64,000 nt of DNA from Podarcis melisellensis (lineage: Eukaryota). Below are positions 1-64,000 of this stretch, piece by piece. The DNA is taken from NCBI GenBank assembly GCA_964234715.1, contig OZ174283.1. One strand, 5' to 3'. The number at the start of each line of letters is the position of its first letter. Within the stretch, counting starts at the first letter, position 1. The notes beneath the pieces are model-generated. The model did not search any database and was not told the origin of the DNA. It worked only from the letters and a program-made list of their open reading frames with translations. The translations under genes and the position numbers were made by a program.

Positions 1-221
1 TTGTTTCGGAACATGCAAATTAGGTAAGTTCAGCCTTAAATGCAAAGTGAATAAAAGTTCTCACACCCCTACCTGTCACACAAGGTGGGCAGACCATTTT
101 AGCTCAGCAATGTACCAATACTTAAAGATCTATCAGTTGAAAAGACACCAATCCAAGGCATGTAAGAAACTGAATCAATTGGGTATAAAGCTGGATAAAC
201 CTGTAAGAAATCACAGTAACT

Positions 222-468
222 AAGGGTTGCCATATTTTTTTAAAAAAATGAAAATCTGGACACAAACATTGCTTTTCTTTTTTCAAAATCTGGAAAAAAA
301 TGAAGTTTTTGAGCTATTTTTAAGGAAGTTTGCCAAAATATAGACTTTCGACATGGGTTGCCATGCATCTGGGTGTTCCTGGATGTTTCAGTTATTTTTG
401 CCTGAACTCTGTTTTCAACTGCTGTATTCCAGCTATATCCGAGAAATTCTGGACATATGGCAGCCCTA
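222..468. mobile_element. hAT-type MITE
   Basis: Termini AGGGTTGCCATAT / ATATGGCAGCCCT; 8-bp TSD CAGTAACT/TAGTAACT. Confidence 0.75.
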
Positions 469-1504
469 TAGTAACTTCTTAGAGGTTGGCACCTGTAGTC
501 TTATGTATAATCTGAACCTATAGGCAGAAATGTCTATATGTTATATTTTCCAGGCAGCCATAGAGCCTTCCTATCATTCTTCATATAGCGACTGAGCTTC
601 ACTAGACCTTTACCAGCTATGTAGATCTTGTCTGTAGTATCCCATGGGTTTGAGAAGGGTGCTTGCCATATGGGGAAACCTTGCAACGAGTCTACCCTAT
701 TTTATTCTTATTTTTAATTTAAAAATATTTATATACCACTATATCATTAGAAATATATAGCTCAAAGTGGTTTACAGCAATAAAACATGTTATTGTAAGA
801 CTAATCCCAGGAAGCAGCAGGAAAACTGATATTTGCAACTCAGAATAGCAGATGGGATGATTTCGTCAAGACACTGCTGGGGGTTAGACTAGATGGCCCT
901 CAGGGTCCCTTCCGACTCAACAATTCTAGGATTCTATGACTTCCCAGTACACAGGCAAGACTAATATTCTAATTAGTTCTCTTTGCACTGTGGAGGAAAC
1001 CACACCCAGAGAGGAGAGGGGAGCTTCTATCGCAGACCAGGCACATATCTTAAAGAGACGGGGCAGTCTTCATTCACTAGCTGCAAGCAGATGGTGCTGC
1101 GCAATGTAGCCCAAAGGTAGTTTCTAAACATAGGATTGATATATTGTTTGTAAAGTCTAAAACAGACTATAGAAACCAGACATTTTTTTAAAAAAATAAA
1201 AGATTAGAGGACCAGCAACAACATTTATTTATTTATTTTGAATATTTTTATTAGGGATTTCAACATAACAATTTATCAAGAACACATCCTCATTTTTTCC
1301 CATTTCCCCCCTCCCCCCCAAAAAAAACCCCTCCCACTCACCCCCCAGACTTCCCTCAGCTCCTCTCTCTGGTTTTTCAGCACATGTTATTCTCTGCATG
1401 TTATAAAATTGTAAAGATCCTTAATTTATCTACCTATATATCACCAATAAAAAGTTTGTGAATGTTTATTCAAAACCTGCCAAGGAGTCCGGTTCATTTT
1501 GTTA

Positions 1505-1670
1505 CAACATCATTTATATGCTGCCCATCTGACTGGGTTGCCCCAGCCACGCTGGGCGGCTTCGAACAAATTATAAAACCACAGTAAAACATCAAATTTT
1601 AAAGGGCTGCTCTGACAGGATTGTGTTCACCAGGACAGGTGAAAATGCTGAGAAGGCCCTCTGCCTGTTC
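1505..1670 (-). mobile_element. L2 LINE 3' end fragment (an L1-like 3' fragment probably precedes it at ~1225-1500)
   Basis: Reverse complement of the GCCGCCCAGAGTGGCTGGGG...CAGATGGGC tail and CAGGCAGAGGGCCTTCTC seen in other L2 copies. Confidence 0.65.
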
Positions 1671-2182
1671 ACAAGGGGGTGCAGTATGTAGGAAAGAGGA
1701 GATACCCCCCCCCCCAGCTAGCAGTTGGGTGCCCAAATGTCAACAGAAGACAGTCCTCTGTTTTATTTGAAGGTGTCTGCCCTTTGATAGCTGTCCAGTC
1801 CAAGTCTGGTTTACCCATCTGGAACAATAGAAAGGGAGAAGAGGAGCCATGAAGTTGCCCATTCCAGTCAGGAGCACCAGGTCAGCAGACTGAGCAGGCA
1901 CACAAGCCATAGTCTTCCCCACTATGATGAGACACATTGTATTTCTATTTTAATTATAGCAATTATTTCCAAATTTGCATTTATACATATAATTTATCCC
2001 GTGCAAATTTCGGGCAAATTGGTGTTCTCTCTTGTCCTTGTTTGTTTGTTTGTTTGTTTGAGAAGATGCAAATCTTCTTTTTTGGCAATGCAAAACTGGC
2101 CACTCTAGATGACTGAGCATTGCAAGGCAGTGCATAGATCACAAGAACGTGCCTGACACTGATCCACCTCTAGCTCATTTGG

Positions 2183-2602
2183 TAGTGATGTACGGAAGTG
2201 AGAGCTGGACCATAAAGAAGGCCGATCGCTGAAGAAGTGATGCTTTTGAATGATGGTGCTGGAGGAGACTCTTGAGAGTCCCATGGACTGCAAGAAGATC
2301 AAACCTCTCCATTCTTAAGAAAATCAGCCCTGAGTGCTCACTGGAAGGACAGATCATGACGCTGAGGCTCCAATACTTTGGCCACCTCCTGAGAACAGAA
2401 GACTCCCTGGAAAAGACCCTGATGTTGGGGAAGATGGAGGGCACAAGGAGAAGGGGACAACAGAGGATGAGATGGTTGGACAGTGTTCTCAAAGCTACCA
2501 GCATGAGTCTGACCAAACTGCTGGAGACAGTGGAAGACAGGAGTGCCTGGCGTGCTCTGGTCCATGGGGTCACGAGAAGTTGGACACGACTAAACAACAA
2601 CT
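2183..2602 (+). mobile_element. Bov-B (RTE clade) LINE, 5'-truncated 3' end
   Basis: Peptide LRVPWTARRSNLSILK...LQYFGHL...DSLEKTLMLGKMEG...VHGVTRSWTRL; tail CGACTAAACAACAAC; 10-bp TSD GCTCATTTGG; inserted in an older tRNA-SINE. Confidence 0.92.
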
Positions 2603-3579
2603 GCTCATTTGGGGGGCAACTCAAACATTCCAGCATTTCAAACAGGGGTATCTCCCAGCCCTAGGAGGAGATGCCCAGGATTGAAGTTGGGCTCCTCTAG
2701 ATGGAAAACCGCCACCATTGGCTTATGGCTCTTCTCCTTTGTAGAGTGCTTGAGTACAATGTGCTTGAGTACACACCATACAATTGTATACAGCTCTTCA
2801 GTCTGTCCTCACAGTAGCTAGCTAGCCAGCAGCCATGTACCTCTGCCTCTCCCAGCACCTCATGCTGCCCACCACCAAAGATGTGAGCCCGTGGTTCACT
2901 GCTCAGTAGTGGCAGCTTCTTCCTACATGCCACATGTCCCCTGTGAGCTACTGCTGTGATGGGAAGGCAGCCGATAGAGAGAGGGCCTCAAGGATGCTCT
3001 CATCTGATACTTGCAGGCCTTTCAACATTTTAACTTTTTACTATCTTCATTTTAGTTGAAAATTAAAGGATAAAATTGAATAATGGTGTGTCTGTGGATA
3101 GTCACGGCCCATTAACGAGGGTTTTTCTCTTTATGCGTTGTTATGAAGTTTGAATAATTGTCTTGGTGGACACTGAATGCTTAGTATGTGTTTAATTATG
3201 AAGAAGCCATCAATCATTTTCTCCTGGATCCTGTTTTGCAGCAAAGTGGTTTTAATAAATGCTATGAGTGCGCTGGCAAGTTTGTAAAAGTTTCATTTCA
3301 GTTATATATGTTTTTGTACCCTCGGTGCAAGATGCAAATTACAACCGTTGAGACTGTGTTGTTACATTAAATGTCTCTCCATCTTCCATCCTTCCAACAG
3401 TGCCTCTTTAGCAGGTGAAGTCCCTCATTCCTCATTTCCCCCCACAATGTTTACAGATTTCAGGTACATACTGGGTTTCTCTTGAAAGTTGCAAACTGTA
3501 ATTAAGAGGCTTATATGCTTGAAAATGCCCTCATATACAACTCTGCAAGACTGCAAAATTCTGGAATTGTTAGTGCATA

Positions 3580-3930
3580 GGGATGCGGGTGGCGCTGTGG
3601 GTTAAACCACAGAGCCTAGGACTTGCCGATCAGAAGGTTGGAGGTTCGAATCCCCGTGACGGGGTGAGCTCCTGTTGCTCAGTCCCTGCTCCTGCCAATC
3701 TAGCAGTTTGAAAGCACGTCAAAGTGCAAGTAGATAAATAGGTACCACTCCGGCGGGAAGGTAAACAGCATTTCCATGTGCTGCTCTGGTTCACCAGAAG
3801 CAGCTTAGTCATGCTGGCCACATGACCTGGAAGCTGTCTGCGGACAAACGCTGGCTCCCTCAGCCAGTAAAACGAGATGAGTGCGCAACTCAGAGTTGGT
3901 CATGACTGGACCTAATGGTCAGGGGTCCCT
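3580..3930 (+). mobile_element. Sauria SINE
   Basis: GGGATGCGGGTGGCGCTGTGGGTTAAACCACAGAGCCTAGG head, GGTTCGAATCC B box, AAGTAGATAAATAGGTACC core. Confidence 0.9.
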
Positions 3931-4651
3931 AGGTCAAAACCTAGTTGGAACCCTAGGTCAAAACCAACTCAGAGGAAAAGTCTCCATTTTAAGAAACAAT
4001 CATTGCAGGGCTAGCAAAGTATTGCCCTGCAGATGGCATCTTCCTATGCCATTAACCATGTTGGCTACCACTGATGGAAGTTACAATCCAAAACTACTGA
4101 AGGAACCCATGCTGGCTACTCCTAAAATAATACATTCTTGGGTAGTAAGGAGGTGTGCCTCGTCAAATATGTAGTTTCTTTAGAATCTGGGTTGTTGTTT
4201 TTTTCAACAAAAAAACCCAACCCATGAAAACAAAACTTTCCCTCATTTTCCTTTTGATTCCCCACCCTGCTACAACCCCGTGTCTTTGGGGAAGAAGGTT
4301 ATTATAAAGATGGTCACTCTGCAGCTTCAGGCATCCACTGGGCAGCTCTGTGCTTTAGGTATGCTGTTGCAGTTTTGGACATTTGCCAGTCTTGCTTTTC
4401 ATCTGATCTGGTCACTTAAATGTTTAATGTTACAAGACTGACATTATGGTGGGAAACTTGGGAGGTTTTGTCATCAGGGCAGATTTCGGAGAATGCAATA
4501 GTCAGCTTGGGGAGATGCTTTACTGCCTTAGATGCACTCTGTAGAAACCCAGCTGTTCTCCTTTCTATTTTAGCCTTTTCTCTTTTATATATTGCATGTA
4601 TATATTTCCCAATTAGTACTTGTGGTCATTGTTAGGTTATTGGAAGACTAT

Positions 4652-4652
<1 letters not shown>

Positions 4653-4692
<40 letters not shown>
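4653..4692. repeat. (AAT)n microsatellite
   Basis: Seen directly. Confidence 0.95.
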
Positions 4693-4693
<1 letters not shown>

Positions 4694-6244
4694 TTTACTG
4701 CTTTGCATTTCTTGTTCCAAAATTTGCAGTCTCGCTGCGGAAGAAGCATTTTGTCTGCAGTGTACACCTCATCCAATTATTTTCCTCTTTCCATGCCAGT
4801 GGTTACATAGTTTCTCAGTTCAACAAGGATATAAACTATGCTGCTTTCGTACCTAGTTATGCATTTGTTTAACATATATTTAGTCCCAACACCAGTACAA
4901 AACACAGAGGCGACAGAGCGCCCCTGCCCAGACATTTTATGAGCTACTATAAACTACCTGTAGTTCAATCCAGCAAAGGAGAGCTAATTGTAGAGTCATG
5001 CTTATTTTCCTTTTATTAAAAATATTAATATTAAATTTATTAATATTATATTACTACACTTTGCAGCCAAGATCATTATACATCGAACAAGCTTGCTTGT
5101 AGAGTGCAAACCACTGACGTGAATGTGAGTGCATAACAGCAACACTGTCACAATTGTCATCTGCGTCTCAATATATAAAATAAAATAAAAGTGATAATAA
5201 TTAATAATGATGATGATGATGATGGGATCTCTCTTGGGACCACTACATATTTCATGAAACTAGTAGTGTGGATGACTACAACAGCTAGTCACTGCAGTCT
5301 GCAATGTCTTTGAAATGGACGTCTATAGTTTATGTTTTGAGTTTGGAATATTAAAAGCTCAACTATAATTTACTTCAAAGCATAAATCATTAAAGTTGGG
5401 GGGGGTAAACTAAGGAGTAGTTTTTACAAGATGAAAGTTTAAATGTATTGTTGCCATAAAGTATCCTCCACTAATTATCCAATTTCTTTAATGATTTGCG
5501 TGCTTTAGAACTGCTTAAAATTTTCATCAAACTTTGGTTTAAATAAATGATAGATCAAGTCAAATTGATGAAGTAAATTCACTACTAGATGCTTTTGGAT
5601 GTTGAGTAATTTTTTATCCAAGACATAAAAGTAATTGTGTAATTAGGATGAAATGTATCACTTCTGTAAGGGGGTTTCTTTCTTTTAGAATGCTAAATTA
5701 ATTTCTTCTTCCTCCTTTTCTTCCCATATTATTGCCTACATTATATGTGTCTTTCCCATCCATCCCACTTTGTGGCTAACAGCAGCTTCAGGATGAAAAG
5801 ATTTAGATTGGAGCTGTGATGTAAGGGGAAGAATTACATCACCTCCCAAGACAGTGGTGTCAATCCAAGTTTGGTACCAGTGCAGCTACTTTTAAAGGAG
5901 AAAAGAAGATGCCAAGAGAGCCAATCAGATTGACAAATCCATACAGCTTCCTATAGCTCATGGATGCTCTTTATATCCATGGGCTTCGTGTATGACAGTC
6001 TCCTGGTGGGTTGTGTGCTGAATCACTCAGGCTGGAACTACTACACTTTGTGCTTTTGTGGAAGGGTCGTAGCTCAACAGAGGGGCCCCAGCTTTGTACG
6101 CAGGTCCAATCCTTGGTGACTTCAGGTAGGGGTGGGAACACTGCCTGGAATACAGGAGAGACACTGCCAGTCAGTGTAGACTAGTATTTACTTGTGTTCT
6201 TCAATCCTGGTTCCCCATAAATTGCTGGATCATCCCTGAATATT

Positions 6245-6590
6245 TGTTGTAGTCCTGTACTGCCAGCCACAGTAGAGTTCAGTGGAGGGAGAAGCCACCC
6301 AGCCAAGTCTCAGGGGGGTACTTGCCTGGAGGCAGAGTCTGTATACAAGGTCCAGTCCAGTCCTAAGGTCAAGAGTATCTCAGTTCACATAGGAAGATGA
6401 TCCAGGAGTCAAGAAAGCCAAAGGTCCAAGGTTACAAGAAGCAGCAAGATCTGATCAGGAACGACGAATGTTGTTTCCAGCAACTGACTGAGGCTGGAAA
6501 CCATGCTTAAGAAAGCTGGAGACAGCTAGTTCTCATCAAGACCAAGAAGGCTGATCAGCAGCAGGTGAAGCAAATTCCTGGCCCATGACA
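6245..6590. mobile_element. Solo LTR-like element nested in a hAT MITE
   Basis: TGTTGT...ATGACA termini and perfect 5-bp TSD ATATT; removing it restores the MITE sequence CATCCCTGAATATTGGC. Confidence 0.75.
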
Positions 6591-6674
6591 ATATTGGCTA
6601 AACTTGCTAGGAATGATTGGAGTTGTAATCCAACAATATCTGGGGACCCAAGGCTGAAGAACACTAGTGTAGAC

Positions 6675-6810
6675 CAGTGTTTCCCAACCTTGTGCCTCCA
6701 GCTGTTTTTGAACTACAACTCCCATCATCCCTGACTAGCAAGACCAGTGGCAAGGGATGATGGGAATTGTAGTCCAAAAACAGCTGGAGGCACAAGGTTG
6801 GGAAACACTG
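6675..6810. mobile_element. hAT (Charlie/Buster-like) MITE
   Basis: Long perfect TIR CAGTGTTTCCCAACCTTGTGCCTCCAGCTGTTTT. Confidence 0.88.
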
Positions 6811-8131
6811 ACAATACAAAGCTACAAGGCCCAATGGTCTAACTCATTATGAGGCAGCTTCCTATGATGGGGGTGCTGGTAAAATGGCACCCTTGCATCT
6901 AGTTCTCCCCCTCTTCTCCATATAATGTTTCTTCATCTCTGCTGAAAGTCATTGACTGCCACTGGTACCAGGGCAAAATGACATGCCATCCTGGGGTAAG
7001 CATTCCTTCACAGTACAGAAGAAAGGAGAAGGACTGAGCACAGCTGCCATTTTGAAACAACCCCAGTGGTTTACCTAATGTGATACCTAACAAGAAACCT
7101 GGGCCTGAGTGATAACATTACAAGCACCTGTGTTGATAGGTCTTTTATGATCGATTGGCTTAATTAAAACTGTTATTCTTACAGCTTGTTTTTACTGAGT
7201 TTCCGTGAAGGCTTACCAAACACAATAATTAAAAACCTTCCAACTTGCTAGAGGGCTTAATTGAAAATTCATTGTATCTGTTACACAATGAGAAAACTCT
7301 AGAAAGGTATTTGTATGTGGCAGAAAGTTAACATTATCTGATAAATATCGCCTTGAAGGTCTAAAATGTCCCCTCCCCTTATGTATTATATTTATTACAA
7401 GAGACTAAGAGTACAGGTGACCTTATGGCTATTTTGTGGGTGGTTTTTAGAGGAGAATATTGTGGAATGGTGGTGTGGGAGAGAGAACTATAGGAAGGTT
7501 TTAAGTTCCTCCTCTAAGTCTAATTGCTACTTCAAGGGCAAACGTAGGCGTGCTGTGGCCAAAAATGATAGTCATGCACCAAACTCCCCCTTCTCCCTCT
7601 GTTGCATCTATTACAGCTCAATAAGAACCAACTTATACAATGTCAGACTAATGGTCCATTGCTTAGGTGGACTGGCAGCCACTCTCCACGGTTTCAGACA
7701 GTATTTTTCAGCCTACCTGAAGATGCTGGGAATTGACTCCTTGCATTCTACATGCAAAGCAGATGTTCTGCCGTTGTGTGTGTGTTTAATTCAGCATGTC
7801 CCCAGGAAACTGCATAGGACAGCGTTCTCAGATCTTACCTGTGTGCTGGCATTGTGACAATATGCATTGCCTGCAGCAACCAACGATAGCTTGAAGACTG
7901 GAGTGAGACAGCAGCATTCTCAGACAGGTGTGGACATCATGGTTGCCCAGATTATCAAGCAAGATGATTGTGGGTTGCAGAAGATAGTGCTTTATTTCAA
8001 GGGCTGTCCAGCCCAAGTAAATATGAAGAACTGTAAGAAAGAAGGCTGCCCATCCATTGTTAACACCTGGACACTAAGCGGATACACAGCTTGCCTGGTC
8101 ACAGTCTTTCCCACTATGGTGAGATGTAGAC

Positions 8132-8266
8132 CAGTGTTTCCCAACCTTGGGTCTCTAGCTGGTTTTGGACTACAACTCCCATCATCCCTAGTAGCAATAC
8201 CATTGGTCAGGGATGATGGGAATTGTAGTCCGAAAACAGCTGGGGACCCAAGGCTGGGAAACACTG
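8132..8266. mobile_element. hAT (Charlie/Buster-like) MITE
   Basis: TIR CAGTGTTTCCCA; perfect 8-bp TSD ATGTAGAC. Confidence 0.92.
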
Positions 8267-8614
8267 ATGTAGACCATACTGGTTTTGAACAAGAGTCAGC
8301 TTGTATCTGTAGCATCTGAAAGCAGCCAAATCTGTTTCAGATCCATGGAGTTCTAATTCAAGTCATTATTCTGTTCCAAATTTGATCTCTTAAATCTGGA
8401 GCTCTGCTTCAGGCTATAATGGGAATTTTAAAATGGCTATAAACTTGCTCCTTTTCAAATGGATGAAATAGGCAGGCTAAGGAGCACCTCCTGAGTGGAT
8501 TATAGCTACCATATTTTGGACAGATTCATCCAGGGCTCTTCATGCAGGAAACCTTTAAAGTTTATTTAAAGACTAAAAATAAAAAGTCTTTAACTTTTTT
8601 TCATTTTCTGTCAT

Positions 8615-8966
8615 TTGTTGTTTAGTCGTTTAGTTGTGTCCGACTCTTCGTGACCCCATGGACCAGAGCACACCAGGCACTCCTGTCTTCCACTGCCTCC
8701 CGCAGTTTGGTCAAACTCATGTTGGTAGCTTCAAGAACACTGTCCAGACATCTCGTCCTCTGTCATCCCCTTCTCCTTGTGCCCTCCATCTTTCCCAGCA
8801 TCAGGGTCTTTTCCAGGGAGTCTCCTCTTCTCATGAGGTGGCCAAAGTATTGGAGCCTCAGCTTCAGGATCTGTCCTTCCAGTAAGCACTCAGGGCTGAT
8901 TTCCTTCAGAATGGATAGGTTTGATCTTCTTGCAGTCCATGGGACTCTCAAGAGTCTCCTCCAGCA
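8615..8966 (-). mobile_element. Bov-B (RTE clade) LINE 3' end
   Basis: Near-identical reverse complement of the 2183-2602 copy; CATTTGT on both flanks. Confidence 0.92.
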
Positions 8967-10615
8967 TTTGTGTGGGGATGAAGCCTGACAAGGTTCAGAA
9001 AGATAGGAGGAATGGTTCTCCCACAAGGGCAAACATTACCATTAATGGGTGGTAAAACAGAAATTACATTCCATCCCCTAACTGCTTTTCTCGGGGGGGG
9101 GGGCAATCAGTTTGGAAACTGGGTACATAAAGTAGGTGTCGTTGGGGAATAAGCCTGCCAATGTTCATACAAATAGGTCCAGGGACTAGCCTTCTCGGTG
9201 GCTGGGGTAACACAGCAGATGGGTGGCATATAACTAATCAAATGATGATGAAGGTGGTGCACCTTGCAGAATTGAATCTCAACTCCCCCTCTCCACCAGG
9301 CCTCCTTGAAACCTGTCCCCAAGGCCCTGTTGCCGTGGCAACCTCCCAGGCCTACTTCCATACAGGCACAGCCTCCACAGCAAGACCTGGGCCAAGCCAA
9401 GGCTCTACTGGCTGGAGCTCCTGGCTCACTTCTCCGCAACCAAGGTATGGCTCCTCTGGGAGTGCAGACTCCTGCAGCCCAGCTGTGGCTGCTTCTATGA
9501 GGCCTGGGCAGCTGCCATGGCAATGGGACCTTAGAAGAATGGACGCCTGGTGTGGAGGGGGGAGTAGCAAGGCGCTCCTTCGCAAATGCCTTTGGTGTGT
9601 GGAAGGTACTTGTAAAGCTGGTGGGAAGGTGTCTTTCATTTTTTGTCTTCTTATTCTGTTTCCTTTGTTTTTTATAAAAAAAATCTTACATTAAAAATAA
9701 AAGCTCCTAGCGATACTGTGGGGAAGGTCAATCTCCACTGTGACTGGGGAGCTAGAACCCTGAGCTTGCCCATGACAAGGAAACAAAGAAATGAATATTT
9801 ATACCAGTGGAAATAATGGTAGCATCATACTATCCACAAGCCCAACTCACTTAAACTATTTTCTTTCCATGCTGAATGCTTTGAAATCTGTTTGACCAAA
9901 GGCAATAATGAGACCAAAGAAATGAGCTTGTTTTTCACAGGCATCGATGGATGGTTCTGTTCTACCATCCAACTCTCTTAAAAGTCATTGTTCATCTCTA
10001 GCCTTTATGCTCCCAAAATGTAAATTTCAATGTAGACATGAACAATGCTCTAAGACTGCAACACTACAGCATGGAGACTTTTCCTGAGGGGAAATAACCC
10101 TATTATTTACTCATTGGTGTACAATAGCTCCTGCAGAGTCAATGCAAACTAATGGGAAGATACAATCAATTGCATTTAGAAAGGTTGAATTCTCTCTCCC
10201 CCTCCTACCGCCGCCACCCTGAAGCCTTTCATTATACCATGAATCATCTCCTTGTGTCTAGTAGTCATTGCACTCATATTCTAAGAGTGCAGATTTGCAT
10301 GCTTCATCCAGGATGTATTGCAACTGAGAAGAACAAGCCAAATCACATTATAGTTCATCTCACTAGAACATTGTTAATACCTTCATCAACATTTAAGTAC
10401 CTTGGCACGAATTCCTCAGTAATGGTAGCCCTTAGGTAAGCAAGAAGTGTTAAATGCCATCACAAGTTCTCTACTTTTCTTCAAGATCACATGCCTATGT
10501 GTTTTTTTTCTTAGACACATATTCTACTTTAGTTAAACCTAACCAGCAAGCTAACGAAAGAGTAGAAAAAGAGGAGGATTAAAACTCCCCATCTAAGAGC
10601 ACAATCCTATCCTGG

Positions 10616-11175
10616 TGTCAGGAGCAAGCAGGCAGCAAATCACACCGTGCAAGTAGGAAAGAACTCTTTATTAGCAAGAACATGATCTGCACAGACTTGG
10701 TGGAGTGTCAGGCCTAAGAAGCACAGCAGCTTATCCCTAGTAGATCTTGCCCCATGGATCAGTTGCTGAGATTGAAAATCCCTCTTGCAAATTAACAGGC
10801 TGAAAGGAAAATACCACGCTGTTGCATGAGAAGAACAAAGGAACATTTATTGTTTTTGCTGACCAGACAGACAGGCTCAGTGGATTAATCTCCAAAGGAC
10901 TGAGCACCCTTCCAAAGAAGGGGGCTTCCTAATATACATTTCCCTTATCTGTTAAGACTGTACATATGTATGGATTACCTTCCAATCATTTGGGATAACG
11001 CCCAACTATGATTCCACATAAGGGCTCTGGTTAATTGCATATTAATTAAGCAAGCAAGCAAAGGACTCCCATGCAGCAACGTGGGCCTCTTCTGTATTAT
11101 GCATACACTCTGATGTGTGGTAGATAAGATCAGGCCATTCCTGGTACCTTTAAGGACAGAATGTCTCCTGATACA
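10616..11175 (-). mobile_element. Probable solo LTR
   Basis: TGTCAGGAG...CTCCTGATACA inverted termini; minus-strand AATAAA near 10846; TSD only imperfect. Confidence 0.5.
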
Positions 11176-11442
11176 ATGGGACAACTCTTTGGTGCAAGAT
11201 TAGCCGCAGGTCTCTAATTGCCGCATCCCCACCTCCCCACACCCATCTTAAGTCCCCTCCTCTCCAGGGTTTTCCCCAAGCCCTGTCACCTCTCCAGCTT
11301 CAGACACCTCCTCTTCCTAGTCTTACCCTCTGACCGCTCACTGTCATCTCACCCCCACTCCCCAGGCTCTGAGCCTTCTTGCCTCGGTGGTTCCCCAGCT
11401 GATTCCTCCCACCACTGCTCTGCATCCAACCAGTCCCAAAAC

Positions 11443-11795
11443 GGCCTCGGCCCAGTATATCCGAAGGAGTGTCTCCACCCCCATCATTCTGCCCAGACAC
11501 TGAGGTCTAGCACCAAGGGCCTCCTGGCGGTTCCCTCACTACAAGAAGCAAAGCTACAGGGAACCAGGCAGAGGGCCTTCTCGGTAGTGGTGCCAGCCCT
11601 GTGGAATGCCCTCCCATCAGATGTCAAAGAGATAAACAACTACCTGACATTTAGAAGACTTCTGAAGGCAGCCCTGTTCAGGGAAGTTTTTAATGTGTGA
11701 CATTTTAATGTATTTTTAATCTTTGTTGGAAGCCGCCCAGAGTGGCTGGGGAAACTCAGCCAGATGGGCGGGGTGCAAATAATAAATTATCATTA
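11443..11795 (+). mobile_element. L2 LINE 3' end
   Basis: Peptide [40 protein letters not shown] plus conserved 3' UTR and short-repeat tail. Confidence 0.85.
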
Positions 11796-14700
11796 TATGA
11801 AATTACCTTGGTTGAGGGTTTTCATATTTTGCAAAACCCTCACTTTGCTAGAGGAACCCCAGTTATTCACAAATACATGGCGTGGCCAAACAGAATGCAG
11901 AGCTGGAGACAGCACAGGGAACCGGCACATATGCACCATAGTCTATTGCCCCCCAGACTATGGCCTCACATCTAAGAGTGGTACAATTTTGTACCAGGCC
12001 TAGGCATAGCACAGGAAATCTCCCTCCCATTAACTTCAAGTGGTGGTGGAGAGGTTTAAAAAACTGTGTTGGCAGCTGCTCTACCTACATGACCACAATA
12101 AACAGAAGATATAGTCCAACTCAGGGATAGCCAATATGGCAAACTCGGGATGTTGTTGGACTCCAACTACCATCATCCCTGACCATTGACCATACTGGGC
12201 ACCACATTGGCTTCCCATGGTGTAACTCCATACCCAATCACCACCAATATATAAATCCCATATGTGGTAACAACAGGGAGAAAGGTGAAGCTAAGACACA
12301 GCAAAGCACCCTTTGGACAGGACCATGGAGAGTTCCCTTAAGCTATATCTGCCTAGCAGTACTTCAGAATGAGATGCTACCTTGTCTGCATGTCCTCCTG
12401 AAGTCTGGTCTGATAGCTTCTCAGAAGGGGTGGAGCCAGCAGGAGGTGTATGTTGCTTAATGGGCCACTGTCCTATTCTGCAGCCACTTGCTCTTATTGT
12501 GCAGAGGGCTGCCTAGGAGAGATATCCCCTGAATCAGAAGAGTTGGGCAAGGTCGCATCCTCTGGCCTGGAGGATCCAGGAGTATGGAAGGGAGGTGCCA
12601 GCTGCCCTGGCACTGCCTCCACCTCATATGGGACCTTCTCTGAGATGCATTATGGATTGAGATCCAAGAACACAACAGGGGCTGATGGAGTGAAGGTGCT
12701 ATGGTGTCGGTGTGCTAGGGGCATTTCCCTAGTTTTGTGAGTTTGATGGCTCCCTCTATGTCTGTGTGGCATGTGGATGTCATTGCTGACACCTTCACTC
12801 AGTGGTAGGCACTGGTGGGATTCTAGGGCTTCACACACACAAAAAGGCAATGCAATGAATCCTCATCAATATAACACACAATCTCTTAAGTTTCTTATAC
12901 CAGAGTAGGGTCATTAAAAATCAATGGAGTGAGTCTACTCTGACTATGACTAATGATGGATATCACCCAGTCATTCCAATAGGGGTCTCTTTTTCAAAGC
13001 ACATTGGTGTGTGGAGTTCTGAAGTTAACTTTTTAAAATCAACTTCTTATTGATGTTTACCCTTTGCAAGACTGGTGTGTCTTGTTAAATCACCAGGAGT
13101 TAAGGGATGCACTGGTCTTCTTTTTCTTCCTATTCCTGTTCTGAGTTTTTATCACATACAGCTTTTGCTGATATTGAGTAGAGATATGAAGACCTGGAGG
13201 TGGTGGAAAAAATGGAGGGGAGATCAGTTTTTCAAAAAACAAAAAAACAAAAACCTGTTTCCCCACCCAAGCCTTCACATCTCTAATATTGAGACAGGAA
13301 ATAAGAAGTTTTAGAAAGGGACATTCTTATGCATATGTTGGGGGGGGGGTTGCAGGGGGCATCTACAAACCCTGACTACAAGCAAGTCCCAGGCTTTCCG
13401 CAATTTCTCCAGAAGTGTATATTCTGTAGTGTGCTTCTGCCCTTTTTTTCTGCAGCTGAAAGGATTTGGCCAGCAGCATCTCGAGTCTCAAGCTAAATCA
13501 TTCATTAGCTTTGAGAGAAAGGGAGTAGCTTTAGGAGAGAACAGTCCTTGAATCATCTCTCATTTTGCATGACACAAAGCAAAAGGTGGCCATCACATTA
13601 ATTACAGCATTTAGCATAACATTTGAATGTATGTAAATAAAAGTAATTATGATAATCACCATGACATTAGAGGATTGATGCTACTTTGTAATTATGCCCT
13701 TTCTCATAAGGAACTGTCCCAGTAATTTGGGCTTGAAATTGCCATGGCCCCTAATAAGTTTATGCCCAAGGTAGCAATGTCAGGTTTTGTTGGTACTGTA
13801 AGGGGTTCTCCAGCTTTATTGCAGAAAGCCCTGGAGCATGAAAAATAAAACTGTTCAGCCTTCTCACAAGTTCAGTGTAATCATCAGCTGGTATGTGCAG
13901 AACATTTTATGAGACATGCATATTATCAAGTTTCAAGCACCATCCCCACCATGATTTGGTAGCCCCAAGACTGCTACTCCTGTGAAAGTAAGAGGATGCT
14001 TTGACTTAACAAAAAAGATGTGTGAAGGATGGACTACTGCACATCTAGCATAGGTCCAATGCTGTAGATAAGAGATGGGGGCCTATAGCCTTCCAAAAGT
14101 CATTGGACTAAAAAATCTATCAACCCCAGCCAGTGTGGTCAATGGTCAGGGTCTATGGCAGTTGTAGTCCAAAAACATCTGGAGAACCAGAGGTTTACCA
14201 TCTCTGGTATATACGCTATGGACAGCTATTTGAATGAGTTTTCTATCTGAAGGGTGCTGTAGTGGTGCGTGTGGTTGCCCGGAGCCACCCTCCTCACTCC
14301 AGCATTGGTGTGCTGCTGCCTTACTATCTGGACTAGGGTAGGGTGGCAGTGAAATTGGGGCTGCATGGCTGCACTTGGCAGTGGTCCCACAGGATGCAGC
14401 CACACACCCCAGCTCAACCCTGGCCAGGTTAAACAGTAGTGACACCATTGCTAGGAGGACAGTCCACCATACCACACACTGCTCTTGCATGCACCTGGTT
14501 ACAATCTTCCACACTATGGTGAGGTGCCCTTCCATTTAAATTATAGGACTGGGTTCATATATCTGCTTCTGCTAGTGGAAGTCTGTGCAAGGACTTCTGC
14601 TAATGGCTTTCCCCCCATCCCTCCCCCAAATTGACTCAGGGAGGCTCAGGAGGGAACAGGAGAGTAGAGACTATTCCATCAGGCAAGCAGAAATGATTGT

Positions 14701-17097
14701 GCTGATGGAACAATCTCCCTTAGCACTGTGCTGCATCCCTCCCATAGAATTGTCTAAATAATGCTGAAGTAACCATCCTAGGCTGGAACAGGTAATAACT
14801 GGATGAGATAAACTGAAGCTGAGTGCCAGTGAAGACCAAGGTGCTAACAGAACAGGAATTCGATTTAGCCCTATTTTGATGGAGCTGCACTCCCACAAAG
14901 GCATCAGGTGCTGCTCAGCTTGGGAGAGGTGTGTTGCTTTTAGACCTGGGCCTTACAAAGGGAGCCCTGTTAACATCTCCACCTCTTTATAACCTCTGAC
15001 CAATTTCATCTGGCATGACAAATGCAGCCTTTCTTGGAAAGAAGGAAATCTAATCACAATTATTCATGCTCCAATAACATCCAGGCTCAATCATTTCAGT
15101 TTTGGGGGACTGCCTTTGAAGCTTGCTCAGAAACTTCAATTGATTCTGAACAGAACAACAAGATTCCTAATGGGTAACAGCAATAGGGAACACACAAATC
15201 ATGGAGAGAAAAAACAGCACTCCTCTGGCTTACAATTTGTTGGCTGGCTCAATCTGAAGTATTGGTGTTGGCCTATAAAGCCCTCCAAGGCTTGGAACCT
15301 GGAAACCTGAAGGACTGCTTGCTCCCAGATGGATCTGCCTGGCTAGTAAGATTTCCATGCGCCCCTCTTAGATCACCCACATTTCAGTGTCCTTTTATGT
15401 ATAATTCAAAAAGAGGAAACACATCTCCAAAAAAATGAGGGCAAAACAGATTTGCATAAAATGTGCATCTGTTAATATATATGTATAGATGCGCATTTTG
15501 AAATAAACTACTCCAATTTATGTGGAAATAGAATATCTCTCACCACAACAGAGAAACTGGGGCAAGATTACCTGTGTTCCTGCTCGGTTGATGGGCAGCT
15601 TCCAGATATTAGGAAGAACTTGTTCTACAGAGTCCCTTGGGAGATGGTGGACTTCACTGGGGAATTGAAGCCGATGTTGGGTTGTGATCTGTCATGGATG
15701 CTTTAGTTGTGATTCCTTCACTGCAGAGGGTTGGACTAGATGACACAGGGTCCTTTCTATGCTTCTATTATTTAACTTCTTATGATGCGTTTTCTTAAAT
15801 CCAGATTGTAGCCACAGAGATAAAAAGAGTCATTCCGTTGTCTGGATAGGTTACTTCCTGGTTCACATGAAAAAGCCATTTTCAAGACTTGGTCCCCTTG
15901 ATCTGATTTTGTCTATTGTGACTTAACTTTGCCTACCTGGATGGACTTGACTTTATCTGCTGGACTTGACTTTCCCAGACACCGCCAGCTTCCCCTGTGA
16001 GACTCAAGAAGCCACAGAGCAGGACACAAGCCTATTGTTGTTCTTCCCATTGTTCTTCCCAAGAAGGAGAAGCTGTAGTAATGGAGACAGGTGCTGTATT
16101 TGGAGGAAGGTGGAAGGTTGGAGCTCTCCCTCTGCGAAATCTCCCAGGCCTTTAACTATTCGATAATAACTGCTTGATATTTGCTCTACGAATCCGCAAC
16201 GAAATCCAGGCTTTCGCTCTGAAATGTAAGGTAAACAAACATAGAGTCAGGGATCACCAAACAAGTAATAACATTTCATCAGGGGGATTGCATCCAAAGG
16301 AAAATCCCAGCGGAAGGGGACATTGTGGGTTAGTTTTTATAATGCCGGTGCGTCCAGGGAATAGAATATAACCGATGAAGTCCTGACCAAGTCAAGTGCA
16401 GTGAACAGTTTGATTTCATAACTGTGCAAAGAAGGTGAATCCCCACAGGAAGGACTGTGAATGCTGGGCTCTTTTTATATATTGGCATAGACAGAATGAA
16501 TTTCTTTTTCAGTGGGGGAATAGCTATCACAGTTGACTTTATTTTCTTTTCCATCTGCTAGGGGGAATATTACAGGAAATCGAAGACAATGATGTGGACA
16601 ATTTAGCTTTAATAAAACAGAATCCATTATGCAAAGTAGTATCAATATATCCCTAGTCTCCCTTGCCTCACCCCGCCCCCCTAAGAAAACCTCTGGGAAT
16701 TTGTATTATTTTTCTAGAACTGTATTATCCCAAAAATCAGTTCTGGGTGCTTAATTTCATTGAATGATTAAATTTTAACCAATACTGTAGAATTAAGGGA
16801 ACTAGACAAGGAATGTCATGTAAAACTCTTTCTTTCAGTGAGAAAGCAGTGTAGATTAGGACTGAAATGTAAGTTTGTTGAGGAACTGCAGCTCGGTGGT
16901 AGAGGACATGCATTGCATGCTAAAGATCCCTGGTTCAGTCCTCAGCATCTGCTGACAGGGCTGGAGAGTTACTCCCTGTCAATGAAGACAATATTAAGCT
17001 AGATAGACCAACAGTTTGACTTTGTGCAAGGAAACTTGCTCGGTTGGTAGCCATTATTCTGCTCTGCATGGGTGGGTGGGGGGAGAGAACCTGCTTT

Positions 17098-17099
17098 TA

Positions 17100-17143
<44 letters not shown>
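17098..17143. repeat. (ATT)n microsatellite
   Basis: Seen directly. Confidence 0.95.
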
Positions 17144-17376
17144 GTGCTTGGGATCACACATATGGACTGTTTTCTGTGCTCTTCTCCTTGGTGCCATTTC
17201 TTTCTGCTTCTTTGCCCTCAGGTACCTCAGCTTCATTTGCCCACAGTGCTGTTTCATCCTATTGACTGTGAAGACCCATGTGACTTCACTGATGACACCA
17301 TATTTCTGTGTGGTGTGGTGATGTCATGAACTTGCATAAACAAAATCAATGCCACAGTCACCGATTCAGCTAGAAT

Positions 17377-17586
17377 CAGGGGTGGCCAGTTCCCAAGAGA
17401 CTGCAATCTACTCACAGAGTTAAAAGCTAGCAGTGATCTACCCCCTTTTGGGGATTTCAGATCAAAGTTTTTGAGCTTTTTTTAGGCAAGCCAAAGTTGT
17501 TGAGCTTCTTTAGGGGGAGCCAGTGATCTACCACAGACGTCTAGTGATCTACCGGTAGATCACGACCTACCTGTTGGACATGCCTG
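17377..17586. mobile_element. hAT-type MITE
   Basis: CAGGGGTGGCCA...TGGACATGCCTG termini; repeated GATCTAC subterminal motifs; imperfect TSD starting AGCTA. Confidence 0.7.
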
Positions 17587-19409
17587 AGCTACATGGCTGA
17601 GTGGATAGCTCATCGTTATAACAATTCCACCAACAAGAAGTATTAGCTCTGCTTCTACACGCACAAGTATCTGTGTCAACCAGCGGATTGTTTGGCTTAA
17701 CAGTGAGCACAGGGTTGCTCCCACCAAATCCTGCATATTCTACTCTTGTCAAGGTAAGAGGTGGGGCTGATGGATAGTAATAGGAGGCTGGTACACTTCA
17801 GAATGATGTTCTACCTGCTGCAGTTGCAAATCACTCAGGACTGTTTAGCACAGTTTCATAGTAGCATTATTCAAACATTCATCAGAATGTGCATATAGGT
17901 GAATTGCATCGCTCTTTCAGTTTGGTGTACTGAAAGAGTATACACACATTCAAGCTGTGCATGTATATGATCTGTCAACCCAAACAAATAACTTTTGAAG
18001 AGGCATGATTTCCCTGAGTGCATGGCTTGTATATGCACACAAATTGCATGTAGGCCCATAAGCAATACCAGGACCCCTAACCCTGGCCTATACAAGTTTG
18101 GCAAAATGGAGGAAAGAAGTGGTGCCCATAGACTACATACACAAAAAACCCTTTTATATATTATGCTGACAATGCATGGAGGCTACAACATATGCAATCC
18201 CATCCCTCCCCCTTATATGTGTTGAGATGAATATCTGAATAGCACTATGGATATATCTGGAGGTTCTCAAATCTAGAATTGCTTCATCACTTCAGCTGCC
18301 TGCTTTGGTACTGATATCACTTTTTGCCTGTATTGCTCAGTGTCTGGTGGTGGTTGCAAAGTTCCAGAAGAAATGTATCTAATCTAAAGTTAAAACAAAG
18401 TATGGAAAAGGTGGGGATCACAACTGATTTAAAGTTCTGTCACTGAATTCTATAACTGATCCCACTATTCATAATCTGAGTGTCTTAAACTTGTTTCACA
18501 GCATCTTGATTGGGTTTTCTCAGATGTCAAATATCATAAAGCAAGAAAGTGTCTTTCTGAGAGTTAAAGACAGACAAATTTATTGTGGCATAAGCTTCTA
18601 AGGTGCCTCGAGGCTTTTTGTTGTTTTCGGTGCAACAGACTTAACACGGCTACCCCTCTGGAAATTACATAAAATGTCAGCTATCAAAAACTATACAAAT
18701 TACATGTCAGCTGTAAATCTATATTGTATTGTGTTTGTGGCAGTGTAGCTTCTGGCATCCATTGGCTGAGCAGGTGTGATGGTATGGAATGCTCGTGAAC
18801 ATTCCAAATGCCCAGGCAGCAAAGCCAACAGAATGTTTTTGGTCCAGCTTCTGTGAGGGACTGGAAAAGCATAAATCAGGTGAGGACTAGGAAGAGTTCC
18901 TTGGAACATTAAAGGGGGGAGGTGCCTTGATGAAAGAAGAAGAGATCAGTTACACTAGGGATTGAGAGGCAGTGTGATGGGGACTGAATGGATGGATAAC
19001 TGACTAACCAGCCAACTGCAGGCATCTACTACCATTAAATATAATATAAATATATCTTTGCCTGTTAAATATAATCTAGGGTTTTTTTAAAAGTGAATTA
19101 GTCCTTTAAACTGAATGTAAATAGGGGGACCATGCTTCTACTTGTGATGTTGCCACAGATTATATGGCTGAATGACATGTGAAACTTTTCTCTACTGGAA
19201 GATCTTGCCAAACTGAGTGTTCTTGTTTTTCTTCTTCCTTTGATTTAAAGCCTTGACAGATCTGGGGCACTATGATTCAGAACAAACACTAATTCACACA
19301 TGAACTTGTGAAACATTTTATGAGAGTAAAAGCTGAACACAAGCTCTTTCCATCAGCTGGAACTTGACAGTCCTAAGTATTGGCATTAGAAAGCACCCCC
19401 TATCTAAAG

Positions 19410-19835
19410 TGTCAGGGAACTGCCATCAGTGCCGGAGGGAGGGAGCAAAATCCAGAGAGATTCCAGAGAGCATCCCGAGATTGGGAGAGGCAGCCCAAAT
19501 TCTGGGGAAGAGAATCAGCGTAGCACCAGTGGAGAAGGTGGGCAGATGGGGGAAGTGGCGAGGCGGTCCCATGACTCCTTGCCGGGGACCAGCGGGGAGA
19601 GTAGGGGTCCTCCGCTGCCTATGCCCTCCTTGCACAGAAGGCTTTCGTGCAGAGAGAGTAGGAGGAGACTAGGCGTCAAAGAGCTTCTTTGCTGGAAGAA
19701 GTTTAAGAAACGCCCACTGACGGATTCTGCCAGCGATTGAGGCAGCCACGGGTGAGTGGCAGAAAAGGTTCACTCAAGCAACCCAGCCAGGTGTTTGCAC
19801 TAGCTTACGCACGAGCAACCCCTAGAACCATTACA
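19410..19835. mobile_element. Solo LTR-like element, copy A
   Basis: TGTCAGGGAACTG...ACCATTACA; perfect 5-bp TSD TAAAG; homologous to 34568-34979. Confidence 0.85.
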
Positions 19836-20782
19836 TAAAGTTATACTTCCGCAAATTTTATTCCGAAGAGGTCCTCATTATCAAGATACGGATAAGTTCA
19901 AAGCACCAGGCTTTTTCTGTATTCAGAAGAGGAACAATATTCGTCATGTTCCAACATCACCGCTGCACTTCCTACCATAACTCATTTCATCAGGCAAGGG
20001 CTGTGACTTCAGGAGAACCAATTAGAGACTAATTGCTTTAAACACGGTCATACTTCATTGTGCAGCCTTAACAGTGAATCAATACACAATGGTTCTGCAT
20101 CAACTCAATCAAGATTCTCTTGGGAGGAAAGTTTTGGGCACCATCCTGTATCCACTCAAGAACTTCTCACTGACTAATAAAACCAAAACAAGCACATAAC
20201 CATATTTCTCCTCACAGGCATGACAGGGCCTAAGAAAAAGCATGCACAGGAATTATGCTTTAGTTTTCATTGGATGTCCACAAATTCCAGTGTTATAAGG
20301 GGGGGTGGGAGAGAAAAAAAGCTTTTCTCTATTTTCTTTCTCCATATCATGGCCCACAAGATTCACATACTCTTCCCATGCTCTCCTCCCCCTCCCCCCC
20401 CCAGCTCGGGCCCCGTAATCCAGTTCTGTGTTCTGTATTCCTCATTACATCTGAAACAGAGAAATATGGTTTAATGTTGGGTTACCAGCCAGGATCTTAA
20501 ACCTGGTTTAAACTATGGTTTAAGATCCTAGGATTTAGCATTTCAGACACAATCTCTGTCTTAGAGATTATGATGGCATGGAAGAAGAGAAAAGAAATGA
20601 AATGAGACAGATCTGGACCAATGCTTGTTCAGAATTTAGGAAGCTGGAATCAATGCATACAAACCAGCCCATGCTCAATGGTGTTTAGGCTACAGTTTGT
20701 AATTTGACTTCAAACATTTCTGTATTGTGGTAGCAGCATCCATGCACATAACTACCTTGATTAACTTTTACATAATATTATA

Positions 20783-21023
20783 CAGTGGTACCTCGGTTTT
20801 CGAACGTCTAAGAAGTGGGACGTTTTGGTTTTCGAACCCCGAAAACCCAGAAGTAATTGGTTCTATTTTAGAATGCTTTTTGGAAGTCAAACGGCTTCCG
20901 GGAAGGTTTTTTCAATTTGCTCCATTGACTTTGCAGACTGCCCTTTGCGCCTCAGTTGTCAGATGTTTCAGAAATCAAATGGTCTTCCAGAAGAGATTAC
21001 TTTTGACAACCGAGGTACCACTG
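20783..21023. mobile_element. Tc1/mariner-pogo MITE
   Basis: TIR CAGTGGTACCTCGGTT; TA TSD on both sides. A degenerate relative lies at 27065-27314. Confidence 0.88.
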
Positions 21024-21043
21024 TACACATTAACCAGGTAGGT

Positions 21044-21837
21044 NNNNNNNNNNNNNNNNNNNNNNNNNNNNNNNNNNNNNNNNNNNNNNNNNNNNNNNNN
21101 NNNNNNNNNNNNNNNNNNNNNNNNNNNNNNNNNNNNNNNNNNNNNNNNNNNNNNNNNNNNNNNNNNNNNNNNNNNNNNNNNNNNNNNNNNNNNNNNNNNN
21201 NNNNNNNNNNNNNNNNNNNNNNNNNNNNNNNNNNNNNNNNNNNNNNNNNNNNNNNNNNNNNNNNNNNNNNNNNNNNNNNNNNNNNNNNNNNNNNNNNNNN
21301 NNNNNNNNNNNNNNNNNNNNNNNNNNNNNNNNNNNNNNNNNNNNNNNNNNNNNNNNNNNNNNNNNNNNNNNNNNNNNNNNNNNNNNNNNNNNNNNNNNNN
21401 NNNNNNNNNNNNNNNNNNNNNNNNNNNNNNNNNNNNNNNNNNNNNNNNNNNNNNNNNNNNNNNNNNNNNNNNNNNNNNNNNNNNNNNNNNNNNNNNNNNN
21501 NNNNNNNNNNNNNNNNNNNNNNNNNNNNNNNNNNNNNNNNNNNNNNNNNNNNNNNNNNNNNNNNNNNNNNNNNNNNNNNNNNNNNNNNNNNNNNNNNNNN
21601 NNNNNNNNNNNNNNNNNNNNNNNNNNNNNNNNNNNNNNNNNNNNNNNNNNNNNNNNNNNNNNNNNNNNNNNNNNNNNNNNNNNNNNNNNNNNNNNNNNNN
21701 NNNNNNNNNNNNNNNNNNNNNNNNNNNNNNNNNNNNNNNNNNNNNNNNNNNNNNNNNNNNNNNNNNNNNNNNNNNNNNNNNNNNNNNNNNNNNNNNNNNN
21801 NNNNNNNNNNNNNNNNNNNNNNNNNNNNNNNNNNNNN
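21044..21837. other. Assembly gap
   Basis: Run of N. Confidence 1.
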
Positions 21838-22247
21838 TTGGCTTTCTGTCAGAAGAAACTGCAAGGCAGTAAAAATGTTCAGTAAACCCCTTTTATCGTT
21901 TTAATGGAAACTTTAACAATGAATGAGGAAAGGTCTAATCTCTATTCAAAAAGCTGATAAGACAAGTGTGAGCACCTCATATCCTCAGAGTAGTGAAGTA
22001 ATCAAAGTTTCCTAGTACCATGGCAAATATATATAATTTGTAATAAATATTGCACTTCCTCCACAATGCAGCAGGAATAGAAGGGAAATATGGTATACAT
22101 TTCCTTCTTCCTGACTGTAGTACATCTGCAGACTGCAGTACCTTGTATTGCTTTGATTGCAAAAGAAAGGGAAAAGGGAAATTGCACAGATTTTGGAGTG
22201 CAAATAATATATACGAGTAGCATAAATGAAATTATAACAAGAAGGAA

Positions 22248-22615
22248 GGTAAAGGTAAAGGTAAAGGTACCCCTGCCCGTACGGGCCAGTCTTGCCAGAC
22301 TCTGGGGTTGTGCGCCCATCTCACTCAAGAGGCCAGGGGCCAGCGCTGTCCGGAGACACTTCCGGGTCACATGGCCAGCGTGACAAAGCTGCATCTGGCG
22401 AGCCAGAGCTGCACACGGAAACGCCGTTTACCTTCCCGCTGGTAAGCGGTCCCTATTTATCTACTTGCACCCGGGGGTGCTTTCGAACTGCTAGGTTGGC
22501 AGGCGCTGGGACCGAGCAGCGGGAGCGCACCCCGCCGCAGGGATTCGAACTGCCGACCTTTCGATCGGCAAGTCCTAGGCGTTGAGGCTTTAACCCACAG
22601 CGCCACCTGCGTCCC
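22248..22615 (-). mobile_element. Sauria SINE (CpG-rich variant subfamily)
   Basis: (ACCTTT)n tail; TSD TAACAAGAA(G/C)GAA. Confidence 0.9.
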
Positions 22616-22716
22616 TAACAAGAACGAAACATGCATCAAAATGTAGATTCATGTGTGCAGAAATAAATGCATACAAAAATGCATCTCCATATAAAAACTG
22701 CACATATTATTGGCAG

Positions 22717-23280
22717 ACAGTGGCGTTGCAAGGGGGTGGGGGGCGGTGCGTCCCAGAGGTCATGTCTGGAGACAAGAAGGCACCCCATGTGGTGCTCGCC
22801 CCGCCGCCCCCGGGTGAGGCGATGCAAGCAGCCATCGCGCCACTGCAGCCACATGTGGAGGATCCTTCGTTTGCAGCTGCGGCCATGAGCAGAGGATCCT
22901 GCCACCGTCCATACGCCGTTCGAGCAGCGCCAGCGGCAAACCGCTACGTACAACGCATGCGTGGCATCGCATACATGCGCTCTACGTAGCGACGCCACAC
23001 ACACACACTGTACATAGCGGTTTGCTGCTGGCGCCGCTCGAGTGCTATACAGACGGTGGTGGGATCCTGCCACCACCGCTACAGCCGCAAGCGGAGGATC
23101 CCACCACCATCCGTATGGTGCTCAGGCGGTGCCGGAGGCAAACCGCTACATACAACACATGTGCAGTGTCACACGCATATGCTGTGCATAGTGACCCCAC
23201 ACATGCACCCTACATAACGGTGCCACGCGTGTGTCATACATAGCGGTGCAACATGTGTGCAGCTGGCGGTTTGCCTCACC
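22717..23280. repeat. CpG-rich foldback/tandem repeat of unknown family, preceded by a small CAGTGGCG...CGCCACTG MITE
   Basis: Inverted arms 22893-22951 and 23009-23067; a third arm copy from 23096. Confidence 0.7.
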
Positions 23281-23949
23281 CCAGCTGTTGGTTAGCATCC
23301 GTTCACCCGTTGGCAGGACCCTTATTGCTTTAGCATGTGCCTAGTTGAAAGGTTGAAAGACATCGGAAGAACCCTGGAAAGCCAATGTGCACCAGAATGG
23401 GCAATACTGGCCTACATGGACCAACAGAATGAGTTTATGAGATGCAGCACTTCTTTTGGGTTGGGGAGGCAGAAGACATGGCAGCCAAATTGCTAAAGCT
23501 TGCAAATCCACGGAACAGCCCTGTTGCATAAGGCCTATTAGCCAATCTAGCCCAGCATCCTGTCCTCATTCCAGCCAACCAGATGCCTGCCAGTAGGGAA
23601 GGATGGTTTTGGTTTGGGTTTCCTCATTTTCCCTATTTTCAATTCAATTCCGCAACAATTTATGATTTAAAAAAATAATAATCCTCAACTATATTTAGCA
23701 GCATTTTAGTGAGAATTTCTGGTAATCAGTGCTTTTTGAGGAGGGTACTCAAGGGAACTTTTTTCCAAATGTTAAAAGTTTGGCATTTACTGTAACAGCA
23801 ATGTATATGGTGAGTACTGGCACCTTTTTTCCTTTCCTTTTTTTTTAAGCACTGCTCATAACATGGCAGGCAGTTTTGACTCATGAACACGTTTCTGTGA
23901 GCAATTTTTCTTAATATAATGCATTTTGCCTATTATTTTCATAAATTTA

Positions 23950-24206
23950 TAGTGGTACCTCAGGTTACGGACACTTCAGATACAGGTACTTCAGATTACA
24001 GACACTTCAGGTTACAGACTCCACTAACCCAGAAATAGTAACTCGGATTAAGAACTTTGCTTCAGGATGAGAACAGAAATCGCATGGCGGTGGCACGGCA
24101 GCAGTGGGAGGCCCCGTAAGCTAAAGTGGTACCTCAGGTTAAGAACAGTTTCAAGTTAAGAACAGACCTCCAGAACAAATTAACTTCTTAACCCGAGGTA
24201 CCACTG
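23950..24206. mobile_element. Tc1/mariner-pogo MITE
   Basis: AGTGGTACCTC TIRs; TA flanks; internal short tandem CTTCAG-TACAG units. Confidence 0.88.
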
Positions 24207-24833
24207 TATTCATTTTTATGACCCTTTCCCTTAATTATGTGCATTTTTGTTATATGTGCTTGGTTGGAGAACTGCGCTGCAAAATTCAGATAAATGTGAA
24301 TCTCAAAGGCTGTGTTCTGATTCTCATATTGTTTTGGAAAATGTGAATTGGGTAGGTTTTCGTTTAAATACAACTGGTATTCAAAGACATACTGCCTCCA
24401 CCAGCAGAGAGAGTGAATAGCCATTGTGGCTAGTAGCCACTGATAAGTCTATTTCTCCCCTGGATTTGTCTAATCCTCTTTTAAAGCTATCCAAGGCGTG
24501 GTTTGTTTGCCATCATTACAGCTTGTGGGAGCAAAATAAGAACATGAAAAATGAGAGTGGATCTCCCTCTCTCTGCTCTCAGAGAGCGAGGCCCCCAAAA
24601 TCCTGTGGCCCTTGGGGCACCTTCCCAGGGACCACAGTATTGTGTTCAAAGGCAGTTATGTATGACCATGCAGAAAAGCAATCCATCCTTAAATCATGTC
24701 CCAGATCCATAAGACCATAAGATCCATAAGACCATAAGAGACCCACCGGGTCAGACTAAGAGTCAGGTGCTTCCGGAGAGCCTGCAAGTAGGACATGAGT
24801 GCAATAACACTCCAGGCTGAATATCTAATACAT

Positions 24834-24988
24834 ACGTATTTTTCTGTGTATAAGACGCCCCCTATTTTTTGGAACTCAAAATTAAGAAAATGCACTATAT
24901 ATACACTATCCATGTATAAGTCACCCCCTTATTTTAAACTTGAAAATTTTAGGGGAAAAATATAGTCTTATACACGGAAAAATATGGT
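24834..24988. mobile_element. pogo/Tigger-like MITE
   Basis: TIR CGTATTTTTCTGTGTATAAGAC / GTCTTATACACGGAAAAATATG. Confidence 0.75.
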
Positions 24989-25209
24989 ATATGGAACTTT
25001 TAACACCTGCAGCCTCCCCAATTCAGCTTAATGTATTAGTGGAGCAGCATTCCTCGCTGAAGTTTATGTAAAGTTCCTACGGCAGTAGGAGCAATGCACA
25101 CAAAGAGGTTCCATATTCAGAAGGAACCACTAGACTAGGACACGCCAAGGCATGCAATTCGTCAAACTCTGTGGCATCAGCATTGCCTGATCGATTTGCG
25201 CGGTAATTT

Positions 25210-25284
25210 TGCAACAAAAATCAAAGCAAAAACTTGAAATAGCTACTGTAATGTTAAAATGGTTAATTTTTGTTCTCTTTTAAT
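25210..25284 (-). terminator. Probable SLC39A8 polyadenylation signal (ATTAAA 25279-25284) with U/GU-rich downstream element; 3' UTR about 0.78 kb
   Basis: Minus-strand ATTAAA followed ~45 nt later by GTTTTTGCTTTGATTTTTGTTG; the interval from the stop codon is AT-rich and repeat-free. Confidence 0.55.
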
Positions 25285-26042
25285 ATATATATCTATATAT
25301 AAGGCCAGAGCCTTTTAAGCATGATGCACATAATAAAGTTGAAATTTTAACATCACTTAATAAAAAAATGTGCTTCTCATAATAAAGCCCACAGTACCCT
25401 TGAAAAAGAGTGATCAAAAGCACTAAGTGGTATAATTAATCCAGTGTTAATTGGTAATTGGAATCTTTGCATTATTTATGCAAATGTACTAAAGCAAGTA
25501 TAATTTTTTTAAAAAAATAATAATAATCTGCCCCCAAAGGAGGAAAAGTCTAAAGCTATTTTGAAACCATTTGTATCGCAGTTAGAAATGTGGCCATGGG
25601 TCTTCTGTAAAAAGTTCCTTGTAAACGAAATCGTATTTGTTTTAGCCAGAATCATCTTGCAGATGTCCCTGCTGCTGGATGCTTCTTAAAGTGTATGCAA
25701 TACTTTCTGTATACAGTGGTATAGGTGACTTCTCAATTAAAACTACAAAGGTGGCAATCCAGGGCTCTTTGTGATGAATAGGAAGTTGTGTGCTGAAGTT
25801 AACGGCACAATTCTTGAAGGCAGAGGAAATCCCACAGGTACTGGAGTGCCCACATGTTTAAGTCTTTATGCGGCACAAGTGATTATTATCATGCTGACAC
25901 AAAAACCAAAAGTATTCGTTCCAACGAAAATGGGATGTCAGATCAAATCCTTTATAACTTCCAAAGTCCCTTTTATGGAGTTCAAGAGTTCTTCCATTTT
26001 TAATTTACTAAGTGTCTTCTTTATCACATCTCCAACATTACA

Positions 26043-26192
26043 TTATTCCAGTTCAATTTCTCCTGCGTACACCGTGATCAGCAGAATCGCAGCAAACCCT
26101 GTGAGCAACCCAGCATTTTGGATCAGGAAGAAGACTAGATCTGTTTTTCTTCCGGTCACTTTTTCTCTCAGCATGTCATTCATCTCTGGGAA
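26043..26192 (-). CDS. SLC39A8: SLC39A8 coding exon 8 (TM8, stop)
   Basis: tcctctag|TTC acceptor; [52 protein letters not shown]. Confidence 0.97.
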
Positions 26193-29100
26193 CTAGAGGA
26201 GGCAGAAGGAAGGAAGTTTTTAGGTAAGTGTTGCCATCTGGTGGAACAACATGCTACATTAGAATTTGCTTTTTTTTAAATGCATGCATTGATTTATGTT
26301 ACATTACTGTATAAGATTGGGTTGGGTTCTTAAGCTGCTGGAGCGGCAACAATCTGGGTGTTGTGTCCAAGTGATTACTTCACCAAGAAAGGAACACTGG
26401 AAATTGCTTCCTCCTCAGCTGAGCCTCTCTTTGTAAGTTTCAGGGATGGACTCACATACATCTTGTGCAATGCCCATTCACTTAAATGGAGCTTGTGCAA
26501 GAAGGCTTCTCAGTAGTTTAAGTCTATGCAATGCACAGGCAGCAATAAGTCCCTTTCATATGGGTGGGCTAAGCAACAGAGAGGGGCAGACCTGATAGCA
26601 GCTGTAGTTTGCAAGTAGGAAGCACTGCTTCAGGACAATCAACCAGCAGATGCAAACAGATGTTTGCTAATTGGCTAGTAGCACTGTCATGGGCTGCTGC
26701 TGTGGCTGGAGGGGGCAACTAGCCTGCCCAGTGCTGACCCAGGCATCTCCTGTTTCCCTTGCTGTTTCCTGCCCGCAACTGCTAAGAGACCAGATTATTC
26801 CTCTTCAGGATAGCTGTGTGTTCTACTTTAGAGGGCAGCCTTTTGTTCTGAAGGGGTGTAAGTCCTCCATCTATTTGAAAGGCTGTCCAGAAGTTTGGTT
26901 TAAAGCTATGGAAATATTGAAAGTAATGGAGAGGTTGAGGAACCTTGAAGTTCCCAATCAACTGTCAGCACCATCAGATCAGTGGACTGAGCAGACACAC
27001 AGGTCACCTGGGGTATTCCCCACTACAGTGAAAAATTCATCCCTCTGCTGAAGCATAGCAAATGCAGCCATACCTTGGATCCCAAACACCTTGCGAGTTG
27101 AACGTTTTGGCTCCCGAATGCCACAAACCCAGAAGTGAGTGTTCTGGTATGCAGACGTTCTTTGGAACCCAAAGGTCCAACGTGACTTCCGCAGCTTCCG
27201 ATTGGCTACAGGAGCTTCCTGCAGCCAATTGGAAGCCGCGCTTTCGTTTCTGAACATTTTGGAAGTTGAACCGACTTCTGGAATGGATTCTGTTCGACTT
27301 CCAAGGTACCATTGTCCTAGCTTTCCAATCTCTAGACTGCCCTGTGTGGTGAAGATAGCATGGAATAAATATATATCATAAACTATCACAGTCTCTTGGC
27401 AAAGGGTGTGAACAACATTTAAATAAAAATAAAAATGTTGTGTTGTCGATGGCTGTGATGTGCCCTGTATCTAAGGGTGAAGAGTGGATAATAAAAGTCA
27501 GTGTGTTGTAAAGGTTAGAGCACTGGGACTCTGGGAGACCAAGGGTACAAATCTCTACTCAGCCATGAAAATTGCAGGGCAACCTTGGGCGTGTCACTGT
27601 CTCTCAGCCTAACCTACCTCACAGGTTTGTTGTGAGCATAAAATGGGGGAAAGGAGAAGCATGTACACCGCCTTCAGCTCTTTGGAAGAAAAAGTGGCAT
27701 ATAAATGTAGTGAAAAAATAATAATAAAATCAAATATTATAATAAAGTTCAATGCTATCTTACTTTTTCTACAAAATCGGGGGAACTGATTTCTTCCAGA
27801 AGAAAAATGGAGCTGTGAATTCTAGAACTTTAAGACATTTTGCACTAGATTCTGTGATCAAAATAAGTACAGTTTACCAAGACACATCAGCCAGAAATTC
27901 AAACAGAAGAAAAAAAGAACACACTGCACTGAAAAAGCCCACAGAAGCCACTTCTAACCTGACAGGTAAATGCATCTCTACCACTAACTTGCCAGTTTAT
28001 CATTGCAGCACACTCTCCTTGGAAATTAATTCAAAGACACTTCTGCTTCTGCAAAGTGCTGACAAACACAGATCAACAAAATTGCTGTGCTGGCTGCTTA
28101 TCAAAGATGAGGTAGGATGGAGTTCAAAGTTTTCAAAGCCCTCTGAAACTTAAGTAATACAAAAACTAGCTCTCTGGAAACACCTTTCCAATCCCAACAC
28201 AATTTAATTTTCTAGGGTTGGAACCTCAGAAGGAGAAGGAAGCCATTAGTGCTATCATCTCCCACTGCAGCTAAAATTTCTTCCACAAAGCTAATAATAA
28301 GGATGAACTAAGCCACATTCATTGTTCAATAACAATATTTTAAAAATCCCTCTTTAGGAGCATGAGAAGAGGCTTGCTGGGTCAGAGTAAAGGCCCACCA
28401 TGTCCAGCATCATGTCCGCACAGTGGCCAATCATATACACCCATGTGAAGCTCTCAAGCAGGCCAGGCACTCTTTTCTACTTTTGATTTTGGTACTCAGA
28501 GGCATACTGCCTCTACCTTCACAACACAGGGAGTAAAATACAACAACACGGTCCTCCTTGTCAGTAACAGGTCAAAGTAATGGACAGCTATATCCATATC
28601 TAGCTTGAAGAGACCTTGCAAACCAGGGAAGAGTGGGTGGGTTGCTCATCTATTGCCCGAACTATCAGGGTCCATCCAGAATAATGGAGCCGGGAGACAC
28701 CAAGTCCCAATTCAGACAGATTCACAACCATGAATTTATTCAGCAACCTTGGAGCCAAGCTAGATGTTCCCTTGAGACAGCTACATATCTTGTTTTTCCT
28801 AAAATAATTACAGGCACAAGGACTCCAGTTCTTAAAAGGAAGGCAGTGAACAAGAGGGTGGACTTAATCCTTCTCTTGCATGCCACAGCTGGGAAAGGGG
28901 GCAGGCCAAGGGATTAAAAAATCATTAAAAATCAATATGACAGACCATGGACCACCTAGATGAAGCTCACAGACCACTGATGGTCCATGATCTGCAGTTT
29001 GGGAACCCCCACTTTATATGTTTTTAATGTAACATTTGTTTTTCTTATTGGTGACCTTAAATCAGCTGACCATTGTTTTCCCTAGAGACTTGTGGCTAAT

Positions 29101-32100
29101 CTAGTCCTTGGTGAAAACAAGGCCTGTTGGTACATGAGTAGCACCTGTCTGCATCACCCACATTCCCTTTGGGTCTATTCTCAACCCCAAACAGCTTCTT
29201 GGAGGGCTTCTGAACATTGTAGCTATGACTCACCCACTTCAGCTGGCTTTAAGGCTCAAAAGCACTCTCAGCTCTGAATGCTGACCCTTCCTAGGAGGGG
29301 TCAACAGTTAACGTTCGCTTGAGATCAATCAAGCACCTCCTTCAGCATCCTTGAGATTCAAAGTCTTTTCTCTCCCACCCCCTTGAGATGCAAAGTCTTG
29401 CATAGGCATATCCACTTTGATCAATCAACACACAATGATCATTGTCCAATGAAGAGATAACTGTAAACAAAGCTTTGTTCTCAGTATACTACTGGAAATA
29501 ACCATTTCAGGATTCCCCATGTTCTGTTAACAGTACAGTCCTATGCATGTTTACTCAGAAGCAAGCTACACTGGATTCAGTGGGGTCAATTCCAGTGTAA
29601 GTGTGCATAGGGTTGCAATCTTAAATTGTGTGTTGATTGGCTTCCTTAGGGAATCTGAGGAAATATGCCCAGTGGCCATCAGGTCATCCCTTGATGTTTT
29701 CACTGTACATGACAGAATCATTGTTTTTACTCAGGCTGCAGCTTTTCAGGGCATTTTTCCCTCTGAAGGAAAAGCCAAGTTGGTTGGTAACCCCTATTCC
29801 ACAAGCAGACATCAGCTGGAACCACAGTGAGTCTTAGGCCCCATCAGCACAATATATTTAAAGCAGTATTTATACCACTTTAAACTGCCATTGCTTCCCC
29901 AATGAATCATGGAAACTGTAGATTGTTACGGGTGCTGAAAATTGTTAGGAGACCCTGTATTCCCCACACAGAGCCAGAATTCCCAGAGCTCACTGCAAAA
30001 GGGAATTGATTTTATGTGACTCTGGGAATTGTAGCTCTGTGAAGGGAATAGTGATCTCCTAACAACTCACAGCACCCTTAACAAACAGGATTGCAGGAAA
30101 GGGGAGCAATAGGGGTGTAATATTGCTTGAAATAGAGATATATTTAAACATCCCCAGAATCGATAGACATTGCAGATGTTTTCTGAATGTGCTGGACACA
30201 GTAGAATATATTATTTTCTACTGTCTATTGTACAACCAGCTACACAAAGGCATGCTATTCCCCCTTTTTGGATAGTCTAACATCACAGCACAATGAAAAT
30301 ATCAGATTCTATCTGTCTGACATTAACTGCAAGGGTGGCTGAGTTTCTATCGATAGTATCTTTCAGAGTGGTGAATGGCACTATTTAGCAGGAAAAAAAC
30401 TCCAATGAAAATCCTCGTTATTACATATTTTTACATGGCTGTTTATTTGTATATAGTTTAATTTTTTACTTATGGATGTTTTATGATGGCCTATTATATT
30501 TGTAATGCCTAATAAAGGTTTGGCGAAGTAAGTAAGAAATATAGAGTACAGACTGGGCCTTACTTCAATACTGGTGGTGGGAAAGCATGTTCCATTGCTC
30601 CTGAAGGTGACATGCTAGCTCAGAGGGCATAGGCCAGTCCATCACTTTGCAGGAGCAAAATGGCCAGTTGGTTCAAGAGGATTTGAGGGGCGGGATCCTG
30701 CCACCCCCCTCCAGCACCTGCTGCCCGAGGCAGTTGACTCCCTCTGCCTAGTGGTAGGGCAAGCCCTGGGTGCTTTCAGGGATGATGGCTGAAGCACTTT
30801 GTCATTCAGCCCCCAGATGAGTCTTTCTTCAAAGAACCTGCCTACTAGTGAAGGGAAGGAGAGCACCCTTCGCTTGAACACCAATTCCCACTACATGTGG
30901 TCAGTTGCTATTGCATGATGGCAGCCACCATGTGAAACAATTCAAACTTAACTTGTTTAAACTGAGTTTAATACTGTCTTTTTAAATGTTGTAACCCGCC
31001 CTGGGACCTTGTGGTGGATAAGAAATCGAATTAATAAGAACAACATGCTTCTACTTGGCACTCTTGACACATCATCTAGTCCAGGGTTCTTCAACATTGG
31101 GTTCCTTGTTCCCATCATCCCTGATCATAGGCTAATGTGGTTAGGGATTATGGGAGTTGTAGTTGAGCAACAGCTACAGACTCAAGGTTGCATAACACTG
31201 ACTAGTCCTTCCACACATGATGTAGCTATTAAGGCTGTAGAACTAAGGTAATAAAATGCTAGACTGTACCATTCCAGAATGCAGGTGGGAGGTAATATTA
31301 AATATAAAAAGCTTCCTACCTATAGAAACACAGGAGAACTCTGCTAAAGTTTTCTCAAAGATGCACATAATTTTCTCTATGTAGAAACAAAAAAAATTCA
31401 TTCCAGTAGCACCTTAAAGACCAACTAAGTCAGTTCTTGGTATGAGCTTTCGTGTGCATGCACACTTCTTCAGATACCTGAATACTCGTATCTGAAGAAG
31501 TGTGCATGCACACGAAAGCTCATACCAAGAACTGACTTAGTTGGTCTTTAAGGTGCTAGTGGAAGGAATTTTTTTTTGTTTTGACTATGGCAGACCAACA
31601 CGGCTACCTATCTGTAACTGGAACAATGGAAGGCACCACATTGAGCCGCATGAAATGGAAGTCCAGGTATCTGAAGAAGTGTGCATGCACACGAAAGCTC
31701 ATACTAAGAACTGACTTAGTTGGTCTTTAAGGTGCTACTGGAAGGAATTTTTTTTGTTTTGACTATGGCAGACCAACACGGCTACCTATCTGTAACTGGA
31801 TCTATGTAGAAAGTTTGTTTTCTATGGGGGACTATTCAGAAATATGAGTCCTCCTGCTTGCATTCTGAATCCTACCACTTCGCCCTGCTTAAACTGTAAA
31901 TCAGCTTGTAATGAGCAAGTGAGAGATGGAAGAGAGAAGCAAGAGTTCTAACAAATCCTACCTGTTTCTAGACAGAGAGGAACAGGGTAGAATTCAGCAG
32001 AAAAGCAGGAGTCTGTACTGAGCATTCACACACATCATTTACATTTTGTTCAGACACAACATTAACGGTTCCGGTCTAGACACCTACAGACAGAGAGATT

Positions 32101-35100
32101 AGAAAGGTAGACAGAGAAACCTATCACCTATTGGCTTTAAAACAAGGGTGTAAACATGGTAATACTGAAAAGAGTCAGAGAGATAGACAGCAATGGTAGT
32201 TTCCTAGCTGGCCCTTTGCCCTTAGCAGAGAGAAGAGGTTCCAATCACAGAATCACAGAACTGTAGAGTTGCAAGGGACCCCAATGGTCATCTAGCACAA
32301 CCCCTTGCAATGCAGAAATAGAAACCAACAGAGCTATATTCCTCTTTTATGCAGAAAGATGCCTATCCAAAGGAAGGAAGAGCAAACACTGGACTCTCTG
32401 AATGCACAGTGACCTTTGTACTGGGTTTGTTCATATGTCTCTATAATTTGGAGGCAAAAACAACTCTCAAAAAATAAGTCCTCTCCATCCTAGTCACTGC
32501 TTTCTCCACTCATCCTTTCCCATTACTGATCTTCTGTTTTGTTCTGGCAACGTTGCACATGTGACTCTTGTTGCAACAATAAAGGTCAGGTCTTCTGACT
32601 GCCGTTTAGCTATCTGGCTTCTTAGCCGAATATAAGAATTGTGGTTCCATGAGGATAAATGGTCTGATTCATACATACGCGTAGTATTCATACAATATAG
32701 TAGCAGCTCACCATATCTGCCAGGGAAATGTATAGGAACATGCCTCCAGCGATTGCAAAGATAATGTTTGGAGCAAAGTTGTTGCCCACTACTATACCGA
32801 AAGCTAGTCCAACATAGCAGGAGCATGCTGATATGAAATTGAAAAACAAGGCCTGCCGAGTGCTCATTCCTGCATTAAGAAGGATGACAAAATCCCCTGG
32901 AAAAAGAAAAGCAGGGAAATGGTCAACAAGCAATATTATCATTATTGTTATACATTCCACACACACACACCCCACTCCCAACAAGAGAATTAAAAAGACA
33001 TGGGTAGTGCGTATGAAAATTATAGTGACACCATCATTTCATTTTTCCATTTCAGTACGGCAGAACACTTGTTGCTTGTCTCTTGTTTGATGAGAACTCT
33101 CTTAATGCATTCATCTAACAGCTAGCTGAGTTAATGGAAAACATCTTACCCAGTTCGTGAGGAAACTCTTCACATAAGATTGCTATAGATGTGCTAATTC
33201 CTTGAAGTAGGGAAAGGGTGAAAGAAGCACCGATGGCTAGCCCATCAATGAAGTTATGCAAAGCATCGCTCAGCGTGATCATCCAAGCAATTGTGCCAAT
33301 CTCTGACAGTGCAGGTCCCCTGAAACATTTACACGAGTTGCTTTCGGTTTCTTCCTTCTGTAGATGACAAAATTACAGAAAAATGAAACAAAGTCCTTTC
33401 TCTCCACAGAGAGCAAATATTACATAGGAAGCTGTAGCCCTGTTGAATTACAGTTTTGCCTAAAAGGCCTAAGATTGCAATCCCAACTTCACTTAAAGGT
33501 AAAGGTAAAGGGACCCCTGTCCATTAGGTCCAGTCGTGGCTGACTCTGGGGTTGTGGCGCTCATATGGCCAGCATGACTAAGCCGCTTCTGGCAAACCAG
33601 AGCAGCGCACGGAAACGCCGTTTACCTTCCCGCCAGAGCAGTACCTATTTATCTACTTGTACTTTGACCTGCTTTCGAACTACTAGGTTGGCAGGAACAG
33701 GGACCGAGCAACAGGAGCTCACCCCATCGCGGGGATTCGAACCGTCGACTTTTTGATCAGCAAGTCCTAGGCTCTGTGGTTTAACCCACAGTGCCACCTG
33801 TGTCCCTCAACTTCACTTACCTGGGGTAAAACCCAATTAAATCCAATAGGACTTACTTTCAAGTGGACATGGTTAAGATTGCAACCCAAGTCACTATAAG
33901 TCAGATCATGGCTACTTTTTTGTTTTTTGCAGTCTCCATACAGTGGCATTCAAATGGAAGTGGTTTCTCCAAAGGAGGTCAACATATGATGGACTCTGAT
34001 GCTGCCCTCATGTTTCCAAGGATGCAAAAACATTATTTGTACGATGTGGCTGCTGTAAGAATCCACAACATCTTAGATCCCTTCAGGTGACCTAGTTTCT
34101 CATGAATTTTATGGCATGTCTATTTTGTTTGCTTATTTTTTTAAAAAAAAATTACCCACCCTTCATTCCAAGTAGCCCAAGAATGGGGTACAAAAACACA
34201 GCTTTAAAACCAACAGTAACACCCATTGCCACTATAAAATGGGAGCAAATAAAAATCAATAAGCGGCAGCCGGTACAGAGATGTACTATTTCAAGACTAG
34301 GTCTGAAAACTCAAACATTACCAATGCCTAAGTGCAAATCCACACCCCACTTTGAGTAAAAAATGGAGGATGCTTGAATGGGTCTAAAAGAGGATTAGAC
34401 AAATTCATGGAGGATTAGCTTCAGTCGGTACAGCACGAGTCTCTTAATCTCAGGGCTGTGGGTTCAAGCCTCATGTTGGGCAAAAGATTCCTGCATTGCA
34501 GGGGGTTGGACTAGATGACCCGAGTAGTCCATTCGAACTCTACAATTCTATTATCCTATAAGGCTATTGTCAGGGAACTGACATCAGAGCGAGAGGCGGA
34601 GGCAGGGCTCCAGAGCGATGCCAGAGAGGGGACCAGCAGGGGGGAAGGAATTCAGCGCAACACCAGTAGAGAAGGGAGGGAGATGGAGGAATTGGAGACG
34701 GGTCTCCAAGACCCTGCATCAGAGACCAGTGGAGAGAGCGCTGGCACACCCCTGCCTTCCCCTTACTTGCGCAGACGAGTTCCGCGCAGGGAAAATAGGA
34801 GGAGACTTGGGGTCAAACAGCTCTTATGCTGGAAAAGGTTCAAGAAACGCCCACTGACAGATTCTGCAAGCGACTGACCGGCCACGGAGTGTGGGCTGGC
34901 AGCCAAGGCATGGTGAACCAGGCAATCGAACACCACTAGCAGGCAACTTACGCACAAGTAACCCCTTACAACCATTACAGCTATCAACAGGAATAACCCT
35001 GATGGCTATGGTCTACCTCCACTGTTGGGAGCCAGTATGCTTCTGAATACCACAGGAGCTTAGAGTGCTGTGGCATTCAGGTCCTGCTTGTGGGCTTCTC

Positions 35101-38100
35101 ATCGGCATCTGGTTACCAACTATGAGAACAGGATGCCAGACAAAAAGACCCACTACCCTGATCCATCTGGGCTATTATGTTCTTAAAGTCCAGAATAAAA
35201 TGGGGGAAAGTTAAATCCACCCTGTTAAAGTATCTGGTTTGAGCAGACATATTCTTTTTTCTTTCTTTCTTCCACATCAATGTAATATTTTCTCCTGATT
35301 ACAAAGAATACCATCATATTAGAAAGGGAAGCAAATCATCACAAGGAACATTGCAGCGGCAAAAATGTCACCAAGTTTACAGCCTCTGTAAATGAGAAAG
35401 CAAAATGAATGATAACTTAGCATAGGGAAGTCTCCCAGTTGCCTCATTCTTTTCTCTGGCATTACAAGTTTGATTATGCAGGATCTCTCTTCAAAAGCTG
35501 AAGTCACAGAATCACCAGCTAAGTCATCATTGCTCCAGTAAAAAGTGCCTTGGTTGAGCGGTGATACAATGATCATAAAGCACTGTTTGCAGCCGCGGCA
35601 GGAATGCCGCGAAAGTGAGAGTGATGCTTATATGAAGCAGTAATAAAAACTGATCGATGCACCACATCAGCTTCCTACACAAGCATCACATCCAAATGCG
35701 TCAGAGGTAAAGACAGAAACATGCATTTTGCACGTATTTGAATGATTCCAGAAGTGTTTCTGCAGACTGAATTGTTCTATTGCACCCTTGAATTAGGAGA
35801 CAATCCTAAAGGAGAGAGCATAATGCCAATGCCATTGGGGAAAGAACTGCCTTCTATAATCATGTGGAATAAAATATCATTAAGGCCTGCTTTGCTGGTA
35901 TCAAAGAGAGTAAATAACCTTGCTTTGAAAACAAGCTTCATGTAGGATAGGGGCGGGGAACCTGTGCCCCTCCAGACATTGGACCACAGCCCCTATCATT
36001 CCTGAATATTGGCCATGCTGGCCTAGGCTCATGGGAGTTGTAGTTGTTAAGTTGTGGGCGAACATATCAGACGACACAGCAATTCTTCGAAAGCAGCTCT
36101 TTCTTTGTAAGCTGGAACAGAACTGAACTGAGGAGCTCAGTTCAGTTATATAGAGCTACACTAGAATGCAACAGTAACCATTTTCTGTAACTAGCCAATC
36201 ACTGAACGTCACTTTCAATCCTTCATTTGCATACAAACTATCCAATCAATGAACATCACTTTCGATCCTTCATTTGCATAACTATCTACAGTATCCCCCT
36301 GTGCTGGCCCATGGTGAGAACTTCAGTACATAACAGTAGTCCACAACATCTGGAGAGCCACAAGTCTGCCCCCCTGATCAGGAGGCTGGAGCTTCTGTGC
36401 TTTTAGTAACTGTTCCTTTCCTCACTCCCAAGTTACTTTCCAAAGGGATTGCAAAACCACCTGCTTTGCAAAGGCAAGCTGTTTGAATGGCAGTGACATT
36501 TCCAGAGAAGCAGGACATCTGACAGCATGAGAGCTCAGTGGGAGGGTAAGGGAGAGCGGCCAATTTTCTCTTCAAAGTGACTTTATAAAACGTCACACAC
36601 TTGATGTCCCATTTGTGAGTTACAAAATTCAGTTCCTTTCCAGGGCCCTTTTCGAACTCTCAAGTAACCACAGCACAGGATTCCTGTCAGTATGAGCTAC
36701 AACACAAAGCCTCTTTTACGGACTAGTAACAGAAAGCTCCTTAACAGTAAAGATTTGAGGTGAGGTGGGTACATCATTGTCCTTTTTTTAACCTCAACTC
36801 TGACTAAGAACTTCATGTAAACATTACAGGAGGTTTCAAGGGGTGATGTTAAAACATTGGAGTGAATGTGAGTCTAATTAATGCATTAAAAAGGTAAAGG
36901 GACCCCTGACCATTAGGTCCAATCGTGACTGACTCTGGGGGTGCGGCACTCATCTCGCTTTATTGGCCGAGGGAGCTGGCGTACAGCTTCCGGGTCATGT
37001 GGCCAGCATGACTAAGCCGTTTCTGGCAAACCAGAGCAGCGCACGGAAATGCCGTTTACCTTCCTGCTGGAGTGGTACCTATTTTATCTACTTGCACTTG
37101 ACATGCTTTTGAACTGCTAGGTTGGCAGGAGCTGGGACCAAGCAACGGGAGCTCACCCTGTCGTGGGGATTCGAACTGCCGACCTTCTGATCAGCAAGTC
37201 CTAGGCTCTGTGGTTTAACCCACAGCGCCACCCACATCCGAATTAAGGCATTGCTGGCAACCAAATCAATTAAGATATTGATGGGGATCTGAACAAATAA
37301 GGGAGGGAGAAGAGGTGCCCATGTTCCCTAAAGATAATAACGAATGTTGAAGTATCAAGATCAGCGAGGAAATCTCAAACTAGGAGCTCTAAAGCCAATG
37401 CATTGGTGTCCTTGTAGTAAGCTATTGGAATATAGGAATCCGCCTTATACCAATTCAGATCATTAGTCTATCTAGCTCAGTAACAGATACACTGACTGGC
37501 AGCAGCTCTTTGGGTTTCAGACAAGGAGTTTTCTTAACCCTAACTGGAGATGCAGGGATTGAACCTGGGACCTTCGGCATGCAAAGCAGATGTTCACCAC
37601 TGAGCTGTGGGCTTTCCCCAAGAATGATACTGTTCCTCCATGTCCCTGCACAAATGAAGCCGCTATGCAGTGCATTAATTTCTCCAGTTGTAGCCTGGAT
37701 CTGGCCTTGCCTATGCACTCCCCTCTCTGTATATATCAGACTATTTTCTTCCTTGCTTGCTTGCCAGCCTCCTTACCCACCTGCTATTTCCCTGTGTCCT
37801 TGGACAAGTCTACACATGCAGTAGCACGAGAGGGGTACACTGGACTGTACCACTTCAGATTGCAAGTGCCAGGTCTACCATATTGGCCCGAATATAAGCC
37901 GCACCCACAAATAAGCCACACCTTTAAAATTCGGGGGGGGGGGAGAGAATACCTGAATATAAGCCGCTCCCTTAAAATTGGGTTACAGGCTGAATATCAC
38001 TGCGGTTGGTAGAATTGTAACTCCGAGCCAATTTAAGCCTTTGATCTTGCAAGCCCGCAGGTAAATAGTAAATAATAATAAAGAAATATAAATAAACAGT

Positions 38101-41100
38101 TTCAAGCATGACATATATATTTTTCTGTGCAGAGATTCAAACCATACATACAATCGCTAACATCGCAAATTGCTATTCAATTGCTACAATTCCGCAGGCA
38201 CTCAAGATCGCAAATTGGCAATAAAACATGTTTTTTTCTTCCGTTTTACCGTATGTCTGTTTCAGCAGAAATATCGTAAAAGCCCATTTTGGTAAGGTGA
38301 AGAATATACGCCACACTTAAACTTTTCATGGTCAGAATTTGGAAAAAATGAGCGGCTTATATTTGGGGCAACATGGTCTTTTTAAAATGCTCCTTCATTT
38401 TTTAAAAAATCCACACAAGTACGGTAAAACACAATCAGCAGGGAGAAAGACTCTGTGCTCATCCACACCTCCAAGTGTTCCTATTTTTCAGGGACATCCC
38501 TGATTTAGAGTTTCTGATTTGATGCCGGAATGTCCCACTTGTACTTAGGATTTCCCCATTTTCATCGGAGAAATGTTGGAGGGTATGTAGTCATCTGACC
38601 CCCGAGCCGTCTGAAGACAATCCTGTATAGGGAAGGTTTTTTTGAATGTTCAATGTTTTATTATGTTTTTATATATGTTGGAAGCTTCCCAGAGTGTCTG
38701 TAGCAATGTCAGATGCGTTTGGTATAAATAGTAAAATTATTGTTATGGAATGGGATGCCCCTATTTTCACCGGAGAAATATTGGAGGGTATGCACCTTAC
38801 TGTGTGACTCTTCTACTTCCAGGAAGTTTTCTTTTTTTATGCGGGGAATATTCATAAAATGAAAGCACCCACTTGCAGCCTGAAGTTCTCCAGTCTCATT
38901 CTGCTGCATGTGTTAGACCAAACCTTTGTTTCAGCTCCCTTAAGTACTTTGCCTCAGGTCCTCCACGTACAAACCAATTTCTTGCAAAACCTCATACCTC
39001 TCGGCTGACTCACCGTCTGAGACAGTCCCAGGTTGAACTTAATTGATCAGCAGCATCTAGGTTTTGTGTTACCCTCACCAAAGCCCATCGTCTCAATGCA
39101 TGCAGCTTTGAGTCCAATTGTAACTTGCCCTGGGACCAGCAATATTTCAGGAAGAGCAGGCAAGAAAGCAAAATAGTAAATAATAATAAAGAAATATAAA
39201 TAAACAGCTTTCAAGCATGACTTTTTTTTTCTGCGCAGAGACTCAAATATAGGGAATGCTTTACATGTTACACTTTCTGTATATAGAGGAGGAACAGTAT
39301 GCTAAAATGAGCAAAGTGTGTATTTTGCCACAGTCACACATGCTGAAAAGTGGCTGTGCACCCACACTCAGGCCCTGCTCCCCTGAAAGCATCTCATTGG
39401 CCAATGAGTCCATGCAGCAAACCCGGAAGTATTTTACCAGGTTTCGCCCTGCGCGCATGTGCAGAAGAAGAAGAGTTTGGATTTGATATCCCGCCTTTCA
39501 CTCCCTTTAAGGAGTCTCAAAGCGGCTAACATTCTCCTTTCCCTTCCTTCCCCACAACAAACACTCTGTGAAATGAGTGGGGCTGAGAGACTTCAAAGAA
39601 GTGTGACTAGCCCAAGGTCACCCAGCAGCTGCATGTGGAGGAGCAGAGATGCGAACCCGGTTCACCAGATTACGAGTCTACCGCTCTTAACCACTACACC
39701 ACACAGTCCTCAGGTTGTGGAAACCTCAGGATCTGACCAGACCTCCGGAACGGATTCTGTCCACAACCAGAGGTACCACTGTGTGTCGAAAACACACACA
39801 AGGATGTTGATACTTAGCCCTTTCATACCTAGCATTGTGTTTAACAGTCCAAAAGGACATAATTTTAGAAATGATGAATCATGGAATTGTAGAGTTGAAA
39901 AGGGTTCCAGAAGTCATTTAGTCCAACCCCCTGCAATTGCAGAAGTCACAGCTCAAGAATTCCTGACAGACAGCTATCCAATATCTGCTTAAAAACCTTC
40001 AGTGAAGTCTTCCAAGGTTAATAAGACAGCAAATACCAGAGTCTGACAAGGGGTAAATTAAACTTATATGGAAGAGTTTATTTATAAGAATGCGGTTCTG
40101 GCTGTTAAGAAATAAGCGACATTCTTATCATGCTAGAGCCCATTCTTACATATGCTGAAGTTGTTTTTAAAATTGGTATCAAAACATAAACGGATCAAGG
40201 GTTGAATTCTCACCCCTTCCTTGATGTTGCCATAAGCTGGCAAGTTGTGTTCATTCATACCTGTCCAGAGATCACAATGTCATTATCAAAACTCAGAGTT
40301 CCATTAGCCTCAGCTATGGCTGGATTTGCATAGCACATTGCTCCATTAACAGGTTTGAACGATTCGGTAGGAGGAGGAGGGAGACTTCGGGGAGGTTTCA
40401 GTTCTTCAGGTTCAAAGTGGCTGTGACTGCTCTAAAAAGAACCAAATAAAACAGGAAAGGTTCAAATGGAGTTCAGAAGCAGAAAAGTTGCTCAAATGCA
40501 TTATGGCACAACAGGGCAGAAATTTGTCAGCATCTGTGACTGAGATATAAATTTGCAGAGGAGACCGATTTGTCTGCTCTGGTCCTTAGTCTAAACCCAA
40601 ATTCAGCTTTTTGAACTTCTTATTCTGCCCAATTAAACAGGCATGCTGATCTTTAACATTGAAAAGTGTTTATTTTGTGTCCTGCTTATCTACCCACCTG
40701 GCTATAGGCCTTCAGTATCATTTTAAGAACTCTTTCCACAAAGAAGAGGATGTAGAATCCGCCAAACACAGCTACCGCTTTTTCAATGTAGTTATCGATT
40801 TTGGGGTCGAATCCAAATGCCTAGGAAGAAGGTTGAACAGCGAGTCCAGGTTAACCCAAAATGCAATGTGCTTTATTTGGAATATATATATACACACACA
40901 TATTGTAAGGGAATACTCACTACTCACCCTTTAACCAGAAGCAGTGGGCCACGGTTGGCAACCAGCAAAAAGTCAAGGCAATGGTGCAAACACATTAGGA
41001 AGAACAGCAGATTGGTTCAATCTGTCCATTGCACCGCACTAACCTCCCTGCCACCTCCCCTCTTCCTCCTGTCCTTCTTGGTAAGCAACAGTGCCCCCTC

Positions 41101-44100
41101 TGCCAGGAAGCTAGCACTGCAGCTCCACCACACCTAGCAAGACTTCTCAACCTGTTCAACCAAGTTCAGTGCCTAAATTTGCCCTGCACTGTCCCCCATC
41201 TGAGCACAACCATATGTAAATGGTTAGAAGACTGATTTACTTATAACTAGTGTGGCAATTTATGGACTTAGGGTCTTTGGCTTGTTCATCTTTCAATGAC
41301 CTGTTAGATGGGAGAGCAGCAGGTTTCTTAGATGGGAGAATAGCCAGTCAAGGCTGTCTCATTCTCCTGAATGAGGTTCATGGCAGGAGAAAGAACGTTC
41401 AGCAGCTCAATGAATACCCATCTGTTCAAGTATATTTCAGACCTGGTCAGGGGAACACATGCGACAGGATCATGTTTGCAGTTCTACTGCCATCTTCACC
41501 CGTTTTATCCTTACCTCTGGAATAAGCTGGAAAATTGCATTGGAAAAGAGGGTTCCAATGGCCAAACCTACAAAGTAGGTTAAAATCTTGGGGAAATAGT
41601 CTTTCTTTAAAAGAGGAGTTAAGACCAATCCAAGGAGTGAAGCAAAGTTGATAATAGTCACAGCAAGGAAACCGAAGCCCCAGACTGTATAAGAGAGAGG
41701 GGGGGGGGAAATGTAGTCAAAATATTAGCCATATTAAAAATCATTCGATATCAGATGGATCTGGCAGGGAAAATTTACTTATCTCGTTGGGGAACAGCTG
41801 AATTAAAGGCATAATGTTTGGTTAATATTTAAGTCAGGAACCAGGATAAGAGAGGAATGTTTCTGCCAATTATTTTAGAATGTGCTGGTTGTAAAAGAAA
41901 ACCCAAAATAGCCCCTTAGTATAGCTCTCTCGCTGCATAAGAAACAGAATTGTTAGGGCAGTTCTGCTGAAAACAACGTATTATAAACCAGAGGTAGGGC
42001 CACATTCTCTTCTGTACAACTTTCTGAGGGCCAAATCCCAGTGATGCATGGAGCCAGAGGCAAAGGTGGGCAGAGCAATGAATATACATTTCACCTTTGC
42101 TTAGCAGGCTAGTTGCTACACCTACACCTCTCTATCCTTTATCCAGACAAGCAAGAGGCATCGTCAGAATTCTAGGGCACATTTCAGCCAGGCAACAACA
42201 TTTGAGGAGGGGGTGAAGAAGGCCAGTGAGAGGTGTGGCCTGGGAAAGGGGGTGTGGCCTGTGGAGTATTCCAATGATCATCAGCTAGCAAGACCTGGAG
42301 AGTTGCATTCACAGACCTCCAAGTGTCCCTATTTTCTAGGGACGTCCCTTATTTAGAGAAGCTGTCCCGCTTTGATCCTGGAATGTCCCGCTTTTCCTTA
42401 GGATGTCCCTATTTTCATTGGAGAAATGTTGGAGGGTATGGAGTTATCCATGGGACATGGGTGGCGCGGTGGGTTAAACCACAGAGCCTAGGACTTGCCA
42501 ATCAGAAGGTCGCGGTTCAAATCCCCGCAACAGGGTGAGCTCCCATTGCTCGGTCCCTGCTCCTGCCAGCCTAGCAGTTCGAAAGCACATCAAAGTGCAA
42601 GTAGATAAATAGGTACCACTCCGGCGGGAAGGTAAACGGCATTTCCGTGAACTGCTCTAGTTTGCCAGAAGCGGCTTAGTTGTACCCCTGCTCCCTTGGC
42701 CAATAAAGTGAGATGAGCGTCCAACCCCCGAGCCATCTGAAGGCAGTCCTGTATAGGGAATGTTTTTTTAATGTTTAATGTCTTATTATGTTTTCATTGT
42801 ATATTGGAAGCTGCCCAGAGTGGCTGGGGCAACCCAGTCAGATGTGTGGGGTATAAATAGTAAAATTATCATTATGGAATGGGACATCCTTATTTTCATC
42901 GGAGAAATGTTGGAGGGTATGCATTCAGCCCCAGGCCTGAGGCTCCCCACCCCTGTTGTAAACCACAAGGAAAATATCATTATAGGTGTTGCACAGAAAA
43001 CAAGTTACAAACTACTAAAGGGATGTTATTGAATTTCTGTGTCATTTGCATATTTGTTGTACATCACCCTGAGCTCCCTTGAAGGAAGAACGATTTATAA
43101 ATATTCTAAATAAATAAAATATGCATTTGTAACTGAGTATGTGTTCACCCTGAAGCCATAGCACATCAGGTTACGCCCTGAATTAAAATATAAAACACCA
43201 TATTTCCATTGCAGTCTTGAATTATCACACATTTCCTAACAGTTAACTTTTCTAGAGGCAATCAGAGGCAATATAACTTGTGCAAAACTGGGTGCAAACC
43301 AGCAGTGGGCAACAAGGCGGCGCTCTAGTCAGGGTAGATTCCCTCCCCAACCCTTTTGAGGAGTTAGAGCATATGTTCTGCATGCAGAAGATCCCAAATT
43401 CAATCCCTGGCATCTCTCATTAAAAGGGATCGGGTTGTGGGTGATGGGAAAGATGTGGAGATGCCCTGGAGCTGCTGCCCACAGAGTAGACAATATTGAG
43501 CTAAATGGACAGTCTGACCAGGAATAAGGCAGCTTCCACCCAACAGCAAAAGCCAGTGCAGACCGCCAGCCATATGCCCCGTTAACATGTAGCAACATTG
43601 CTCCACAGATTTGTGTAAAATGAATAAATAACAGGGCTAAATAAATCTCACGGCTATACCAGTCACCAGTGACAGGTACCTTCTGTAGGAGATGGCTTGG
43701 AATTGCCTTTGGACACGGATTTTTCACAAGGGTGAAAAATCAGCTGCTGTACAACAGCAGGACATATTGTGGAGAAGCTGGACTCGGTGATCTTGCTGCT
43801 GTTTGACATTCCATGCAGAGAAAAGATGTCTTCAGCAGACATGCACTGAAACAAAATGAGAAACTTGGGTTAGCTTGAGAAAGAAAATAGCAGAGATGTT
43901 GGGAAAGGAGAGTGGTCTGGCTCTGATGCTTCACAGTTTTGAGGCAAAACTAGGGTGTCATTGACTGGATAAAGTGAGATGGTCATCTGGGGATGAGCAG
44001 ATCTATGTGGATAGTCACTTGGGGCAAATAATAATAATAATTGTAGGGGGATTAAACTGACCTGCATAGATGTCACCCCTAGACCAGCCTTACCTCTGAA

Positions 44101-44227
44101 AGTTAACCTTAAGAACCTTAAGCCTAAGAAATGCTTTGGTCATCATTTTGGTTTCAGTGCATCTCTGGTTTGAACGACTCACTTCACCTGATGAAAACCA
44201 ACACTTTTCCATTTTTAGACATGATCT

Positions 44228-44262
<35 letters not shown>

Positions 44263-45792
44263 TTTTATTAATTTTTTAACATATCAGTTCCAACAGTCAT
44301 ACAACATATCTTCACATCTTTAAAATATTTTTGACTTCCGTCAACCCCTCTGATGATTTTCCGTTCTTTATCACTTATTCTGCATTTCCTAATTTCCTAT
44401 TACATTTAATTATCCTTAACTAATAATTCTTTTCGTAGTCTTTCTTACAACATTTCAAATAATCCACCTTACAAAACTTCTTGCAGTCCTACTAACGTAA
44501 GCTGTTCATCACAATTACTTTTCAAATAGTTCATATATTTACTCCAGTCTTCTAAGAATCTCTGATCCTGCAGGTTTTGAATCCTTCCTGTTAATTTATC
44601 TAATTCTGCATTTTTAGACGTGATCTCATTTCCCCATCCCTGCACAACAGACTTTGGAAAATCCACACCTAGATTTGTTGCTGCTATTTACCAGAAATGA
44701 GGGCAAAAAGCTGCCGTTGGAATCTGAGCACTTTATGTCAATAAGCCCTTCGAACATTTCTTATCCTGGTGTCACAGTTTCACTGAGACAATTATGAAGC
44801 AATGCATCAGTGCTATTTACAGGAAGTAAAACAGAATTGTTAATACTCTTGACAGCTTTTGTCCTGAAGTTTTGCATGAACAGACCAAGACTCTCCCCGT
44901 AAAACCAGAATCTTAACAAATTAATTACAATGAAATCCCTAAGCATATTAAGTATATTTTCAAGGCTTCCAAGCTGCAATTATTTAATCTTCAAAACAGG
45001 TTTAATGGCTTGGAAAAGTCTAGGGAGGTCATTTCAAGTGCTTTAGTTTCCATGGTTCTAATGTTAAAGGGAACATGAAAGTGCAGTTTCTTAAATTCCA
45101 GCAGTGCAATCATATACGTGTCTACTCTGTTAGTAAGTCCCACTGAGCTCAGCGGGGCTTGCTCCCATATAAGTGTGCAAAAGATAGTCCTATCAGCAAT
45201 TTTTAGGGATGTCAAACAGCATTCACTCATGCACAAGAAGGAGGTATCAGTAGACTCAGGATAATTTCAAGGTTTGCAAATGGTTAAAAATGGGGGGGGG
45301 CTCAGCCTAGAATACCTGAAGGAGCGTCTCCACCCCCATTGTTCAGCCGGGACACTGAGGTCCAGCTCCGAGGGCCTTCTGGAGGTTCCCTCCCTGCGAG
45401 AAGTGAGGTTACGGGGAACCAGACAGAGGGCCTTCTCGGTAGTGGCACCTGTCCTGTGGAACGCCCTCCCATCAGCTATCAAGGAAATAAACAACTATCT
45501 GACTTTTGGAAGACATCTGAAGACAGCCCTGTTTAGGGAAAACAAAATAAAAAAAATTCCTTCCAGTAGCACCTTAAAGACCAACTAAGTTAGTTCTAGG
45601 TATGAGCTTTCGTGTGCATGCACACTTCTTGTTTTGACTATGGCAGACCAACACGGCTACCTATCTGTAACTGTTTAGGGAAGTTTTTAATGTTTGATGT
45701 TTTATTGCTTTATTATTATTAATATTAATATTTTGTTGGGAGCCACCCAGAGTGGCTGGGGAAACCCAGCCAGATGGGCGGGGTATAAATAA

Positions 45793-45839
<47 letters not shown>

Positions 45840-48750
45840 GTTGTAGGGGCTCTGCAAAAATAACCCTGTAAGAGTGCAATGGCACAGAGTGCTGACAATT
45901 GACAGATTGTGGAAGGAGGGGTGGAGTTGCCTGAAAAGGAAGAAAGAAATGGCCTTGACTTGCCACTCATCTCAAAACTCATTCCTTCCTTCCTTCCTTC
46001 CTTCCTTCCTTCCTTCCTTCCTTCTCTCTCTCTCTCCTCATTTTCACTGTTCACACTCTCCTCCTCATTCTCTGTCATTTCCCCCTTTCCTTTTTTTGCT
46101 TTCTGTTGGAAAAAGCTCCCAGGCAGTGGTATTTATGGACTGGGGTGCATCATGGGGTGTGCCTGCTTGCGTAGATAAGAGGGGGGGAATTGAACACAGT
46201 GTGGTACCTCAGGTTACAGACGCTTCAGGTTACAGACTCCGCTAACCCAGAAATAGTACCTCAGGTTAAGAACTTTGCTTCAGGATGAGAACAGAAATCA
46301 TGCAGCAGCAGCAGGAGACCCCATTAGCTAAAGTGGTACCTCAGGTTAAGGACAGTTTCAGGTTAAGAACGGACCTCCAGAACGAATTAAGTTCTTAACC
46401 TGAGGTACCACTGTATTGCAGGGCAGCGGCATCAAAACTCTGGAATGGCCTCTCTGAGAAAACCCATTTCGCACCCTCTTTTCTATTTTTAGATGTTTCA
46501 TTTTAGAAAGCTTTTACCGTATAATGGTACACTGATTTAAAACAATGAGCTGTCTTCGTTGCTGCTATTTAAGTGTCCTGTTCTATTGTCTTAGCTTTTT
46601 ATGGCTTTGACCTATAAAGCCAATACGTCCAGGTCTGCCTCTCCTCACAAGAACCAACACAGTCCCTGTGTGCCCCCTTCCAAGAGTAGGCCTTTGCAGT
46701 AGGGGCTCCCCATTTATGGAAAACTCTCCCCGGGGAGGCATACCTGACACCATCACTGTCTGTTTTTAGGTTCCAGCAAAAACATTCTTATTCGCACAGA
46801 CCTCTGGAATTTAATTCTGAACACATTATTTAGTAGGGTGGGGTTGAGACAGTTTCTCTCTTTTTCGCATATTATTGTATTTTAGATTGTTTTTCATTCT
46901 TGCTTTTATATCTGCTTTTAATCTTTGGGTGTGTGTTTTTTTAAAAGTTGGTCTGAGCTCATTTTTTTGAAATAAGCAATATATTTAAAACAATAAGTAA
47001 AATAAAGGAACAAGAAACAAAAAAGCAACTGAACAATACCGATTCTCTGGTTTCAAATGATTTATTACATAGTTTTAAATTATGCCGCTGTAAGCTACCC
47101 CAAGCATTTTGCAGAAAGGTGGGGGAGAATATTAAAGAATGAGATAGAAATAAAGAAAATGATTGTAGTGATATATGGTTTTTCTCTATTAACTACTTTT
47201 GGTATGTTTATACAGAAAAGTGGGATAAAAATGAATAGCAATAATAATGTCACCTTGGAGAAAGGGTGGGATGCAAATAATTTTTTTTAATAAAATATGA
47301 TTAAAAATAACTCTAATTGCATCTATGAAGTATTCCTTTGGCAAAACTTGGATATTTATATACTCAAAGGCATCTTNNNNNNNNNNNNNNNNNNNNNNNN
47401 NNNNNNNNNNNNNNNNNNNNNNNNNNNNNNNNNNNNNNNNNNNNNNNNNNNNNNNNNNNNNNNNNNNNNNNNNNNNNNNNNNNNNNNNNNNNNNNNNNNN
47501 NNNNNNNNNNNNNNCTGGACTATGTCAAAGTCTTTGTTCAATGTTTCAGCCCAATTAAAAGGTAAAGGGATCCCTGACCATTAGGTCCAGTCGTGGCCAA
47601 CTCTGGGGTTGCAGCGCTCATCTCGCTTTATTGGCCAAGGGAGCTGGCGTACAGCTTCCAAGTCATGTTGCCAGCATGACTAAGATGCTTCTGGCGAATC
47701 AGAGCAGCACACGGAAACGCCGTTTACCTTCCCGCCGTAGTGGTATCTATTTATCTACTTGCACTTTGACGTGCTTTCAAACTGCTAGGTGGGCAGGAGC
47801 AAGGACCGAGCAAAGGGAGCTCACCCCATCGCGGGTATTCAAACCGCCGACCTTCTGATCGGCAAGCCCCAGGCTCAGTGGTTTAGACCACAGTGCCACC
47901 CACGTCCCTCTTCAGCCCAATTACAGTGCCACCTACGTCCCTCTTCAGCCCAGTTACACTGCCCTGTTACCAATGAGCCAATATCAGATTTGCATACTTT
48001 CATTGATGCGTTTATGATATGCTTAAGTGTATTATCTGCTTAACAGCATCAGCGATAAAACTGAGGTTTTCACATGTTCCACTGTCAGTTTTATCTCTGA
48101 TTTCAATCTTTCATTCCCTCCCCCCCATTTTTTTATTTTCTTTTTATTGTGACGACTATTATTATTTATTTCCATTTTATTGCAATGAGTAGTCCTGATA
48201 ATAATTCTTTCGAAGGATGGCACAGAAGTCAATAAAAAAGTCAGTAAAAAAAGCTAATCGAAACAAAGTTGCAGCAGATATCATAAGAGCTGAGGATTCT
48301 TTCCCCAGGAGAAAAAGTGGCCCATGTGTGCTCCTTTGCAGAAGGCAGCCCTCTATTTAGGTGGAGTCCTCAGTTTGAAAGGCTGTCTGGCCCAAATCTA
48401 GTTTAATGCTAGAGAACCAAAAGCAAGGTAAGGCGGCTGGTGGTATTCCATGCATAATTTTATTTACTCCTGTCATGTCACCACCCTGAGGTCCAGCGCC
48501 GAGGGCCTTCTGGAAGTTCCCTCACTGCGAGAAGCCAAGTTACAGGGAACCAGGCAGAGGGCCTTCTCGGTAGTGGTGCCTGCCCTGTGGAACACCCTCC
48601 CACCAGATGTCAACGAAATAAACAACTAGCTGACGTTTAGAAGGCATCTGAAGGCAGCCCTGTTTAGGGAAGTTTTTAATGACTGATGTTTTAATGTAAT
48701 TTATTTCTTTTGTTGGAAGCCACCCAGAGTGATGGGCAGGGTATAAATAA

Positions 48751-48808
<58 letters not shown>

Positions 48809-49054
48809 CTTACTCAAATCCCCTCTAAACTAAAAAATCCCAAATGCGGCTACCTTTCCTCACAGGGAAGTCCTCCCACCCCCTTGAACTTTTCTGTTTC
48901 TCTTTTCTGTACCTTTTCCAAGCTTGGTCAACACATGCAAGGGAATAAGGTGGTAGAATGACTGGACAACTTGAGGCTGCAAGTAGTGGATTCTACACAT
49001 TACAAATAATTCCCCTCAAATAGGAAACCAGCACAATAAAGAGACAAGCGATCT

Positions 49055-49105
<51 letters not shown>

Positions 49106-50568
49106 TGCTTGCAAGGAGTTTGCTGTATGGGCAAGCACTGAGAACTGACAACTCCCCACTTGCAACCTGCCATTCTAGCACACCCTTCTGCTGCACCAAG
49201 CCTATGAAAGTCGCTAGTTCACAAAAGGCCGATTATCCTGCCTGCTCCCAGACATTTGCCTCCTGAAGATCTGGCCTTTTTCCACCTGTTGGCAATTCCT
49301 GCTCAACCAGTGACCAGATGGGTGGAGGAACTGGTAACTGGTTCTCAAAGGAATTTTTGCTTATGGATTGCAACACAGCAACATTTCCCAAAATGTCTGC
49401 TCAGACGTCATCCACCCTTCCCACCTTCTTTCTTTGCTATGCCTGTGTGTGTGTGTGTGTGTGTGTGTGTAAGTGTAACAAGCCTTGTATTTGAATTGCT
49501 ATGATCAGTCAGCATCCCATAGGGTGCCACAACTTACCATGTCAAGTGTTTTTACATGTGTTGTATAGCCTGATAGAAAAGCTATGGTTTACAATTTAGA
49601 TTAACAGAGTTCCCTGTGAAGAGGGACTGACTGTTAATTCCTTTGTAGCTCTGTGAAGGGAATGGGGTTCTCCTCATCAAACTACAACTCCCAGAATTCT
49701 TTGGGTGGTATCGTGCTGCTTTAAAGGTGTGCAGAGACTGGCTTTAGTCAGAACCATTTTTCTCTTCCTTCCTTGCCACCACGTCTACAACCAGTTGTAG
49801 AATGGCTGTCGCTTCATCCTTCAGAATTATAAATCCCCACTTGCATGGTTAGGAAATAATAGCAACATTAATTTGAATATAATACAGTGGTACCTCGGGT
49901 TAAGTACTTAATTCATTCTGGAGGTCCATTTTTAACCTGAAACTGTTCTTAACCTGAAGCACCACTTTAGCTAATGGGGTCTCCTGCTGCCGCCACACTG
50001 CCAGAGCACGATTTCTGTTCTCATCCTGAAGCAAAGTTCTTAACCCGAGGTACTATTTCTGGGTTAGCAGAGTCTGTAACCTGAAGCATCTGTAACCCGA
50101 GGTACCACTGTATTAACATAGCCGTGAACTGGAATTCAGCAGGCTGGTAAAAAGCCTTGAGGCTTACAGATCCTTGAGGCTTACAGTTCCAGGATGGCTA
50201 TGAGAGTTGTACACATATTCTACCTTGTCAAATGTTTTGAGCAATGGAGTAGGAGAATGCCCAGTCAGCCAAGTATCCATAGTGATATTATTCTTATATA
50301 TTTATTTATACTCTGCCTTTCTTGCTGATGGGACTCAACTCAAGGCAGCTTACAGATAAAAACACAGAAAAATCAATCATTAAAATGCAAGTAGACATGG
50401 ATAGATTTAAAACTGTATGCATATATAAAATCTCTTTTAAAACAAAAGTAATAATTACAATAAAAACAGCATGGAACCAGCTCTTCCCTTAAAAGCAGCA
50501 AACTCCCAAGGGAACAATTCCCTGTTGGAACAAGAAAGTCTTCACTCTGCATAAGGCCCTTTCACTTT

Positions 50569-50624
<56 letters not shown>

Positions 50625-53600
50625 TCGGTTTGAATTAGCAGTTGTAGCACTCACATTGCAATAAGAATTATCCCAAACTAAACAAGATCTTCAGACTAAG
50701 TATGCATTTGGAGATCCAGTCCATGCTTTGCCCTATGCCCTGGGTAGGCAAGCTAAGGCCCGGGGGCAGGATCCGGCCCAATTGCCTTCTAAATCTGGCC
50801 TGCAGACAGTCCAGGAATCAGTGTGATTTTACATGAGTAGAACGTGCCCTTTTATTTAAAATGAATCTCTGGGTTATTTGTGGGGCATAGGAATTCGTTC
50901 TTTTTTTCTCTCCAAAATATAGTCTGCCCCCCCCACAAGGTCTGAGGGGCAGTGGACTGACCCTCTGCTGAAAAAGTTTGCTGACCCCTGCCCTAAGCAC
51001 TGGCAACAATCCTTGCTTCGGAAGCATCTGTTGTAGCCACAGTTAAAACCATTACTGTCTTACACCAAGCTGGACCACTGAGCACAGTATTGTCTACACA
51101 TGGGTAGGCAAACTAAGGCCCGGGGGCTGGATCAAGCCCAATTGCCTTCTAAATCCGGCCCGTGGATGGTCCAGGAATCAGCGTGTTTTTACACGAGTAG
51201 AATGTGTCCTTTTATTTAAAGTGTATCTCAGGGCTATTTGTGGAGCCTGCCTGGTGTTTTTACATGAGTAGAATGTGTGCTTTTATTTAAAATGCATCTC
51301 TGGGTTATTTGTGGGGCATAGGAATTCATTCATTATTATTTTTTCCAAAATATAGTCCGGCCCCCCACAAGGTCTGAGGGGCATTGGACCGGCCCCCTGC
51401 TGAAAAAGTTTGCTGACCCCTGGTCTACACTGACTGGCAATGGCTCTCCCATTCACAGCTAGACCTGGTGATGTCAGGGGCTGAACATGGGCCCTTCTGC
51501 ATGCAAGACATGTGCTCCACCACTGAGCTACGGTGCCTCCTGTCACTCCACATCCCAACCAACAAGTTTAACATTACCCACTAAAGGTCAGCCCGACAAG
51601 GGACTGTACTGTAACATTCTGTTCCAAGCACGGCACCCAAATGAGATGCACAGAAACTGGCAGTCTTTGTTATTCAAATAAAATGGTGCCCACAAAGAAA
51701 CAGAACACAGGTCTGAAAGCAAACATCTTTAGGAATTGAATACAGTGGTACCTCGGGTTAAGTACTTAATTTGTTCCGGAGGTCTGTTCTTAACCTGAAA
51801 TTGTTCTTAACCTGAAGCAGCACTTTAGTTAATGGGGCCTCCTGCTGCCGCCGCGCTGCCAGAGCACGATTTCTGTTCTCACCCTGAAGCAAGGTTCTTA
51901 ACCCAAGGTACTATTTCTGGGTTAGCAAAGTCTGTAACTGAAGAGTATGTAACCCGAAGTGTATGTAACCCGAGCTACTATTTCTGTAAATGCTTATTGG
52001 CCAGGTCTGCCAAGGTACTATTTCTGGGTTATCGGAGTCTATAACCTGAAGCGTATGTAAACTGAAGTGTATGTAACCCGAGGTACCACTGTAAATGCAT
52101 ATTGGGCAGGTCTGCAAGTCATAGTAAGCAAAACTATGGCTTTGCAAAAGCAGGTGGGCTCCCGAGAAGGAGATCATACCCAGTTTGCTCCTCCAAAGCC
52201 CTTTTAACTCAGTGCAGCAACTATGCCAAGGTTTGGCTTGTCCCAACCAGGAATTGAGGTGAAGCTCTCCCCTCCTTAATCACAAGCTGCAGCCAAGAAC
52301 AAACCTTGGCTTTGCTGCTGCGCTGCCCTGAGATAAAGGACCTGGGGAGGAGCAGCTCCAAACTCCTCCTTGGGAGCCCACATATTTGCATGTGGATGAT
52401 AAAACCATGGTTTTGCTTAGTACAGGTGTGGGGAACCTTTGACCCTCCAAATATGGTGGAACTACAACTCCCAGCAGCCCTGGCAAGCATGGCCAGAGAC
52501 AATGAGAGTTGTAGTTTTAGTAACATTTGCAAAGCCAAAGTTTCCCCACCGCATTGTGCAGTACATATTTGTTTTTAGGATATGTTCCTTCAATGCTCAA
52601 TTTCACTTTGCAAAGCCATCCAAGTTGGCTGGCCATCACTGCCTCTTCTGGGAGTGAATTCTGTAGTTCGGCTACACAATGTGTGAATAAGTACTTTCTT
52701 TCCACCATTCAGCTTCACTGGATGTCGCTGAGTTCCAGGATTATGAGAGACGGAGAAAATCATTTCTTTCTCCACTTTGTCCATGCCTAATGGTACACAC
52801 GTCTACCATTTTGCCACTTACTTGCCTTTTCTCTAAACTAAAAAAGTCCCCAATGCTGTCATCTTTCCTGATAGTGGAGTTTCTCCATCCCAGCGATAAT
52901 TCTGGTTGCCCTTTTCTGATTTTTTTTCCCAACTCCACAATGAGGTTTTTGAGATGAGGTAACCAGAACATAGGGGTGGCGCTGTGGGTTAAACCACAGA
53001 GCCTAGGGCTTGCCGATCAGAAGGTTGGTAGTTCGAATTCCCATGATGGGGTGAGCTCTCGTTGCTCGGTCCCTGCTCCTGCCAACCTAGCAGTTCGAAA
53101 GCACGTCAAAGTGCAAGTAGATGAATAGGTACCACTCCGGCGGGAAGGTAAACGGCATTTCCGTGCGCTGCTCTGATTCGCCAGAAGCGGCTTCGTCATG
53201 CTGGTCACATGACCCGGAAGCTGTACGCCAGCTCCCTTGGCCAATAAAGCAAGATGAGTGCCACAACCCCAGAGTCGGTCATGACTGGACCTAATGGTCA
53301 GGGGCCCCTTTACCCTTTAACCAGAACATATTCCAAAAGTGCATGGGTCACATAACTGTATAACAGCATCATGATATCAGCAGTTTTATCTCCAGTTCTT
53401 TCTTCAATTATCCCTATCATGGAATTTGCCTTTCTCACACCTGCTGCCACACACTGCGTCCACATCTTTATTGAGGCATAGCTTCCCACTAAGTTTCCCA
53501 GGAACTAGTATTCACAGATAGACTGCCCATGATCCTGGAGGAACTACATCCTTGTCAAGGGTCCTAGCCTTATTCTGAATAATTTTGCCTAATTTCCTTG

Positions 53601-54609
53601 AAAACTCTTCGAGTTGGACTATAGCACCTTGTCGTACCTAAAAGACAAACAAATCTCTTATGGCTTTTGTAGACTAGAGTCAGATGGGTTGGGTATAAAT
53701 AATAAAATTATTACTATTCTTTCTTCAGATGCATGAATGTGTGGTAATTTGACAAGTAAATGGTTGTACCTGGGTGAGAGGGCAGAGAGGGCAGAGCGAA
53801 CCCAAATGAAAACATTATTGGCCATGGCAATTATGCTGTGTGCATCAGAAGCTGCCTTTCACCTACTCAGACTATTAGGCCATTAACTCAATACCATCCA
53901 CACTAAGAGTTTCAGGCAGAGATTTTCCCAGCCTTACCTGGCGATGCAGTGGACTGAACTTGGGGCTTTCTGCATAGAAACATAAAGTTGGAAGGGACCC
54001 CAAGGATCATGTAGTCCAGCCCCCAGCTCTCCCATATAAGGCTCCAACCTGCAACCTTGACGCTATCAGCACCAAGCTCAAACCATCGACGGACGAATTT
54101 TCGAAAACGCACACAATCAATGAGTTAAAAGGCGATGATCAGAATTATGTGGAAACAACCGCAAGTTGCAGCCCTCCCCCGCGACCCGTCCCTGGGCGAG
54201 GAGGCTTCAAGTCTCTGCAGAAAGATCCGACCCGGTCCTCCTGTCTCCGCCTCAGTTTCCCCTCTGTAACAACTTGTGGGGAGAATCCAGGAGACGGGGC
54301 GGCGAAGGACTTTGCCGAGGCAGCCTGATCGGGACTGGACTGTACCTGGTTGTAGCGCAGGACGTGCAGGTCCAGCTGTCCGGCCAGCGACTCCTCCAGC
54401 CGGTGCGCGGCTCCCATCTTCTGCAGCATTTGCTCGAGCTGCCCGGCCGAGAGGCTCCGGTTGCCCCCGAACAGCGCCAGGACATCCCGGGCGAAGGGCG
54501 GCCCCGCCGGCGAGGCGGCTGGCGTCGATCCTTGCGCCCTGGCCGGAGCCAAGCTGGCCAGTGCCAAAGCGAGCGCGGCGGCCAGGAGCGTCCGAGACAC
54601 GAGAGACAT
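26043..54609 (-). CDS. SLC39A8: Metal cation symporter ZIP8 (SLC39A8), spliced CDS of 8 coding exons, 478 aa
   Basis: Exons of 264+166+170+123+171+208+185+150 = 1437 nt join in frame with GT-AG ends. The protein has a signal peptide, CPAVVQQ motif, TM4 HNFIDG, the ZIP8/ZIP14-type [10 protein letters not shown] motif and a ZIP8-type C-terminus ([18 protein letters not shown]...YAGEIELE*). Confidence 0.97.
27499..27730 (+). mobile_element. Older CORE/MIR-like tRNA SINE
   Basis: ACCTTGGGC..GTCAC..TCTCTCAGCCTAACCTACCTCACAGG core; A-rich tail. Confidence 0.7.
31388..31800. mobile_element. Penelope-like retroelement remnant (one inverted and two tandem pseudo-LTR units)
   Basis: Inverted copy 31385-31477; direct copies 31488-31622 and 31664-31800; 12-bp TSD TCTATGTAGAAA; hammerhead cores. 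Confidence 0.85.
31488..31525 (+). ncRNA. Minimal type I hammerhead ribozyme motif (also 31667-31704 plus strand and 31440-31477 minus strand)
   Basis: GTAT-CTGAAGA-A-GTGTGCATGCACAC-GAA-AGCT-C-ATAC: CUGANGA and GAAA cores, stem II hairpin, stem I GTAT/ATAC, palindromic AGCT stem III. Confidence 0.75.
32712..32896 (-). CDS. SLC39A8: SLC39A8 coding exon 7 (TM5-TM7)
   Basis: (G)[61 protein letters not shown]; 185 nt; ATG|GTGAG donor. Confidence 0.97.
33150..33357 (-). CDS. SLC39A8: SLC39A8 coding exon 6 (TM4-TM5 metal site)
   Basis: [46 protein letters not shown]...[10 protein letters not shown]; 208 nt; G|GTAAG donor. Confidence 0.97.
33496..33806 (-). mobile_element. Sauria SINE
   Basis: (ACCTTT)n tail; 12-bp TSD CAACTTCACTTA; internal deletion. 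Confidence 0.92.
34415..34553 (+). mobile_element. tRNA-Lys-derived SINE with CR1-type 3' end (second copy 56445-56582, minus strand)
   Basis: Degenerate tRNA-Lys(CTT) head joined to GGGTTGGACTAGATGACC...ATTCTA. Confidence 0.7.
34568..34979. mobile_element. Solo LTR-like element, copy B
   Basis: Same termini; perfect 5-bp TSD GCTAT. Confidence 0.85.
36045..36335 (-). mobile_element. Solo LTR nested in a hAT MITE (35947-36376)
   Basis: TGTTA...TAACA termini; 5-bp TSD GTAGT; TATA box and duplicated enhancer unit. Confidence 0.82.
36888..37240 (-). mobile_element. Sauria SINE
   Basis: Full length; TSD AATTAA(T/G)GCATT. Confidence 0.92.
37432..37618 (-). mobile_element. tRNA-derived SINE (GCCAGTCAGTGTAGACAATACTGAGC family; other copies near 6061-6866, 16885-17040, 43355-43536 and 51040-51535)
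   Basis: A and B boxes (AGCTCAGTGG, GGTTCAATCCC) and a shared body. Confidence 0.75.
37878..38376. mobile_element. pogo/Tigger-like non-autonomous DNA transposon
   Basis: TIR CCATATTGGCCCGAATATAAGCCGC / GCGGCTTATATTTGGGGCAACATGG; repeated AATATAAGCCGC subterminal motifs. Confidence 0.78.
38464..38792. mobile_element. Composite MITE containing an L2 3' tail, copy 1
   Basis: CACACCTCCAAGTG left end; right end GAAATGTTGGAGGGTATG present twice, flanking an L2 tail. Confidence 0.65.
39463..39704 (-). mobile_element. tRNA-derived squamate SINE with (CTT)n tail (Squam3/POM-SINE-like)
   Basis: Minus strand GGTGTAGTGGTTAAGAGC A box, GGTTCGCATC B box, TGGGTGACCTTGGGCTAGTCAC core, CTT tail. Confidence 0.8.
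40261..40431 (-). CDS. SLC39A8: SLC39A8 coding exon 5 (cytosolic TM3-TM4 loop)
   Basis: [10 protein letters not shown]...[29 protein letters not shown]; 171 nt; tttttag acceptor and CAG|GTATG donor. Confidence 0.93.
40698..40820 (-). CDS. SLC39A8: SLC39A8 coding exon 4 (TM3)
   Basis: [41 protein letters not shown]; 123 nt; CAG|GTGGGT donor. Confidence 0.96.
41515..41684 (-). CDS. SLC39A8: SLC39A8 coding exon 3 (TM1-TM2)
   Basis: (V)[19 protein letters not shown]...[18 protein letters not shown]; 170 nt; GAG|GTAAG donor. Confidence 0.97.
42311..42921. mobile_element. Composite MITE containing an L2 3' tail, copy 2
   Basis: Colinear with 38464-38792; CATTCA duplicated at the flanks; itself inside an older hAT element (~41988-42956). 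Confidence 0.65.
42451..42720 (+). mobile_element. Sauria SINE, 3'-truncated, nested in a composite MITE
   Basis: Same head and core as the other copies. Confidence 0.88.
43680..43845 (-). CDS. SLC39A8: SLC39A8 coding exon 2
   Basis: tttcag|TGC acceptor; [12 protein letters not shown]...[14 protein letters not shown]...PSPTE; donor G|GTACC (phase 1). Confidence 0.95.
44262..44620 (-). mobile_element. L1-clade LINE 3' end
   Basis: Peptide [29 protein letters not shown] followed by an AT-rich 3' UTR ending AATAAAAA. Confidence 0.65.
45298..45839 (+). mobile_element. L2 LINE 3' end interrupted by a Penelope-like insertion
   Basis: Same [15 protein letters not shown] peptide; (ATT)n tail. Confidence 0.85.
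45541..45670. mobile_element. Penelope-like remnant, same family as 31388-31800
   Basis: Inverted pseudo-LTR piece plus 3' end; 12-bp TSD CTGTTTAGGGAA inside L2. Confidence 0.85.
45982..46036. repeat. (TTCC)n(TC)n microsatellite
   Basis: Seen directly. Confidence 0.95.
46197..46413. mobile_element. Tc1/mariner-pogo MITE
   Basis: Same family as 23950-24206. Confidence 0.88.
47377..47514. other. Assembly gap
   Basis: Run of N. Confidence 1.
47558..47908 (-). mobile_element. Sauria SINE
   Basis: TSD TTCAGCCCAATTA. Confidence 0.92.
48482..48806 (+). mobile_element. L2 LINE 3' end
   Basis: Homologous to 11443-11795; (ATT)n tail. Confidence 0.85.
49059..49100. repeat. (TC)n microsatellite
   Basis: Seen directly. 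Confidence 0.95.
49885..50110. mobile_element. Tc1/mariner-pogo MITE
   Basis: Perfect TIR CAGTGGTACCTCGGGTTA; TA TSD. Confidence 0.9.
50567..50626. repeat. (CTTT)n microsatellite
   Basis: Seen directly. Confidence 0.95.
50739..50990. mobile_element. hAT MITE
   Basis: TGGGTAGGCAA / TTTGCTGACCCCTG termini; TSD CCCTA(T/A)GC. Confidence 0.85.
51100..51422. mobile_element. hAT MITE, same family, with an internal duplication
   Basis: TSD GTCTACAC; inserted in a tRNA-SINE. Confidence 0.85.
51743..52091. mobile_element. Tc1/mariner-pogo MITE with duplicated right end
   Basis: Perfect TIR; TA TSD; the segment CCAAGGTACTATTTCTGGGTTA...GTATGTAACCCGA occurs twice. Confidence 0.88.
52565..53470 (-). 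mobile_element. CR1 LINE 3' fragment (split by the Sauria SINE)
   Basis: Degenerate CR1 ORF2 C-terminal peptides ([36 protein letters not shown]). Confidence 0.8.
52973..53317 (+). mobile_element. Sauria SINE inserted in a CR1 fragment
   Basis: 13-bp TSD TAACCAGAACATA. Confidence 0.92.
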
Positions 54610-55015
54610 CGCAGACGACGACGCAGCAGCTGCTCTTGGCTCAGCTGCTCAGCAGAAGCGGCACGGAGGGAGCGCGAAGGGTTAAGGTTTCGCCGACGGC
54701 GCGCACGCGCCTTGCCTTGCCTTCCCTTGCCGGCGGGAGCCAACGAGGAGGTCCTGTCCGCAGCCTCAGCCTCCCTCGGGCGCACTGCGTCCTGCGCGGC
54801 TGCTGGTGACGGGTCTTCCTTCGTCGCTCCCCTCCCCTCCTGGGCAAGGGCAGGGTTTGGGGCGCTCCCTCGGACCTTTCCTAATCCAGGATCGATGGAA
54901 GGGGGGCGGGAGGGCAGGAGCGAAGCCAAAAGAGACGGAGAGGGAAGTTTCTTCCGCAGCAGAAGCGGACGGGACAACGGGACGGCAGAGATGCATTCAG
55001 CTCCTCCTGCGTGAT
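54080..55015. promoter_or_regulatory. CpG island at the SLC39A8 5' end
   Basis: Abrupt rise in GC and CpG density spanning coding exon 1 and ~400 bp upstream. Confidence 0.9.
54346..54609 (-). CDS. SLC39A8: SLC39A8 coding exon 1 (signal peptide and ectodomain start, 88 aa)
   Basis: [26 protein letters not shown]...[10 protein letters not shown]...RYNQ, then donor CAG|GTACAG; hydrophobic signal peptide; inside CpG island. Confidence 0.93.
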
Positions 55016-56757
55016 AGAGGACAGAACATAGGGGCAGGGAAGGTTGAGAAGGCAGCTGAAATCATACAGGAATGGAGTTTCCCAGTTTTTGCTAGGAGAT
55101 TTTATATAGACACACACACACAAGCACATGTGCACACACACGTGTACACACACATACATTGATCCATTAAGAAATTGCTTCTTTGATCCTTCAGCATTGC
55201 ATTTTATTATATTAAAATTGAATTCCATGGATTTCAGATTGTAAGAGAATGAAATACAGTAAAAGAGGCAACAGCAACACATTAAAAAAAATCAATATGA
55301 ATAGTTAGTGCAATAGTTGTACCATCTTACTATCTTCAACCACAACCGCACCCTTCCCCTCTTCTCTCCTTCTGGCTAAACATGCCCATCTCTCTCAACT
55401 GTTCCTCATAGGGCTGGGTTTCTTCCAGACCTCCCTCACCATCATGATCTCCCACCTTTGGACCCGCTCCCATTTGTCAGTCTTAGTCTTAAAATGTGGG
55501 GTCCAGATGTGGCCAGGCCAGTGAAGAATAAAGCAGCACTATTATTGAATTGCAATGCCAGTCAATTCTGTTTGCCCTTGTTCACAGAGAAGGTGCTCAG
55601 GTTCCTCCATCAGTTACTGTTTTATGTTTTGTAAACCACTTTGAAGTGCTATTTTTTTTTTTACAATCAAGCAGGGTATAAATTTAAATAAATAAAGCAT
55701 GAGAAAGGGCCTGTCATGGATGTGACCTGGGAACAAAGGGTCACATTTGAACCCCAAGTCTGAAGTTCCCCACTTCTGCTTTAAACCATCCCTTTATCCC
55801 TTCTCTTTCCCATGCAAGCAATTCTAAATTACTGTACTTTCAAGGGGGAGAATTCCAGGCCCGCCACTACCCTTGCTTGCTGAAGCACTAACTGGATGCA
55901 TAAAAACTTTCCTTTTCAGAAATGTGAAACACACCGAAGAGTTAACAAGGGAGAGGGGGCACAGCATGCGCTTTGCAATTTCAGATGGTAAACAATAGTT
56001 TGCTAGGGCTTGGCTGTGGCTCAGAAATGTCAACATCTGAGCATGCAGATATGAGAGATTTGCCCAGGAAAACAGCAGGGTCATTGCTGATCTCGCTGGG
56101 GCCGGGTTTATCAACTTTCTAAATAATGTCATTAGGGCATGGATGTGTGGATGTTTTGTTTTGCTTTATTCCAGGTGTGCTGATCCCTACAAATTTCACA
56201 GCGGCCGTATGCAGCCTATGTCCCAGTTGTCAACATGAGAGACGCCCCCAATCCGTTATTGTTGCACAGTACACACAGCCCCATCTTGGGTAAACAGGCT
56301 GTGTCAGCATTCAGAAACTCACCCATGTCATTTCATGTGCCCACCTTTACAAGCATTGTTCTCTGTCGTTTTGTTTTAGGGCTAAAGCGAGACACGATGA
56401 GTAAATACGCATAGGATTATGCTGCAGTCGTGCTCTCAAACTATATCATAGAATCGGAAAGTCGGAAGAGACCACAAGGAACATCTGCTTGAAGCCCCCT
56501 GCAATGCAAGAATCTTTTGTCCAACATGGGACTCGAACCCACAACCTTGAGATTAAGAGTCTCGTGCTCTACCAACTAAGCTTCTCGAGACCACCATGGA
56601 TCACACCCCTTTCCCTGGCAGGGTTTCTGCCTGCCTTGTTAGCAGCTACACAACAGGCAGAAATTCAACAAGGACAGGAGCATTGCCAGCAAAAGTGATG
56701 GTGCATCGTCTAGTATTTATTTTTCCTTATCGAGTTGTTCTTCCTACCAATCAGTTG

Positions 56758-56767
56758 GGGAAATCCC
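56758..56767 (+). promoter_or_regulatory. NF-kB consensus site GGGAAATCCC
   Basis: Exact GGGRNWYYCC match; further matches at 55074-55083 (minus GGGAAACTCC) and 59618-59627 (GGGAGTTCCC), near-match at 56845-56854. Confidence 0.5.
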
Positions 56768-59700
56768 GCATGCTCAGGTTACTCAATAGCTTCTCACCTG
56801 GAAGGGTCAAACAGAAGCTTGCCACATGCAAGGTATTTACCAAAGGGAAATCCTGAGAATAGCCTCACACATTTGCACATCCTATTGCTCCATTCTGGTA
56901 GCCACTACTCTTTCACAAACTATTTGCCCATGCTTGTCTTGTTTCACACCGCCTTTCACAATACGTTCTCCCACTATCTTGTTTTCATATGCTGGGGGTG
57001 GGTTGGGGGGGAAGCACGCCGCTTCTCTGCTTACCTCTTGCTGTCGCTGATTATTTCTGCGGTCCTTCAGAATAGCCAATGCTTCTTGCACAGATAAAGC
57101 TTTGAGGAGGGACACAGGTTGCAGTTCAGTCACTGTGCACTGCCAGATAGCCTCGGCCATGTGCAACTGCTCGGGTCAAAAGCCAACCACGGCTGGCCCC
57201 TCCCAGTGGTGGTTTTAGCCTTCCTTTCCTCCAAAAGACAGAGCCAAAACGAATTGGGTAGAGAAACAAATTCCTGCCGCCAATTCAGCTGCTCCAGTTC
57301 CTCATACTGCAAAGTAAGCAATACATGTGGATCTGCCTTTCAGCCTCTGTTGGGAAATAGCTAATATTCCTTCTGACTAAGCAGGGATATGGAAAGCATT
57401 TCAACACAACACCGGGGACATGCTGTCCTTTATTCCTTGCTTCCCTGAACCTGTCCCTCTATACATAGATAGGTTCCTGTTTTGAGCTGTTCCTGGAGAA
57501 TGAAGGTGGGGATCAAGGGGTGGAATGGCAGAGTGAGAGGCTTGCCAAAGAACTGCACTACAGAAGTGCTCATTCTTTGAGAGACCAGCTGAGCTGCCAG
57601 CAGCTCTGCAAATGCCCTTCTCCCTTGTTTCAATGAGCTGCCCTTAGATCATTCTTGAACCAGTCATTTAAAGGAGAGAATCTGCATGGGGGAAACTGCA
57701 GCCACTGTAGTTTTTGTGAAAAGAATCAATGGTGCTCCTGCTTCTGGCCTTCCCAGATCCATCTGGCTGATCACTGGTTGGAACCCAGATCCAGCAGGCT
57801 CTCCTCATGTCCTTAATCTTTCCCCCCACCTGCCACCCATTGCAAGCCCACTTACGGGTTCCAGACACGAAGCTTCCTTATATGTCTTTTTGTGCAATGT
57901 ATAATTCCCCATTCAGCTGTTTCCAGGGCCTAGTGAGTTTGCTGCTGGAAGGCAGAGGGACAGCCTGTGGGGAAAACTATGAAAACAGGCAGATCTCTTG
58001 TACTGTAGGACTCATAGGAGTCAACTCCTAGGGGCTGAGGTCCCTTCAGTTCCCCTAATAAAATATTTGAGGGCACTGGGCTCCCACAAAGTTGATGAGC
58101 ATTGGCATTCAAATGGTGTTTGTGTCTTGTGATCAGTGTGGGGACTTACCTTGCTTCCCCACAATATTTTATTCAATTTAGCACCCCTGGTAGGACTGAT
58201 TTTTCTGGACATTATCTTCACAATTCTTGGAAATGATCTGATATGCTATCAGGGCAGAGCCTACCATTGCATGGCGATTTTCAGCCTCATCTCAATCAAG
58301 GAAGGAGCACTTTGTATGAATCCAGCTATTGCAGCTGCAAATGGATTGAGCAAGGTTATGGGTTGAGTAGAGCTAGAGAAGTGGTGAAGCAACCTCAGAG
58401 ACAAATTGGCATGTGCTAAATGCTATACACACCCATTCAGCACAAGGGGTGGATCTGTGGCATGCTAGAGACCACACTTTTTGTAGTCCTTCCCACTGCC
58501 ACTCCTGTTGGGAATCATTTCCAGGTGTGCCAAGTAACATGGCATAGGGTCGGCATACACCAGGGATGAGGAACCTGTGGCCTTTCAGATGGAATCCAAC
58601 TCCCATCAGCCATATCCATCACAGGCAACGATCAGGGATGATGGGAGTTGTGGTCCAACAAAATCCAGAGGCATTGGATTCTTCATTCCTTCCAATGCAT
58701 GGTACCGAAACGATCCCCTTGCATTGGGGTTGATACCGTTTGTCGCACTTATTCCTGTGCCCTTTAACAGTAACCAAGCATGCAAAAATATAGCTGACGT
58801 TACATGCAAGGAGATAAAAAGGCAGGAAAAGCTTCACCTCTTGCATTGCTGCATAAGGTTATCAGGATCAGGTTTCATGGTCACATTGTGCTCACGTCAT
58901 GCTGCATTAATTAATTGTTGTTGTAAATGGATTTAAAAAAAACCTCCTTCTTTGGTTGACTAGGTAAACTGAACTGCAACACTGCTGCACAGTGGGATAC
59001 TGTTGACACTGCAGGAACACACTGATTCAGTTATAAATATTTTGACATTGTGGGCCCACTTGTCAACGTGTTGGGAGACTGGACTTTGCCACGGTAAGGG
59101 AACATGTGAACCCCTCTTATTTTCTGCATATGACGGGTCATTCAGTAGTCCTTAATAATAATTAAAAAACGCTATTATTTCCCTAACAGATAACTTTCAC
59201 TATCCCACATTTGGTCAGCAACTGACTCTGAAAGCTGTTTTTGAGTTTCATTAAATAAACAAGGCTATTTGCTGTTTTTAGATGTGCGGCCTGTATTTGC
59301 ATAATGCTGAAACGTTCAATTCTTCGGCAATTCCAGGGGGAATTATTTTCTCTTTCCAATCCGCTGCAGAATGAAAATCCTTCTCCATTTTGGGGGCTAG
59401 CCAAAGTTTAACCTCAAGGATGGATGCTCTCTCTCCTCTCTCCCTAATGGTTAAGTTTGTTTTTTATTAAGCTGTAAGTTATTTGAAAAGGAGAGAATGG
59501 CAAATAAGATCTAGGGGGTCATGTAGGTTTAGCCGCCTGTTGCACAAGCAGTTTATATGATCATTCCACTAACCAAAGAGCATTTTAATGATGGCCATGC
59601 CCAGCATAAATTATCAGGGGAGTTCCCCTCTTCCCGGTGGAGTCTACAGTGAATGTAAACAATGTCTCTTGGGACAAGTGAGACTGGCATTCCACAAGGC

Positions 59701-62700
59701 TGATTCACTGCTTTCTTGACCAATGTGAGTTTGCCACGAGCAATGTGAGTTTGGGGGTCACCATCAACATCGGGATACTATGGAATGAGCCACTTTGAGT
59801 TCACAAATGCAAGATCTATGCACCATCGAAACTAGGGTCTTCTATGGGGAAACCAGTATTTAACATGTGAAATCACTCTGTTAGTTGGGGCTACCTAAAA
59901 AGCTTAATTATAACTCGGGCTTCAATGCTTTGTGGGCCATCGAGGCAAATATTTCTGAGTCTACTGAGATTTAAACCTGTATCGTTCCATTACAGTATAC
60001 AGGCCTAATGTCAGAGCCAGTATTAGGCTTGCCAGAATATTGTCTGCCAGGACTAGAAACAGGAAAGTCGAGATTTCTATGCAGCAGTCCCATGTGACGA
60101 GCATTAAGTATTGCACATTTTAACATCTTCCCAGCAGTAAATATGGCCCATAGCACTCTCAGGCTCTGCAATGGTCCCATCTAACTAAGCTAGCCAATGA
60201 ACCCACCTCTTGCTTGCTGAAATAGTGTGTGTGTGTGTGTGTGTGTGTGTAGGACCCTGGTTCTTCTGTGGCTGGAATGTGAGTTTGTACAAAGGTAAAG
60301 AGTCACACCCATTACCCTTCCCACTTTTGCCTCTGGCTGCACCTACCAGAAGTATGCAGACCCCAGAAGGTTGCACCTAAGGGACTATGACCCTCAAGAT
60401 GAAAAAAGGTTCCTCATAACTTCCTGAATTATGTGTCTGCAGTTAGGCATAGTTGCAATGAGTAGAGAATATCAGATTGTGGGAGGCCTCTTTGGGGTGG
60501 GGGGCTGATGAATAGATAGCCACGTTATCAGAGCAGAGCTCCTAGCTCAGGCCCCTTGATTTATTATTTTGACAGTGCTTGTTGTTTTGTAACTGCCAAC
60601 TCCAGCATGTGTTCATTACTCCTTCTCCTTTCCTGGCACTGAAAGGCATTTTTGTTTTGCTGGAGTGAGCACTTATTAACCAGAAGCATTTGTGCTAATA
60701 GAGGGCTGGATTAGTCTGAAGAATGCTTTGCCACAAGATATTATGGAAAGAAAGGCTTTGAACAGAGGAAAAATACCTGCCAGCTATGTTGCTTCTTGGA
60801 CTGACACTTGCTCCAACTGAATTGTTCAGAATTTTTTGAGATTTAGAGATGAGTGAGTAAAAATGTTTCAGTGGCCCTGATTTATTTGCTGGCTCTTTAA
60901 AAAACAAAAAAAGCAAAAAACAAATCATGTGCGAGATGATATGTGGATACTGCCATTATATAGCTTAGTCAATAGATGGCAGTGGACTTACTTATATTTG
61001 AGCAGAGTCTGGAGTCCATTCTGGTTTTAAGAGAGACAATAGCATCCTTGTCTATGTTCCTGATTTGGTATGTCCTCTTAGTCTTTCACAAATGGCAGCA
61101 CTGTTAGCAAAATTTATCCAGTTGCATTAGACAGAACTATGAATTAAACATCCAGTCCAATATTTATTTTTCTACTGTAGAACTACAAAGCTTTCTGAGT
61201 AATGGGATTTTTATTTTTATTTTTAATAATACAATAAAATAGTGGCTACAGAAAATACAAATAAGTAGAAAATGGAGTCCTCTCTTAAAAGTAATTCTTA
61301 GTCCTCGACAGCCACAGACGATAGCACCCAGCTTTCACCTGGCATCTTTCCTTTCCCCTTCCAGCCTCTCACCCTGGGAGACCAACATTTCCCTGTCTTT
61401 CAACGACGGTCTTCTATCTATCATATACCACCCCCATGAGTATACAATCTCTGGACATTAACAAACGTCCCAGACATAGGACTCCAAAGGAAAAAGAAAC
61501 AGAGAACTACAAAACTCTCCGGCAGATTTGGGTGTCAGAAGGCTCTGTCCCCAGGGTCTCTTCAACAGCAAGGGTCTACTTGGGAACAGGGGTGGGAAAG
61601 TAGATCCAACCAATAGGCTGGATCCAAAACTCCACAGCACCAAGTGGTCCCCCACATGTCGATCATCTGGCATCAGATATTCTTGCAAAAGGATGTCTTC
61701 CTGATCTGGGGAAAGTAATCAGTCTGAGGGGTCAGGTGCCTACTTGATATCATAGGATAGGTGATTTCACAGGTGGAGCACCACAACCTAAATGATTCTC
61801 CCATTGTTCACTGCATGGTGCACATGAACCCCCAAAGTATGTAGTTATTTCAAGAATTCATTCTGATCTGTATCATAAAACTAGCTCTCCAAGCCTTCTG
61901 ATAGAGAGTCATGTTCCTGGACATGACAATTGCACATTGATTTGGTGTGATAAATTTCAAAGGGACTTAAGGTGGATTGAAAATTAGCAGGTTTGAGCTT
62001 TGCCTTCCCCATCACTACCAACACCATCAAAACACATGCTACCACATTCTAATCCCTTCCGTCTCCCTATCAATCATTTACAATAGAAAATGCTTAAAAG
62101 GTGCATTCAAAAACACATGAAGTCACGTTTCTGGAGCAGGGTTCATGGAAACTGGTCCAAAATATCTCCAGTAATAAATGAGAATTAATTAAAGAGCACG
62201 CTCCATCCTCAAGGACATTAGAATAAATTTGTTGGATTCAAACATTGTCATATCAAACATTTATGGAACACTCTCCTCCAACAGGGACACTTGGCTTCCC
62301 CTTTGTTCTCTTTTAGGTGGGGCCTGAAGACTTTTCATCATTGGTATTATTTTGGTCTGCTTTTAATTAATTGTTCCTTTACTGTGTGTTGTTTTACATT
62401 TTTTAATCAAATTTCTGGCTTAAGACAAATGGTTGACCTTCTCTTTATATCCTAGCATTGTGAATTTTGATAGTTGTTTTAAAATTCTCTAGGTTTATAT
62501 ACGACTAAACAACAACAAGGTTAAATGTGTGTACCTCTCTGGAGAAATACTTGTATTTTGAAAAGTGAATAAGAACTTAGAAGTGTCTCCCAATAGATAA
62601 AATAAATTTGGGAACCTAATTTATTTCTAACTTCAGTCTCTTTGTCCAGATCCATGGGGATGTGCACTACTAAGGATAGATGATCGCCCAAGCAAGGGGA

Positions 62701-63807
62701 GGCAAGTAGTTTGCACCAGACAGAGAGGGAGGAAGCTCAAGGTAAGATCAGCACCTTGGAGAGGGACCAAGGTGTGATTTTCAGGACCATAGTTAGTCAT
62801 CCTGCAGCTGAGGCAAGGCATGAAAGTTGTCTCAGCAGTGTCCTGGAGAATGCAGCAGATCTTTATAGCTGAGGGTGGATATTCATTGACTAGACTGAGG
62901 CCCCGCTCACTGAATGCTTGTATCAAAAACCTCACTTTTGTCTCACCCAACTGAATGCAGAGTCCCACACATCTTTAAAAATATCAATTCATATACAAAA
63001 CTAGATTTTAGACAGAAGATGCTAGCCTAGCTTCCTCCATAATATGTGAGTTTCTATGTTGCCAGAATATCTATATTTCCCCCCCATAGTGAAGCATTCC
63101 ATCATGTGTAGCCCTACCTTCTGTCTAAAATGGTACAGCCCACACATTGGTATCTCGACTAGACCTTAGGCCAACATCTGGAAGCCAATGCTGGTTTCTA
63201 GTGCAATAGGCAGTCAGTTTATAAATCTAGTTGTTGTGCTGAGTTTTCAACTGTGCTCACTATTCCATCCTATTTCTTGAGCAATAACAATGGGGAAAGA
63301 GGAGGGGGCGGATATTTCACTTTCCCAAAAGGATATGCTTCAGAAGAACTTGGTTTTGCAATGTCTGTTTATCATCTACAGTTTCCAGTTAGTTAGGACT
63401 AAGTCACATGCCCACACTGACTGCATCTTGTTTGTGCCATTGGATTCTGCATTCATTTGTGATCTGCAACGAGCCAAGATGCCCTGCTACAGCTATCTCC
63501 TGCAGTGTTTGACCTCTGGACCTTCCTATGTGAAATGGCCTTTTTTCTTTTTCTCTCTCTCTTTCTGTACTCAGGGACCACTTCATGCATCATGAACTCT
63601 GACCTATGGCAGTTTATCCACAGTAAATGGATTAGTCATCAAGGTGTCACAGGATTCTGAATTGTTTTTGCTAAAATAGGCAAACACAGCTATCTTTTTG
63701 CAATTTTAAAAAAGATGCGTGGAGAATGTTCTGCATGTGCATTTTTAAGCAATACTCCTGTGTCTATCCAATATTCAAATACTGCTACATTCACACACCC
63801 CTGTTCA

Positions 63808-64000
63808 GAAGAAGGAGGAGGAGGAGGAGGAGGAGGAGGAGGAGGAGGAGGAGGAGGAGTTTGAATTTGATATCCCGCTTTATCACTACCCTAAGGAATC
63901 TTAAAGTGGCTAACAATCTCCTTCCCTTCCTCCCCCACAACAAACACTCTGTGAGGTGAGTGAGGCTGAGACACTTCAGAGAAGTATGACTAGCCCAAGG
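63808..64000 (-). mobile_element. Same SINE family as 39463-39704, cut by the window end; tail expanded into (CCT)n
   Basis: Sequence identity to 39463-39620. Confidence 0.8.

Follow-up and report, generated by a model that had tools for sequence, protein, structure and literature searches.

The 64-kb window of Podarcis melisellensis DNA (the whole stretch that we analysed, 64,000 nt) contains two solo LTRs, both on the plus strand. Solo LTR 1 (positions 19410 to 19835; 426 nt, TG...CA ends) belongs to an older sub-lineage of a Ty3/Gypsy chromovirus and is 92-94% identical to its closest copies. Solo LTR 2 (34568 to 34979; 412 nt) belongs to a younger sub-lineage of the same chromovirus, is 97-99% identical to its closest copies and sits antisense within a ZIP zinc-transporter gene, in one of its introns. 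The elements are flanked by different 5-bp target-site duplications, TAAAG for LTR 1 (19405-19409 and 19836-19840) and GCTAT for LTR 2 (34563-34567 and 34980-34984), which confirms an earlier sequence-only reading of this DNA that had described them as independent solo-LTR insertions.

The same reading had reported a frame that is open from the second base of each LTR to a shared TGA. The frame is present as described (19411 to 19740 and 34569 to 34877, plus strand), but the reported 110 and 103 codons include the stop, leaving 109 and 102 sense codons before the TGA at 19738-19740 and 34875-34877. We identified it as the U3-encoded end of a pol/integrase frame. The 21-nt, frame-preserving length difference between the two copies is the sum of a 6-nt and a 15-nt gap, each in frame. 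Toward the end of the frame lies a conserved basic block (19633 to 19716, with LCW codons at 19687-19695, and 34770 to 34853, with LCW codons at 34824-34832, both +) composed of an Arg-rich stretch, V-K-x-L-L-C-W and a distal Lys/Arg cluster. It is followed on the same strand by an 11-nt self-primer (19716 to 19726 and 34853 to 34863) that complements the primer-binding site of full-length copies; the LTR 2 version differs from that of LTR 1 by one base, offset by a compensatory change in the primer-binding site of its sub-lineage. As had been noted, the last 29 codons carry 11 synonymous and 3 nonsynonymous differences (pN/pS 0.10; binomial P 2.3e-5 for a stretch picked post hoc), and this codon bias is above chance, since the same pattern recurs across 14 sub-lineages. 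Neither an in-frame ATG common to both LTRs nor an AATAAA in either copy was found, again as noted before.

Orientation and parent family had been left open; the strand is plus, and both elements are almost certainly solo LTRs of a high-copy, self-priming lacertid chromovirus of the Tf1/sushi type of Ty3/Gypsy, read through by pol. LTR copies at 5' ends are followed by gag, while those at 3' ends are preceded by integrase, SH3/GPY-F, a chromodomain and a polypurine tract (PPT). The Gag of the family has a CCHC knuckle and is followed by PR-RT-RH-IN-chromodomain. The PR-RT-RH-IN order was recovered by Pfam in the homolog P0001 (83% identity over the tail). The nearest solved chain is Ty3 Gag-Pol. 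The chromodomain matched PF00385 (E 1.5e-11 and 3.4e-11) and was the only part to fold confidently in the predicted structure. Beyond it, Pfam, PDB sequences and the ESM Atlas gave no match for the LTR peptide or the tail. PPT-LTR junctions had 1845 matches, compared to 9 in the control. All 13 LTR pairs compared differed at 0-1 sites; given such near-identity, the family is in part very young.

The sequence-only reading had offered read-through from pol/integrase as one option and had proposed inspecting full-length copies for the internal ORF involved; this option was borne out. Full-length copies show the integrase-chromodomain frame passing over the PPT and running on through U3 for 100-109 codons. 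Among 49 fetched 3' ends, the chromodomain was in frame with the LTR in 36, shifted in 7 and absent within 600 nt in 6. In 27 of 35, the chromodomain and the LTR stop were joined by a single open frame. The frame was open to the common stop in 123 of 148 distinct LTR copies and broken in the other 25, the copies having been sampled by best-hit and pattern searches that are biased to intact ones. In the copy L059, the integrase core, GPY/F, chromodomain, tail and LTR share one frame, which contains one stop. Moreover, the UniRef wall-lizard pol models P0001 and P0003 terminate in the same LTR-encoded peptide. Frame length varies among sub-lineages (100, 101, 102 or 109 codons), and the lengths from the stop to the LTR end differ by single bases (102 nt in one lineage, as given by LTR length).

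The 11-nt complement between LTR and primer site was exact in 25 of 32 rows, two of which represent the same locus, and occurred in five co-varying versions; five of the inexact rows differed at nt 11. Similarly, across 100 listed young LTRs, only nt 11 varied among the eight free positions, in both LTRs of four elements. In the accessible text on Tf1, its self-primer is cut between bases 11 and 12 (PMC7175516). The variation at nt 11 matches this position and thus fits self-priming. No primer site of the tRNA type was seen, and the LTR's own 11 nt account for the site. In the older clan, the primer-site pattern yielded 8 chance matches among 12 loci; the 4 real 5' LTRs carried one to three self-primer mismatches. 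According to our model, the transcript would start at the self-primer, placing the U3/R border within the last codons of the frame, and, as for Tf1, cleavage of the primer would follow nt 11. Only the U3 at the 3' end of the genomic RNA would then be translated. Because the 3' U3 would template both new LTRs, the coding signature would be passively copied to every LTR. With the start inside its last codons, the frame would not be expressed from solo LTRs, which would be fossils that make no peptide.

These observations bear on a rival explanation, in which the frame would be an accessory ORF in its own right, similar to nef or sag and expressed from an RNA that is spliced or starts internally, or would encode a peptide that solo LTRs supply to the host. 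In-frame ATGs do exist inside the copies (codons 46 and 71; codon 39). However, they are not common to both copies, the frame runs on from integrase, the singleton changes that copies show after insertion are close to neutral, and the frame is interrupted in 25 of the 148 copies. We regard this explanation as extremely unlikely, and the nef- or sag-like option raised in the sequence-only reading is unneeded since the frame is continuous with integrase.

Purifying selection on the frame, proposed from the two copies, was evident in a wider sample. A codon model fitted to 14 real representatives (leaving out one single-copy group) gave an omega of 0.69 for the linker, 0.20 for the middle and 0.093 for the basic block (p 4e-26 versus 1). 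The post-insertion baseline from singletons was 0.72 overall and 0.81 within the block, so that a block dN/dS of 0.09 stands against a baseline near 0.8. For comparison, the integrase core and chromodomain gave dN/dS values of 0.074 and 0.114 in 10 copies; tail dN/dS was calculated on 10 of 11 picked copies, with L100 left out. The linker value agrees with the earlier description of a disordered linker, as does the disorder of the tail in the structural model. In the six-frame comparison that had been suggested, net pN/pS was 0.25 in frame +1, 0.44 in its antisense shadow and 1.04-1.84 in the remaining four. The constraint was confined to the plus-strand LTR frame and is not explained by another one, the antisense shadow being weaker and interrupted by a stop in two lineages over a longer block. 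RNA folding was also discarded as its source, as no structure was shared (z -0.06, 0.71, -2.20 and -0.84, with folds unlike one another). We conclude that the terminal basic block is very probably preserved by selection at the protein level.

The block could alternatively be mainly the U3 proximal promoter (about -80 to -1), with the open frame a tolerated overlap. It adjoins the inferred transcript start on the upstream side, the first five codons of the frame are invariant as DNA (the att end), and most lineages have a rare TTA codon at about -29. This is the Leu codon of LCW, located some 29 nt before the inferred start; TTA is used here in 8 of 14 rows of this clan and in 13 of 14 of the sister clan, and promoter DNA may account for part of the constraint on the block. 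Conversely, this Leu is encoded by CTT, CTA, TTA or TTG depending on the lineage, third positions differ at 0.40 compared to 0.13 for second positions, and net pS in the block is 0.48. The codon-position pattern, together with an omega of 0.093, weakens the promoter explanation, and we consider it very unlikely. Overall, the best explanation, which we hold to be likely, is that the pol frame extends past the chromodomain and the PPT into U3 and that its basic end is kept by protein selection.

The basic end had been described as NLS-like. A bipartite NLS comprises two basic residues, a spacer of 10-12 residues and a run of five in which three are basic. This pattern was present in all 14 lineages of this clan, in agreement with the description. 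In the older sister clan, however, just 3 of 14 copies had it, and it was also missing from P0149 and P0191. That clan mostly loses the second basic cluster but keeps the Arg-rich stretch and LCW, and a classical bipartite NLS is therefore not what is conserved throughout. From its sequence, the basic end is more likely than not a nuclear-import or chromatin-contact signal of integrase, with nuclear import as the likeliest role we infer; it may act as an importin-binding or a DNA/nucleosome-binding helix. At its C terminus, the integrase of Ty1 carries a bipartite NLS with a 29-residue linker in which a targeting motif is nested, as described in the portion of the source consulted (PMC7459421). 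A nested motif of this sort illustrates a further possibility, compatible with the best explanation, namely, that the basic/LCW end is a targeting or assembly motif with a partner of its own, like the plant CR motif or the AC40-binding motif of Ty1, or is a piece released by the protease. The LCW and Arg-rich stretch outlast the distal cluster across clans, including in the distant P0134, and a helix is predicted over V-K-E-L-L-C-W at low confidence (pLDDT about 55). Additionally, the LTR-encoded part of CRM group A elements is a targeting motif in the available text (PMC3059260). Against this, neither family, structure nor atlas matches named a partner, and insertions of the clan lie on many contigs at varied target sites. 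A partner-binding role thus appears possible but rather doubtful.

The constrained tail extends beyond the LTR, into sequence that the sequence-only reading could not see. Directly before the LTR, it holds two units consisting of a helix, an acidic linker of 8-9 residues and FxGF. Of 40 3' ends, 31 had both units, 6 had one and 3 had neither; the pattern, set post hoc, was matched by 1 of 21,000 shuffles. Units also occur in P0128, P0129 and P0134, with a similar one in P0143; a search for longer relatives of the P0134 tail found none, which is weak evidence. In the youngest lineage, the sequence of motif 1 is M/L-E-G-F. The region is disordered in the model, and within the acidic tail the motifs are not singled out by selection (dN/dS 0.22 and 0.13, versus 0.17 between them). 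The host has LEDGF and HRP2-like IBD exons, and we tentatively suggest, from motif likeness, that the units may bind LEDGF/HRP2 as candidate tethers. In the chromodomain of all 10 copies, set against P0138 and P0151 for comparison, cage positions 1 and 3 hold His or a nonaromatic residue; P0003 retains the first Tyr. The three aromatic residues of a type I (H3K9me-reading) cage are thus not all found. Conceivably, the lineage traded heterochromatin reading for mimicry of a host motif: a cage-less chromodomain and a partly LTR-encoded tail, with two candidate LEDGF/HRP2-binding FxGF motifs and a nuclear-entry helix, would tether the complex to H3K36me3 gene bodies, in convergence with HIV-1 but via the cell's own motif. 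HIV integrase contacts the same IBD by a folded surface and is not known to use this motif.

Together, the tail of about 250 residues would be a disordered string of short motifs routing the integration complex: the two acidic FxGF motifs, a Ser/Thr-rich stretch with candidate phosphorylation sites and the basic end. Read-through by itself explains why thousands of lizard solo LTRs carry a coding signature. Should the FxGF motifs bind LEDGF/HRP2, a retrotransposon would share the chromatin tether of lentiviruses by a mimicry-based route, which would offer a reason for where mobile DNA collects in squamate genes. Since the family is so young in part, the insertion map is near the primary targeting pattern.

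In the literature covered, seen partly as accessible text and without Repbase/Dfam entries and supplements, neither read-through into the LTR of a vertebrate chromovirus nor a retrotransposon integrase with an FxGF/IBD-binding motif was seen described. The motifs resemble the TND-interacting, IBD-binding motifs of MLL1, JPO2, POGZ, IWS1 and DPF3a, which combine a short helix, an acidic Ser/Thr linker of 8-16 residues and FxGF (PMC9987994), with the consensus S/E-x-F-x-G-F (PMC7337902) or D/E-x-E-x-F-x-G-F (PMC8022399). Here, in contrast, the putative binding units belong to the integrase tail of a retrotransposon and precede the LTR. To the extent that the sources were available (10.1101/2022.12.06.519325, PMC7175516, PMC6317226), the family shares with the Tf1/sushi group (Tf1, sushi-ichi and the V-clade) a CCHC gag, PR-RT-RH-IN-chromodomain, the 11-nt self-primer and TG...CA LTRs. 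It differs in having a tail of ~200 residues after the chromodomain, half of it in U3, that ends across the self-primer. The related plant Tcn1 clade mostly keeps the cage, judging by the accessible text (PMC6317226), whereas the lizard chromodomain is without the first and third cage aromatics. A basic signal at the integrase C terminus with linear targeting motifs nearby recalls Ty1, a Ty1/Copia element, in the part of the account at hand (PMC7459421); however, the Ty1 NLS is not LTR encoded and has the 29-residue linker, and no relation in sequence was seen. The closest arrangement is that of CRM group A and sugar-beet Bingo, chromoviruses whose pol extends into the 3' LTR (PMC3059260 and PMC3605345, in the sections available); the conserved part that directs targeting in CRM group A is the CR motif, coded by the LTR (PMC3059260, same sections), and it stands in place of an upstream chromodomain. 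In contrast to CRM group A, the lizard family is vertebrate, self-priming rather than primed by tRNA-Met and keeps its chromodomain upstream of the PPT; its copies, unlike those of CRM, are spread over many contigs, and its LTR peptide matches no Pfam family. The read-through arrangement is thereby extended from plant chromoviruses to vertebrates.

The two solo LTRs described by the sequence-only reading are both present in the window, at 19410-19835 (copy 1, plus strand; target site duplication [TSD] TAAAG) and 34568-34979 (copy 2, plus strand; TSD GCTAT), with about 71% identity across the first 340 to 360 nt. The frame reported there runs open from base 2 to a common TGA, with 109 and 102 sense codons, respectively. 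The 21-nt length gap is frame preserving and made up of two in-frame gaps, and the last 29 codons differ synonymously at 11 codons and nonsynonymously at 3. A ZIP zinc-transporter gene (26040-54648, minus strand; exons near 26.1, 32.8, 41.6, and 54.1-54.6 kb), which we take to be SLC39A8-like, holds copy 2 in one of its introns, in antisense orientation; copy 1 lies approximately 6 kb past its last coding exon. The introns of this gene contain many SINE, LINE, and MITE-like repeats.

The family is abundant, with 1928 (copy 1) and 2747 (copy 2) first-look candidate matches in the genome. A degenerate pattern for the LTR peptide had 2872 exact matches (control, 0), the junction of the polypurine tract (PPT) with the LTR 1845 (control, 9), and the junction of the LTR with the primer site 1595 (control, 0). 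We traced the parent element through LTR copies without a TSD. LTRs with internal sequence downstream led into gag, a zinc knuckle, and protease, and those with internal sequence upstream were preceded by an integrase core, GPY/F, a chromodomain, an acidic tail, and a purine tract. Because the gag side lies 3' of the 5' LTRs and the integrase-chromodomain side 5' of the 3' LTRs, the LTRs are oriented on the plus strand and derive from a Ty3/Gypsy chromovirus. The Pfam domain order supports this assignment; the closest solved chain is Ty3 Gag-Pol, and the closest pol proteins carry a Podarcis muralis label. In 49 fetched 3' ends, the chromodomain was in frame with the LTR frame in 36, shifted in 7 (decayed), and absent within 600 nt in 6; the frame from chromodomain to LTR stop was fully open in 27 of 35. 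The same C-terminal peptide ends two automatic UniRef pol models, and public annotation therefore already contains the read-through without remarking on it.

A subset of the family is very young, as all 13 LTR pairs compared differ at 0 to 1 sites. One sub-lineage, with 2075 LTR matches, is a very recent burst; among the matches listed, most form pairs spaced about 5 kb apart with 0 to 1 differences (including loci L137-L165 with L092-L120). The 69 best integrase matches lie mostly on one contig, C19, and several (L192, L195, and L198) have one identical shortened 3' LTR and flank in common, a pattern suggesting that segmental amplification has occurred on C19 and that it belongs to a W-like chromosome that accumulates repeats. 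At another locus (L130:2325-2743 and the opposite strand), one LTR copy is duplicated in inverted orientation; the two occurrences have identical flanks and are separated by about 1 kb.

The claim that the frame is under purifying selection held across lineages, and none of the three results named beforehand as telling against it (dN/dS near 1, frequent frameshifts in young copies, or a third-position bias explained by another frame or an RNA structure) was obtained. The frame was open to the common stop in 123 of 148 distinct LTR copies, a sample biased toward intact copies. The copies sort into 15 groups that differ by as much as 47%; their frames have 100, 101, 102, or 109 codons, and their post-stop lengths vary by single bases. 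In a codon model with 14 real representatives, omega was 0.69 in the linker, 0.20 in the Ser/Thr/Pro-rich middle, and 0.093 in the 28-codon basic block near the frame end (self-primer left out; P = 4e-26 versus neutrality). For comparison, 10 copies gave 0.074 in the integrase core and 0.114 in the chromodomain. Private mutations in inserted copies gave 0.72 overall and 0.81 in the basic block (166 nonsynonymous, 74 synonymous), so mutation bias does not explain the low value of the block. Neither does another frame or an RNA structure account for the third-position bias: only the +1 frame (0.25) and its antisense shadow (0.44) were below 1, and no RNA fold common to the copies was found in the block.

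The 5' LTR is followed by two bases and then by 11 nt complementary to 11 nt within the LTR, on the codons for P-L-T/S-D-S (plus strand, 19716-19726 in copy 1 and 34853-34863 in copy 2; also in L137-L165). The complement was exact in 25 of 32 rows, with five co-varying versions carrying compensatory changes; five misses differed solely at nt 11. This nucleotide is the sole variable one of 8 free positions among 100 listed young LTRs, and its change is present in both LTRs of 4 elements. Such a recurrent change, common to both LTRs of an element, is expected from errors at the strand-transfer junction and would be a footprint, left in the genome, of the cut and of this junction. In Tf1, the first 11 bases serve as the primer, with a cut between 11 and 12 (PMC7175516), and self-priming is described as a mark of the Tf1/sushi group (10.1101/2022.12.06.519325, PMC6317226, PMC4600332). 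We infer that RNA would start at 19716 (copy 1) and 34853 (copy 2); nearly all of the frame would be U3, translated solely where it lies at the 3' end of a full-length transcript. U3 at the RNA 3' end is the template for both new LTRs, and solo LTRs would therefore carry the coding signature passively. The window's clan lacks AATAAA.

The basic end is somewhat likely to serve nuclear import or chromatin contact. The generally known bipartite nuclear localization signal (NLS) pattern fits all 14 lineages of this clan, and Ty1 integrase carries such a signal at its C terminus, with a targeting motif nested inside it (PMC7459421). The main rival is that the block serves a distinct partner dependent on its LCW motif (V-K-x-L-L-C-W). 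In an older sister clan of the same genome (8548 candidates), where integrase, chromodomain, and PPT are linked as above in 3 of 4 loci, the bipartite pattern occurs in only 3 of 14 copies, yet the Arg-rich stretch and LCW are kept; this speaks against a simple NLS, as does the distant relative P0134, which keeps L-L-C-W with basic flanks. A structure model folds the chromodomain alone and places a weak, low-confidence helix across V-K-E-L-L-C-W-K-R-F, the rest also being of low confidence. Promoter DNA may contribute to the constraint at LCW, because its Leu is encoded mainly by TTA, about 29 nt upstream of the putative start. LTRs of the sister clan (L169-L183, L199-L202, L207, L208, L213, and L214) are about 450 nt long, with perfect 7-nt inverted ends, AATAAA in R, and the same read-through peptide.

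Between chromodomain and PPT, the tail holds two tandem units, each a putative helix (aromatic-x-x-x-F), an acidic Ser/Thr linker of 8 to 9 residues, and FxGF, about 110 to 20 codons upstream of the 3' LTR (L059, L092, L102, L184-L192, and L199-L201). Of the 40 3' ends, 31 carried both units, 6 a single one, and 3 neither. The pattern, set post hoc, had 1 match in 21000 shuffles. The units occur in the sister clan and are kept in distant relatives with unalignable flanks (P0128, P0129, and P0134; a similar unit in P0143). They match the architecture of TND-interacting motifs, which cannot bind LEDGF and HRP2 without FxGF and have a linker described as 8 to 16 residues (PMC9987994; consensus of these IBD-binding motifs in PMC7337902 and PMC8022399). 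Both IBD-bearing genes, LEDGF and HRP2, are present in the lizard, which is a lacertid: one of its LEDGF exons is identical to P. muralis records. Aromatics are missing from the first and third cage positions of the chromodomain, the state defined as type II in PMC3059260. Conversely, dN/dS in the FxGF motifs (0.22 and 0.13) is not below that between the motifs (0.17), and motif 1 of the youngest lineage reads M/L-E-G-F. Tethering to LEDGF/HRP2 through mimicry by these candidate motifs, as judged from sequence, is a tentative reading that we hold slightly doubtful.

The observation made on the two solo LTRs is thus real and explained. In the open-access articles searched, we found no vertebrate chromovirus described with LTR read-through and no retrotransposon integrase described with an IBD-binding motif. 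The arrangement itself is known in kind, as it is already described for plant chromoviruses: in CRM group A and Bingo, pol extends into the 3' LTR (PMC3059260, PMC3605345), as in the window's family, although the latter is not CRM.
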